From NCBI GenBank assembly GCA_964252035.1, contig OZ176200.1: a stretch of 64,000 nucleotides of DNA, one strand, 5' to 3'. Position 1 is the first letter of the stretch. Each line of letters opens with the position of its first letter. The stretch is from Podarcis erhardii. Lineage: Eukaryota. This document shows, piece by piece, positions 1-64,000 of the stretch. The notes beneath the pieces were generated by a model. It ran no database searches and had not been told where the DNA came from. It saw only the letters and a list, made by a program, of their open reading frames with translations. The position numbers and the translations under genes are program-made.

Positions 1-97
1 CTATCTCACTTCTTTAAAACTTTTTACTGACCACTCTAATACGTCTCCTGATTCTGTGACAGCAAAAGGTTTTTCTGACCCCAATCCCCAAAACGTG

Positions 98-100
<3 letters not shown>

Positions 101-133
<33 letters not shown>
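101..133. repeat. (TTA)11 microsatellite (retroelement tail)
   Basis: direct reading. Confidence 0.95.
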
Positions 134-134
<1 letters not shown>

Positions 135-3100
135 ATGTACCACCCATTTTATGCTTTAGCCTCAGCCACTTTTACTGCCTAGAGGGCTGCCCATGGGTCA
201 ATGCAGTCCTTGGACCAAATGAAAGGTTAGCCAAACCTGCTGCACACGGTAAGCGCTTGCCCTCTTCCCTTCCCTTCCTCAAACACAACCAACTGTAGGG
301 ATGGCCTAGTACAGAAGCTTCCACCAGAGGTCCTGAGAACTAGAAGCACTGGGAAGCACTGGTAATGTAATATAAGGCAACGCCAGTGTCCCTAGAAGAA
401 ATGGTACACAAATCCAAAGCAGCACTATTTGTGCTCACAGCATTGCTCCTTGCAGAAAAGCAAGATGTGGGCTGGACTTCAGATTGTACCCACAGCTCCA
501 TGAGGATGGCTAGTATTGCATGTTTATAGACGGGATTCTCCAGCCACTGCACACAATGAGAGATTCTCACTTTTTGCAAGAAGGAACATGGTTGGCTCTG
601 TTTTGCTAATATGTATTTGTGAATACAGTTAGTTAATTATGCACATTGTTCTACTAAAGCCTGCGTGTTTATTCATTTTGATCAGGAGGCAAGCTCATCT
701 ACCCACAAATGTACTAAGATCTTGACAAGTCTGTATTCTAAATTCTAACCTTGTCTCTAACCTTGCTATTAAAATCTATTTTTAAAAGTATACGGTTCTC
801 ATTTTCCTTTGATATCGGCATTTCATTGCACTCCTACTTATTGCTGCCTTTTCTTTTTCTTCTTTTGCCAAATAAGGATTCAGTCTGCTTTTATCTAAAT
901 TAGGTTTTAGAGCAAAGCATTATATGGAAATATCAGAGCCTTTGGTCTTTTTACAAACGTAGTTAGGATTCTCTTGCTACAGTTTTATTTCTCATAATAC
1001 ACTCTGAAACTAAATCACCACCTGAAATAATAAAAAGCAGCTTTAAAAGGGGGATTAAGCAACCACCCTGGCATCTAAGGGTATGTATTTTTCAGTTTTG
1101 TTCTAATGAAGTCCCACACATAGCTTATGCCTTCTTTGTCTGTTTCACAAGCTTATAAAGCTGAAATAATAGTTAATATGAGGAACAAGTCTGAAATTTT
1201 CTATTAAAATCCTGTGTAAGGCTTCTTTTAGATTGTTTAAATTAGCATAAAGCAGACACCAAATAAAGAGGAGAGGAATATGTAAGGATGGTTTTTATTG
1301 GACAGAACTTTCACATTTACCTTCAACTCATTTAGCTTCAAATGTTTTAATGAATGGAAGTAAGATTATACCACCATACCAATGGCTTTACCACAACTGA
1401 GCAATGCTGAGCGTGTTTTTTACAAGTTTGGCTGGCAAGAAAATGTTGCATCATGGAGGACTCCTGTCCACTGCTCAAGCCAGCCAGCCATGGGGACCTC
1501 CTGCATCAAAGTCCATTCTGTTACTCGTTTTCTGTTTCCTCTCCAATAGTTACTGAGCATCCTCTGTCCACTGAACAGACTGAGGCCATGTTCACACCAT
1601 ACATTTAAAGTACTTATCACACCCCTTTATTCAGCGATGCCTTCCTCTCAAGATTATAGGAGCTGTAGTTAATGGAACTGAGCATTGTTCGGAGATCCTC
1701 TAGTCCCCTCTCAAAGTTACAATTCCCAGAGTGGTTTAACAATCAAGGATTTGTAGAATGGAAGAAAGGACACTCACAAACACTTCACAGCCAACTCTAA
1801 AATAAAGTAAATGCATAAAAAGAAAGTCTGCACCCACCCATGATAATTTCTTTCCCTTCTGTTGTTTTACTCCTGGTCACTCTTTGGCTATCGAAGTCTC
1901 ATGGCGAGGGGGTTTTGGTGCACTCTTCACCAAGAAGCAAGACATTGTAATGTGTGGGGGACCAGTTCTATTTCTGAAGCATGACAAAACTTTCCAGAAC
2001 AGTGGGCAATATTTGAGGGGAGAAATTAGCCTACAGTACTAAAGCCTGTGTGCTTACTACAAGAAAGTCCCACATTTCTTCCAGAAAAGAAAATGAGAAG
2101 AGTCAAAACAGAAGCTGCCAAAACATGGAGGGGTTGTTTTTCTTTTTATGCAACTAATTGGAAAAACAACCTATGTTTTGAAGATAAGCAGATCCGTGGG
2201 TTACCTAAAATATTAAAATGTCTAGGCTGGACACATTAGTGCAATGCTTTTGAGAATATATGGCAACTGCTGACTGTAAGAAATACCTAAGTCACTTTTA
2301 GCTGATGTGAATATCTTCCTTTGATCATATTGATGTCAGAATATGAGCAGGCTTTTGGTACTATGAATATTATTATCTCTCCAGTAAGAAAGTCAGTATT
2401 ACCAGTGACAGCATCTTGTCTGATGAGCTAGCTGTGTAGACATTAAAAGTGCAACATCAGCCACCACCATCCGCCATGATTGGCAGGCAGTATGAAGCCT
2501 CTGAAAAGGCCTGAAAGTTATCAGAAACCCACAATCTGCCTGCTGCACTTCAGATGCCAGCTCAAATCTTCACACTGCTTGCAGCTCCTGCAGTTTTCCT
2601 CAAGAGCCTTGAACCAGGTCTGGATATGAATAGAGTCACCCATGACCCTAACCAGGTTCCAGTGAACACTCTTTGAAGGACATAGTAACTCCATGCTAAG
2701 GGATGGTAACAAAAGCTAGTTACAGAACTCAATGGCATTAACATGAAAAAAAGGGATAAGGTATAAACCCTTACTGGACTTATTTTCAAAAGGTCTGAAT
2801 AACCACTCATTTAAAAAATTGATCCTCAAATTGATCACTTTCAAAAATCACTATGCTTGCAATTCCCAGCCTTGCCTTCCCATTAGTCTCCCACCCCCTT
2901 TTGGGGGGCCATAATGTAGAAAACTGGAGTAGGCGTTATATCCTCAATTATTTCATTATGTGATTAAGGCTGAAATCATACGAACGTTTACCTGGGAGTA
3001 AGCCCCACCTAAATGAATGGACTTTACTCAATGGGGTAGCAATACACTATTGGACTTCAGAGTTGCCTGCCTTATAATACTATTCTAATAGAAATTCAGC

Positions 3101-3171
3101 TTCATTTCAGAGGACTTGGAAATTCAAGGCGATATTTACATGGTGCATACTATCAGATATATATGCTTTAA

Positions 3172-3245
3172 AAAGGTAAAGGGACTCCTGACAGTTAAGT
3201 CCAGTCGCGAACGACTCTGGGGTTGCAGCGCTCATTTCGCTTTAC
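3172..3245 (-). mobile_element. Sauria SINE 3' fragment
   Basis: aaaggtaaagggactcctgacagttaagtccagtcgcgaacgactctggggttgcagcgctcatttcgct, homologous to the tail of 61734-61810. Confidence 0.8.
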
Positions 3246-6200
3246 CACACCCCAAAGGCCTAATGTGAAGATTTCTAAAGTTTGTTTAAGCATTTCCTGT
3301 GCCAGATACTCAGCACTCTCTCCATCTGTTTGCTTCCTTTATAGAATAATGATTAATTCAGCATAGCATAGTGCACTCTAATGTATGCGGAAAGCATATA
3401 AAGCTAATATTACTACTTGCAAATTTCATAGACTGTTTGTACAACCTAGTGGGGAAAGCTGGCCAGTGCACCTTTTTACTTACATGTTCAGTGCATGCAG
3501 TTTACTCATTAGCATTCAAAAGTAGACTTCTGCAGACACCATATGGGAGCTACGTTTTCCATTATAGTAAATAATGAATTCATTTGAAGAATATTTCTGT
3601 ACACAATTGCACAGATTAGAACTTCTCATATCCAAAGACCAATACGGGTTTTAATATAAACAAACCCTTACACACCATAGATTTAAAGCAAAGTATTACC
3701 AAAAGACACAAGCTACTTGCTGTTAAAAGAGAAGCAATAGTGGAGTGAGTTTAACTCCTATTTCTCCTGGAATTGGGGAATCTGTTCTTGGTGATTCTGG
3801 TCTGGGAAGTGACCATATTCACCCTCTTAATCTGCTTCCTTCAGACGTTACCAGACCAGTGTAAGAACAGCTATGTCAGGACTTGCATTCCTTGATGTGA
3901 CTTGCTTTGTTGGAAATAGGATCATCTTTATCCTAAATTTAATAATTACCAGAGGTGGAAAGACCACTGCTATTGAGAGTCCCAGAAACCACAGGCATGC
4001 GGCAACCAGAAGCACTTTTGCAAGTCATTTCCTCAAATATAATGCATTTTTATGTGCATTCTCCTTAAAATAAGGCACTTTCATAGACATTATTTGGTTG
4101 AAGACCTGCACTGCAAAATTCAGAGAAGTGAAATTTCAAAGGCTAATCGTGATTCAGTTCAAATATTGGTTATATAAGTGTGAATTAGGCAGCTTCTTAT
4201 TAAAATGCAAACGGAATTGAAATTCTTCCCCCTCCTCACAGACATGATCACCTAAATAACTAATCGGTACTGTCAAAGGTGGCAGTGCTAACCAGTTGAA
4301 AATCCATTACTGAATCCCCGTTGCTGCACACAATGATCCCCAGGAACTATGCATGCACTGCCATTTTTGTACACAGGTCCACATCTACCAGGGAATGACT
4401 TTGCAGATGACTGTTTCCACATTCACATCATTCTTCCCTAGCTCAAGGTCAGCTATTTTTATTTTCATAGTAAATCAATAAAAATATTAACTCATCAGGT
4501 GTGGGGGGGCATCTTGTAATCATAAATTCAGAAGCAGCTCACCAGGTGGGGCAGAGCCACTACAGTAACTTGATGGCAGATAGATCACTGTTACTTACTG
4601 GGAGGGAGGTTGAGGTGGTGCAAACACAGCAGCAGGAGCACCAGATTGGCTCTGACACAGTGTTTGCACCATGCTGACCTCACTGCTGCCTCTCCCTCCA
4701 TGTAATCAACAGAGACCCACCTACCATGAAGCTAGCATAGCAGCTCTGCTGTAGCTGACAACTCACTTCAGCATGTACCGGTAAATATGTATGCTAATTA
4801 ATCTATTCTTGCAGTTCACAAGCAATGCATGGCAAAAAGGACTTTAATATAAATGCTTTGATAGTATTTCTCCCCGTTTCTCTTTTTCCAACATCTGGTG
4901 GTAGACATATTTCTAAATGCTCTCAACAGTGATAAATCTGCATCATATATGTCTCATAAGGTAATAGTCTAAATATTTTTTTCTTTTCTTTAACAAGACA
5001 GCCTCTTAGGTTCTATGCTTCTAGTTACTGAAATTTTACACTATAAAATAATGGTGCCATTTGTTTACATTAGAATCAAGGTTCCATTTTGAAACTTAAT
5101 ACTGTCATCAATTCTCAAAATAAAAGTGTGCCAACAGTGTGGAACAAGGCAAATTAGAACTATATTTTACTGATGTATGTTGTCTTGAAGTTTTGACAGC
5201 AGCTTCACAGAATTTACAAAGCAGAAAATAAGAATGTGACATTTAAGACTTGAATAAATTCTATTTTAAAAAACATAGACTGTTATTAAGTTTCATGCAG
5301 ACTAATTCTATGCATGTTTACTCAGACGTAAGGCCTACTATGCTCTGTGGACTTAACTGTTCAAAGAATTGCAGCCGTAGAAAAATACACATACAGGGAC
5401 AGTCACTCAATTAGAAATCCAGAGCTGGAGAAGGTCTTGCAGACTATCTAGCTCAGCCTCTGCTCAGTGCAGGAAATCCAGAGCTAAAGCATCTTCAACA
5501 GAGGGCTACTCTCCATCTTTTCCCTAAAGACTTGGTTTTGTGCAAGACTCAGTTGGATTTAACGTATTCCATCACTTGGAACTCTGTTTCAGTATTTTAA
5601 TCCCTGAAATTAATGTGGAAATCAGAACTTAGATATCCACTAGATTTTTGCATGTATTCAAATGTTGCAATAAATTTTGTCAAAATATGGAGAAAATATA
5701 TATGTTCAAATATGTATTAACTTATGAACTAAAATATGATTTTGGAGAGGGCATGAACATCAATAGGCAACTTCCTTAGAGACCCCTTAAAACCTCTGGA
5801 ATCCTTAAGTCTCATAGATATGATCATCTTAGTTGCTCTGTCACCTTTAAGTACCTGACCAACTCAGCTAGAAACATAGAATATATTATGATAAAATATG
5901 AGCATTAACAGCTTGTCAGGTGGGATAGACCATTACAATAGCTTCCCAGCAGATGGGTCACTATTGTTTATCAGGAGGAAGAAGGGAGAGAAGTGGGGAG
6001 GTCAGCACTGTGCAAATGCAACAAGGAGCAACAGGAAGCAATAGTATCCCTCCTGCTAGGAAGCATGCATTGTGTCTCCACTCCACCTGGTGATATGCTT
6101 CCGTATATGAGTACTGATAGTTAGCTTTTACAAGGGTTTTTGTTTGTTTATTTTTTAGAGGGGAGGAACCAAATAATGAACTAGTAAGGCAAGAATACAA

Positions 6201-9200
6201 ACACACACACACAAAGAAGATGATCTAAAAATTTGGGTTGGAACATACTAGAAGTGATGATGGTGGTGGTGATTTTGCTAGTCTAGATTTTAATTGAATT
6301 TTTGTTAATATTTCATCAAAAAAAGTTGTAAGGCAATAAACTGAAATGACCAAAAAACCCCACAACATTTTAAAACTCCAGAAGAAGTTTGAAATGGAGA
6401 ATTATGCAGTAATGGTACAATTAATAATACAGAAGAAATCTTTGGAATAGAATACCCATTACTGATAACTCGAGAGCTAGGGCAGAGTACAAAACTTTTA
6501 TCTTGGTTTTCATGAATATAATATGCGGATACATTTTGTTAAAGTGATTTTGATTTTACTGAATGCAGCTATGTCTTAAAGCAATTGAAGATATCATTTT
6601 AAAAGATTACTATTTGAAAAAAAATTGAACATGCTATCCTTAAAAAAAATACATAAAAGAGATGAATACTACATATTACAATCTTTGATAATGACAAAGA
6701 AAATGAAAATGTAGAAAATTGTGCTTTAAATCTTAAAAAGGACAATTTTTTTGGTGCAGAAATGAAGAGAGGACTATTTACATAGCAGATGTCTGGAAAA
6801 TTTGTTTTGATATTTTAGATATGTGGTGTTCATCAGGAGACAAAAGTTATCATGTAAGGTGTCTGCTTTGTCATCTAATTCTTCAGCAAAATTAAATCAT
6901 TTCAATTTTAGCAAGTCCCAATCATTAGTATCCTCTGGCAAAGAGATATACTAAGACTTTATGACTCCAGACCCAGAGCTCTAAGCACTATCCCTGTATT
7001 TATCCTTCCCAAGCCTAGTGGCCTCCAGGTGTGTTGGACTACAACTACCACCATCCCTGACCACTCTGCCTGGGGCTGAAGGGAGCTGCACTCCCAGATA
7101 TCAGGACTGCTGCTCTAGTTACTTATTTTGCTTTACCTCGGGATGGACTTCTTTGCTCAACCCAACCTGATATCCCCTCTCCCGCAGGCCAGGACCACTT
7201 GTAGGGCAGGTGGCTATGGCATAGCCAAAATGACACAGTCCTGCTAGTTGCTCCTGCATATTCATGCAGAATTTTCAGGACCCTTTAAACACCACATAGT
7301 TTCAGTTGTGATAGATGCCCATTTGAAATGTCTGGATGGTTTTCAAAATGAACTTGTTAGTTTCCTGTGAATTTGCTTTTAAAGCCAGATGCAGAACAGT
7401 AAGTAATGTTATATAAGCAGAAACAGAAATAACTCCTTTATCTGGTTGGAAAAGACACTTAGGAACCAACCCTAACTTAACTTTGACAAACCCTCCCCAC
7501 AGTGCATTTAAGGGTCATCGGACATGTAAATTTGCCAGTAAATTTATACTGTACTGAACTGGCAGGGAGTGAGATTACAATAATCTCTGATAATGACAGA
7601 AGATAGTGAAACAATTTAGGGTCTCAATAATTCTGCCATAAGAGCATCACACATTTAGACATTTAATTCAGGGGCAACAACATGTCATGATGAAGTTCAG
7701 TTTGACTGATTAATTTTAACTGTGCAGTTCTTCACTTGGGAAAGAAGAAGGATGACTATGATAAATTGTTATATTACCTTTTTGATTAATGGTTACTTTC
7801 CATTTCATATAATTATCAAGTAATAGTTTCAATGGAAGATGCTGGGAAATGAAACTCCACTCTAGATAACAATATCCCTGTCTGGCAAGAAAAATGGGTC
7901 TCCATTTTCTACACATTGCTGTGCAGCAAGACCAACAGAGAGAAAACCTACGGTTTGTGAATTTTGAAGGATAAGATGGATTTGCGAAAGCACCTGTCCA
8001 AATGAAGTTGCAAGTAGGGTGGGCCAACATGGATTCCATGGCCACTATAGAAATAAAGTAGAAGTTTAAGCCAAACATTTCTGAGATAAAGATTCAGAGA
8101 ATACTATAGATACTGTGGTGCATATCTCCAGCTATACAACAGCTACTATATAAGGCAAGTGTGAAAGAGCTTTCTACCTGCCAATTCTCTCTGGCTGTGA
8201 CATTAGGATTAGATCAGCTCTAAACAGTCGCTTGACCTGCAGAAACCAGCAGTGAAAAATTTCACACCCTAGAGATAAGCATTCATTAGGGATAGGCAAA
8301 TCAGCCTGTTTACATTCCATGTAGGTTCTGCAAGTGTTCAGTTCACATAAGGACCTGCGCTTGCAGAACAGAACTTCCCCTTCTTTTCCTCCCTCTGCAT
8401 GTCCCCTAGCAAAATATCTGCTCTAGGGGTTCCTCAACTTGCAGGAACAGATTTTTTTTTGAGGGGGGGGAGGTCAGGGATAGGAGATGGAGGGGAAGTT
8501 CCATTGAACAAATGGGACTTCTTTGGAAACAACACATGTTATATGTTATTCCTTTTTAAAAAATTCCATACTGACATGATGATTTTTACATGTATGGATA
8601 ATGAGCTGTATATGTACTTTGGTTTCCTCCACCCCCCTTAAATTACTGGTATTGGGTTTATTGCATATTTATATACCTGGATTCTTTCTTTTTTTAAATA
8701 TAAGGCGCTTTGAGACATATTGATAGTTAAGTGGTCTATAGTTAAGTGACTTTTATGCTTGTTTTTGCAGATTAAAACCAACCATAAATTGCAATTTAAG
8801 TGCATATATCTTTTATGCATCTTGAACTTATTATTCCCCTAAAATACGTATTTTTTCATTTTTGCAACTTTTTGGATTAACTGTTTTTACCAAAACTGCA
8901 TTACAAAACTTGAGGTGTGTAATCCAACTAGTTGCTGCATTATAATCTGTTTGTGACTGCATCCAATTAACTCAGTTCACTTTGAAATGCAGACCAACTG
9001 GTTTTTTTTCTTCTTCTGCAAATCAAACTGTTCTTAAAGGCATAGGAGGAAAGCTACTGAGCATACCATGACACCCTACTTTGCACAGATGTAGGGAGTT
9101 ATGGCTATGGACTTTATAAATCAGGGATAGACATCTATACTCCTCCCAGATTGTTCCTGCTCCCCCAAAAAGTCATATAGAATTTTTGTTTTTTATAATG

Positions 9201-9499
9201 CACTTGAACTGTAATAAAGATAATTGCTGTTACTGCTGCCCAGAGCTAAATCCCATGCTTGCTAGTGGATTTTCAACACTTTAATTATTTTCATCAGCTA
9301 TTAAAAAATCTCAGTCCAACTCTCTCTCAATTCACTGTGCAAACATCCTGTGAGAAAGTTACCTCCACTCTCAATTTTAGTTTTGCTGAGTTAATTGACA
9401 GCCTATTGATTGGTACACAAATATTATAGCCTCAATTAATTACATCTGATACTATATTCATAATGCACTTTGATCATGTATTTCTCCTTTATTTTCAAT

Positions 9500-9780
9500 T
9501 AGTCTTGCCATACGTCAGGAAAATTCCCGACATGTCCTAGTTTTCAGGTGTAAAAATGGTGTTAGGAGGGATTTTTGCTGAAGCGGCAAAGTGTCATGGA
9601 AAACCCAGATGTATGGCAACATGATGGGAAAAGCAGTGAAAACAGCTCTAAAAGCTTAAAACCACTATTTCTGATGGAGGCTCCCCCCCCCCCCAAAGCT
9701 GAATAATTTTGGTGGTTTCCTTTAAAAAGCTCAACAATTGTGCGAGTGTATATTTTACGTTCTGAAATATGGCAACCCTA
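9500..9780. mobile_element. hAT-like MITE (TAGGGTTGCCA-type TIR)
   Basis: tagtcttgccatac ... atatggcaacccta. The direct repeat tttcaat abuts both ends (9493-9499 and 9781-9787). Confidence 0.7.
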
Positions 9781-9878
9781 TTTCAATGACCTCCCTCCCC
9801 CAAAGCATGATCATCATTTTACATTCTATCTCTGAATTTCAAGAGATGGTGCCCACCATTATGCAAACAAAGTGGCAC

Positions 9879-9881
<3 letters not shown>

Positions 9882-9921
<40 letters not shown>
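9882..9921. repeat. (AC)20 microsatellite
   Basis: direct reading. Confidence 0.95.
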
Positions 9922-9923
<2 letters not shown>

Positions 9924-12635
9924 ATTTGGGTGAACCCCTGAGGTTTGCATGAGTTTACATGGGAAATTCTAAAAGGGAAACCTCAAAAACAACCCTCTAA
10001 GTGTTCAGTGGCACAGAATGCTGGGAAACTGTGAAGAGGGGAAATAGCCAAAGGGAGAGGGGAAGATATTGGAAAGGCTGCAAAGGGGTCACATTGATAT
10101 AAGAAAAGTGCCCATTTCCTGTTCTACACTAAAGAAGCATTTTTAAATGTTCCCAGGGATATTAGGGAAAGCTGCCTTTAGAAACCAATGAAGAAACCTG
10201 AGATTTGTATGTAACTGAAACTGAGCACCAGTTTGGACATCCCACCCGCTTGGCTCCATTCCCATAAGCATTTGTTGATTCATTTAATTAATTTATTTCA
10301 TAAAATGTATATACCATTTGCTTGCAAAGAAACTCAAAGTGGTTTACAAAGTATATGTGATTAACATGTGCTCACATTTAATATTTGTTGCTGGCCTTCC
10401 CTCTGTCGTTTTTGTCCACTGTTGTGATTACATTAATAAACCAGCAGTGGAAGTGTCTGTTTCTATTTTGGGCTGTCTTCAATGCAGCACTAAATTAAAG
10501 TCACTTAGTGGTACATACTGTATATGTATTGGTTGGCAAACTGTTTTGTGCAAGGGAATAAGCAAGCAGCTTGCTTGCAACTTTGTTGCAATCTGTTGCA
10601 CAATTACAGTACCTTTGCTAAGGCAACTGCTGCTTTGGATTCTGATTTGCAACATTAAAACTCATCTAGCACAGGCCAACCTAACTTTCGTTTAGTGCAG
10701 CACAGAAGTTTTTTTTAAAAAAGTCTGAGGGTGAGCAAAGTAGCTCCAAGTCCTTCTCTTGAAACTTTTGCATGGTTCCTGCAAGCGATAGTTTGGGTTA
10801 CTGTGGCATGCGGACAAAGGCATTGGGATAATTTTTATTGGTGAACATGATACAAGATTTTAAATTTAGCAAAGCCCTGTCCCATGAATGTGGATGTTGA
10901 AAAAGTGTCACTGGGCCTATTTTACCATGTCTAATCTCATGTAAGAGTTTATGTATCCAGGCAATTTCTAATGTATTTAATTTCATAACAATTACCTGAC
11001 TGAATGACTTTAGCCAATGGATTTTTAAACAATTAAAAACCCAAGCAAGCATATTTTTGGCACAAATTCAAATGGTTGAACACTACAAAACCATTCTAGG
11101 CTAGAAGAGCTACTTTAGTTTCCCCTGAGATAATGATTTTTGTATATAAATATTCATGCTGAACAGGAAATAATTAGTTTTTGGTGCATGTCCTTAGTCT
11201 AATTTGTGGATAAAAGCACATTTTTTCCAAGAAAGGAAGGCAGAGAAAAGGATGTGAGATTTGTGGATTTAAAATATTTTGGATATGATAGAAGGCTGCT
11301 AATAATATAATTTCTTCTGTTACAAATCAAAGGAAACTTCAGGAAGACTAAATAGTGTTTAAAATCATACATAAAGAATTACTAGTAATGTATGGCTCCA
11401 TCCAGCTAGGGCTCTCCCATGAAGATATACTTGGTGACTGAACCGCCCATAAGGTTACTGATCAATGCAGCAGCCTGGGTGTTTTATACGTAAAATAAGC
11501 TGCAACCATGCTGATCAGGAATTCAGAGGGTAAGTGGCAGACTAGATTTAGTTCCTCCTGCGTACCCTGTCCCCAAAAGTAATTGAACGTCATTCTGCAG
11601 ACATCAACATATGCAGGTCCAACATGCTGTTGGATCAGGGCTGCTGATGTGCATCAAAATATGCACATCATTTGGAAGAAGAAAAATATGGATTTCATTC
11701 ACTTCACTTTGAAGCACCTGAATGCAGAGGTATTTTCACAGAGCATAACAAAGCACTTGATGCACAGGTTGTTTATGGGGAATTGGGGGCTTCTGTGTCC
11801 CTCCCCTTTCCATGTTCAGCTCTCTCCTTTCTCCACAACAATTGTGGCCTTGATCAAATGGACAGAGTAGCATGTGGGACAAACAAATGGCCTCAAGTGA
11901 TGCTTATGCATGTACTGCAAGGGAGTGGGGGGACTTTCTGATGCCTGTAAAGATGCTTCTGCTCTTGATGAACTGGAGTGTGTCTCATATGTTTGATTAC
12001 TAGCTCACTGTGCCACACCACTGGTGATATAACAAACATTAGTAATGTCTGAGAAGAAGATTATTTTCTGTATGAGGAAACTGTGGTTTAATTCTCCATT
12101 CATTCTGCCGGAGTAAAGAATTTCCATCTATACCCATATGCCAAGTTGCAATGCATAAACTATAGCTATTTATTACAGCACTGTGTCATTTGTCACTTTT
12201 ATAGAATTCACCATATTTTCCAGGCTATAAAATGAAATAAAATTATGCAGCAATGATGTATGCCATCATTACTTCTCATTTCCAGTGTTTGGATTATATT
12301 CAGCTTCACAAAACAAGCTTGATTTATAAAGTGAATAAATAACAATAGCCTTCAACTCTATATATCTACTGAGGCTTCATTAGTGGCCATAAGATTCTGC
12401 AACATTATTCAAAGAACACTCTTGGATCAAATTAAATCCAGCCTCCTACAAGTAAGAAATTTAAATGAAGGGGCAGTATCAAATGTAGTCTGATAGACTA
12501 ATGGCTAATCTGCCTCTCTGCATGTCTGCATTTGCTTTTTGTTTTGTTGGGGGTGGGGGGGGGTGGAAGGCGCTTAAAAAAACTATACAAAGAAAATACT
12601 GCAACCAAAGTGCCTTAGGATGAAATGCAACTCAC

Positions 12636-12653
12636 CAGGCGAAGTACAATGCA
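12636..12653 (-). other. Candidate 18-nt microexon of an unidentified minus-strand gene
   Basis: ...ctaatcttgttagctgctactttcatttccattcatgctttag / TGCATTGTACTTCGCCTG / gtgagt. It has a branch-like ctaat, a pyrimidine tract, UGC just upstream of AG, a consensus donor, a length divisible by 3, and no stop in any frame. Confidence 0.5.
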
Positions 12654-14159
12654 CTAAAGCATGAATGGAAATGAAAGTAGCAGCTAACAAGATTAGAATG
12701 AGATAGAAAATGGGGAAGGAAATAAGGTAAGACAGAATTAGATTAGATTTTTGGTAATATTTCCCAGCAAAGGTATATTATCTTAAAGGTTTCAGTACAG
12801 CTTATATCACGGTGTACCAGGAAGCAAAGGGAGGAAAGGATTTCATGTTTCACTCAAAAAGAATTTTGAGCATTACTAATGATTTTTTAAAAAATGGCAA
12901 AATGCTCAAGACACTTTTCTGCATTATATTACTGCTGAATAATTTCTAGCAAATAACCTCTCTGTAAGCATTTTGAGCCATCATATGTCCTAATTTGTAA
13001 GGATTCTCAGAGTAGCAGATTGGATCTTTCTAAGTTGCATGGGCTGGCTTGTTTTTACTCCCCAGTCACCTCTGGATAGCAGCCAAAGCTTTATTTTTGC
13101 CTCTGTGGGTTCATGTTTACACACAGCTTTTTGGGAAAGATTATTACGATGTTTGATTTAGGTTTTCAATCTACCACCTGCTTCTCCCTGATAGGTCTAA
13201 AGGGGAGTAGCAAGGGAGGATGAAAAAGTAGGAGACCATCTGGAAACTGTCAAAGAAGCAAAGATATCACAGCCTCAGGAAGGTCGCCTTTACAATGCTT
13301 TATTTGTCAACTTTGTCAGGAACATTCCCCCACCAACTCACTGGAACTTCTTTAGCATAGTGCTAAGCACTTCGTCCTTCACAGTGAGCCTTGAACATTA
13401 TCAGTCAGGTACAGCATCTGAAGAAAACTATTCAATATCCCTAAGAAAAGAATCTATCTTTATGGTCCGTTCCATGGGATAATTTCTCATGGGATAAAAT
13501 AATTATTAATTCTTTGCACTGGTATTCTGATTATTGATGCTGTTATTCATTAGACTTGCTAGCAGCTTGTTACTCAAAAGCATCCAAGCGATTTACAACA
13601 CATTTCAAAACATAAACACAAATCCATTAAAGAAGAAATGCATACCCAAAGGCAAAGGCCTGGCCAGGGCGGTTGTCCTCTTATATACCTGCTGGGATTG
13701 ACAAGGCATCTGACCCTCACCTGAATCTCATAACTCTCCTGACAGGTGATCTGGTCTGCAGCCACAGTTTGGAAATAAAGGATGAGATTGCCCACCGGAT
13801 ATCACTCTACTATTCAAATTAGCCCCCAGTGTTTTTGTTACAATCCCCTCCTCAATTAAGTAATCAATTTTAATCTAGAATTTAAATTCTCAAAACTTTC
13901 TTATTTGTTAATTCGAGCAAGTACGCTACTGCTCTCACTTCATTACAAGCAGTATTTCTACCTGCAACACACTTGAGCAAACCTGTTCCTCTTCCTTTCA
14001 CATATATATTTTGTTGCCATTTGCAACTGTAGCTGCCTCTGATTAGTTATCATTTAACTCTTTGGGAAAATAATTAGCATCACACATCATGTGCATGGAA
14101 GTTGCTGAACCAATTAACCAACTAGAAGGATTACTGTTAATAGCACCAGTTTTCCTATA

Positions 14160-14357
14160 CAGTGGTACATTGGGTTAAGTACTTAATTTGTTCTGGAGGT
14201 CCTTACTTAACGTGAAGCACCACTTTAGCTAATGGGGCCTCCTGCTGCCGGAGCACAATTTCTGTTCTCATCCTGAAGCAAAGTTCTTAACCTGAAGCAC
14301 TATTTTTAGGTTAGCGGAGGCTGTAACCTGAAGTGTATGTAACCCGAGGTACCACTG
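14160..14357. mobile_element. Tc1/mariner-type MITE, complete
   Basis: TA-cagtggtacattgggttaag ... gtaacccgaggtaccactg-TA: imperfect TIRs with a TA duplication. About 200 bp and homologous to 52233-52423. Confidence 0.9.
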
Positions 14358-14617
14358 TAACTTGATATTGCTGGATAGTTTTGATGAACTGCAAAAGCAT
14401 TTTTATTTTGCTTTTTGTTGCCACCCTGGAACTTGTCTTTATTAGTGCCACTTTGTTTTGTACGATTCCTTGCAAATGAAGGAAAACAACTTTTCTGCTT
14501 GTATATGTTGATAATATAGTTTTGGTTACTGAGAATGAACAATATTGTACAAAAACAAGACTGGGCATAGGCCTGGCCAGGACATAGGCGTCCTGACTGT
14601 GACAAAGGTGACCTGTG

Positions 14618-14651
14618 TGCTTGCTTGCTTGCTTGCTTGTTTGCTTGCTTG
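14618..14651. repeat. (TGCT)n microsatellite
   Basis: direct reading. Confidence 0.9.
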
Positions 14652-15514
14652 AGTAACAGCTGTTGGGAACTTCAAGGTACCTGCTCTCCCTTCTTATGGT
14701 CTTTGTACTGGACCTGGAGATTCCAATAGAGAGCATTCCATGTCAAGAAGGAGGGCAAGTGGGCACCCTATCAAATGACAGCGCAGGAGCTACCTTTTCA
14801 CTGTTGGTGCCCATTGTATGCCTCGTTATTCCCAGACCTGTTCTCTTTTGGGCTGTATTTTAAAGCTTTATAATTTAGGAAGGCTTTGTAAGAACTGGTT
14901 GACAAGTCTTATCAGTCGCTGACGTATGAGTGGATTTTCTTTGCTGCTATTCTGGGCTTCTGGTGCACCAGGGTTTACACCAGTGTAATAGAGTTAGCCA
15001 GGATGCCAGAAGGGATACAATTTGCGAGCTTTCTCCATTATCTGCACAGCAGGGGGTGTTCAGTCAACAGGTCAAAGGCAGAGCTGAAGGGTTCCCTGCT
15101 GGTTACCTGCTTTCAGCAATAGGGGTCGCTGTTTGCTAGTACCCAATTGGTTAGCTGTCAGATTCTAGAGTTCCCTATTGGTGGCTCTTAGGTAATTCAC
15201 AAAATACAGACTCCATTCATAAAACACAGTGTTCATTCCTAAAGCAGTAACATAAATCTCCATTGCTACATATTGGGTGTATATTTCAGCAGTTGAACGT
15301 ACAGGTTTATGGCCATGCTGTAGTGTAGTGCTTATGTGACTGTGAATAAAAGGTGGCTGGGTTCATTGTCTCAGGGGTTTTTTTGGGGGGGAGGGAGGTG
15401 ACAAAACTGATTTCCTTTATTTCCATAACAAGTCCTTGAGTCTGTACTCTAAATAGTGACACCAGGGACCTAGAAGGTGCAGGGCTTGTCAGTCCAACCC
15501 CTGCACAGTCTCAT

Positions 15515-15870
15515 CAGGACTGACCTTAAGGCAATTGGAGAAATTTGGCCAAATTGGGCCCTGCGTGTTGCTCCTAAGTGAGCCCCCGCACCAGGGCAAT
15601 CTAGATGGAGTCTCATAGTTGTTGGGCCAGAGTAGCCCTACCCTTGCATGAAGTCTTGGGTTTGCAATTTTGGGAGAGGGGAGGTTGCCTGCTGGGGAGC
15701 AGGTGGGCTGGCAAGGCCCCCTAGATTTAGAGGCCCGAGTTGCCCTGCCCTCGCATGAAGTCTTGGGTTTCTAGTTTTGGAAGAGGGGAGACTGCCTGCT
15801 GGGGAGCAGGTGGGCTGGCGAGGCCCTCTAGATTTAGAGGCCCTAGGCTTCAGCCTACTTAGCCTATACA
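15515..15870. mobile_element. GC-rich hAT-like non-autonomous element with an internal 107-bp tandem duplication
   Basis: Left end caggactgaccttaagg. Repeat units are 15630-15736 and 15737-15843. No right TIR or TSD was found. Confidence 0.55.
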
Positions 15871-18744
15871 GTGCTGCCAATTTACGTGGCTTCAAAAGAG
15901 TATTGGATTGATTAATGTAGCATAAGATTATCAATGGGTACCAATCATAATCAAGTGATATGCTCTCTCCAGGCTCAGAGCAAGGCATGTGCCTCTAGAT
16001 TGCAGTTGCTGGGAAACAACCCAGGGAAAGAGTTATATTGCCCTTGTATTCTGTTTGTGACATCTGGTTGGACACTATTAAAAGCAGAATGCTGGACTAC
16101 AGATGGACCCTTTTTAATCTCATTATGCTGCAGGAGGTAATGAGAAAACCCTCAAAGTTGCATGAACAGCTATAAAGAATTCTCTTTTAGACACCCAGCT
16201 TTTAGTGACAACAATGGCAGCTTGCTTCCTCAGCCCAATCTTAAATTTAAGGAATTGTTATATTATTATAACAATTGTTATATTATTATATTGTTAAAGT
16301 GGAAAACTTGTTAATGAATATTAGATTTCATTTTTCTTATTGTTGCTGGTAACCCTGTGATCATTGGATGGAAGCATGTTTTTAACAGTAATTGCTTTGA
16401 AAATGTTTTGAACTGAAACTGCTTTTAGATACTTTTAATTCTAATTGTTTTCAAAATGTTTCAACTGTTTTAGAATGTACTTGTTTTAAGTTGTTTATCT
16501 GTTTGCTGCCCTAGGCTCCTTGGGGAGGAAGGATGGGGTATAAATTCAATAAATTGAAAGAGAGGAGGGAGCTGGCTTTTTCCAGCACTGTCCCCACATA
16601 ACTAGCTTCGCTTACATGTTTGGCATTCCTATTTTGCCCCCTAGACCTGCTTCTTACAAACATACCAACACCTATTTCCAAAAGAGATGGGGAAATGGGG
16701 AGGGGAATAATGTGATATGTGCCTTGTAAACTGTCTGAATGAAAACCAACAGAAAAGAAACAAGAAAAACTATGAAAAGGTGTGTCAGTAGGGGTGCTCT
16801 TTTGGTGTTGCAGTGATGACTTTTTCTGTATTTCATATTATATTAGTACTTGTTTCAGCATGTCTAATGTGGTGGTAGTGTCCACATTATTGTTTAGGAT
16901 AAGGCTGTGTGCCTCTGAATATCGCTTGCTGGGAACTGCAGGTGCTGAGAGTGCTGCTGCCCTCAGGTTGTGGGCTTCCATTTGGGGTACCTGGATGGGC
17001 ACAGTAAAGGAAGGCTGCTGGACTAGATGAGTGTTTGACTTGATCCAGTGGGACACTTCTTATGTTCTTATTAAACCCCATTTAAACAGAGAGAGTACTT
17101 TTTAAAGTGGTAGCCCAGAAAGTAAGAATGACACAGAGCAGATGATATATACCAATTCCTTCAGACCATTTTTCCTGTAGTCTAGAACATAGGGGCAGCA
17201 GAGCATTCTGCCACTCTACAAGTGTACTGTATGAAGTGGTTTTATCGTAACGATCAGTATTTTATTCACTTTCAGAAATGACAGGGAGTTCCCAACAGAG
17301 CACGGTTCAGTTCTTTTCTTCTTGAGAGGTTTGTTTTCTTGTGTGATCTGACAAGAAGCAGTCAAGAGAAGCCAAGAAATCCTCTTCAAAGCCTTATTTT
17401 CTGTATGTAATGCTTGAAATAAATACAGTAATTGATTTGCTCAGCCTCACATCACAGAACTGGAAGAATTTTTTAAAGTTATTTTAAAAAGAAAGAAGAA
17501 ATCACCTGGATATGTATTTAGAATTAAAGAATGTGTGTTCTCACAATGGTAGAATGGGAAAATACAACACACTGTCTAGCCACTAGGACTGGGCATCATT
17601 TACTGAGCACCAAAGTCGCAAACCCCAAGGCCCTCTCAACCACTCAACACACAGATATCATGAACAAACAAACAAAGCAAACAAACAAACAAAGAAAGAA
17701 AGAAACACTCAGCAACTTTTCTACTGGCCTTTTCCTTCCTCAATTGAGGGCTTTGGTGCCATCCTGCCCAAGTGCAGGGCAGGGTTCTTGCTTATCTATG
17801 ATAAGATCCAACTAAGTACCCCACCCAATCAACTTCCTCATGCTACAATGTACGTCCTTGGAGAGTACCTTGCTTTTCAAACTTGAAAAACCAAGAGCAA
17901 TTGACTGTTCAGAACTGTAACTTGTTCTGTTATTTGCATTCCCATTTTCAAAAATTCTAGCACAAAACTCAACCACAGTTTCACTGAGATTAAAGGGTAT
18001 CATCAACATTACATGGAAAATGCTTCAGCAATAGCTGGAGCTTTTAGTGCTTAGTATGATAAATACAGCTCATGAAGGCACACCACTGGCACACATAAAA
18101 CCCACAACAGTCTCAGTTTAAATTGTGAGCAGAGGAAGAATTTAGGGAAATGGAGCTCTCCATGAAATACACCCATGCCTTATGAACAGGATGGAAAAAA
18201 ACTCAAACAGCTGTTATTTTAGAACTTCAGTGGCATCACCGCAATCTTAGCGACTGCTCTTCAGCTCAGAAAAGCTTTGCTATTTTTTCAATATGATTCA
18301 GTAAATCCTAAGGGAGGAATTCAATGCTGCATTAAATTAAAGTCCTTTAGTGCTATACTAGTTGTGCTAGGGAATGATTTTCACTAACAAAATTCTCACA
18401 CTAGTGCCCCAGCCCCAGCCCCAGTACTAACAGTCAGAGAATATTGAATCTGGGCTTAAGTCTCTTTCAATTGTAACAGAAGACCTATCTGTTTAGGATA
18501 TATTTATGGACCAGTTTTCTGTTGGGAGATATATAATGTATCTTTAAATGTATATTATTTGATTTTCTTATTATGTTTACGTATTTAAATTAAATTTTAG
18601 ACCATGTTTCCATGAGCCTGTAGCTACTCTCATCCCATGCCTCTTATTCCCAGTTCATGTCAGGGATCAGCCCTAAAATAACCTAGTGAAAGGGTGGCAG
18701 GAGTCAACCATACTGAATTTACAAGCTAGCCCAGACCCAGTGTT

Positions 18745-19085
18745 CATCGTCCAAGGTCCTCCTCTGAGGGAGATCCAAAGGGTGTCAGCATGAGGACAGG
18801 CCTTTTCAATAGTGGCTTCCTACTTATAAAATGCTCCCCCCCCCCCCGGGAGACATGCCAGGAGCTATCACTGGCTACTTTTAGGCACCAGGCAAAAACA
18901 TTTCCATTCAACTGGGCTTTAGGCCTTTAGAAACTGTGGCCTCTCTTGGTGAGTGGGATTTTTTTATGCACTAATATTTTAAGCTTTTATTGTTTTAGAT
19001 TTATATCAGTTTTAATTTTAGTATTATATTGTAAATTACTTTGAGTTTACATTTCATTCAAAAAGTGACTAATAAGTCCAAATAA
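18745..19085 (+). mobile_element. L2 3' end remnant
   Basis: aggccttttcaatagtggcttcctacttataaaatgctccc...tttaggcaccaggcaaaaaca resembles the L2 AFSVxxPxLWNxLP / FRRxxKT terminus, with a T-rich 3'UTR and ttgtaaattactttgag tail. Confidence 0.6.
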
Positions 19086-20079
19086 CAACTACAACTGCAA
19101 CTACAACTACAACTCAATGCATTGTTAACTCTGATGAAATTCTCATAATTTTTGGGAAGCAGTTTGCAGTGTTGCACTTCAATCTGCTGTTCTGAAATCA
19201 AATACAGAATGCAATTAAGTGCCCATTCAATCTCACTCATGGTCACATGAGAACTGCTTCAGAATGTTGCTATTCCACATAGCTGCAGAGCTGTATGAAT
19301 ATTGCAACCACATAGGTGAAGCAAGTTGAGTGGGAAAGACCCACCTGGTTGGTTCCAGCCATGAGGCTCGGTATGCACTTAAATACCGCAGCTGCATGAT
19401 GCAAGAACACTGTGAAGCAGATACCATGCAGCTGGATGAATGTGCAGAAATTCTTAATTTTGCCATCTAGATCAGGGTAGCCATGCAGAAATTGTGTACT
19501 ACAGCTCCCATCAACCCAGACCATTGGCTACACAAGCTGTGGCTGATGGGAATTGTAGTCCAATATGTGTAGTACCTCTATTCCTGATCATGCTTTTACA
19601 GCACAATCTTCTCAAAAGTAAAACCCATTGAGTCCAGCAGGTATTACTCCCAGCTAAGTGGGTGTATAATTGCAGCTTTGGCTTTGTTTTATACTGTACA
19701 TTTAAATAAATGGCAAGGGGAGAAGGTTGCTTAACCTGCTTTCCATTTTTCTATAACAAGCTGCATGCAAGAGCAGCCACTTTTAAATTTCCTCAAGTGA
19801 AAATGAAAGCAAACTTTCCAGCATGATGGATAGCAGATGACTGAAATCATTCTAGCCTCTCTGTAGCAATGAGTTTTAAAACCCTTGGGAACAAACTGAG
19901 AAGTATTGTCTTTAGAGGAACAAGATTGCTTCTTCAGAATGAAATGACAAGACAGCAAACACACTTAGAGACCCAAGTAGGAAAGCTAAATTTCAAGTTT
20001 GAATTACTTTCTAAAGCAGGACATTATACACAGCTATCAAACAGGGCCCATGGTTTCCATTGTGCTCATAGGCCTTTCA

Positions 20080-20131
20080 CTCTGTAATTATGTTTAAAGT
20101 TTCTTCTCTGTAATTATGTTTAAAATTTCAT
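20080..20131. repeat. 26-bp tandem duplication
   Basis: ctctgtaattatgtttaaagtttctt / ctctgtaattatgtttaaaatttcat (24/26). Confidence 0.9.
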
Positions 20132-20229
20132 CTCCAAAGAAGTTGCATGGTCGTAAGTAACTACAGCAGATAGGGCAATAAATAAGACCAGTACCTGAGC
20201 TTATGGGAATCTTAGATGAAGTCTAGCTC

Positions 20230-20455
20230 TGTATGGCTACTAGGAAGATGAGGTTATTGATGGCTCTGCCTACATTGCTAAAGGCAGTAATGCTTCTGAA
20301 TACCAGTTGCTGGAAGCCATAGGAGGGGAGAGTGCTCTTGTGCTCAGAACCTGCTTGTGGGCTTTTCCACAGGCATCTGGATGGCCACTGTGAGAACAGG
20401 ATGCTGACTAGATGATCCTTTGGTCCAACCCAGCCGGCTCATCTTGTGTTCTAAC
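20230..20455 (+). mobile_element. CR1-type LINE 3' end; related tails at 16030-16130, 16920-17072, 29230-29345, 41000-41072 (+) and 5408-5520, 15465-15510 (-)
   Basis: Recurrent ggccactgtgagaacaggatgctggactagatgggcc...gatccagcagg..cttcttatgttctta tail. The CR1 assignment rests on recalled lizard consensus ends and was not verified. Confidence 0.55.
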
Positions 20456-20799
20456 AATCTGTGCATCCTTAGCTTCATCACTTGCATACTCTGGTGCTCT
20501 CTGCTTCCTACCTGCTTGCTGCATTACTCTGACATCTGTATCCCAGATCACTGAGACTGCCACATAATATTCAGGGTTCTTTACAGATATTGCTACCTCC
20601 CTCCCCACCACCAATAAAGATTTAATCCTTTCGTTATAAGGATTTTAACCTCCTAATCATTTTCTGCTGCAATCCTATACCCATTTACATGGGATTAAGT
20701 CTGGCTGAAATTAACAGGGCTTACTTCTGTGTAGAGATGCACAGGATTGGACAGTTAGTCTTTCTCTTCTGTGACATCTTGGGATATAGGGAAAGCTCC

Positions 20800-20978
20800 T
20801 CATGCAGACTTTTGGTCCAACAGTATTGTCCAGCTCAATATTGCCTATACTGATTGGCAGGAGTTCTTCTGGACTCCAGACAATAGCTTTACTCAGCCTT
20901 ACCTTGCGATGTTGGAGATGGAACCTGGGACCTTTTGCATGCAACACAGAAGCTCTACCACTGAGCTTCAGCCCTTCC
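20800..20978 (-). mobile_element. tRNA-headed SINE (second family)
   Basis: The minus strand reads ggaagggctgaagctcagtggtagagc...gcaaaaggtcccaggttccatctcc (A and B boxes), followed by a SINE body. It is not a full tRNA cloverleaf. Confidence 0.7.
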
Positions 20979-21013
20979 TCTTTTGCATTTTTCAGGAACT
21001 TCAGCGTATATTT

Positions 21014-21037
21014 ACACACACACACACACACACACAC
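21014..21037. repeat. (AC)12 microsatellite
   Basis: direct reading. Confidence 0.9.
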
Positions 21038-21639
21038 GAACAACTAGAATTAAAACCAATTTTCTAAAATGTAGAGAGAGTAGAGACTTGGGTAATAGCA
21101 TTTGACATTTTGTTTCTAATTCCTTTTCCTATTCATTCTTAACACTCTGTTTGCTCTGCTGATTGTACCAGATAAAAAATGTATCTCTTCCTGATCCAGC
21201 CCACCCACATGGAACAAAGAGCACCTGCCCTTTGCAGTCACTAATGATTCTTGCACCAGTTCTGACATTGCTAAACATCCGTGCAAAGCCATAACTCTTC
21301 AGTACACACCACACATTGGCGCAGATCATGTGACTGATTTTCCATATTCTGTTCAATAGATCAGCTATGCAAAATCAGTCTGCACACCTTGGGTTGTGGC
21401 CAACTAAATCACTGTGCGTGCATAATGGCTTCTATGAGTACAGACGCTCCAAGTGTGAGTTAGCCCCCATTGAATCAATGCAACTGTAGCCATATTCATG
21501 TATTATAAGCCTTACTTATTAGCAGAGAGCAGTCCCTGCCCTGCAACCAACACCCTAGTGCTAAATAATGTGCACACATGCACACACAGTGTCCCACAGG
21601 TACAGTGTGAATGCTTGCATTTTAGTGTATTTTTGGTCT

Positions 21640-21710
21640 TTGTTGGAAGCCGCCCAGAGTGGCTGGGGAAATCCAGGCAGATGGGTGGGGTACAAATCTA
21701 TTATTATTGT
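21640..21710 (+). mobile_element. Short LINE/SINE 3' tail (gccgcccagagtggctgggg...gatgggtggggta...); related copies at 59422-59500 (+), 56560-56600 (-), 135-200 (-) and 16500-16555 (+)
   Basis: The same about 60-bp tail recurs, ending in TTA/TAAA microsatellites. Confidence 0.65.
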
Positions 21711-21744
21711 TTGTTTGTTTGTTTGTTTGTTTGTTTGTTTGTTT
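21707..21744. repeat. (TTTG)n microsatellite
   Basis: direct reading. Confidence 0.9.
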
Positions 21745-22110
21745 ACTGCATTGTGAGAACTGCCAGGCATCCAACTGAATAGGACTTCAGAATCAACCTA
21801 TCAGGCCTATCAAGCAAATATGATGCAATTCTGTGTGGTTTTTTTTTTAAAAAAGGAACTACAAAGTTATGGATTTCTAGTCTGGCCCTTAGTAATTTAT
21901 TATAAGGGAACGAACAGACATTTTTAATTCACTCAGAAACAGTTATTTGGCAGAATGATTTGAAATGTAGCAATTTCTGTTTACAGAAAGACTTCTGTCA
22001 AGACTTCTTAATTGAATAAATACATCAACAATGCATTTATACATTCACTTCCCCAGCTGGCATCAGTTTCTAGCTGTCTGGAGTATATTTTCAATCTTTT
22101 TTTCTCCCAG

Positions 22111-22196
22111 GCATGCCTGTGGAACTTAACAAGGTCGACAACGTATATTTATTCACTGTGTAGAAAGCGTGAGACTCATTCCGATGACGGGAAATT
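22111..22196 (+). other. Candidate 86-nt exon of an unidentified plus-strand transcript
   Basis: tcaatctttttttctcccag / GCATG...GAAATT / gtaagt. Five CpGs occur in about 60 nt in a CpG-poor background. One frame is open (ACLWNLTRSTTYIYSLCRKRETHSDDGK). Confidence 0.4.
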
Positions 22197-22795
22197 GTAA
22201 GTTTTCTGAGAGAGATGCTATTCAGAAATGATTAATGAATGCATAATACATACATAAAACCTATTATCCTGCAAGGCTTTTAAATCCTGCTTTTAAACTA
22301 GTGTATGAAGGGAATGAGTAGTAGGGTATTTTTAGAGGGGTCTTCTTACAGTTCCCATTCCGTTTAAAAGTTTACTAGTTTTATGGAGTGATCTGTGAGT
22401 CTTACTCAACATAGACCCACAGAGACCAATGAAGTTAAATTAATCATGACTGACTTTAAATCCATTTACTCCAGTGTGTCTGCTGCTCTGAGTGCCACTT
22501 AGTTAGATACTATAAATGGTCATCACCAGAGAGGTAGTGGCAGAGACAGCAGGGATACTACTGGAATTTTTTCAAAGTTGTGGCTCACAAATACATTTGC
22601 AAGAAATAAGACTTGCTGTGTAAAATCATACTCCGTGTTCTTGTTTTTCTTCAAAAGTAATTCTCTGGCCCATTGAGAAAGAAAGTTATGAAATATAATG
22701 TGCAGCTACCCATCTAATTAATTTCTGTTAAATGATCCAGCCTGACTACTCCTGACTGACAGTGTATTTATCCAATGAATTAAGCCAGAGCTGTT

Positions 22796-22801
<6 letters not shown>

Positions 22802-22826
<25 letters not shown>
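22802..22826. repeat. (AT)n microsatellite
   Basis: direct reading. Confidence 0.9.
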
Positions 22827-23569
22827 GATAGATTTTCTTGGTTTACAAAAGTATCTGCACTGTCTCTTTTCTCAGGTTGTAAAGTCTTTTCTATATACCA
22901 GTTACAGTACATGTGATGTGAGACATTAGTGTTGTATACAGAATAAGGTTGAGGAAGGGGAAAGAGGGAGGATGGGGGGAGAGCTGTGGTTGATAAGTAA
23001 ATTGTTTGGACAATAGGCAATAAGAATCCCTGGGATTCTAGCAGAACAGGATTTATAATAGTGCATTGGAGTAAGTGCACCAAGCCCCATGCTAGCAGGG
23101 ATCTTGGACTCTGAACTTTCATTTAGAAATAAAAAAAAAAAACCAAGTCTATAGCTCTTCTAGAAGGTAAGTTCTGAAGCCTATAATGTGCAGGCAACCT
23201 TCGAAACCAGAAGTTGCCAACTGACGCAAACAGAGAGATGATTATAATGCTTCTTCTGGCTCTGCAGTACAGACCATTGGTTGGGGTGGGGAAATTGCTT
23301 AGGGTGGGTTGTTGCTGTTATTTATATTAATTTTTTGTGCTTTTATTTTCAATTCTCTTATGATTTATGTGGGAATTGTTCAATTTGCTTGTGTACTTTT
23401 TGATGTTTTTATTGTTTATGACTTTTACTATGTTTGTAATGATGTAATTTTTATGTGTTGTAAGCCACCTTGAGCATGGTTTTAATTTTGGAAAAAGGTG
23501 GCATTCAAATAAAATGATTGATTGATTGGTGTTGGAAGGGCCCATCCACTTCCAACTGAATTTGGCTAT

Positions 23570-24270
23570 GACTTAAGTCCTCCCCTTCTTTCTGAAAGAA
23601 AGTATTTGCCTGGGCTGTTGCTTTTGAGAAGAGAAGGCAAAGGAGCGGAGAGGCAGAAGAGCTGCCACTGCTTTGGGGTTTTGAAGGATGTTGTGGCTGA
23701 GGAAGTGCTGAGACTGCTCCATCTCCTCTGCTTTGGCTGACCAAGGACTTTTTGAAAAGGGGGCAGAGCTAAGAAGTGCCTTCCCTTCCACAACTGCCCA
23801 TGGGAAGCCTTTTGAAAAGTGGGAGGAGAAATTATTTCTTGTCCACAGACTTTAAAAGGGGAGGAGAAGCACAAGGGGTTGTTTGCCTCCTCTTTGCTTT
23901 GCTGTGTGCTAGACTTGTGGAGCAAGCAGAAGGCAGCTGCTCTGGTAATGGAAGAGTCCTTTGAAAGTATGTGGGTGCACTGGTGGAGGGAGAAGCATAG
24001 GATCCATCCATTTGCTGCTCTATGTCTTTTGTTTTGCAGCCTGCCAGACACATAGGGTAGCAGGCAGGCAGCTACTTTAAAAAAAAGTGAGGGGGATAAT
24101 AATAGTAATCACACATCAGTCATTTTCTACCAGTCATCCACATGGCTGGCAGCTGCATGAGGGACTTTTTTTAAATGCAGGGGAGGAGGGCTTGGAGGGA
24201 GAAACATGGGACTCATTGCCTTGCTGCTGTGTTTGTTTTGCTGCCTGCTGGCACTTGGAGCAGGCAGCTG
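23570..24270. repeat. Cryptic degenerate repeat array (three diverged about 80-90-bp cores plus partial units carrying TTTGAAA-like motifs)
   Basis: Cores 23858-23940, 23984-24073 and 24193-24270 share ggagggagaa(g/a)ca...ttgctgct...ttgttttgc(a/t)gcctgc...gcaggcagct. Confidence 0.65.
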
Positions 24271-24397
24271 GCATGAGAAGGATCTCAGTTGAATTTAAGG
24301 GGAGGATATGGCAACTCTTGTTTCTGCTGCATGTCATACAGCAGAGATTGTTCCAAAGCTGTTTGGGGGGGAGTGCAGTCCAGTGCAGAAGTGGCAG

Positions 24398-24440
24398 CAT
24401 CGTCGTCATCGTCATCATCATCATCATCATCATCATCATC
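24398..24440. repeat. (CAT/CGT)n trinucleotide repeat
   Basis: direct reading; explains the poly-M, poly-H, poly-S and poly-I ORFs in the track. Confidence 0.95.
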
Positions 24441-25847
24441 TCCTCTTTTCTTGTTCCCCAATTGCTTTTGGTGGGGTGAGGGCGCAGTGCTGAGGTGTTA
24501 CATTATTATTATTGCACCAGGGGCCATAGAGTGGTGTATCATCCTGTTGTTTTTTGCTATTTATCATTTGTTTACAGATCCATCACTTCTCATAGTGGTG
24601 CCGGTCATGCTTTTGTCATATTCAGAGTACATGTCCAGACAGATGACAGGATTATCTTGTGCTCCATGTATCCAAAAACAAGAGACCAATATATTCTGCC
24701 CAGCAGACAAAGATAACCGACTCTACGTGAGAATGTGAAAAATGTTGCACTGCATAGCACATTTTTCATCCCACCTGCAGACTAATTACAATGAATTTGC
24801 CCACTTTTGCTGCTATATTATCTATTCAGTTTATAGTAACTGTGAATACATGGTTTAACCACCAGGAGGCACCATGTGTTTTACAGAATAAATCTACTTG
24901 CTTCACTGCTTTGCAATGCTTCCCCAGGTAGTCAGATTTAATAAGAGTGCCATTAGAACACACTTTCAATTTTGTTCCATCCAGAGATTGGGGAGGGGGA
25001 TTAATACACCAAATTGGTTACTAAATTTCTCATTTCTATTAGCACTGAACTATAAACTTAATCTGCCATTCTGCTTAGGCTTCTGGGCTGCTGTGTAGCC
25101 CTGAGCTAAGATCTAAGTCCAGTAGGTAAAAGAACAACAACAAAAAGATTTCTGCTTTAAGCGCTGGATTAAATGACTCCGAAAAGATGAAGGCTGCTGA
25201 TCACTTGTGAAAGACTAAAGAAAATTGTCATAAAATTTTATGCAGATTAATCAAAACGTTGAGGACATTATATGGAAAAGAGAAGGAAAATTATTCAACA
25301 GGAAAGAATTGAAAGGTTTATTATTACAGCTATTACTAATAACGATTTTGAACTTTCGATGCTGATTACGAAGAGCTAAATTGTGTTCGAATCAACCATC
25401 CATGTGTCTGTATGATAATGATTTTCAACCACACTATGCAGTTACCTGTAAAAATAAAAAGAGATTTGCCTGCTTGTTATTTCAATTGCCAGTGACAGAT
25501 GGCAACATTGCAATTTGGTGCTGGCTTACAGATGTAGCCAAACCACTGGCTAGCTGGTTAAGAAACATTGCTAGATCAAGAATGGCAAGAGACTGAGTTT
25601 GTAGAACCCAAACACAGGCCAAACGACACGTTGCACAAAATTTTACATTACATTAAACTTTCATTAAAAAAAACAAGAAAATTGGAGTTCCCAATTTTGA
25701 TCGTGATCATAGCACATGGGCTGCAGATCGGGACAAAAATCCTTCCAATACAGCTAACAGACATAGGAAAAAATGTTTTCACTGATGCCAATGGGAATAT
25801 TTTTAAGCCTTTTAGCTATGTTGCAGGATAACCTTTGTACAGTTCAC

Positions 25848-26085
25848 GTTAATTAATTAATTAATTAAATTTATATTCCATCTTTCCTTCAAAGAGCTCA
25901 AGGTGGTGCACATGGTTCTCACTCTTCCCATCTAATTCTCACAACAATTCTAGGATGTAGGTTAGGCTGTAAGATATAATAACTGACCTAATGCCACCCA
26001 GTGAGCTTCATGGCCAACTTGGGATTTGAACTCAGAGCTCCCAGGTCCTAGTCTGACACTCCAACCACTACAGCACATGGGCTCA
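25848..26085 (-). mobile_element. Same SINE family, minus strand
   Basis: (TTAA)n tail at 25848-25868, the core, and gggatttgaactc...cctagtctgacactccaaccactac as the reverse-complemented head. Confidence 0.78.
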
Positions 26086-29000
26086 TTGGTTGGGGAGGAA
26101 AGGGATACACTTTCCCTTAGAAAACACTGTGGTCTAAAAATCAGAATTGGGGATACCACCATGCCTGTAATTTATTAGGAAAATTCTAAATGTAGCTTCA
26201 TACAATACATTTAGCATATTTTCCATTTGGCCCTAAGGCGAAAGATATGAAACACCACAAGACAGCATGCGCCAAAAACACATTCTAACACACATGTGGG
26301 CTTTTTCACCGGTAGCACCTGTGTTGCAGAATGTGCTTCCTGATGGAATATGAGGCCCCATCAGTATTGGCATTCCACTGGATCTTGTATATACATCTGT
26401 TTAGACAAGGATTCCCCTGATCTCCTAACCTGAACCTCCTGAACTAGTTGCTTTAATTGCTGTTATGCTGTTTTAATGTGTTTGTTTTATTGTACATTGT
26501 AACTACATATTAATTTTTTTGATGAAATCGCTTTACTGAGTATTTTACTTAGGTGTGGATATTTTCCTATGATTGCTTTTACATTTGTGAACTGCTTAGA
26601 AGCCATTTCCACAAGCACCCAGTATATGAATAAAACCAAACAGGTCAGCAACAGCAACAATATTGCACACATATTTCTCTTCTCCAACAGAGGGGATTAG
26701 CTTGGGAATTTAGAAAGAACAACAAAGCGGGCGCGGCTGCTCCCAGCATTTGCCACTGAGGTGGTTGCCTCACTTTGCCTAATGGTAGAGCCAGCCCCAG
26801 TAGTATAGGCTGCAATCCTACACACACTTCCCTAGAGGTAAACTCCACAGTGGAATTTACTTCTGAGTACACACATATAGAAGTGAACTGAGATCCACGG
26901 GGATTAAAAGAAGAAGAAACATATTGCAGAGTAAAGGTGGTTGGTTTTAAAGTTTGAGCAAAGCTGTGGGTATATTTTCAGGGATTTACACACAAAACAT
27001 GAAGGCTTATAAGCCAGCTTGCTTTAAAAATATGGTGGTTCCTCAGGCTTTTCATGAAGCCACCAAATTCAGCTGGAAATATCCTGATTCCATTGTTTGA
27101 TATCCCTTATTATACTTCAATATGCTTGTGTAGTCAGAGGTGCAGCTGCCCTAAATCCACCACAAATGGATGCAGACTTCATCTACAACATTGTTTCTTT
27201 GCAGAGAAAAGCTGGAAATACTGTATAGTGCTGCGACTTAAGGCCTCATTTCTTTTCTTTTCATAACTCCATAAAGTTTGCACAAAGAACAAATTTCCCC
27301 TAAGGAGGCAGGTGACGACACAGATGAAATGAGAAGTCACATCACTTGGCAAATTTTAAATTAGACTAGAAAGGCAGTCAAACAATCCTGGCCGGAAAGA
27401 GACAGACTAGATGAACTAATTGGTCATTTCCATCCCTCACTCCTCTTCTGCTTGTTATTAATGTGCCCAAAGCCTTAGCTCATCACAATACATCATGGAA
27501 AAAATACCTGAGACATCAAGGCAATTTATACACTTAATTGTCCAATATTCCCTTAAATGTAAAATCAATTTTGATCTGCAATTTACAAATGAATTGATTT
27601 TGCATAGCAGACAGTCATTATTTATTAATATCCACCGACCTTGTAGTAAAGTTATAGTAAACAAAGCAATGCTCACACATCACCTAAGATTATTTTTCAC
27701 ATATTTAACCATAATTTTGCAATAGGAACACAGTTTTGTGCAGGGATGCGAACATTTTAAAGCCCACTGATATCAATGTGACTTAGCACTATGCTGGGTT
27801 GCTCTTTAGGGCACTTTCCAAGATGCTATGTGTTCAGTGCACAGGTGAGCCAAAAGCATATATTGTTAACTTCTGACAACTGCAAGTGGGAGGAGAAAAG
27901 GATAGAGAACTGGGACTCTATATGTAATATTTCTCACTTGGTTAGGGCATATGGTGTAGTGTACTACTGTTCCACTGTCATCCATAAAGATTAGCAATCA
28001 CACTGGGTGAAGTTGATCGCTGTAAAGCTATTTACCCCAGTAAAATGATATGTACACAGTGCTTTTCAAAATGTATCATTTCTCTCTCCTGTGAATATAA
28101 AGATCCTGCTTGGAGAATCGGAATAATTGATCCAAGCATTTCATGGTTTGGTGAGTGTGTTTTTTTACACTTTGAATACAGCATACTCCCTGTAGGTAAA
28201 TGGGGAAAGGCGCATTCGAAATAAGAACACATACTTATTTCCCTCCAAGTACTTTTTGCTCTACACCCACACACTGCTTCTGGTACATATTTTCTTCCCT
28301 GCTCAGCTTCACTGCTAGTACAAACCTCTGATTTATCTTTCATATCTCCTTTAACGTTTTTAAATGGGGGGAAAAATCACATTCAGATATAACGACAGCT
28401 TTTATGCACACTGGGCACTATGGTCTTGATAGGAGAAAATAATGAATGCAATCACTCTCTTTCCTGCCTCTACTTTTTCTTTTCTTTTCATCTTTAGGAA
28501 TTACATACATTAGTGTTTTTTCTAATGCATTCTCCATAAACCAAGACTTCTGCTGGGGTAAGCAGATAAGTGCTTGACAATGAGTTCATCATCCCAATTT
28601 TTGTTATTTCATATGCCCACTCTTTCACAAAACTGTGCTCGATGTGTCTCACAACATCTCGAATAGCTTACAGCTGAAAATGATTAGAAGCAATTATAAA
28701 TACTATCAACAAATACCCCAAAAGCCCACCAATATATACAACACATTCTATATAAAACAATGCAAATAAGCAAACCAAACTTAACAGCTTCAGTTCCATG
28801 ATAAGCAAGCCTAATGAGTTAATGATATTGCCATGACTTCCTATCAAGGCTTATGGTAGGTGGTTGAGTGCTTACAGGCACCTGCGCACAATCAGCATTT
28901 GCGCTCCCACTGATACACATGCCAAAAGGGGGGGGGGCGGAACGGGTCAGAGGTGGAGTAGAATGGAGGAATCCCCATTTGTGTGTGTCCAACCCAGAAC

Positions 29001-29347
29001 ACAAGGATTCCCTTGTACTTTGCTGTGAAACTTTCAAATACTTTCCAACCTCCAAACATATGCCCCCATAGGAAGTCATTACACAGTTATTCATATCTAA
29101 ACATCCCACCCTTAATTAAAAGTCCCAGGGTGGGGGCTTTTGCAACACTAAAACAATCCATAAATGTATGCTTCAAAGTGTGCCTCTCAAAACAAATTGC
29201 TGGGGATCACAAGTAGGGAGTGTGCAGACACTCTCAAGTCCTGCTTGTGGGCTTTTCACAGCATCTAGCTGGCCACTGTGAGAACAGGTGCCTGGACTAG
29301 ATAGGCCTTTGGCTTGATTCAACAGGGCTCTTTTTATGTTTTTATAT

Positions 29348-29483
29348 CAATGATGGCGAAACTTGGCCCTCCAGCTGTTTTGGGACTACAATTCCCATCA
29401 TCCCTGACCACTGGTCCTGTTAGCTAGGGATGATGGGAGTTGTAGTCCCAAATCAGCTGAAGGGCCAAGTTTGGCCATCACTG
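29348..29483. mobile_element. hAT-type palindromic MITE
   Basis: Near-palindromic ends caatgatggcgaaacttggccc / gggccaagtttggccatcactg, internal ggactacaattcccatca / tgatgggagttgtagtcc, and an 8-bp flank ttttatat versus tcttatat (7/8). Confidence 0.85.
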
Positions 29484-30570
29484 TCTTATATGAATGTGAT
29501 GGCAACCTGACTCATACCCGTGGGTCTAAAATCACAATAAGGAATTTTGTCCTCAGATCCTTCAAGCTATATTTTTAAGAAAACAATGACAGAATATTAA
29601 AAAAAATATCCCTGGGTATACTGTATGCCAATTTAAATACTTGCCTTTTTAAGGCAAAAGGTAAAGTGACAACATATTTCACCATAAAGAAGTGTGACCG
29701 TGCTTATTTACATTGGTGTGCATCCCATGAAGCCCAGAAAACACACCACTGTCACAGGTTACTGAAAACAAAATGCCTGCAGTTTACTGATAGCAAATGG
29801 TGTGTATTAGAAAATAAATTTTCTTTTGATCTGAGTAAAAGAAAATAGCAAATATTTTACTTACTGCCAGGGAAATTCAAATAGTGAGCTACTCTTTTAA
29901 AGTAGGCTATTTTTGTGGTACGTGCTTTTATTTTTATGCCCATCAGCAGCAGCTTTGATGTCTGTTCAAAGAGCTAGTGAGCAAGTGATAATATGGTTCT
30001 TCCTGCCCACTTCGTATGCTAGAAGAGAGGAGGTATGGAAACATCCCATGTTCCAAGGTATAGAAAGAAAATCTCTGCTATCAGTGGAATGGGATTATCA
30101 TATTTTTAAAAATAAAATCTTGTTATAAGATCTCATCATTGAAACAAACACCAATGTTAATAGCAGATGGCGTGGTGGGACACGGGTGTTTACCTGACCT
30201 CCCAGTAGGTTAACTACTGCTGATTACTGGGAAAGAATGGGGCACAGAGGTGGGGGTGGGGGTAGCACAGTGTGAAAATGAATCAGAAGAGACAATCCCT
30301 GCACCACAGCCCTTCCCTACTTTCTTCTGGTGAACAGCAGTGATTCACAGGCCAGGAAGTCAGGTACGTTTATCTGCCCCACCATGCTGCCCACTACTGA
30401 CCTACATGTGAACTAACTGGACAAAATAAAGGATCTCAGCTGTCATTACTGGTATCGTTAAGATCACCATCTACGAAGTTTTCTAACTTCCATATTGAAG
30501 TCCACAATACAACCTGCTGCTCTCACCTTTAAACCCTTACTCGATTCAGAACATAGGATTTTTTTTTAAT

Positions 30571-30593
30571 CATTTTGGAGAACTTTTGATATA
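30571..30593. repeat. TSD of L1 copy A (left copy; right copy 36299-36321)
   Basis: cattttggagaacttttgatata versus cattttggagaacttttgagata, 22/23 identical. Confidence 0.9.
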
Positions 30594-31512
30594 TTTTTTT
30601 TATTAATTTTTTAAGAAAGTTTTTCTTTTACAAATTATTTGAACACAATCATATTCCATATGTTACAGGTTTTTGACTTCCCCCCGCTCCCCCCGCAATC
30701 CTCATACTTTTATATTTATTCCGCATTTCCTTTATAATTATATTGCCAGTTTATAAATCTTTACAGAGTCATACATGCAGCTCTTTTCCCTTTTACAATA
30801 CCCTTTCTCATTCACAAAGCCTCTTTAAATCCAACTAGCATTGTCTGCTCATCACAAATATTTTCCAGATAAATCGTAAACTTTCTCCAGTCCTGAGTGA
30901 ACTTGTGGTCTTTCTGATATCTAATTTTCCCTGTCAATTTATCTAGTTCAGCAAAGTCCATCAGTTTCCGCCTCCATTCTTCCAGTGTCGGTAGTTCCTC
31001 TTGTTTCCATTTTTGGGCCATTAAAATTCTTGCCGCAGTCACTGCATATTGAAAAAGTTTATAATCACTTCTATTAATTTCTCTTCCTGTAATTCCTAAC
31101 AAAAAGGCTTCTGGTTTCTTCACAAACGTATATTTAAACATCTTTTTCAGTTCATTATATATCATTTCCCAGAAACCCTTTACTTTCTTGCACTCCCACC
31201 ACATATGGTAAAACGACCCTTCCCTTTCTTTACATTTCCAACATTTATTACATGTTTTATACATTTTTGCAAGTTAACAGGAGTGATATACCATTTTCAT
31301 AATGTTTTCCTTTATCGTCATACATGCAGTGAATTTCATATTTTCTTTCCATACTTTCTCCCAGTCTGCTAATTATATATTATAACCAAAGTCTCTGGCC
31401 CAATGTATCATAACCGATTTAACTTCTTCGTCCTTTGTTTGCCATTCCAATAGCATTTTATACATTTTTGACAATACCTTATAATCGTTATTTATTATCT
31501 CTTTTTGAAATC

Positions 31513-31529
31513 TAGACTCTCCTTCAATA
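31513..31529. repeat. TSD of L1 copy B (left copy; right copy 36088-36104)
   Basis: tagactctccttcaata, 17/17 identical. Confidence 0.95.
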
Positions 31530-33232
31530 ATTGTTTCCAGAGATATTTTAAACAACTGTATGCACAAGGGCCACAGAATGAAATTAAAATTGAGAAATTT
31601 TTGGAAACATATGGATTACAAAAAATATCACAAGAGAATAAATTAATATTGAATGATAAAATTTCTGAACCGGAGGTTGAAGGTGCCATTAAGAATTTGC
31701 AACTAGGCAAGTCTCCAGGCCCGGATGGGCTAACCTCCAAATATTACAAAGACATGAAAGACTACTTAATTCAACCTTTAATGGAGGTTTGCAATGAAAT
31801 TATGGAAGGGAAAAGAGCGCCGGAGTCGTGGAAAGAAGCTTACATCACGCTTATACCAAAAAATGAGCTAGAAAAGACACAACTTAAGAACTACCGCTCC
31901 ATATCCCTACTCAATGTGGATTATAAAATTGTTGCTGATATTTTGGCTAAAAGATTGGAAAAAAATTTAGTAACAATGATACATAAAGACCAAGCTGGCT
32001 TTCTCCCAGGCAGGCATTTGTCAAATAATACAAGAAATTTAATTGACATCTTGGAAAAATTACAAGTTAATATTAATACAAAAGCGGTTTGGATATTTAT
32101 TGATGCGGAGAAAGCCTTTGACAATATTTCTTGGAGCTTTATGAGGAAAAATTTGCAAGGGATGGGGGTTGGAGATAGGTTTGGAAACGGTATAGGTTCG
32201 ATTTATTCAGAACAAAAGGCAAAATTAATAGTGAACAATGTAGTTACAGAAGAAGTTAAGATTGAGAAAGGTACACGACAAGGCTGCCCAATTTCCCCTT
32301 TGCTTTTTATCTCAGTCCTGGAGGTTTTGCTGAACATGATTAGAAGGGACCAACAGATTCAGGGTATACAGGTCAGAGTTAAACACTATAAACTTAAAGC
32401 TTTCGCAGATGACCTAGTACTGACATTACAGGAGCCAATCCCTAGCTCTAAAAGAGCTTTGGAGATAATACAAGAATTTGGTCAGGTGGCAGGTTTCAAA
32501 TTGAACAAATCTAAAACTATGGTTTTAGAGAAAAATTTAACAACAGCAGAGAAGGAAAGGTTTCAGGAAGAAACAGGTTTAACATTGGTGAAAAAAGTGA
32601 AATACCTAGGGGTGAACTTGACTTCGAAGAATGTAAATCTATTTAAAGACAACTATGAGAAGTGTTGGTCAGAAGTGAAAAAAGATCTTGAAATTTGGAC
32701 AAATTTGAAGCTTTCCTTACTGGGTAGAATTGCTGTTATTAAAATGAATGTATTGCCAAGAATGTTGTTTCTGTTTCAGACGTTACAAATCATTGACAAA
32801 ATGGACTGCTTCGAGAAGTGGCAAAAAGAAATTTCTAGATTTGTCTGGCAGGGCAAAAAGCCCAGAATAAAATATAAAATTCTTACTGATGCAAAGGAAA
32901 GAGGGGGGTTTGCCCTGCCGGACTTTAAGTTATATTATGAAGCAGCAGCTTTCTGCTGGTTGAAGGATTGGCTACTTCTTGAAGACACGGACATTTTGGA
33001 TTTGGAAGGATATGATAATGTTTTTGGGTGGCATGCATATCTGTGGTACGGTAAGGCTAAAGTGTATAAAGCATTTAAAAACCATATTGTCAGGAAAGCA
33101 TTGTTTAATGTCTGGATGAAATATAAAGATTTATTGGAAAATAAAACTCCAAGGTGGCTTTCACCTATGGAAGCAAAGGCCCTGAAAAAGCTTAACATGG
33201 AATCTAACTGGCCAAAATATTGGGAAATTCTG
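31529..33232 (+). pseudogene. L1 ORF2 remnant, reverse transcriptase domain (part 1 of copy B ORF2, 568 codons)
   Basis: Open frame with non-LTR RT motifs GKSPGPDG, YRSISLLNVDYKI, DQAGFLPGR, DAEKAFDNISW, GTRQGCPISPLLF, AFADDLV (catalytic xADD) and KYLGV. The endonuclease domain is absent because of the 5' truncation. Confidence 0.95.
33213..33232. repeat. TSD of element C (left copy; right copy 34908-34927)
   Basis: caaaatattgggaaattctg, 20/20 identical. Confidence 0.95.
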
Positions 33233-34907
33233 TTTTGTTTTGTTTTTGAATAATATTTATTAAAGTTTTCCAATTAATTACAAATTAATAAAACATCCAA
33301 TTTCAAATCTTTTTCCAATTACATCCTTTCAGGACTTCCCCTTCCCTCCCCCCCTTGTATTCCAAATCTCTCAAATGATCTCAACAAGTTCTTCTCCTCA
33401 ATTCAGACTTGTTATCCTTAACCCATTTTTTTTTTAAAAAAAAAACAACAACATTATTTTCCATTCCCCTAAAATCGGCTTATTCCCACCACGAGTTCCC
33501 CACTTTAGAATACCATGTAGATGTATATAGCCTAAATAAAACATAGTTTACGCCCTTTGGATTCCACATTTCCCACCCCCCCTTTTCCCGGTTGCGTTCC
33601 CAATGTTCCTCAATGTCCGATATTTCCACGTCTCTCTAAGTCATAGTCCTTTGCCAGTCCTCTTTAGTTTCGAATGTCCAATCATGGAAGGATTCTGTCT
33701 CAAAGAAAGGCCCATTTTTTCCATCCAGATTTTTATATCCAGGAGTGAAAAACTCCAAATTATAATCCTTAAGCTTGTCAAATCTGGATGTCCCAAACGT
33801 CCCCACTTTTGACTTGGTCCAATTCTTGTTATTTTGTTGTTCTTATTGATCACACTCCTCTTTCTATTTCTTTCTGTCCCTGTTTTCCTGCACAAATGTC
33901 CTAATTCCAAAAGTTAGTTCCTTTACAGAGGCTTGTTATTCAGAAACAAAACATTACGTCAAGTTCCTTTCATTCCACAACAGATGATTCCATTGTCTTC
34001 TTCGGTGTAATGGCCTCTGTAGTCATAATAATGTTCCATTTCTGCAGTTTCCCAGGAGATAAACAGTTCTGTTCCAATTTCCAGCTAAAACCACTTGTAA
34101 TATCCCTCGGCTCCTCTAGGTGGATTGCAAAAACTGAGTTCTCTTCCAGATCGCGTCCATTAGCCCTAGTAACTTTATAATCCTTATTTAAAACAATTTG
34201 TATCCAATTTATAACAAATATAACCAGCAAAGTCCTTGTAACATAGTCTCTATCTTATTTTCCGCTTTGACAGCTCTTTGACAGCTGTCAAAACTTGCCT
34301 TTCTCCTCTCCAAACTCCGTCATCGATCGCTCCCGGGGTTCCAGGGGGGTTGTTTTTAAGTCCGAATTCTACTTTCCTCCTCCAGCTCAATCTCATATTC
34401 TTCACTCGTGAGGTTAAAAACTTGCCAAAATGATGTTACTCCGATCTTAGTTATCAGATCCTTTGCTTTGACCCTTCTACAATGGAGGGGGTGGCTGACT
34501 TCCTTTTTTGCGCCTCCCCCGCTCGCTCCGAAATTTTTAAAATTTTTGTCCCTCTTTTTAGTCCAAGTTCCAATTACTTACGGGTTGTTCTTTTAGGTCC
34601 GAATTTTCAAAGGAAAAAGCCAGCGCTCTCCGCCGAATGGCATGCGGCTTCGCACGGCAGGGATAGCAGAGGACTCAAAACACCACGCTTCTCCCCGGCA
34701 CCCGATCCGTAGCCTTTAAAAAGGCTCCTTCACGAGTCGGGAGGGCGCTAACGGTGTCAGCCGAGTCTCCATGTCCACGGCCCCCGTGGCCGTGGTTTTT
34801 AAGGGTCCCGCATCGCCGGTGCGGTAGGACCCAGCCCCTGCCGTGCAGGCTCCCTCCGGAGCTCGGAGGGAGTCCGCCATTCAGCGATGGCGCCGACCCG
34901 GAAGTCT
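33233..34907 (-). mobile_element. Complete 1675-bp non-autonomous L1-dependent retroelement (element C)
   Basis: Perfect 20-bp TSD. The 5' end AGACTTCCGGGTCGGCGCCAT... is GC/CpG-rich. The 3' end has a G-run plus GGAAGTC, AATAAA and an A-rich tail (33233-33247). No ORF with RT, EN or ORF1 similarity is visible. Confidence 0.88.
34620..34907 (-). promoter_or_regulatory. CpG-rich L1-type internal promoter / 5'UTR of element C
   Basis: The only strongly CpG-dense segment in the window. ETS motif CCGGAAGT at 34898-34905 and YY1-like ATGGCG/CGCCAT cores at 34875-34892. L1 5'UTRs are known internal Pol II promoters; activity here is inferred. Confidence 0.65.
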
Positions 34908-34927
34908 CAAAATATTGGGAAATTCTG

Positions 34928-35755
34928 GAGCAGGAGGGAGACAAAGTGAAATTGCAGAGTTATGAGAAACTTAAGGACAAGGTGCGAGATTGGTTACATT
35001 ACTTTCAAGTAAGAGAGGCCTATCATTTGGATAGGAAAATCGGTTTCCAGGTGGAAAAATCAAAGTTGGAAACAGAATTGTTAGAACCCAATGCTAAGAT
35101 ATTGTCGAGAATGTATAATCTGCTGTTGAAATGGAATACTGAGGATGAAACAGTAAAATCGGCTATGATAAAATGGGCACAAGATGTTGGTCATAATATT
35201 ATGTTTGTTGACTGGGAACAGTTGTGGACCACCGGCATGAAATTTACAGCATGTAATGCCTTAAGAGAGAATATTATGAAAATGATATACAGGTGGTACA
35301 TGACCCCAGTCAAACTTGCAAAAATTTACCACTTGCCCGATAATAAATGTTGGAAATGTAAAGAAACTGAAGGGACATTCTTTCACCTTTGGTGGACGTG
35401 CCCAAGGATTAAGGCTTTCTGGGAGATGATATATAACGAACTGAAAAAGGTATTTAAGTATACCTTCTTGAAGAAACCAGAGGCCTTTCTTCTGGGTATG
35501 GTCGGCCAATTGGTGCCAAAGAAGGATAGAACCTTTTTTATGTATGCTACAGCAGCAGCAAGAGTACTCATTGCAAAGCATTGGAAGACGCAAGATCTAC
35601 CCACCCTGGAAGAATGGCAGATGCAAGTAATAGACTATATGGAACTGGCTGAAATGACCGGCAGAATTCGAGATCAAGGAGAAGAGCAGGTGGAAGAGGA
35701 CTGGAAGAAGTTTAAAGTTTACCTACAAAAATACTGTAAAACCTTTGAATGTTGA
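34928..35755 (+). pseudogene. L1 ORF2 remnant, C-terminal region with CCHC zinc knuckle (part 2 of copy B ORF2, 275 codons plus stop)
   Basis: EQEGDK...CWKCKETEGTFFHLWWTC...KTFEC*. It joins in frame to ...NWPKYWEIL at 33232 once element C and one TSD copy are removed. Confidence 0.95.
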
Positions 35756-37036
35756 GGACTTTGAAAAGGAAAAGAAGGGGTTCTAGTGATTTAGTTAAAT
35801 AAGAGTACAAAGGGAGGGACAAAGAATGAAAATGAATAAAGAATGATCTTGCTGAACTAATTACTACATAGAATACAAGATCGGGAGGCGGGTGGAAGTT
35901 AGGAAAATAAGGTTTTGAAGGTTACAATTGAAAAGTGAGCTTTTATTTTTATGCTAAAATTTCTTTTTTTTTCTTTTTTTGTCTATGTTTTTCATGTTTT
36001 TCTTTCCTTTTTTTGTAATGTCTATGGAAATTTGCTTTTTTTGTGTCATTTTGTGTAAAATGCAATAAAATATTATTTTAAAAAAAATAGACTCTCCTTC
36101 AATATATCTCCTCTCTTTACAATCCTTTTTAAACATTTCATTTGTTTGAAAATAGTGCAACCAATCATATACATATTTTTTAACTTGTTCATATGGCTTC
36201 ATTTTCCATTTCCCCCCTTCTTTAATTACAATATCTCCATAAGTCATCCAGTCCTCTCTCATATTTGTCTTTTTAACACTCATGACCTCCAGTGGGGACA
36301 TTTTGGAGAACTTTTGAGATAAAATTTGTAAACCCCACCCTTGGAGAGTTGCTCCACAACCTGATCCCTTTCCTTCCAGTCTCCCTCTTCCTACTTTCCT
36401 AAACTTGGCAAGCTGTAAGGAGGTTTGGTGGCACTGTCTTAAACTGTAACTTGAGGGACCCATTGCAAAAAAAAAGCTCACTGCTGATAATAAGCATGGT
36501 TACATTACACAAACAGGTCATGTGATACATCTAGCCCCCTGAGGAACCGGTTCCTCATAAATTCCTGACAAATTTAGAGAATAGCCATTCCTACCCCTTC
36601 CCTCTCCCCAACTCACAAACATATGCCCAGTTGCTGAACATTTAATATTTAGCTCACCACTTCACTAGACCAGCCATCAATAAAGTTAGTACAGCGACAC
36701 AGGCAGTGGTAATGGAGTAAGTGGTCATCTGTTTACACACTCAGATTGTATGGAATGAGCCATGAATGCTTAGCAGGTCTTTCTGCAAGCCATTCTCCCT
36801 GGATTGTACCATAGCTTGCACCAGCAGTGGTGTCTGGTGCCGATTCAAACTGGTGGGGTGTAAGATAGGAGGCTAGGAGTAGGTTCAGCCAGAGCCAGTT
36901 TTGGCCCATCCTCCTCCCTGCTGAATTCTACAAGGGCAACCCTGAGACTAAGAAGGAGAAAGCTAACTGGCAATGCCTCTCTCTGGCCCAGTTGTAAGAA
37001 GGCAGGTAGGTGGGGTTGGCTGAAGGCAGACTGAGG

Positions 37037-37643
37037 CATAGCTGTCAAGTGTCCCTTATTTGAAGGTACAGTCCCTTATTCCAGCGTCATGTCCCGCTGC
37101 TGTCCCTTACTGATGGATGTCCCTTAAATGTCCCTTAAATGATGTCCCTTAAATTTCAAAGGAAGCAGCTCCTCTCCCTCCCTCCCTGCCAGCCAGGGAG
37201 GAGGGAGGCTCCAACTGTGTTGCTTGGCTATGTTGCTCACCCAATAAGAAGTCTAAGAACGACTGGGGGGTGGAGCTTGCATGCCTTGTGTGTGGCTAGT
37301 TAATGCAAGCTGAGGGGTTTTTTGAATGCTGGGTGCCATTTTGTTGCACGTGCTGCTGCAAACTTTGCAGTGCAAAGCCAGGCCGGGGAGCCATCTTAAG
37401 TTGAGTCTGCATAGGCCTTGTGGTGCATGTGATTCAGATTCTATTCAGTTGAACCTCTGGTTACAAAGTTGGTTGGACAGTGTTCATGAAGCTACCCAGC
37501 ATGAGTTTGACCAGACTGCAGGAGGACAGGAAGACTGGAGTGCCTGGAACAGGTGAGGCTGCAGGTCCCTTATTTTGGCTGCTGGTCCCTTATTTTCAAG
37601 GCTGCTGGTCCCTTATTTTCAAATCTGTAAGTTGACAGCTATG
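37037..37643. mobile_element. hAT-type MITE, complete
   Basis: 12-bp TIR catagctgtcaa / ttgacagctatg, perfect 8-bp TSD gactgagg (37029-37036 and 37644-37651), and multiple GTCCCTTA subterminal repeats. Confidence 0.92.
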
Positions 37644-40457
37644 GACTGAGGTTGATGGGGCAGTGCCTCATTTGCCACAATGAACCAGCTACCACAGACT
37701 CAACAAACCACATTTTCGCTTCTTGTCTGGAAATGTCAAAAGAGGGAAGTTATCAAGCACCCAATGCGTTTCCTGATTCATTTAATCTTTTGTGAACGAA
37801 AAGTGACACATACATTAAAAAAAAAAATACCCTGGAAAAAGCAGAGACTACAAATTCTACAGAAGTCTCAGCTGGATAAAACGTACTGTACTAAATATCT
37901 TTAATTTGACTGTATATTTTATACTTGTAAGCAACCTTAAAAAATAATAATTCAAGGACACCACAATTATTTTTCTTCAAACTTGGAAACCAAGAAGTTG
38001 TGATACACACAGGTCCATCTTTTGAAATCCACCAATGATCCCGGAGTCCAGACACATTATTTGTGGGCCACACTCCCACTAGTCATTTCATGCTAGAGAA
38101 CATTTGTACATTATCAACAAACCTCAGCAATTGATAAGCAACCTGCATTAGTGCTCCTGTCCCCACTCAATAGTCACTCAATATTCTATTAAAGCAAACA
38201 TGTTGCTTTCATCTGTCACACTAATCTCTTCATTATGCTTCTCCTTGGTGGCACATATATTATGTGGTGCAATATAATTTGCCACCATAGGTTATTAAAA
38301 ACCATTAGCCTGCTTCATTTTTAAATGGCAAGACTATCTGTCTAAATAACAAGCAGTGACAACTCTACAAAAGGGCGGGGAAGATGCGGTACCTGTCATG
38401 AATGCAGAAAAATATAATGCTTCATCACTAGCATATTCTTGGAGTCTAGAGTGCGGAAATGGGCTTCTAACAGCAATGAAACCCAATAACTGATAAAGTA
38501 CCTTTTGCCTTCTCATTGTCACCATGACCCTTATTTCTGCCTAGACAACTTATTCAATTATTTGCAGATTTGAGGGCTGTCACCAAAGTCTACTAATACT
38601 GAAACTCTGGTCAGAATGTCTATGTGGCCCAAGGCAAATCTCAATTAAAAACAACAATAACAAGCAAAGACTTAAGGTTCTCATATGGCTGGATCTCTAC
38701 TTGCACCCTTCCATGAATGGAAGAGCTACTTCTTTTTGCATTGAGACCGAGACCCAGTGGCAACTCCCATTCAAGGACTTGGGAAACCAATTTTTGCCAA
38801 TTCCCACCTCTTAGGTTGCTCCATCCCCCAGCTCTATAGGGAATACAGGTGACTGCAGGGATATTTTCCTTTTAAAGTGAGAGGTATTTGCAGTGTCAGT
38901 GGAAAGAGATGAAGGTTTTTGTGTTTTTAAAAGAAACCAAAATTTAAAACAAAATGATAGTACATAGAATGCTATACAAATGAAACAACAACAAAAACAA
39001 AATCCAGTTTAAACTTCACTTGTGGAAAAACATTATTTAAAAAATAACTCTAAACAAGGAAACCAAACACATGCACTAATAGTGGCGAAAACATTAATGA
39101 AGGAAAAGCAAAAAAAAGGAAAGAAAGGGAAACTAAATTCACAGAATGATGCTATAATTGTATTTATTAAAAGGGAAAAAAACAAGGAGGCTTAACACAT
39201 CTTAAAATCACAGCACAGATTCAATCAACAAAGCATCAGTATTAACAATTATTTAAAAGCACAGACCAGTTAAGGGATAAAATGATATAAATCTGAGCAG
39301 TAATTTTAAAAACTGTACATTTAAAAAAGTATTTACAGAGCTTTTCAAACAGCAGTCTATTGATGCCCCTTGAAAAACCTCTTTAGTAACTAAGAGAAGT
39401 TTCCAGTGCAGTTTGTTATACTGGACTGGGCTCCATTGTTCCATTAAATGAAGTCAAAAATTTATTTGGAGAAGCCTAAAGTTCCTGCTTCAAACAAAGC
39501 CATTATGTTTGAAGCAGCTGAGCGAAATTAATCTCACTGTTGGAAAAAGTAACCTGTGGAGGAGCCTATAAGTCACACCTTAAAAGATAAAATTTTCTCA
39601 ATCCTCTAATTTTAAATCTGCTGAAAGGAGGGTCTGAAGCCATCTAAACATGTATTTCCATATAGTGCATTGCTTGCTGTTGCCAATCTTTCCATTCATA
39701 TCCTATTGAGAATGATGATCTGCTGACAAAGCTACAGAGCTTGGGGAGTGGTCTTTAAAAGCCTTTAAAATGTAGCACACAGAACTAAATAATTCAACAG
39801 TTTCTTGAGTGCTCCTTACAAGGCAACTTATGACTTGATTATTTTCTGGAATGCTCACCTGTACCACAAGCTGAGCTCCTTGCACTGTGCATTCCCTACA
39901 CACATGCACTTCTCTCCACACCACCACACTATTCCAGAAGTTCCCTCCAGACCAGATTTTTCTAGAGTTACAAGGGGCTGCAGAAGGGAAAAATGGAATT
40001 TGTAGAAATTGCCTTCCCACTTTCTTTTCAGTGGGAACATCCAGTGCATGGGGTGCCATGTGCAGAAATTTTGGATCCAACAAAACATCAACACTGTAGT
40101 GAGGCTTTGACAATCACCTGCTGTGGTTGGCTGCCGCAACAAACTCTAGGTGGGTAGGCAGAGAATTTTCATGCATGAGAAGAACTGTAATGTATATTCC
40201 AGGAATTATCTTAATAGACCAGTTTTTCCTCAAGGGGATCAAAGTTGCAAGGTCTTCTGTTTTTCCTTGCCTCTGTGCTGACTCAGGAACACTTGCTGGT
40301 TTTTCATTGATATACAAGTCTTATACCAAGTGCTGCCTATTGATAAGAGTCAGCAACAAAAACTATGAAAGAAATCTTGGAGGAACAGAACTCCCCATAT
40401 TAATTGGTAGTCCTGTTTGTGTTTAAAATTCACACCAAACGTGGCAGAAAACAGTGA

Positions 40458-40460
<3 letters not shown>

Positions 40461-40494
<34 letters not shown>
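40461..40494. repeat. (CT)17 microsatellite
   Basis: direct reading. Confidence 0.95.
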
Positions 40495-40499
<5 letters not shown>

Positions 40500-43400
40500 C
40501 TTTCTCCAGTATAAATTGCTTTCTTAAAAAAGGTCACCATTCTGCTAGTAAAGGTGTGATCCACTTTGACCTCAGTTTTACTGTGTCCTCCCAGTTTATA
40601 AGACAGAACATAAACCCATCTGTGTAGAAAGCACCAGTGGAGTGACTAGATTTTTGTACGAAGAACAGTATACAGGTTGAAGGTGAACTGCTAACTTTTA
40701 TTACTGGTCCCTCATAAATACCAAGAGATATTAGATGTCAGAATATTGACAACACCAAACTGCAACTAGGGATAGGTGAATCTGTCGATTTTGGTTTCTC
40801 AAGTTTTCATTTTCTTTTCCCCAGTCTTAAGTTCATTTCTCCACATTTCCACTTTATTAATTTTTAAAAGTCATCATCAATAAAATGCATAAACTGAGAT
40901 TAACCTGGCTGCAACCTTGCTTTGAACAGAGCTTGAGTAACCAGCACTAAAAAAAATATTTTTGTGCAATCTTCTAAGATCTATACATCAAGGTAGAATG
41001 ATGGTTGGCCACCGAGAGGACAGGATGCTGGATTAGATGGGCCATTGACCTGATCCAGCAGGCTCTTCTTAAACTTCATAATCTAAAGGCTATTCCCTTT
41101 CATCTATAAAGTCACTGAACAAAGTATTAGTATATTCATTTGAAAGTTCATTTGCATCTGAGGTGTGTGTGACTTTCAAGCTTTCCCCACAGCAACATGG
41201 ATGTAATTAGATTTAAGAATGAATTCAGTAGTTTCTTAATTAGCCAAACGATGGAGCATTCTAATTGTTTGTGCATGTAGGCACTGGGATGAAAAGAAAT
41301 TGCTTTTTCATAAGAACTGAGTAAAGATATGGCTCTGTGGGGAACACATCATTCAACAGTGGGAGGGGGGAACACAGAGAATCTGTAAAGAACAAATGCA
41401 ATGCCTGTGTTTCAACAATGTTCAACAAAAAGATAAAAGGACCCAGTCCAGAGAAGCAGTAGAAAGTGGTGTACACAAGTAGAATCTGGGAACATAGGCA
41501 GTGAGAGGAGGACACTGACAAGATAAATAGCCATTCACATCTGATCCCAGCATTGAATTGAAAGCTATAGTGCACTCAGTTTAAATCTAATAACCTACAC
41601 AAGTACTGTTCCTTCTGCGTGCACAACACCTTGTGATTTACATGTAGAACATTAGATGGGATCTATCCTATATGTCCTGCTTTCCAACCGCCTGCTACCC
41701 TTCCCTACATGACCAAGTTTCTTTCTTTTTTGAAAATGCATATTAGGTAGGGAAGGACAGCTCCAGGGTAGACACCACTGATGGGATCCCCACCGACCAG
41801 GCACTGGTCTGCCGATATCAGGTGTTTGCATCAGCACTGATGTACAGTACAAAACTGCAATTTCAGCCAAAAGCTAGACCAGGTCCAAGAAAGAACTAAG
41901 GTATCTGGTTTAGACAACTAGTAGGATTGCCTTGGCGAGCCTTCACTTTGGCTCACAACTGTGTTGGCATGACCAAAGTTGCATTAGGGGTACCTACCTC
42001 TCAATTATCTTCTTTTCTGAACTTTTACATGACAGACCTGGGAAAACTGGGTTGTAACAATGAGAATAATGTGACTATTTGAGTGTCAAAAGAATGTTAA
42101 ATGCACACACTATATGTAACTGATCTACAGGCGTGGGGTTCACTTTAGACAGGAATCTCACCTAGGTGTAAATTGAAAGGATGAGCAAAACAACAGGTGT
42201 TCATTTCAGGTATCCTGTCAGACCAAGAAACTATATGCTGAACCTTCGTTTACAAGTAGATGATGTATTCAAGGGGCTATTTCAGAAATAAAATCCTCTC
42301 AACGTACATGCTGTCATGACCTTTCAGATATAAACTAGATTTTCCCACCTAAAAACTACATTTTTCCACTTGGTTCTGTCTTCTTTTTTGAGCCCATCCA
42401 CTTATGCATCACCAAACCCTTCATTTGACATCTTTAGACTCCTTCTTAGTTCCTACACATCTGCAAAATTTTAAGATCAGTTTTTTGCAATGTTTAGCTA
42501 GCTCCAGTCATTTCCTGCTCCTGTTACACTGCTCTCAAGAACCAGTCCTATCATCTTCCATTGTGCTAGGATTGCTCTATTGAGAGCCAGCATAAGTAAA
42601 ACTTTGCTCCTATCACTATACTCTTGGGTTTCCATGATGAAGGGTTATTCTCAAACTGCTTTGTTTCCTTTTGTTGATTAGGGCTCTAATTCGTTTAGAA
42701 TTAGGTGTGTATGAATGTATTAGTTATAAGTGCTGCCTGCATTTCTCCATAAGGCCAATTCACATTAGTTAATCTGGTGGTTAGTTCTATTATTCTTTTC
42801 TTCTAATAAACCTATCTGTGTGAGGCTGTGTTTGTTGAATATATAAGGATTTGATCAGGGACACATTTGGAAGTGTGCAAGGTTTGACTCCACACACAAG
42901 ATGTTGTTGCTCCCAAAAAAATTGTGCATTAGGTATTGTGGGGGGGGGGCACACAGAGGGGTTTCCCATGTGCATGTGCAACAACTTGTATATAGCACAG
43001 CAATGTTGTAGGTTCAAGGGTCAGGGGGATGCAATGCGGGGGGGGGGGAGCTTAGCATGCTTCTCCCCACTCTCCCTTCTCATGTGTAGCTTTTACATGC
43101 AAGCAGGACACCCATTATCAGAGACTGGTTTGGTGACCTGATTTCTATTCTCACCAAGAGATTTTTCCCAGAACATTAATGCATCCTTACAACTATTCTC
43201 ATGCTTTAGCAAACTTGTGCTTGCAAAGTTTATGACTGCCTCAGGCTTACATTATGTGTGTATATACACACATACATAAATGCAATGCATAAATGCTTTT
43301 CTTCAGAAGCTATTCAGTTCAGCTTCTTCTGCAAATTTAGATAGGGCCAAATGCATTTCCAAGAGCACTGTTTCTTGAGATTCGTCCACATTTGTATTTA

Positions 43401-46049
43401 TTTTAAACATTCTTCATGAGGCAATATTCTATACACACACCAAGAAATGCTATGTGTATTTGTTCTGGTTTTTACTTTTGCTTAGCCGTTGTGTATTTTC
43501 ATTTACAGGCTAAAGAATTTTGGGTCCATTTCTGTCTCAGTGTTGTGGACATTTGTATTCCAAAGAGCTAATTACAGAGGTGACCTGAGGCTCTTGAAAT
43601 GCATTATTAATGCATTTTCTTAGTGATGGAGAAACACTAATGTGAACCACTTCTTAGATGTTTGTTTGCCATGCTTCCTAGAGTGAATTAATTTGAGGGG
43701 GAAAGGGGGGGGGAGGGAGAGTCAAAGAACCCTCTTCTACCATCACTCTATAGTACATGCAGCATCCAAGCAGCAATTCAGGGTCCTTATAGACCAACAT
43801 CAGTCTCATCTACAGAAGCAGCTTGTAGAAGTTGTTGCAGTTGTTACCAGAGAAGGGCAAGGTTTTGAGTAGATCAGCGCAGTGTAAATATGTTGGCAGG
43901 AGCACCAAATTGGCTCCACTGGTGCCTTTGCATCATACCAACCTCACCAGTGCCTCATCTCTCCCCTTCTTCATTCTGGTAGCTGCCATGAGTAAGTCAG
44001 AGGGAGGTAAGGTTATCAGGGTAGCCCCACCAAACAAGTACTCTTTGAATTGCAAAAAACAAAATAACAAAAAACTTTGGCGAGGATGATTTAAAAAAAA
44101 AAAAAATCATGACTGTCGTAGGGAAAGGAAGATTGCAACTCCACAACCCTACCACCATACTGCCAAGACTGTCCGATGGTTGCTATTTACATAACAACAA
44201 CAAAAATGTGCACACTAATTGCATTCATGGAATTACCATCAAATCTAGTTTGGACCTGTGATAATACTGATGCCGGTTCGTACAACATTTCCAAGTGTTC
44301 ACCACTGGATGATTGCAGGAGCAAGTGATGCTTTTAGTGTTCGAGTGACCCATCACAGCTAGAAATCCAAGCGGAGTTGATACATCATTGAAATGCAAAG
44401 GCTTTCTAATGGTGCTCATTTACAGATTCAATTCATAGGACACACATATTCATCAAATGCTCTACATATGTGTGAAGTGTAGCACAGTCGGAGAAGACTG
44501 ATACAGAAGTGTGCATGACTCTTCAAAAATAGCCACTAAATGTCAAGTCCTCTAAAAAACTACAAAACTTTGTGTGCCCTATCTTTCTGGATTGTGACCC
44601 TGCAGGAAAAGATCATCTTAGTGCTGGCTTTTGTAAGCCACTCTGAGAGCCTTTCTGGCAGAAAGGGAAGTGTATAAATGCCTAAAATAATTAAATATAT
44701 AAATAACACTCTGGTTAATGCTTACATATGCCCTTCTTGTTTACTTATTTAAAATTTTTATATGCTGCCATTTGTCAGTTTCATAACAACACAGTTTCAT
44801 AATAACATAATATATGCACATAACATAAGATTCATAAAATACAAAAAATATTAGAACATAAGCAATACATTATACATAACAGACAGCACTGCCAAATTAT
44901 TCACAGTGTCAACTCAGCAATAAACTGCACTTTAAATTGTACATAGCCTTCTCATGATTGCATAGAATAGCCTGCTAGAAAATAAGTCCCCAAGTACTCA
45001 ACTAGAATATCTTGCTGTATCAGAATATCATCATTCTGACTCACAGGTGCTGAAAACGGTCACTGAGTTGGTAATTCACCTTGATTCTATTTGACTTTCA
45101 GTCCTCATGTACCTAAATTCTAGGCTCTTATTCTTCTCATGTATTCCCTTGTAATTCTTACTAACCTCCTGTCATTGTAGCTAAACGTATGTGCGCCTCT
45201 GAAGTGGTTATACAAGGTTTGAAATTTCAAAACCTTATATTTGGGGCATCCAAAACCTGCGGCAAACACTTGACCTTTGACCTGAAAGTCAAATATATGC
45301 AGTAAGCTATTGTACAGGTTTTAGTTCCTGCAGAAAATAAGTAGAGATTATGCAGAGAAATAGATAACCAGCCTGCGGGAAAATTCCCATTGAGTCAGGC
45401 TTGGAACCTAGCTGAAAAATCCAAAGCATTTTCATTAGAACTCAGAGAATAGCTTTTACTTATTTCAAGTCCAGTTCTGAAACAAATCAAACTCTGTTCC
45501 ACCCTCAATGATATCACTGTGAGTGCATCAGAGTCTGATCCCTTTGCCAATTCCCGGCCCTCAAACCCTCTCCCACTCATTCACTTACATAGCTAGCAGT
45601 GCAATGGAGTAAATATGGAGTCATTCTCCCCCCCCAACACCCACTGATGCCTGACATGCTGTTCCAGAGCCAGCTCATCACAGACTCCATTTTGCAGAGC
45701 TCCCTTCCTCCCCTCCATTGCCAGGGCTGCAAGGGAGGTAAGTGGGTGTGTGGACTGATGGATAGAACAAAAGGAGGAGGGCAGATGAAATGGAGGAAGG
45801 AAGGTGGGAGGAAAGAAGGAATATTTACATAGTTTATGTGGATGAGATTTTATTCTAAACTTGAGAAGAACTCAGCTGCTCATGTTGTATTTGAGGCGAG
45901 CATTATGAGCCAGTAAACATGAAAATTTCTATAGATTAAAAGAAATACTAACGGTATTCAGTGCCCTCCTCAGTAATGTTCTGCTATACAATCCAGGAAG
46001 AATTACTGAAAGATAGGAAGAGAAAGAGAAGCTGCTGTGTCCTTTTGCT

Positions 46050-46470
46050 CTGTTCAACTGATGTCTTGTACTTGGAGGTGATGCTGGATTGGGGTTGGGC
46101 CAAGAAGCTGGATTCTCAATAGACAGATGTGTTGTGTATCCCAAGTTCTCATGTCTGGGAGGTGAGGACTGCTCTCCACTGGAAGAAACAGTCCCATACT
46201 TTGGGGGTGCTCCTGGATTCAACACTGTCATGCCTCCAGCTGGTTTGCCATCTCTGCTGGACAGAGTTCATAGGGCATTCTCTGCGGCAGCCTCTAAGTT
46301 GTATACCTAGTGCCTTCATTATACAGCTTTTGGCAAATGCTGAAAACAACCTGTTCACCTTGGCTTTTGACACTGAGATGCATATTTTTAGGACTTCCCT
46401 GAATTTTGGAATTTTAAATTGCTTTAAACTGTTCTGAAACTATTTTAAATATTGTATGATCTTGTGCTTT
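46050..46470 (+). mobile_element. Degraded L2 RT / 3' fragment
   Basis: LEVMLDWGWAKKL and HTLGVLLDSTLS resemble L2 WMxxNKLKLN and LGVLLDxxLS. It ends in an LKTxLFxxAF-like sequence and a T-rich tail. Confidence 0.7.
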
Positions 46471-49400
46471 ATTAATAATATTGAGTTAGGGTGAAGGGTG
46501 AGTGATAAATTGCAATCATAAAAGGGTGGTGGCACTGACTGAAAAGTGACAATAAATGTGGCAGCCTTCTTCTGTGCGAGCAGTCCCTCCTTTCAGCAAA
46601 AGCACACTATCCAAAAGAAGAATGCAATAAAATGAACTCCTTCCATTTCTGGTGCTTACTAGCAAGGGCTCACTGCAAGAGAAGTTTCATCTATCGATTA
46701 AAAAGTAGAATGGAATCTTCAAATACTGTGTGAACTAGTGCAGAACAAATAGTAGAACCATAGTGTCATTGTACAGTATAGCCAGCCAATTTATTTGTTT
46801 CATGTCCTAAATGCAAAACAAAGTCTACATTCACATAGCTATTATCCGTTATTTATTAATTATGCATCACACCTTCAATACATTTCAACAATTACTTCAG
46901 CTTTAAAAGATGATGCTATCTATATTTGATAAGAGTGGGACCAAAGCTTACATTCATCGTATTTGTATCATTGTTCTAATTCCTTCAGCGTTAAAAACAC
47001 CCTCAAGGATGTTATTAGTTAAATCTATTATTGTCAAATCTAAGAACACAAAGATCTGACAGAGTTATTGTTTCACTAGCTTGCCTTTGATACCATCTAC
47101 CCCCCTGAAGAAATGAATCAGAACAAAGGATTTATAATTTAGCAGTATTCATAACTTCAAAAGAGTTCTTTTTTAATGACAGTCTAAGAACTGCATGGGC
47201 CAAGGTGACTGATAATCCATGCAGTCAACAGGGACCTGATATTTAGTGGAGTGGAGAAAAATTCACTTTTGGGGTGGGGTGGGGTGGGGACTTCATTGCC
47301 CAGGTTCCAGTCTGTTGGAGAAACAACGCATTTACCAGCTTCCCTCAAGACCACGTCTGTTACATGTCATGAACAGTTTGTGGTTTAATTGTCTATTGCC
47401 TTAAACAGTTTGTTGCAAAGGGGACACAGAAGCTTTATGAACAAACAGATTATCATATTTATACCAACCTAAAACCATGCAGTTTCAAAAGAAACACAGC
47501 GCCAAGTGCATCAGCACAATAGCCCACATCGGAAGTGGGTAAATAGGTTATGTCCAGCTTTGGATGGTGCACTAGTTGTGCCTATTTCAGGTACAACTGG
47601 GCTTGGCCAAGTTGCATCTTTGACTACTGGGGCACCATTTATGTGGGCTGCCATTGAAAACCACTCATAAACTTCAGTTGGTGTTAATGCCACTACTAAA
47701 ATCATGAGTAGAGCATATAAAATAATTCCATTAGATGCCTTATTTTTCTCTTTACTCCTTCTTATTTTGTTTTTCACTCAAGACCAAAGAGTACTGCAAA
47801 TTATCCAGATCATCTGCACATATTTTTGCACCAGTTGTATTTTTACACACAAGAACTAACTCTTGCCCTTAAAACTGATAATGATAAGCTAACATTTTAG
47901 ACATGTGAAAAAAGCTTTGGTGATAAATATTACCACTGTCATTTTTTCTTTGGCAATGCAAAATGTCAGTATCAGATTAAAAAATATTGTGGCAGGGGAG
48001 GGGGGAGTGTGAGTCATACAGGGAAGTATAATATGAAACAATTTGTTTGCTACGCAACATGCCATTACTGATCTGCAACATTTTGCATTGGCTCAGAACT
48101 TGGAATAAGGCATGATGTGACCTGAGTTATGAAGGCACTTCCAATTTCTGTCACGCCATGGCTTAAATTAGGGTATCTGCAAAAATGTCCCACATGGCTC
48201 AAAGTGTACTATAATAAAGACTTTTAAGCCTAAAGTGCTATCCCCATCACCCCATGGCTATTTTCATTCACAGAATCACCTGCTGGTGGAATTTGCTTAG
48301 TGGCTCAGTGCTCTCTGTGTTATCATTCTCTGACAAACCCACAAGAAAACCCACATGGGAAATTAAAGCTAACCGCAGCTCATGCGTTTCCATTCCACTC
48401 TGCCAAATGACCTCCACTGTGAAGGGAGTAGGCAGCACGCACGAGTGGGAAAGATATTGACAGACAGGGCTACGCAAGGAATACATGGGCCTAGGGGTCA
48501 CTTGCATGGTGCCACAGTACCAGAAGAATGTGTGGGCTATAAGCCTCTAGAGAGGGAAGCTCTAGAGTTCCTCCACAGAGAGCTGACCACAAGTTTGGCA
48601 ATATTATTTTTACTGGAGGGAAACTTTCAGTTTTGAAAGCACTTGCCTTTCGCAAAGAAACAGAGGCCAATGCATTCAACCCCAACTGAACAAAGGGTGC
48701 ATTAAACAATCAAGCATTTCTGAACCTCTCCTGTTTCCATGCACATATAAAATCATATGCCTCACTAAAAGGTGTGTTATTCATTCACCCTGGAGGAGTT
48801 TCTAGCTCTATGGGAAATGCATCTTTCCCACTCTCCGGCTTCATGTTGTAGATGAGGTGCTGCTACCTCCCTGAATGAATGAATGAATGAATGTACAATG
48901 GGAACTAGCACAAAGCTGCTCCTGAGAAAATCAGAGAAATGAGTCAAGCTAAGCTTATCCATCACTAAGTATTGGGGTTTAAAAGTTTCGTAGCAGTTAT
49001 AAATGTTAGCATATTACTACTACGTAAATGTCAGACACTAATCCAGCAGCTGCAGAAATTTAAAAGAAGGAAAATGGGATGAGCACTGAAAGGAGGCATG
49101 GTTCTCTAGTAAATCAGGAATGGCTCACCAGATGCTGTAGTTAAAACTCCTATCAGCCTCAGCCAGCACAACCAATGATCAGGAATGATAGGAAGTGGAG
49201 TCCAACAATTTCTACAGGGCTGCAGGTTTCCCCACCCCTGTAATAAATTAATCAGGAGCAACAAGAAGTACCAGGAGTAGCCAGCATGCTTGGATGGTCC
49301 CATGCAGCGACCCTTCCAACAGTGGTCTCATTGCCACTTACTTGGGAGGTGTGGAGGGTAGGGTGTGGTTGGAGGTGTGTGGGCACAGTGTTGGGAAATT

Positions 49401-50148
49401 GGCTTCACCAGTGTGGCCATGTAGCCCTGACCTCACTGCTACCTTCCTCTGATAAGCGGCAGTGACACTACTATTGGAATGGTGGATCTGCCGCACTGCT
49501 CTGCTACCCCAGGTTCTATTGAAACTACACTTCCCCAAGAAGCCAATGAAGGCTCCAACGATGCTCAGAAATCTCAGCGTGAGGAACAGTTTAGAGCAGG
49601 ATTTTTTTCTGTCACAGTATTCACCGGCGCAAACTACCAGCACCTCCCCGCCCCCTCGCCCCCAGCAACTATTTGCAATGATACCCACAGCACTTCTATC
49701 AATCTATGAGTGTCAGCACATCTTTCTTTTTTACATAGAAAAAAACCCACCCTCACTTGTTTAAAGACTAAAACTGTAGTGTTATTTTTAAAAATACATT
49801 ACTCCTTCTTGTGAACAATGAATCAGATTTTACTTTGTCAATGACTTTAAAGTAGCCTTCCGTTTTAAGCTTGGCTGAAATTTTTCTACCTCTGCCCTCA
49901 CTTCCCCTCCCCAGAGAAGCTGGTAAATTTGGGAAATGTAAGGGGAGAAAACTTGGCAGATGGGTGGGCTTGCTCTGAGCCTTTTGCGAGCCAAGGAGAG
50001 AATTAATTTAGAAGGGGGTTGGGTCAGCTCATAATTGCTCTGGGATTTCTCAACTGTGATAATTCATCTGCAGCCCCACTTTCCTGCAAGTCTTGTCCAT
50101 CTCAATAAAGCTAAAGTGAATATTCCAGTTGTGACTTTCTCCTTTGTC

Positions 50149-50175
<27 letters not shown>
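50149..50175. repeat. (TCTG)n microsatellite
   Basis: direct reading. Confidence 0.9.
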
Positions 50176-50180
<5 letters not shown>

Positions 50181-50953
50181 AATCTCCCATGCAGAAATGG
50201 TGCAGTTATTGTGCTGTGGCCCTTAGTCACACAGCAAAATGTCCCAGATGAACAAGTGCCAAGTGTACAAGCCTATTTTTTGCTTTGATTCAAAACTGAA
50301 CAAGAATTAACAGTCCAAATTATGTGCAGAGGTAGTACACAAGTACCTTTCCTTACTGATGCAATTTCCTTCCTCTCTTTTACTTTGTGAAAGGCACTAT
50401 TCTGTGGAGACCTTGGAGACAGCACCCTGCTAGAACTAATGAACAAATTCATGGAATGCAGACGTCTATTTCAGCAAGCCACTGAAGTGGAGAACAGTAA
50501 TGATCAAGTTTGAATCCTGCTTATAACACATCCTTTGAAATTTACAATAGACCGGATGGCTGATTTTGGCTTAGCTTTACATGATTTGAAAAAGGGGATA
50601 AAGGTATATAATTGCTTGCCTGTCCACCTGCTACGTACTCCAGATGCATGCTGTGAGGGTTCGATCAATTTGTTAATGTTTATAACGTCCTCTAAAAATC
50701 TACTGTGCAGCCCTATCTCAATGGCTCTGTTTAAGTCTCAAGACCTCCACAGTGTGGCCCACTGACTTGAGTACAGCCCACCAACCACATGTAGTGGTGT
50801 GCTGGTGCTTCCGATTGCCCCCGTTTTGGCAGTTTCACAAAGGCATCATCATCATCATTAACAACAGAATAGGCACCTGGTAGCCCCAATTATGTGGTTG
50901 GAAGTCTATGCTTGGTTTGTTCAATCATATGTGGTGCAAGCTATCTCAAATAA

Positions 50954-51095
50954 GAGACAGTGTGGTGTAGTTTTAAGACCATGGAGACCTAGATTCAAAT
51001 CTCCACTCAGCTATGATGAAGCTCACTGGATGACCGTGGGCACATCTCTGAATGTCGGCCTTGCCTACCTCACAGGGCTGTTGTGAGGATAAAAT

Positions 51096-51146
<51 letters not shown>

Positions 51147-51200
51147 CATATGTGCTGCCTTGAGGTCCTTGGAGAAACGATGGGATATGAATGTAGTATC
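50954..51200 (+). mobile_element. Same SINE family, with an internal (GA)23 expansion at 51099-51144
   Basis: agacagtgtggtgtag...gattcaaatctcc...ctggatgaccgtggg...cctacctcacagggctgttgtgagg. Confidence 0.78.
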
Positions 51201-51879
51201 ATAAACAAAATCGCTATTAAATTAAATGTTAATTATCTTGATTTAAAAGCATGCAAATGTTATGCAAAGAGCTTATGTTTTGTAATTTACAAAAGAATAA
51301 GATTGGGTTCATATGTCACTTGGCTTGTTTAACGCTCCTTACTGTATTCTAAATCGAGCACACTTGTAGGATACACAGTGCTGGATTCTGATGAACATCT
51401 ATGGAGAGAGTGATCAATAGTTTTAGCTGAAATCTTTATTTGTGTCAGTCACAATCCATAGCAAAGGACTCAAATACAATAAAATACAGATGTAGCTAGA
51501 GGTTTGCTACTCAAAATGGGTTCTGAAAGTTTACAACTATAAAAATCAAAGAGCTAATACACAAATTAAAAAACTAATACAAATAAATATATAAATAAAA
51601 GAGTCAACTCTAATAAAGGCCTCTTATGATAAGGACACTTGCTTTTTCTGGTGCACAATATCAGGTTTTCTAGAGAGTGCATATAATGCCCCCCACCCCA
51701 CCCCGTGCACTATCGGACCCAAGGAATGGATGCAATATTACTACTCACTTTACTTTGTTCACGATGATGAGGCCAATCAAATAACAGAATATTTACCACA
51801 CTGACCTCTTGTTTCCATAACCCAAGCCAAGAACCTCATCTCACAGTTAAAAAGTAATAAAAAGTAATAAAGCACCAGG

Positions 51880-52220
51880 CAGAGACTACCTGCTCCCAGA
51901 CCTACTAAAATCTCACACCAACTGGTGGGCTGCCCTGTTGGCAGTTATTTTCATTAATTGACTAGTCGGGAATAATGCCTGATGTCTAGGTCACAGCTAT
52001 AATTATCCCTATATTTAAAAGGGGTTCAATATCTGACCCAGCTAACTATCATCGAATCAGTCTGCTATCTATAATTAGCGAATTATATGCAAAACAGCTC
52101 CATACTAGGTTGGTGGGCTGGTTAACTGATGAAGCTATCCGTGCCGACGAGCAGCCAGAATTTAGACAAGGTAGATCCACCATAGACCACTGTTTTGTAC
52201 TAGCCCATCTAATAGGCTAA
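51880..52220 (+). mobile_element. Non-LTR retrotransposon RT fragment (RTE/RTEX-like; clade uncertain)
   Basis: Not in the ORF track. Manual translation gives GIMPDV*VTAIIIPIFKRGSISDPANYHRISLLSIISELYAKQLHTRL...DEQPEFRQGRSTIDHCF, matching the non-LTR RT N-terminal motifs IPIxKKG..NYRPISLL..QxGFRxGRST. Confidence 0.85.
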
Positions 52221-52232
52221 GAAACCTGGTGG

Positions 52233-52423
52233 TTAATTCGTTCTGGAGGTCTGTTCTTAACCTGAGGTACCACTTTAGCTAATGGGGCCTCCCGCTGCCG
52301 CTGCGCGATTTCTGTTATCATCCTGAAGCAAAGTTCTTAACCCGAGGTACTATTTCTGGGTTAGCGGAGTCTGTAACCTGAAGCGTCTGTAACCTGAAGT
52401 GTCTGTAACCCGAGGTACCACTG
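52233..52423. mobile_element. Same Tc1/mariner-type MITE family, left end missing
   Basis: Aligns to 14185-14357 (ttaattcgttctggaggt...ctttagctaatggggcctcc...gtaacccgaggtaccactg). The right TIR is present and the left TIR is absent. Confidence 0.88.
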
Positions 52424-53288
52424 CATGCATGTTTCATTGATGTGAAAGCTGCATTCAATTCAATTTCTCAAGGAAGACTGTGGGACAAATTGAATTCTTC
52501 AGCTGACAATGACTTGTGCCAGCCCTCTCAAATGCCACTTGTCCTTCTTTGCCAAGCTCCACGGGCTTGCAAAAGGTTGCTTTACACATGCATGTTCAGT
52601 ATTTTGCTGTTTTGAGAGAATTCAGATTAACCATTATATGACTTAATCAGCCAGATTTCTGGGGATGGATGTTCACTCTATTAGGCATAAAGCCATTTGG
52701 GTCTTCTCCAAAGTTGCCATTTAAGGAAAAGTCCAACATATATTATCTAATATCTAATGGTGACACTGGGAAATGCAAAGGCAGTTAGGCATCCCAGCTA
52801 AAAAAAATTTTTTAGTTGCAGTATTTGTAAAAGTGTCATGTATAGATTTTAGATATATTATCAGAACTACATAAATAATTGGATGGATGCTACTTATAAC
52901 CAAGCATACTCTTATATAAGCATATACACACTTAAACATGAAATGATGTGCATATATGCTAACGTTTTCCCCCTTACAGAGTTAAAATAAGCTGGGAAAG
53001 TGTTTTATTTTCAATAAATGACATGCAATATCTTTCCTCATAATACAAGCATCTCCCTGTCGTGCTCATTTCAAAAAAACCTTCTACTTTTTGCCTGCAG
53101 CCGTCAATCAGCTTGTTCACTGATTTTAAAGTTTTTTACATGCTGCAGTTTGGATTTGGTCTTTAGTTCAGTTTATCACTGTCCCTAGATCTGCATGGTT
53201 TTGTTTATTTGATGTGTCTCTTAAGTACTAATGTTAGTGGGATCATTTCCCCTTTGGCAAGTAGTCACACACTTTGGCACACTCTGAC

Positions 53289-53424
53289 CAGGCCCATGCA
53301 GTGGGGGTGGGCAGCCCTGGGCCTTGGAGGGCTAAGTTGCTTAGGGCCCCCCGCCAGCACTTATGCTGTCATGCTAAGAACAAGACTCCCACCCGGGGCC
53401 TCAGACAAGTTCTACACAGGCCTG
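53289..53424. mobile_element. Small hAT-type MITE
   Basis: caggcc...ggcctg termini and 8-bp flanks actctgac versus aatctgac (7/8). Confidence 0.65.
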
Positions 53425-55604
53425 AATCTGACCAAAGTGAGTTGAATGGTAGAGTTAATGCACAAGTGTAAATTTGTCCCACTGATGTCAGTGGGACTTA
53501 ACTTTGCCTGAACTTTGCCCATTATGGTTCCACAATTTCAGATTCACCTTGTTGAGCAAAACATATGAAACATAGCTAGTATCTCCTCACCTGGTATGGA
53601 TTTGAAAGCTGAAAAGTACTATCCGTTAATTTCTCCCAGTTAAATGGTATTGCTCTTTGGTTTCATAAATCTAGGCTAGTAAAAGACAACAGACCAATTT
53701 CCATCATGATTGCTTTTTTAATGTAAGGAGCTTCCATAGATGTGGCAATGACAAAGGTCTCTGCACTGTACCTATGAGATCTAAACATTGGATATGGGGA
53801 TTCTAGTAAACCTCCAGAAGCTATGCCAGATATGGATATCTGAGATTTACTAGTCACATCCTTGAAATGAAACCTGCTTCAATTTTTAACAGCAGCAGAA
53901 TAAAAGAAAAGAGTAGATAATAATGGAGGTGCAGTACTATTTTCTAGAGCAGTTAAGCTTTCTAGATGGGCTGTTTGAAAAATGTGTTTTTAAGCAACAA
54001 AACCACCAACTGCACCATTTTTAAAAGTCCAAAAATACTGCAGTGTTTGCAGGAACATTTCCAATATCTTGTGAGACAGGTTTTCTGCAGTGAGTGCAAC
54101 ATTCATCAAATGAGAGCATAAAGTGCTTCCTGGGTCTCACAGTTTAACAGTGAAACATGAACTTCTAGACTCTCAAATGTGCCTTTTATTTTCTCAATTA
54201 AGCATCCCTTTCTGTTCATTTTGCATATCATCCACAGGGTTTGGGAACCACTGCTCTAGAATATCAAGTGTGGGTCAAATAAAGAGCACTAAGGAAAAAA
54301 AGAAGGAACACTTGGGTCTAAGAGTAAGAAAAGGACAGTTTTACAATTTTCTACAGTTAAACCTCTAACTTTCCAACTTTTCATGGCAATCCTATTGTTT
54401 CTCTTTCTGAATAAATATCCCACCCATGTACTCTGCCCCTTCTGTGCCCCCTCCCAATAATTTTCAAGGTGTGCTGCTACCTTCTGTGTACAAAGGAAAA
54501 ATGAATCTCATTTCCATGGCAAGCACATTCCCTTGTACTATTTCAGCCTCTTATGTTTATCTTCTCCTTCATTTCACCCTCACCCACCCTCCGCCAAGGA
54601 GTGCTACTATACTTTGCCCCCAGCCTTGAGCTCCAAGTATTCTCCTCACAACTTACACTGTGCACTTTAGAGAGAGAGAGAGATGCACAGCATCAGGTCC
54701 TAAATTAAACTGCCTGCTGAATCAGGTGTAAGAGTCAGTCTAGAGGAGGCCAGCTAATTGCGGGAGCTCTATTCTGGCTGTTGTGATCAATACTACCAGG
54801 ACCTGAGTGCATTAGAAATAGATAGTGTGCTCTAGACAGCCCCACCTCACTGTCACATAGGTCAGGCTCCTAGACAGCTAAAAGTTCTTGAGCCTCTTGG
54901 CAGAGACTTAATGTTCAAAGATATAAATGGGCTAAGTCTTAAATGACCATGACAAATGCCACCTACCTTTGCAGTAGATGGTTTAAGTTGACTCATAAAT
55001 AGTTTCTAAGACTGGCTATCTACTTCCCAAAGCAACAGCAATAGCAGCACCCCTGCACACATTTTGATGGGAGTTTTGTGGCAATCATAAAATGTAGAAC
55101 CATTACCAAGGTTTTCCAAGGAAAGTTTGGCTCTTATAAAAAAAAGGTTGAATTTGTTGTTGTTGTTTGTTTAACTGCCCCACACAACTGAAGGCATGAA
55201 ACGAGAAAGCAAATAAAAACTAGCCTCCTGGTGTAATTATTTGTAAAAAAAATACTAAGAAAACTGAAGCAAACATCCATAACCAATTCCATACATAGAA
55301 TTCATATGAACTGCAGATTGGCACTGTGCAAACTGTATTATAGAGAAATGGCAATTCCTTTTAATAAAGGAATAATTTTTTATCATGCATAAGTCGGGGG
55401 GGGTTTGCATCGTGGAGCCATTTCCTCTCATGGGAGAAAAAGACTATAACAGCTTGTGGCCTGCACTCTCGCTATGCCACCCATCTGTGGTTCAATAAAA
55501 TTTTGGCCTGTTATTTTAAACTAGTGCATGCCTGATCTCAGTGATGGTCCAAAATGCTGGGACCTGAAGCAGAAGTCCAAGTACACCCACATAAGTGTGG
55601 CAAA

Positions 55605-56140
55605 AGTATTTATTTTTTAAATAATTTCTGTACTGCTTCATACGGTAGTTTCTAAACAGGTTACAGCCTAAATAAACATTGGTTAAAAGTAACCATAAGA
55701 TCAGAAAAACTTACTTAAAATGGCTACTAAAATAAAATTAAAAGTAACCACCAAGTGCCAGAAATTTGTAAGGGAGGGCACTGGCAGAGGAAGGGGGGAC
55801 CCCGGGTGTCATCCGGGGGGGGGGTGACATCGCCATGGGCAGCACCCTCCTGGGATGCTCACTGCTTGCCACAACGCCCCCCTGGGACGTTCACCACAGG
55901 CATCACTGCCCCTATTGGCGGTTCGCCCTGCCCTCAGGTGCACAACATGTGCGCCGCTCTGAGTGCCGGAGCAGCTAGCTCCGCCTCTGAGGGAGGGTAG
56001 CTGTCTGATCTCAGTCAGGAGACAGTTCCACAGAATTTGACCTGCAATACTGAATGCACAGCTACTGGCGGATATGAACTCTGCATCTGAGCCACAGTGG
56101 ACAACTAGCACTGACTCCCCTGAAGACTTCAATGATCAGG
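55605..56140 (-). mobile_element. L2 3' end, split by a hAT MITE
   Basis: AFSIAGQILWNCLLTEIRQLPSL matches the L2 C-terminal motif AFSVAAPxLWNxLP. The tail ends in ...aaataaatac. Confidence 0.75.
55779..55989. mobile_element. hAT-type MITE inserted in an L2 3' fragment
   Basis: Perfect 8-bp TSD agggaggg (55771-55778 and 55990-55997). Imperfect TIRs cactggcagag / ctccgcctctg. GC-rich interior. Confidence 0.8.
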
Positions 56141-56686
56141 CAGGAATATAAGCTATCCTTTTATAATAATGAACTGCCATCTGAAGCGGGCTGCTTCACA
56201 CTGCCTAACTGTAGGACTAATCCTGCCTTTTAAAAAATAATAAAAGAAAATAGAGCTTAAGAGCTTTTCAGTTTGGCTAGGTACACAACCAGTTCAGATG
56301 AAATGGATCGGCATGTCAAGACAATAATGGCGGAATTGCAGCAGCCCGGGCCACTTAGCCAATGTGCTTGCCCCACCACCAAGATAGTTGCTCATCTCTT
56401 TGGACATTACTCAGACAGGGCCTTCACAAATATTATTCATCATTCACAGGCCTGGATTAAACAGTTAGTTCCTATATATCATATGCTCCAACATTTCTCT
56501 GATGAAAATAGGAACAACCCATTCCATAATGATCATTTTACTATTTATACCCCACACATCTTACTGGGTTGCCCCAGCCACTCTGGGCAGCTTTCAATAT
56601 ATATATAAACATAATAAACCGTTAAACATTAACAAAAATTTCCCTATACAGGATTGCCTTCAAACAGCTTGGGCGTCAGATAACTC

Positions 56687-56822
56687 CATACCCTCCAACA
56701 TTTCTCCAATGAAAATAGGGACATCCTAAGGAAAAGTGGGACAACCCAGGATCAAATCAGAAACCATGACAGCTTCTCTAAATGAGGGATGTCCCTGGAA
56801 AATAGGGACACTTGGAGGATCT
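56687..56822. mobile_element. hAT-like MITE (CATACCCTCCAAC end) with ATAGGGAC subterminal motifs; a second partial left end at about 56483-56520
   Basis: cataccctccaacatttctccaatgaaaatagggac ... aaatagggacacttggagga. The left end is duplicated nearby as catatgctccaacatttctctgatgaaaatagg. Confidence 0.7.
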
Positions 56823-57198
56823 GATATCTTATGAGTATAAGAACCATGTAGCTCAAACAAGGCATGTAGGCCTTGTCCAAACATTATATCAGATGCATAA
56901 TGATGCTGCACACAGGCTGCATTGCTTTTAGAATTTGTCCAAACCAACCTGCGTTTCTGCTCATGTCAGATGTTTGGGTTAACCACAGCAGGCAGTTTTT
57001 CACATACTAGAATTCTAAGTAGGTTGATCGGTGGCATGAAAAATTATGATCCATGCCTATAATTAACTGTTGACGTCTGGTTGAAGCAAAAGCATTTTTT
57101 TAAACGCTCAGGTGGAAACGAAGCTATTTCCAAGCAGGTTTATCATTCCTGCAGTTTGTAAATGTGATTCTCGAAAGACTTACAGCTACAGTATAAAG

Positions 57199-57596
57199 AA
57201 GGGATGGGGAACCCTTTTCAGCCCAAATGCTGTATACCAAGGGGCTCTCAGATGTCTGTGGTGGGTGGGAACTTAAACAAAGACAGGCAGAACCAAAGTG
57301 GACAGCAATGGATGATATTCTTACCTGTGTTGAATTCTTTCCTCTGTAAAGTAGGCTACATCCCAGTCACACCAAGGTAAGAGGTTTCCAGGCATACTCA
57401 TACCCACACATCTTTCTCTCCACACTCAGGCAAGCAAGAGGCACTGTCATATTCCAGACAGGGAAAAGCACCTGAGGAGGGTCTGTGAGGTGTGTAACCT
57501 GAGCAAAAGGGGAGCAGCTAAGAGAGAGTCCCAAAGGTCTGAGAGAAACGCATGGAGGGCCCCATCCAATCCAAGGCCTGAGGTTCTCAACCCCTG
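57199..57596. mobile_element. Degenerate hAT-like MITE
   Basis: gggatggggaacc ... ggttctcaacccctg resemble CAGGGGTGGGGAACC-type TIRs. No TSD. Confidence 0.45.
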
Positions 57597-58079
57597 AAAT
57601 AATATCTGTATGAAACAGAAAGTCCCATAAATTTAATTATGATTACACAAGAACATGCAGACTGATGCTGGAAGGTAGGCACAGTGAGTTAGCCAAATGA
57701 TTTGACCCTAATTTCAGTGTTCCAAACAATTTATCCCCTTGCCCTCTTTATTCAAAGGGCAACATGCGTAATTATTGATATTTGAATAAAGTAAGTAAGC
57801 AAAGCCATTAGTCTGTCATTTCCGAGCTTCTAAAATGCTTTAATGATTTTAGATGAAAATGGTGGAGGGGTAGGGGACTTTTACAGGGAACATAAAGTAA
57901 TGCATCTCAGAAGGGAGAAATTCAAAGGCTTTATAATTTCCTTTTGACCTCCCTGATGAACAAGGTTAAGATACAGCTTTGATCTGGAATCTCTGTGTGT
58001 GATCACATCCAAGATTTTGCTATAAAAGAAACTATACTTGGTCCTGGAAACAGAGTTTCAAATTACATAAATGCATAGA

Positions 58080-58560
58080 CCTTGGAACCACCCACCCCAG
58101 TGCCTCTGTCTTATCAGGATTCAGTTTCAGTTTACTGGCCCTTATCCAGTCCACCACTGCATCCAGGCATCAGTCTAGGTTGTAACTGCCAGGGGTCTGA
58201 GGCACAATTACCCAATATTACTCTCTGGAACTGGCCCAGGAACCAATGCAGGAGGACACCATGGACAATGGTGTCAAAAGTCACTGAGAAATCAAGCAAG
58301 AGTAACTTGGTGGCAGCCTTGCTGTCTCTTTCCCAATAAGCATAATCTGCCAAGTGATCAAGGTGAATTCCAACCTAAACCTGGGCCTGAGCCCAGACTG
58401 GAATGGGTCCAGAAAACTAGTATCTTCCTAAAACATCTTGCCCAAAGAAGGGGAATTTTTTGCAGGTGGTAGTTATTGTAAACGTCTGGGTTCAATGAGG
58501 TCTTCTTTAGGAGTGGTCGCATAATTGCTTCTCTTCTCATAATTTAAGGAGCGACCAAAA
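58080..58560 (-). mobile_element. Degraded L2 (CR1/L2 superfamily) RT fragment
   Basis: EAIMRPLLKKTSLNPDVYNNY and LLLLDFSVTFDTIVHGVLL..QRVILG match the L2 RT motifs EAVVRPLLKKPSLDP..NY and LLDLSAAFDTIDH. Confidence 0.85.
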
Positions 58561-59019
58561 TACTGTAGTAATGCAGGCATAACACTGCAAGAAAGGACGA
58601 CCTTTACAGAGCTGTGCTGTTCAACACATTGAGAATACAGGGGTGGGGGGCGGTCTGTAAGGCTGTGACTAAATGCAAGGATATTCAAGCCTCAAAACTT
58701 TGGCAGTCTCAATCAGAAATTGAGCTGGCAGCCACAACCTTCTTACCTGCATACATCTTCATTGTGTGGGTTTCCTGGAAAACACATTACTCATGTATAT
58801 CGAGTCAGAGCATCCTAAAATAATTGGATCATTTTCAATGTAAAGTAAACCCAGACTTCAATAATGTTGGTCTGTAACCTTGCCACACTCTTGCTGCAAG
58901 GTTGTTTTTCTAAAAGGCATTTACTGGATGTGCATAGGATTGAAGCAAGACTCCTATTTTCCACATCAAGCAGGATTATCAGTGATTGGTAAGTAGGGTA
59001 TTTGTTTCATTTTTATCTT

Positions 59020-59150
59020 CTCCTTTCTCCAGGCTGCTCAAGGAAGCATCTCTTGCTCCAGTTTTCCCTTACAACATCCCTGTGAGGTGGGTGAGATTGC
59101 GAGATAGTACACAGCCTAAGTTCACCCAGTAAATTTCATAGCTAAGTGGT
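59020..59150 (-). mobile_element. Same SINE family, partial, inverted relative to 59191-59420
   Basis: cttacaacatccctgtgagg and aagttcacccag are reverse complements of the core of the adjacent copy. Confidence 0.7.
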
Positions 59151-59190
59151 CCAACTGGCATCACAATATCGCTGGCAGCTTTTCTTTCCA

Positions 59191-59420
59191 GAGTCAGTGA
59201 GATGTAATGGCTAGAGTGTTGGACTAGGACCTAGGAGACCAGGGTTTGAATCCCCACTCATCCATGAAGCCCACTGGGTGACCTTGGGCCAGTCACCATA
59301 TCTTAGCCTAAACTACCTCACAGAATTGTTGTGAGGATGAATTGGGAGAGAGGGGAACCATGTACACCACCTTGAGATCCTTGGAAGAAAAATGTGGTAT
59401 ATAAATGAAATAAATAAATA
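59191..59420 (+). mobile_element. tRNA-derived squamate SINE (Squam3-like), near full length
   Basis: A-box-like tggctagagtg, B-box ggtttgaatcc, conserved core ctgggtgaccttgggccagtc...cctcacag..ttgttgtgagg, and a (TAAA)n tail. Confidence 0.8.
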
Positions 59421-61733
59421 TGTTGGAAGCAACCCAGAGTGGCTGGGGCAACCTAGTCAGATGGGTGGGGTATAAATAATAAAATTAATTATTTTTTATT
59501 ATTCACCAGCTGGGGCTGAAATGCTTCTATTATCTGCCAGAAGTAAACAGTGAGTTAACTGGGATTGTCCAGGGGTTGGGTTTGACCTTTGAGCTATTGC
59601 CATATACTGCTGCAACAAACCATTTTCAGTTCTTCTGCTCTGTCACAAGCTCCTCCGCCCACCCTGTATGTTGGATGCAATATTTAGGAAAGCAATTCAG
59701 AATTACTCTACGGCAAACAAACTGCTAAATAACCCACTGACAATCTAAATGTTGTAAGCCATTTAGTAAGGTGCATATCACTTGCTATCATTTTCATGTC
59801 CAGGAAATAAACTGTTACTGCAGTGCTGTGTTACAATTCACTCACAGGGACAGTCATTAAGTGTGTGCGGGGTTTTTTTAAAAAATATATATCTAAGAAG
59901 CTTTTGCCTATTTACTCATCTTGGGATTTCTTGTCGGGTGGTTTGCTTTCTATTTTATCATGTGTAATATAACACATAAGTGATTGTGATGAATTTGTAG
60001 TGCTAATCTTACAAGAGTGCAATACAAAAAGGTGGTCTGGATTGAAAACAGTTGTGGTCGATGTAAGGATCAGTTTTACCAGGTACTCAAAATGGAGTGT
60101 GGTGGTGAGAATGCCCATTGTCAGAAACTGATGATAATCTTTGGGAATTCATTGAGGGCATAATCTCAGCACACCCAAAAACACCACCCAAATTTGATGC
60201 TGTGACTGTGGTCGTATGGATCCGCAGGCAGCCACAATAGGAATCCAAGGTAGCACTAGAAGCACTTAACTCAGAAGTGTCCCCTCTCTTCCCTTCCCTA
60301 GCAGATGACTGAGTCTAGATTCTTCAAGTCGGGACACTCCTCTGCCCTAGGGCCAGCCCAGCTAGACAAGGAACCATAGGGCATCATCATCATGAGGGTG
60401 GGACAAGTGAAGGCAAACTTCTTATAATGTTTGCCCTAGCACAGCCATGGGGGTGACACTGGCCTCTTCTTCTTCAGGCAGCCAGATATCTTGGGCCAGC
60501 ACCAACTTCCTCTCAACTCCAATTTCCATCCCACTTAAGAGCAGACTGACTGGCACAGTGACAGTTTTTCTGCAAACCAGCCCTCTACTGGCTCCGCGAT
60601 GAGACTGTGAGAGCAGCAACAGGCACGGAGCCTTTTATAGTTCTTTGAATTCCAGCCAATGTCTGAAATCATCTTTAATGAAAAAAACAAACCACTTAAG
60701 CCCGTTTGTTTAGAGCAGACACCATATATGCACACAAACACATTACAAGCTGTATAGGCATGCCGGGAGTGGAGGGAATGTGCTCCCCTAAGGCTCTCTC
60801 ATAAAATAATTCAGTTTTGATCTAGAAACTGCCAGCCCTGTAATAATGTGGCATGGCACTGAAGCATCCTTATTAAATTACTCTTATGTTGTGGCTGGGT
60901 TTCTTAGCGCTTTTTTATGGGGGGAACACAAAATATAGATCAAAGCAGTGCTCACTATTATAGACTTTGGTGATTTTATTTTTCAGGTTGCCACTGTTAC
61001 TGCTTAAATTGCTAGGTGATCTGAAATTAATCTGGCACTTTTAGCAAACACAAGCTCAGATCTCTTGAAGCGTCCGAGGATGCAGGTTAAGCATTGTGAA
61101 TACTTAACAGTGATTTTAAAATTCATTTTCGGTACTGGACCTTCAGGACCATTTATCAACATAAACTGAGAAAAATTTAAAAGCAACAGACTTAAGACTC
61201 TCTCATGCAGTCAAGTTCCCATCAATCACTTCAGCGTAGCACAGATGACAATGTCTTACGAGGATAATTTCACATGCTTCATTCTACTTTACAGAGAAAT
61301 ACAGCTACACAAGGAGCAGTGTATTTCTTCGAAATAGTGATGTAAACTAAATCCCCAAAATATCTACTGGCTGTTCAATAGTGATTTTAGCATTGCTTGA
61401 TACACATTTCTATTTAGTATTTCATTGTGGATAGAAAATATAACAAATATAACATATTTGATCACTCATGTGATTTCATCTACCCCATTAAAAAACCATA
61501 GATCCATCTTTTAAAAAAATATTTTAATTGGATAATGATTGCACTTATTAAGTTTTAATTAAATTTATGGTCTTTTCAGACAATCTGTAGCATAACAAAA
61601 GTACAGTTATTATTGATTTATTGCTCAGTATCAACATCAAATCCTTCAAATGGTTTTTTCTGACTCTGATTATTTTACTGTTTCAGCCATACCTCTTGCT
61701 TGTTGACAAGTTCATTTGCCTGTCTGACATCTA

Positions 61734-62038
61734 AAGGTAAAGGTAAAGGTACCCCTGCCCATACGGGCCAGTCGTGTCCGACTCTAGGGTTGCGTGCTCA
61801 TCTCGCTCTAGAGGCCGTGAGCCGGCGCTGTCCGAAGACACTTCCAGGTCACATGGCCAGCGTGACGAAGCTGCAGCTGGCGAGCCAGCACCAGCACAGC
61901 ACACGGAAACGCCGTTTACCTTCCCGCTATAAAGCGGTCCCTATTTATCTACTTGCACTTAAGAGTGCTTTCGAACTGCTAGGTGGGCAGGAGCTGGGAC
62001 CGAACGACGGGAGCTCACCCCACCGCGGGGATTCGAAC
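61734..62038 (-). mobile_element. Sauria SINE, 5'-truncated at the B-box
   Basis: (ACCTTT)n tail seen as aaaggtaaaggtaaagg, a typical Sauria-SINE body (gtcgtgtccgactctagggttgcg...ctcatctcgct...ggtcacatggccagc), and the B-box GTTCGAATCC on the minus strand at 62029-62038. Candidate 12-bp TSD gtctgacatcta (61722-61733 and 62071-62082). Confidence 0.88.
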
Positions 62039-63510
62039 GAAGGGGAGGGAAAAAATGCACATCTAGCAAAGTCTGACATCTAGCAAAGTTCAACAAGCTT
62101 CTGGGAAGATCAGGCAGGTTTTGTGTAAGGTGCTTCCAGAATCCCCCATGTCCAATGACATTCTGCTAGCCTTCTATATGATACAAACCTGATTATGAAA
62201 TGCACTTCCACTGGAAGCGCAACTGGGACGGAATATAAGCCATACATTCATTTTCTCAAAAAATCCTGAGAATAGTTTGTTAAGGTAATTGTGGTTCTGT
62301 GGGCAGAAACTGTAATTCCCATAAAACTTTTGGGGAAGTGATGTGTTTTGAATGTATGGTGTGTACACACCCTGGGGGCCAAAGATGTTTATGTTTCAGC
62401 TCTAGGATAATGACTCACATTTTCTGGGCTTTTGCATCTTAGTTAGGAGCAGTGAACCCTTGGCCCACCAGATGTTGCTGAACAACAATCCGCATTAGCC
62501 CTATGGCCTAGAACCCCTGGAATCTCACACCACTCAGAGTTGGGTGGGGTGCAACAATATCATGGCTGTAAATTGTAGCCAAGAAGTACCCAACAGGATG
62601 CCTTGTAGTTGTTGCTGGACTCTCACCATCCTTATCCTTGGACGTGCTGATGAGAGTTGCTGTCCAAAGACATCTGGAGGGCACCACATTGGCTAGTCTT
62701 GATGTATATAGCCTAAGGCAGGGCTAATGTCTCACAAATCAGTAGAACAGAAGAATCCAGTATTCCTTCTGAGACTTAGCCATCCAGAGAAGTCTCAAGC
62801 ACCTTAAAAACACACTGAGGTTTTGCAAGTGTCCTTCAGTTCAAAATACAAAAGGAAACAGTGTGGAAACTGCTACCACATATCATAGCAAAAGTAATTA
62901 TTCAAAGGTCATTTTTTATCTTTACAAAATGATTTTTTATGTTTGAAGGCCATCACTGCAGCAACATGAAATGAGTTTTTGGGAGTTACTATACTAGCCA
63001 ATACCAGGTTTTTGTTTTGTTTTGTTTCTTACAGCTGAACAATCTTTTATGCTTTCCCACAAAAGCTGTTGTGCAGAGGAGACATGATACAAATGGTTTA
63101 ATCAGGAAGACAGGCTTCCTCCCACCTCAGCAATTGATTATATTAAAGAGCTGTACAAAAATAGAGTTGGGGACAGGGCCAAATCTCCCTCTCCTGTTCC
63201 CCAGTAGGAATCTACTCTTCATTTGTAGCCAAAGAGTTCGCCAAAATAATATAACTTTGTCCCTGTGCAGTACTATGCAGCACAAGTGACTTAAATAGAC
63301 AATAGGTATACTCAACAATGGTAGGCATCTCATGGGGAAAAAACCCTCATATATTACCTACAGAACGGATACTTAGTCAACATTGATGGCTGGGATTTAG
63401 AACTTTGAAAATGGAGTCCCCTTCATGTGCACATCACAATAAAGGGACTCATGCATGGAATAGAACTGCAGGGGTATATCGTCCACACATCTGGAAAGCA
63501 AAGTTTATGT

Positions 63511-63660
63511 GGGGAGCCATAGCTTAGTGGCTGCGCACATGTGGTGTCTACAACAATGTCCCAGGCTGAATGTCCAATATCCCCTTGTACAGCAGGAAAT
63601 CCTGGTAAATCCCCGGAGAGCCTCTGCTAGGCAGTTGAGAAAATATTGGATGGCATAAAG
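63511..63660 (+). mobile_element. Degenerate copy of the same tRNA-headed SINE
   Basis: ggggagccatagcttagtggc...gtcccaggctgaatgtcc...gagagcctctgctaggcag. Confidence 0.55.
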
Positions 63661-64000
63661 TAGCATCCTAATGTCTGTACATGCAGGTTTTCTCTACATG
63701 CTGGAAGACTGCATAATTGATGTTCCAGAGCACGGAGACAGCTTCACGTGTGGATCGCTGGTCCTTCTTCCATAGTATCCTTGCTCAGGTGTCAGGAAGA
63801 ACATCTTAGTGTCCCTAAGCATTTCAGCATCACTGAGTGCCACAAGCCAGAACAACTACATCCTTCCAAAAGTATTGGTCACAACCTGAAGATCACCTAA
63901 AGGGAGGGTACATAAGATTTTTGGCAGTAACCAAGAGAACTGTGCAAACAACAACAAACAAATTGAACTCAAAGTCATGGATTCTGACTGTGTGCTTTGG

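What the first reader, a model, noticed from the sequence alone, without database searches (positions are those of the whole stretch)
33233..34907. Complete non-coding 1675-bp L1 parasite: L1-like 5' promoter and 3' tail with no ORF1 or ORF2
Seen: a perfect 20-bp TSD, an apparently intact 5' terminus (AGACTTCCGGG..., ETS and YY1-like cores, CpG-rich), AATAAA plus an A-rich tail, and only short ORFs (under 90 aa) with no RT, endonuclease or ORF1-like motifs. Established: long TSDs with a poly-A tail are the signature of L1 target-primed reverse transcription, and non-autonomous L1 derivatives such as HAL1 exist, but HAL1 keeps ORF1. Inference: this is a recently mobile element made of L1 5'UTR-like and 3'UTR-like sequence with both ORFs gone, carrying its own Pol II promoter and mobilised in trans. 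It may be a family not yet curated in lacertids.
Basis: partly seen in the sequence, partly recalled or inferred. Interest (0 to 1): 0.75.

Follow-up and report, generated by a model that had tools for sequence, protein, structure and literature searches.

The report
Non-coding L1-derived lizard retroposon copy
This is a young, complete copy of a 1.7-kb lizard jumping gene that encodes no protein but keeps the folded front end and the tail end of LINE-1, so it most likely borrows LINE-1's enzymes; the kind is known, and this scan had already noted what is probably the same family elsewhere in this genome.

Summary
Window 33233-34907 (minus strand) is a 1675-bp insert flanked by a perfect 20-bp target-site duplication. 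Removing it restores an unbroken 851-codon L1 ORF2. It has AATAAA, a short (CAAAA)n tail, no ORF over 89 aa and no Pfam, Rfam or tRNA match.

The L1 reading is now supported by alignment. Element nt 1-454 match the first ~450 nt of the 5'UTRs of six Podarcis and other lacertid L1s (67-74% identity; profile E 6e-81). Its first base lies within 3 nt of the 5' end of a TSD-bounded L1. The last ~185 nt match L1 3'UTR ends. The middle ~1030 nt match no L1 ORF, and their origin is unresolved.

It belongs to a family. Relative contig depth is high over the whole element in one species, and low over the body in three others.

The L1 head forms a conserved sense-strand RNA structure: 29 pairs show compensatory changes, against 13.6 in shuffles.

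Promoter use and trans-mobilisation by L1 are inferred, not shown. The scan noted what is probably this family before, on other DNA (s1-224440). The look-up of encoding contigs closed after 7 look-ups.

The parts
33213..33232 (.). Target-site duplication, copy next to the element's 3' tail
   Evidence: Identical 20/20 to 34908-34927. Empty-site joints 33212->34908 appear in runs X5 and X11.
33233..33247 (-). 15-nt (CAAAA)n A-rich tail
   Evidence: Sequence. TRF finds period 5, 3.2 copies. The target's 3' end TTCTG resembles the tail unit TTTTG, which suggests priming by microhomology (inference from one site).
33256..33261 (-). AATAAA polyadenylation signal, 8 nt before the tail
   Evidence: Sequence. 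The same AATAAATAT block ends the L1s in L003 and L004.
33233..33419 (-). Segment homologous to L1 3'UTR ends (element nt ~1489-1675), including the G-rich block at 33332-33354
   Evidence: blastn matches the extreme 3' ends of L1s: L003 13067-13129 (78%, E 3e-7), L003 12912-12969, and L004 19463-19517 (80%, E 2e-6). Alignment A1 with four L1 3'UTRs. The weak nhmmer hits fall only in L1 3'UTRs.
33420..34453 (-). Non-coding body (element nt 455-1488), origin unresolved; contains a T10A10 run at 33426-33445 and TGACAGCTGTCA at 34279-34290
   Evidence: No match to a profile of five L1 5'UTRs beyond nt 454. No ORF1 or ORF2 remnant. No Pfam hit. A weak colinear match to the long 5'UTR of the L013 L1 (E 0.004), sharing the 12-mer. 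Highly repeated in X1 but at depth ~4-10 in X4.
34454..34907 (-). L1 5'UTR head (element nt 1-454), CpG-rich, with ETS-like CTTCCGG (34898-34904) and YY1-like AATGGCGG (34874-34881)
   Evidence: nhmmer with a profile of five L1 5'UTRs gives E 6.2e-81 over nt 5-454. blastn gives 67-74% identity to six L1s. Alignment A2. Its first 335 nt are high-depth in all four runs.
34499..34898 (-). Conserved RNA structure inside the head: 11 helices within nt 10-290, plus helix nt 292-298 with 403-409
   Evidence: RNAalifold predicts 95 pairs. 95.8% of cells are paired. 29 pairs have changes on both sides, against 13.6+-2.3 in shuffles (0/500) and 4-12 in slid controls. There are 79 G-U cells against 10 A-C cells, which favours the sense strand. 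The single-sequence fold is -167 kcal/mol, z -6.2.
34573..34581 (-). Splice-donor-like GTAAGTAAT, conserved as GTGAGTA in most L1 heads
   Evidence: Alignment A2, columns ~336-346. Its function was not tested.
34908..34927 (.). Target-site duplication, copy next to the element's 5' end
31530..36087 (+). Host: 5'-truncated L1 (ORF2 and 3'UTR) into which the element inserted in antisense
   Evidence: RVT_1 domain. Restored 851-codon ORF2. 17-bp TSD TAGACTCTCCTTCAATA at 31513 and 36088.
30590..36298 (-). Outer shell of the nest: an older minus-strand L1 3' fragment that holds the host L1
   Evidence: 19-bp TSD CATTTTGGAGAACTTTTGA at 30571 and 36299. Its 3' end shares the G-rich block.

Best explanation
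This is a full-length, recently inserted copy of an ORF-less, non-autonomous retroposon family derived from lacertid LINE-1. In effect it is a 'short internally deleted element' of L1. It keeps the first ~454 nt of the L1 5'UTR, which is a CpG-rich head that starts at the L1 transcription start. That head carries conserved ETS-like and YY1-like motifs and folds into a conserved RNA structure. It also keeps the last ~185 nt of the L1 3'UTR, with the G-rich block, AATAAA and an A-rich tail. Between them lie ~1030 nt of non-coding sequence of unresolved origin. Shown here: the insertion anatomy, the homology of both ends to L1, the absence of coding capacity, the repeated status of the sequence, and the covariation in the head. 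Inferred: the head acts as an internal Pol II promoter, so each new copy can be transcribed from its first base. The RNA is then polyadenylated at the L1 signal. L1 ORF2p, probably with ORF1p, is supplied in trans by active L1s, recognises or captures the RNA, and copies it by target-primed reverse transcription. Here that made a nick after TTCTG on the plus strand and a 20-bp duplication.
For: Clean insertion: perfect 20-bp TSD and a restored 851-codon ORF2, plus empty-site joints. 5' homology to L1s that carry ORF1, EN and RT: L003 (E 4.6e-18 by blastn, 3.7e-29 by nhmmer), L004, L005, L007, L012 and L013 (E 1e-36 to 1e-43), and a five-sequence profile at E 6.2e-81. The 5' end coincides within 3 nt with that of the TSD-bounded L1 in L004. 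3' homology lies at the extreme ends of the same L1s. No ORFs, domains or RNA families were found. Family status: in X1 the summed contig depth over the whole element is 1e5-7e5, against ~1e6 on the flanking L1 ORF2, and 7227 contigs were laid. In X4 the body has depth 4-10 against flanks of ~1e5, while the first 335 nt stay at 1e4-3e4. Structure.
Against: I saw no second full-length copy with its own TSD. Abundance rests on summed depths of short contigs, which is not a copy count. 62% of the element is not shown to come from L1. The sampled L1 partners come from other genomes and are only 67-74% identical in the head. No L1 of this genome with a matching head was available. No RNA run holds the sequence, so transcription is unshown. 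The nick site (TTCTG/GA) is not the TTTT/AA typical of mammalian L1. Dfam and Repbase could not be searched.
Confidence: 0.8

Rival explanations
1. It is a decayed member of the 'half-L1' families (1.85-1.9 kb, one small ORF1-like gene) that other notes of this scan report in the same genome. On this reading the body is a ruined mini-ORF1 rather than UTR or foreign sequence.
For: Notes s1-220626 and s1-241316 describe RT-less L1 derivatives of similar size in this genome. Those notes are unchecked here. The head and tail would be shared.
Against: blastx of the element against twelve lacertid ORF1 proteins gives nothing better than E 0.98. tblastx against a full L1 gives no ORF1 match. A perfect TSD and an intact CpG-rich head argue against heavy decay of this copy. 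I had no half-L1 sequence to compare directly.
Confidence: 0.1
2. It is an SVA-like composite. An L1 head and an L1 tail were joined to ~1 kb of captured host or other-repeat sequence, for example by template switching. This differs from the best explanation only in the origin of the body.
For: The body does not match five L1 5'UTRs that remain 58-78% alike among themselves up to ORF1. The body is near single-copy depth in X4, while the head is high-copy there. An internal T10A10 run sits at the body/tail junction.
Against: A colinear weak match to the long 5'UTR of the L013 L1 reaches nt ~700-800 and includes a 12-mer found nowhere else in ~230 kb searched. There is no VNTR, SINE or tRNA part.
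Confidence: 0.3
3. It is a one-off: an L1 copy that lost its ORFs by an internal deletion during or after insertion, and exists at this locus only.
For: The window holds only one copy.
Against: The whole body is laid by thousands of contigs at very high summed depth in X1. Near-identical pieces (99%) occur in other species' runs. Note s1-224440 reports two further ~1.63-kb copies on other DNA.
Confidence: 0.02
4. It is a processed pseudogene of a host Pol II transcript such as a lncRNA, or an element mobilised by a LINE clade other than L1.
For: CTTCCGG and ATGGCGG near a transcription start are also typical of housekeeping promoters. The element is non-coding.
Against: Both termini are homologous to L1 termini. 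The sequence is highly repeated. The long TSD with an A-rich tail fits L1-type integration.
Confidence: 0.03

Closest known systems
HAL1 (half-L1) of mammals
   Same: A non-autonomous derivative of L1 that keeps L1 ends and depends on L1 reverse transcriptase. It arose repeatedly (PMC5753468).
   Different: HAL1 encodes ORF1p. This element has no ORF1 trace.
SIDEs: short internally deleted elements of R2 (Drosophila) and of CR1 (Persaeus/Zenon, Lepidoptera)
   Same: Non-coding derivatives that keep the 5' and 3' ends of the parent LINE. In R2 these ends carry the RNA signals for 5' end formation and for protein binding (PMC3414825). Such elements are called rare (PMC6740152).
   Different: The clade is L1 in a vertebrate. 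There is a ~1-kb interior not explained by a simple deletion of the sampled L1s. The 5' end appears to be made by transcription initiation rather than by a ribozyme (no Rfam ribozyme hit).
RIME/ingi and NARTc/L1Tc pairs of trypanosomes, with the Pr77 head
   Same: An ORF-less partner shares the first nucleotides of the autonomous LINE, and these act as an internal Pol II promoter (PMC1874656).
   Different: A different LINE clade and host. The head there is 77 nt and doubles as an HDV-like ribozyme. Here the head is ~450 nt, with a ~300-nt multi-helix structure.
SVA of hominids
   Same: A ~1.5-2 kb non-coding poly(A) retroposon mobilised by L1 in trans, with TSDs (references listed in PMC5753468).
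   Different: SVA contains no L1 sequence and is built of hexamer, Alu-like, VNTR and SINE-R parts. Here both ends are L1 and there is no VNTR.
The ~1.63-kb ORF-less retroposon noted by this scan (s1-224440)
   Same: Same genome, similar length and non-coding. That note reports a conserved folded head of 335 nt. It is probably the same family.
   Different: I could not align the sequences, so identity of the families is not shown. That note did not, in the lines I saw, tie the head to L1 5'UTRs by alignment.

Membership tests
L1-type (TPRT) retroposed insertion | Target-site duplication flanking the insert, with a precise empty site | tested here: met
   20/20 TSD. Restored ORF2. Joints that skip 1695 nt.
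L1-type (TPRT) retroposed insertion | Polyadenylation signal and A-rich 3' tail | tested here: met
   AATAAA at 33256-33261 and a 15-nt (CAAAA)n tail.
Non-autonomous retroposon | No reverse transcriptase, endonuclease or other coding capacity | tested here: met
   Longest ORF is 89 aa. No Pfam hit. No blastx or tblastx match to L1 proteins.
Non-autonomous retroposon family | Many copies, each with its own TSD | tested here: inconclusive
   Repetition is shown by relative contig depth and 7227 laid contigs in X1. No other full-length copy with a TSD could be fetched.
SIDE (internally deleted LINE derivative) | 5' end homologous to the 5' end of the autonomous LINE | tested here: met
   nt 1-454 against six L1 5'UTRs. 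The terminus lies within 3 nt of a TSD-bounded L1 start.
SIDE (internally deleted LINE derivative) | 3' end homologous to the 3' end of the autonomous LINE | tested here: met
   nt ~1489-1675 against L1 3' ends.
SIDE (internally deleted LINE derivative) | Interior explained by a deletion of the parent element | tested here: inconclusive
   The body of 1030 nt is unmatched in the sampled L1s. There is a weak colinear match to the L013 5'UTR only.
HAL1 | Retains an ORF1 gene | tested here: not met
   No ORF1 similarity. No ORF longer than 89 aa.
SVA-like composite | VNTR and SINE-derived modules | tested here: not met
   No tandem array apart from the tail and two ~20-nt repeats. No Rfam hit.
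SINE | Pol III head derived from tRNA, 7SL or 5S RNA | tested here: not met
   No tRNA and no Rfam family at E<=1. The length is 1675 nt.
Processed pseudogene | Matches a spliced host transcript and has a single parent gene | not testable with these tools
   No lizard transcript or genome database could be searched by DNA. The L1 homology of both ends and the high repetition argue against it.

The most novel reading that the evidence does not exclude
The first ~300-410 nt of lacertid L1 RNA may be a conserved multi-helix RNA domain that acts in cis as a 'passport', for example in L1 RNP assembly or ORF2p recruitment, RNA stability or translation, on top of promoter function at the DNA level. 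ORF-less and half-L1 parasites would then succeed in this genome because they keep that domain. It would be a structured cis-element in a vertebrate L1 5'UTR supported by covariation, and a handle on how cis-preference is bypassed.
Probability: 0.35. Interest if true: 0.75.

Novelty: new variant of a known kind. Interest (0 to 1): 0.55.

Why it matters
L1 proteins normally prefer the RNA that encoded them. Protein-less RNAs that amplify to high copy number (Alu, SVA) are therefore informative about how that preference is bypassed. This vertebrate L1 has spawned a protein-less derivative that keeps exactly two pieces of the parent: a ~450-nt structured head and a ~185-nt tail. That points to those pieces as the minimal cis requirements for transcription and mobilisation. 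The relative depths suggest a species-specific burst, since the body is roughly 4000-fold more abundant relative to L1 ORF2 in one species than in another. That makes the family a candidate marker and a natural experiment on parasite-of-parasite dynamics in lacertids. The covariation in the L1 head is directly testable by structure probing and compensatory mutants.

Tried and rejected
- Other copies in the window: none by blastn or nhmmer.
- Rfam at E<=1: nothing.
- Exact look-up of ten element ORFs in the protein collection: none on record.
- Pfam on the same ORFs: nothing.
- First two Podarcis lilfordi L1 loci (L001, L002): no head, because both L1s are 5'-truncated or decayed. They served only for the 3'UTR comparison.
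- Loose local alignment of the 3' ends: not significant against shuffles. It was replaced by blastn and nhmmer hits at the true L1 termini.
- Internal monomer repeats in the body, as in mouse L1: only short 15-24-nt repeats.
- 54-aa ATG ORF in the head: not conserved, since L003 has a stop after five codons. Rejected as coding.
- Literature searches for a lacertid or vertebrate ORF-less L1 derivative: nothing specific found.
- No scan of metagenome or prokaryote collections was made, because lizard DNA is not expected there.

Full report
**Observation**

The insert is real and sharply bounded. The 20-nt word that begins CAAAATATTGGG occurs at 33213-33232 and again at 34908-34927, identical in all 20 positions. 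Between the two copies lie 1675 nt. Read on the minus strand, these start AGACTTCCGGG at 34907. They end with AATAAA (33256-33261), eight more bases and a 15-nt (CAAAA)n tail (33233-33247).

Cutting out 33233-34927 gives an 851-codon L1 ORF2 frame with no stop. That frame aligns without gaps to a Podarcis muralis ORF2 protein (P0001, 89% identity over 843 aa). In two other species' runs, contigs join 33212 directly to 34908, skipping 1695 = 1675 + 20 bases. These are L1 copies without the insert.

The first 300 nt of the element have 60-72% G+C and 30 CpG. The rest has 33-50% G+C, falling to 15% at the tail. No ORF inside the element exceeds 89 aa. Ten ORFs have no Pfam match at E<=1. There is no Rfam match at E<=1, no tRNA and no tandem array besides the tail.

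**Surroundings**

The element sits in antisense inside a 5'-truncated plus-strand L1 (31530-36087), which has a 17-bp TSD at 31513 and 36088. That L1 in turn sits inside an older minus-strand L1 3' fragment (30590-36298), which has a 19-bp TSD at 30571 and 36299. This agrees with note s1-259135.

The host L1 still has an open 851-codon frame, so it is young, and the element is younger still. The best protein matches of the host L1 are from Podarcis muralis and P. lilfordi. The genome is therefore lacertid.

**It belongs to a repeated family**

The window has no second copy. Public runs hold parts of the sequence in ten coded organisms. I laid the contigs of four runs on 33033-35107 at 85% likeness or more.

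| Run (organism) | Contigs laid | Summed depth over the body | Summed depth on the L1 ORF2 flanks |
|---|---|---|---|
| X1 (A, probably the source species) | 7227 | 8.6e4-6e5 (whole element up to 7.6e5) | about 1e6 |
| X4 (B) | 1514 | mostly 4-15, on 167-599-nt contigs about 99% identical | about 1e5 |
| X5 (C) | 1918 | mostly 1e3-2.5e4 | 1.2e5-2.3e5 |
| X11 (G) | 1270 | mostly 1e2-1e3 | 2e4-4.8e4 |

In X4 the first 335 nt of the element stand at 1e4-3e4 and the last ~80 nt at about 2e3, well above the body. Summed contig depth is not a copy number, but the ratios are informative:

- The whole element is highly repeated in organism A.
- Its two ends belong to something abundant in all four species.
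- The body has expanded in a lineage-specific way.

Variant contigs with internal gaps and replaced stretches show that subfamilies exist (tables 5 and 8).

**The 5' end is the head of an L1 5'UTR**

No lizard DNA database can be searched directly here, so I reached lacertid L1s through proteins. The window's ORF2 led to P. lilfordi proteins and to loci L001 and L002. Both L1s there are truncated and carry no head.

An EN-side fragment led to L003, an unplaced P. lilfordi scaffold. Its called genes lie in a row: a 274-aa protein, an Exo_endo_phos protein and an RVT_1 protein. The 274-aa protein is an L1 ORF1. Its relative P0126 is named 'L1 transposable element RRM domain-containing protein' by UniRef.

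Element nt 2-444 align to L003 6891-7331, directly upstream of that ORF1. blastn gives 66.7% identity and E 4.6e-18, and nhmmer gives E 3.7e-29. ORF1 relatives gave more loci. In each of them the same head lies at the start of a 0.9-1.5-kb 5'UTR:

| Locus | Identity to the element | blastn E-value |
|---|---|---|
| L004 | 70% | 3e-36 |
| L005 | 74% | 4e-41 |
| L007 | 74% | 9e-43 |
| L012 | 74% | 9e-37 |
| L013 (P. raffonei, minus strand) | 71% | 3e-36 |

A profile of five of these 5'UTRs matches element nt 5-454 to profile positions 5-449 of 960, with E 6.2e-81.

The L1 in L004 is bounded by its own TSD (AAAGAGTAAGGTGAGCG) and begins GCTTCCGGG. The element begins three bases further upstream. 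Its 5' end is therefore an L1-type transcript start and not a truncation point. CTTCCGG is kept in six of seven heads, and AATGGC is invariant in all seven.

**The 3' end is the end of an L1 3'UTR**

Element nt 1615-1675 match L003 13067-13129 (78%, E 3e-7). Nt 1540-1597 match L003 12912-12969. Nt 1617-1670 match L004 19463-19517 (80%, E 2e-6). All of these lie at the extreme 3' ends of those L1s.

An alignment with four L1 3'UTRs, two of them from the window itself, shows two shared blocks:

- A G-rich block, GGGAGG...GGGGAAGTCC, at window 33332-33354.
- A terminal block around AAACTTTAATAAATAT.

The L1s have an extra T-rich stretch between these blocks, which the element lacks. The only weak nhmmer hits of the element's tail elsewhere fall inside L1 3'UTRs, in the right orientation.

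**The body (nt 455-1488) is unexplained**

The five L1 5'UTRs stay 58-78% alike among themselves up to ORF1, but the element leaves them at about nt 454. blastx against twelve ORF1 proteins and 120 ORF2 proteins, and tblastx against a whole L1, give nothing.

One L1, the minus-strand one in L013, has a ~1.5-kb 5'UTR. It shows a weak colinear match reaching nt ~700-800 (E 0.004 on its own). That match includes the 12-mer TGACAGCTGTCA, which occurs nowhere else in the window or in the thirteen loci.

The body may therefore be the fast-evolving distal 5'UTR of an unsampled L1 subfamily, or it may be captured sequence. I cannot decide between these. A T10A10 run lies at the junction between body and tail.

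**A conserved RNA structure in the head**

The head alone folds at -167 kcal/mol, with z -6.2 against shuffles. On the seven-sequence alignment A2, RNAalifold predicts 95 pairs in 12 helices.

| Measure | Observed | Controls |
|---|---|---|
| Cells forming a standard pair | 95.8% | 89.2% in shuffles; 41-48% with the 3' partners slid |
| Pairs with changes on both sides | 29 | 13.6 +- 2.3 in 500 shuffles (none reached 29); 4-12 with partners slid |

Helix 3 (columns 63-74 with 256-267) has 8 of its 12 pairs with compensatory changes. G-U cells outnumber A-C cells 79 to 10, so the structure belongs to the sense-strand RNA. The element itself forms 90 of the 95 pairs.

Three caveats apply. There are only seven sequences, and two of them are nearly identical. 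The structure was predicted from the same alignment on which it was counted. R-scape was not available. This result agrees with the unchecked note s1-224440, which spoke of a conserved folded 335-nt module. Here that module is tied to L1 5'UTRs and tested on independent L1 sequences.

**Mechanism**

Shown here:

- A precise retroposed insertion.
- L1-derived ends.
- No coding capacity.
- Repeated status.
- A head under structural constraint.

Inferred:

- The head is an internal Pol II promoter. It lies at the L1 start and carries conserved ETS-like and YY1-like motifs, so full-length copies stay transcribable.
- The L1 AATAAA sets the 3' end of the RNA.
- L1 ORF2p, supplied in trans, nicks the plus strand after TTCTG, which resembles the tail unit TTTTG. 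It primes on the tail and copies the 1.7-kb RNA to its first base. A second nick 20 bp away gives the TSD.
- Whether the head also works at the RNA level is open.

**Comparison with known elements**

- The element works like HAL1 but fails HAL1's defining feature, because it has no ORF1 (PMC5753468).
- It fits the SIDE concept, in which both LINE ends are kept and the coding part is lost. SIDEs are known for R2 (PMC3414825) and CR1, where they are called rare (PMC6740152). The interior is not yet explained by a simple deletion.
- It parallels RIME/ingi and NARTc/L1Tc, where an ORF-less partner shares the promoter-bearing first nucleotides of the LINE (PMC1874656).
- It is unlike SVA, which has no L1 sequence and has a VNTR.

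I found no paper on an ORF-less L1 derivative in lacertids. Dfam and Repbase could not be consulted.

**Limits**

- Read laying and the look-up of sequencing runs allow one call each, and both were used.
- No RNA run holds the sequence.
- The scan noted what is probably the same family before, on other DNA of this genome (s1-224440). It also noted related half-L1 families (s1-220626 and others). I could not compare sequences with those notes.

Noticed in passing
window 30571-36317: A three-level nest. An outer minus-strand L1 3' fragment (19-bp TSD at 30571 and 36299) holds a plus-strand 5'-truncated L1 (17-bp TSD at 31513 and 36088), which holds the element. All three TSDs are intact.
   Followed up: yes
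window 34573-34585; A2 columns ~336-346: A splice-donor-like motif, CCGT(A/G)AGTA, is conserved in most L1 heads and in the element, at the end of the structured part. It could be a real donor (as in spliced L1 transcripts) or a U1-binding site. It was not tested.
   Followed up: no
window 33426-33445: A T10A10 run lies exactly where the unexplained body meets the L1 3'UTR-like segment. It could be a relic of an internal poly(A) or of a junction event.
   Followed up: no
window 33228-33247 and 34923-34932: The plus-strand nick lies after TTCTG, which resembles the tail repeat unit TTTTG. It does not resemble the TTTT/AA site of mammalian L1. This is one site only.
   Followed up: partly
runs X1 and X4: Relative to flanking L1 ORF2 depth, the element body is about 0.2 in X1 and about 5e-5 in X4, although X4 holds ~99% identical pieces. 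This suggests a species-specific burst from a low-copy source.
   Followed up: partly
L003 6881-6905: The P. lilfordi L1 in L003 has a short duplication at its 5' terminus: CCGGAGGTG occurs once before GACTT and again within the following CCGGAGGTGG. This suggests variable start sites or 5' end slippage.
   Followed up: no
L013 1-6531 (minus strand): A P. raffonei L1 has an unusually long (~1.5 kb) 5'UTR and only a partial ORF1 (residues ~58-167 matched). It is the only sampled L1 with weak similarity to the element beyond nt 454.
   Followed up: partly
window 33332-33354; L001 12173-12198; L003 ~12935-12960; window 35880-35905: A G-rich polypurine block is conserved about 100-200 nt before the tail in all sampled lacertid L1 3'UTRs. 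From my own knowledge, it is reminiscent of the G-rich tract in mammalian L1 3'UTRs.
   Followed up: partly
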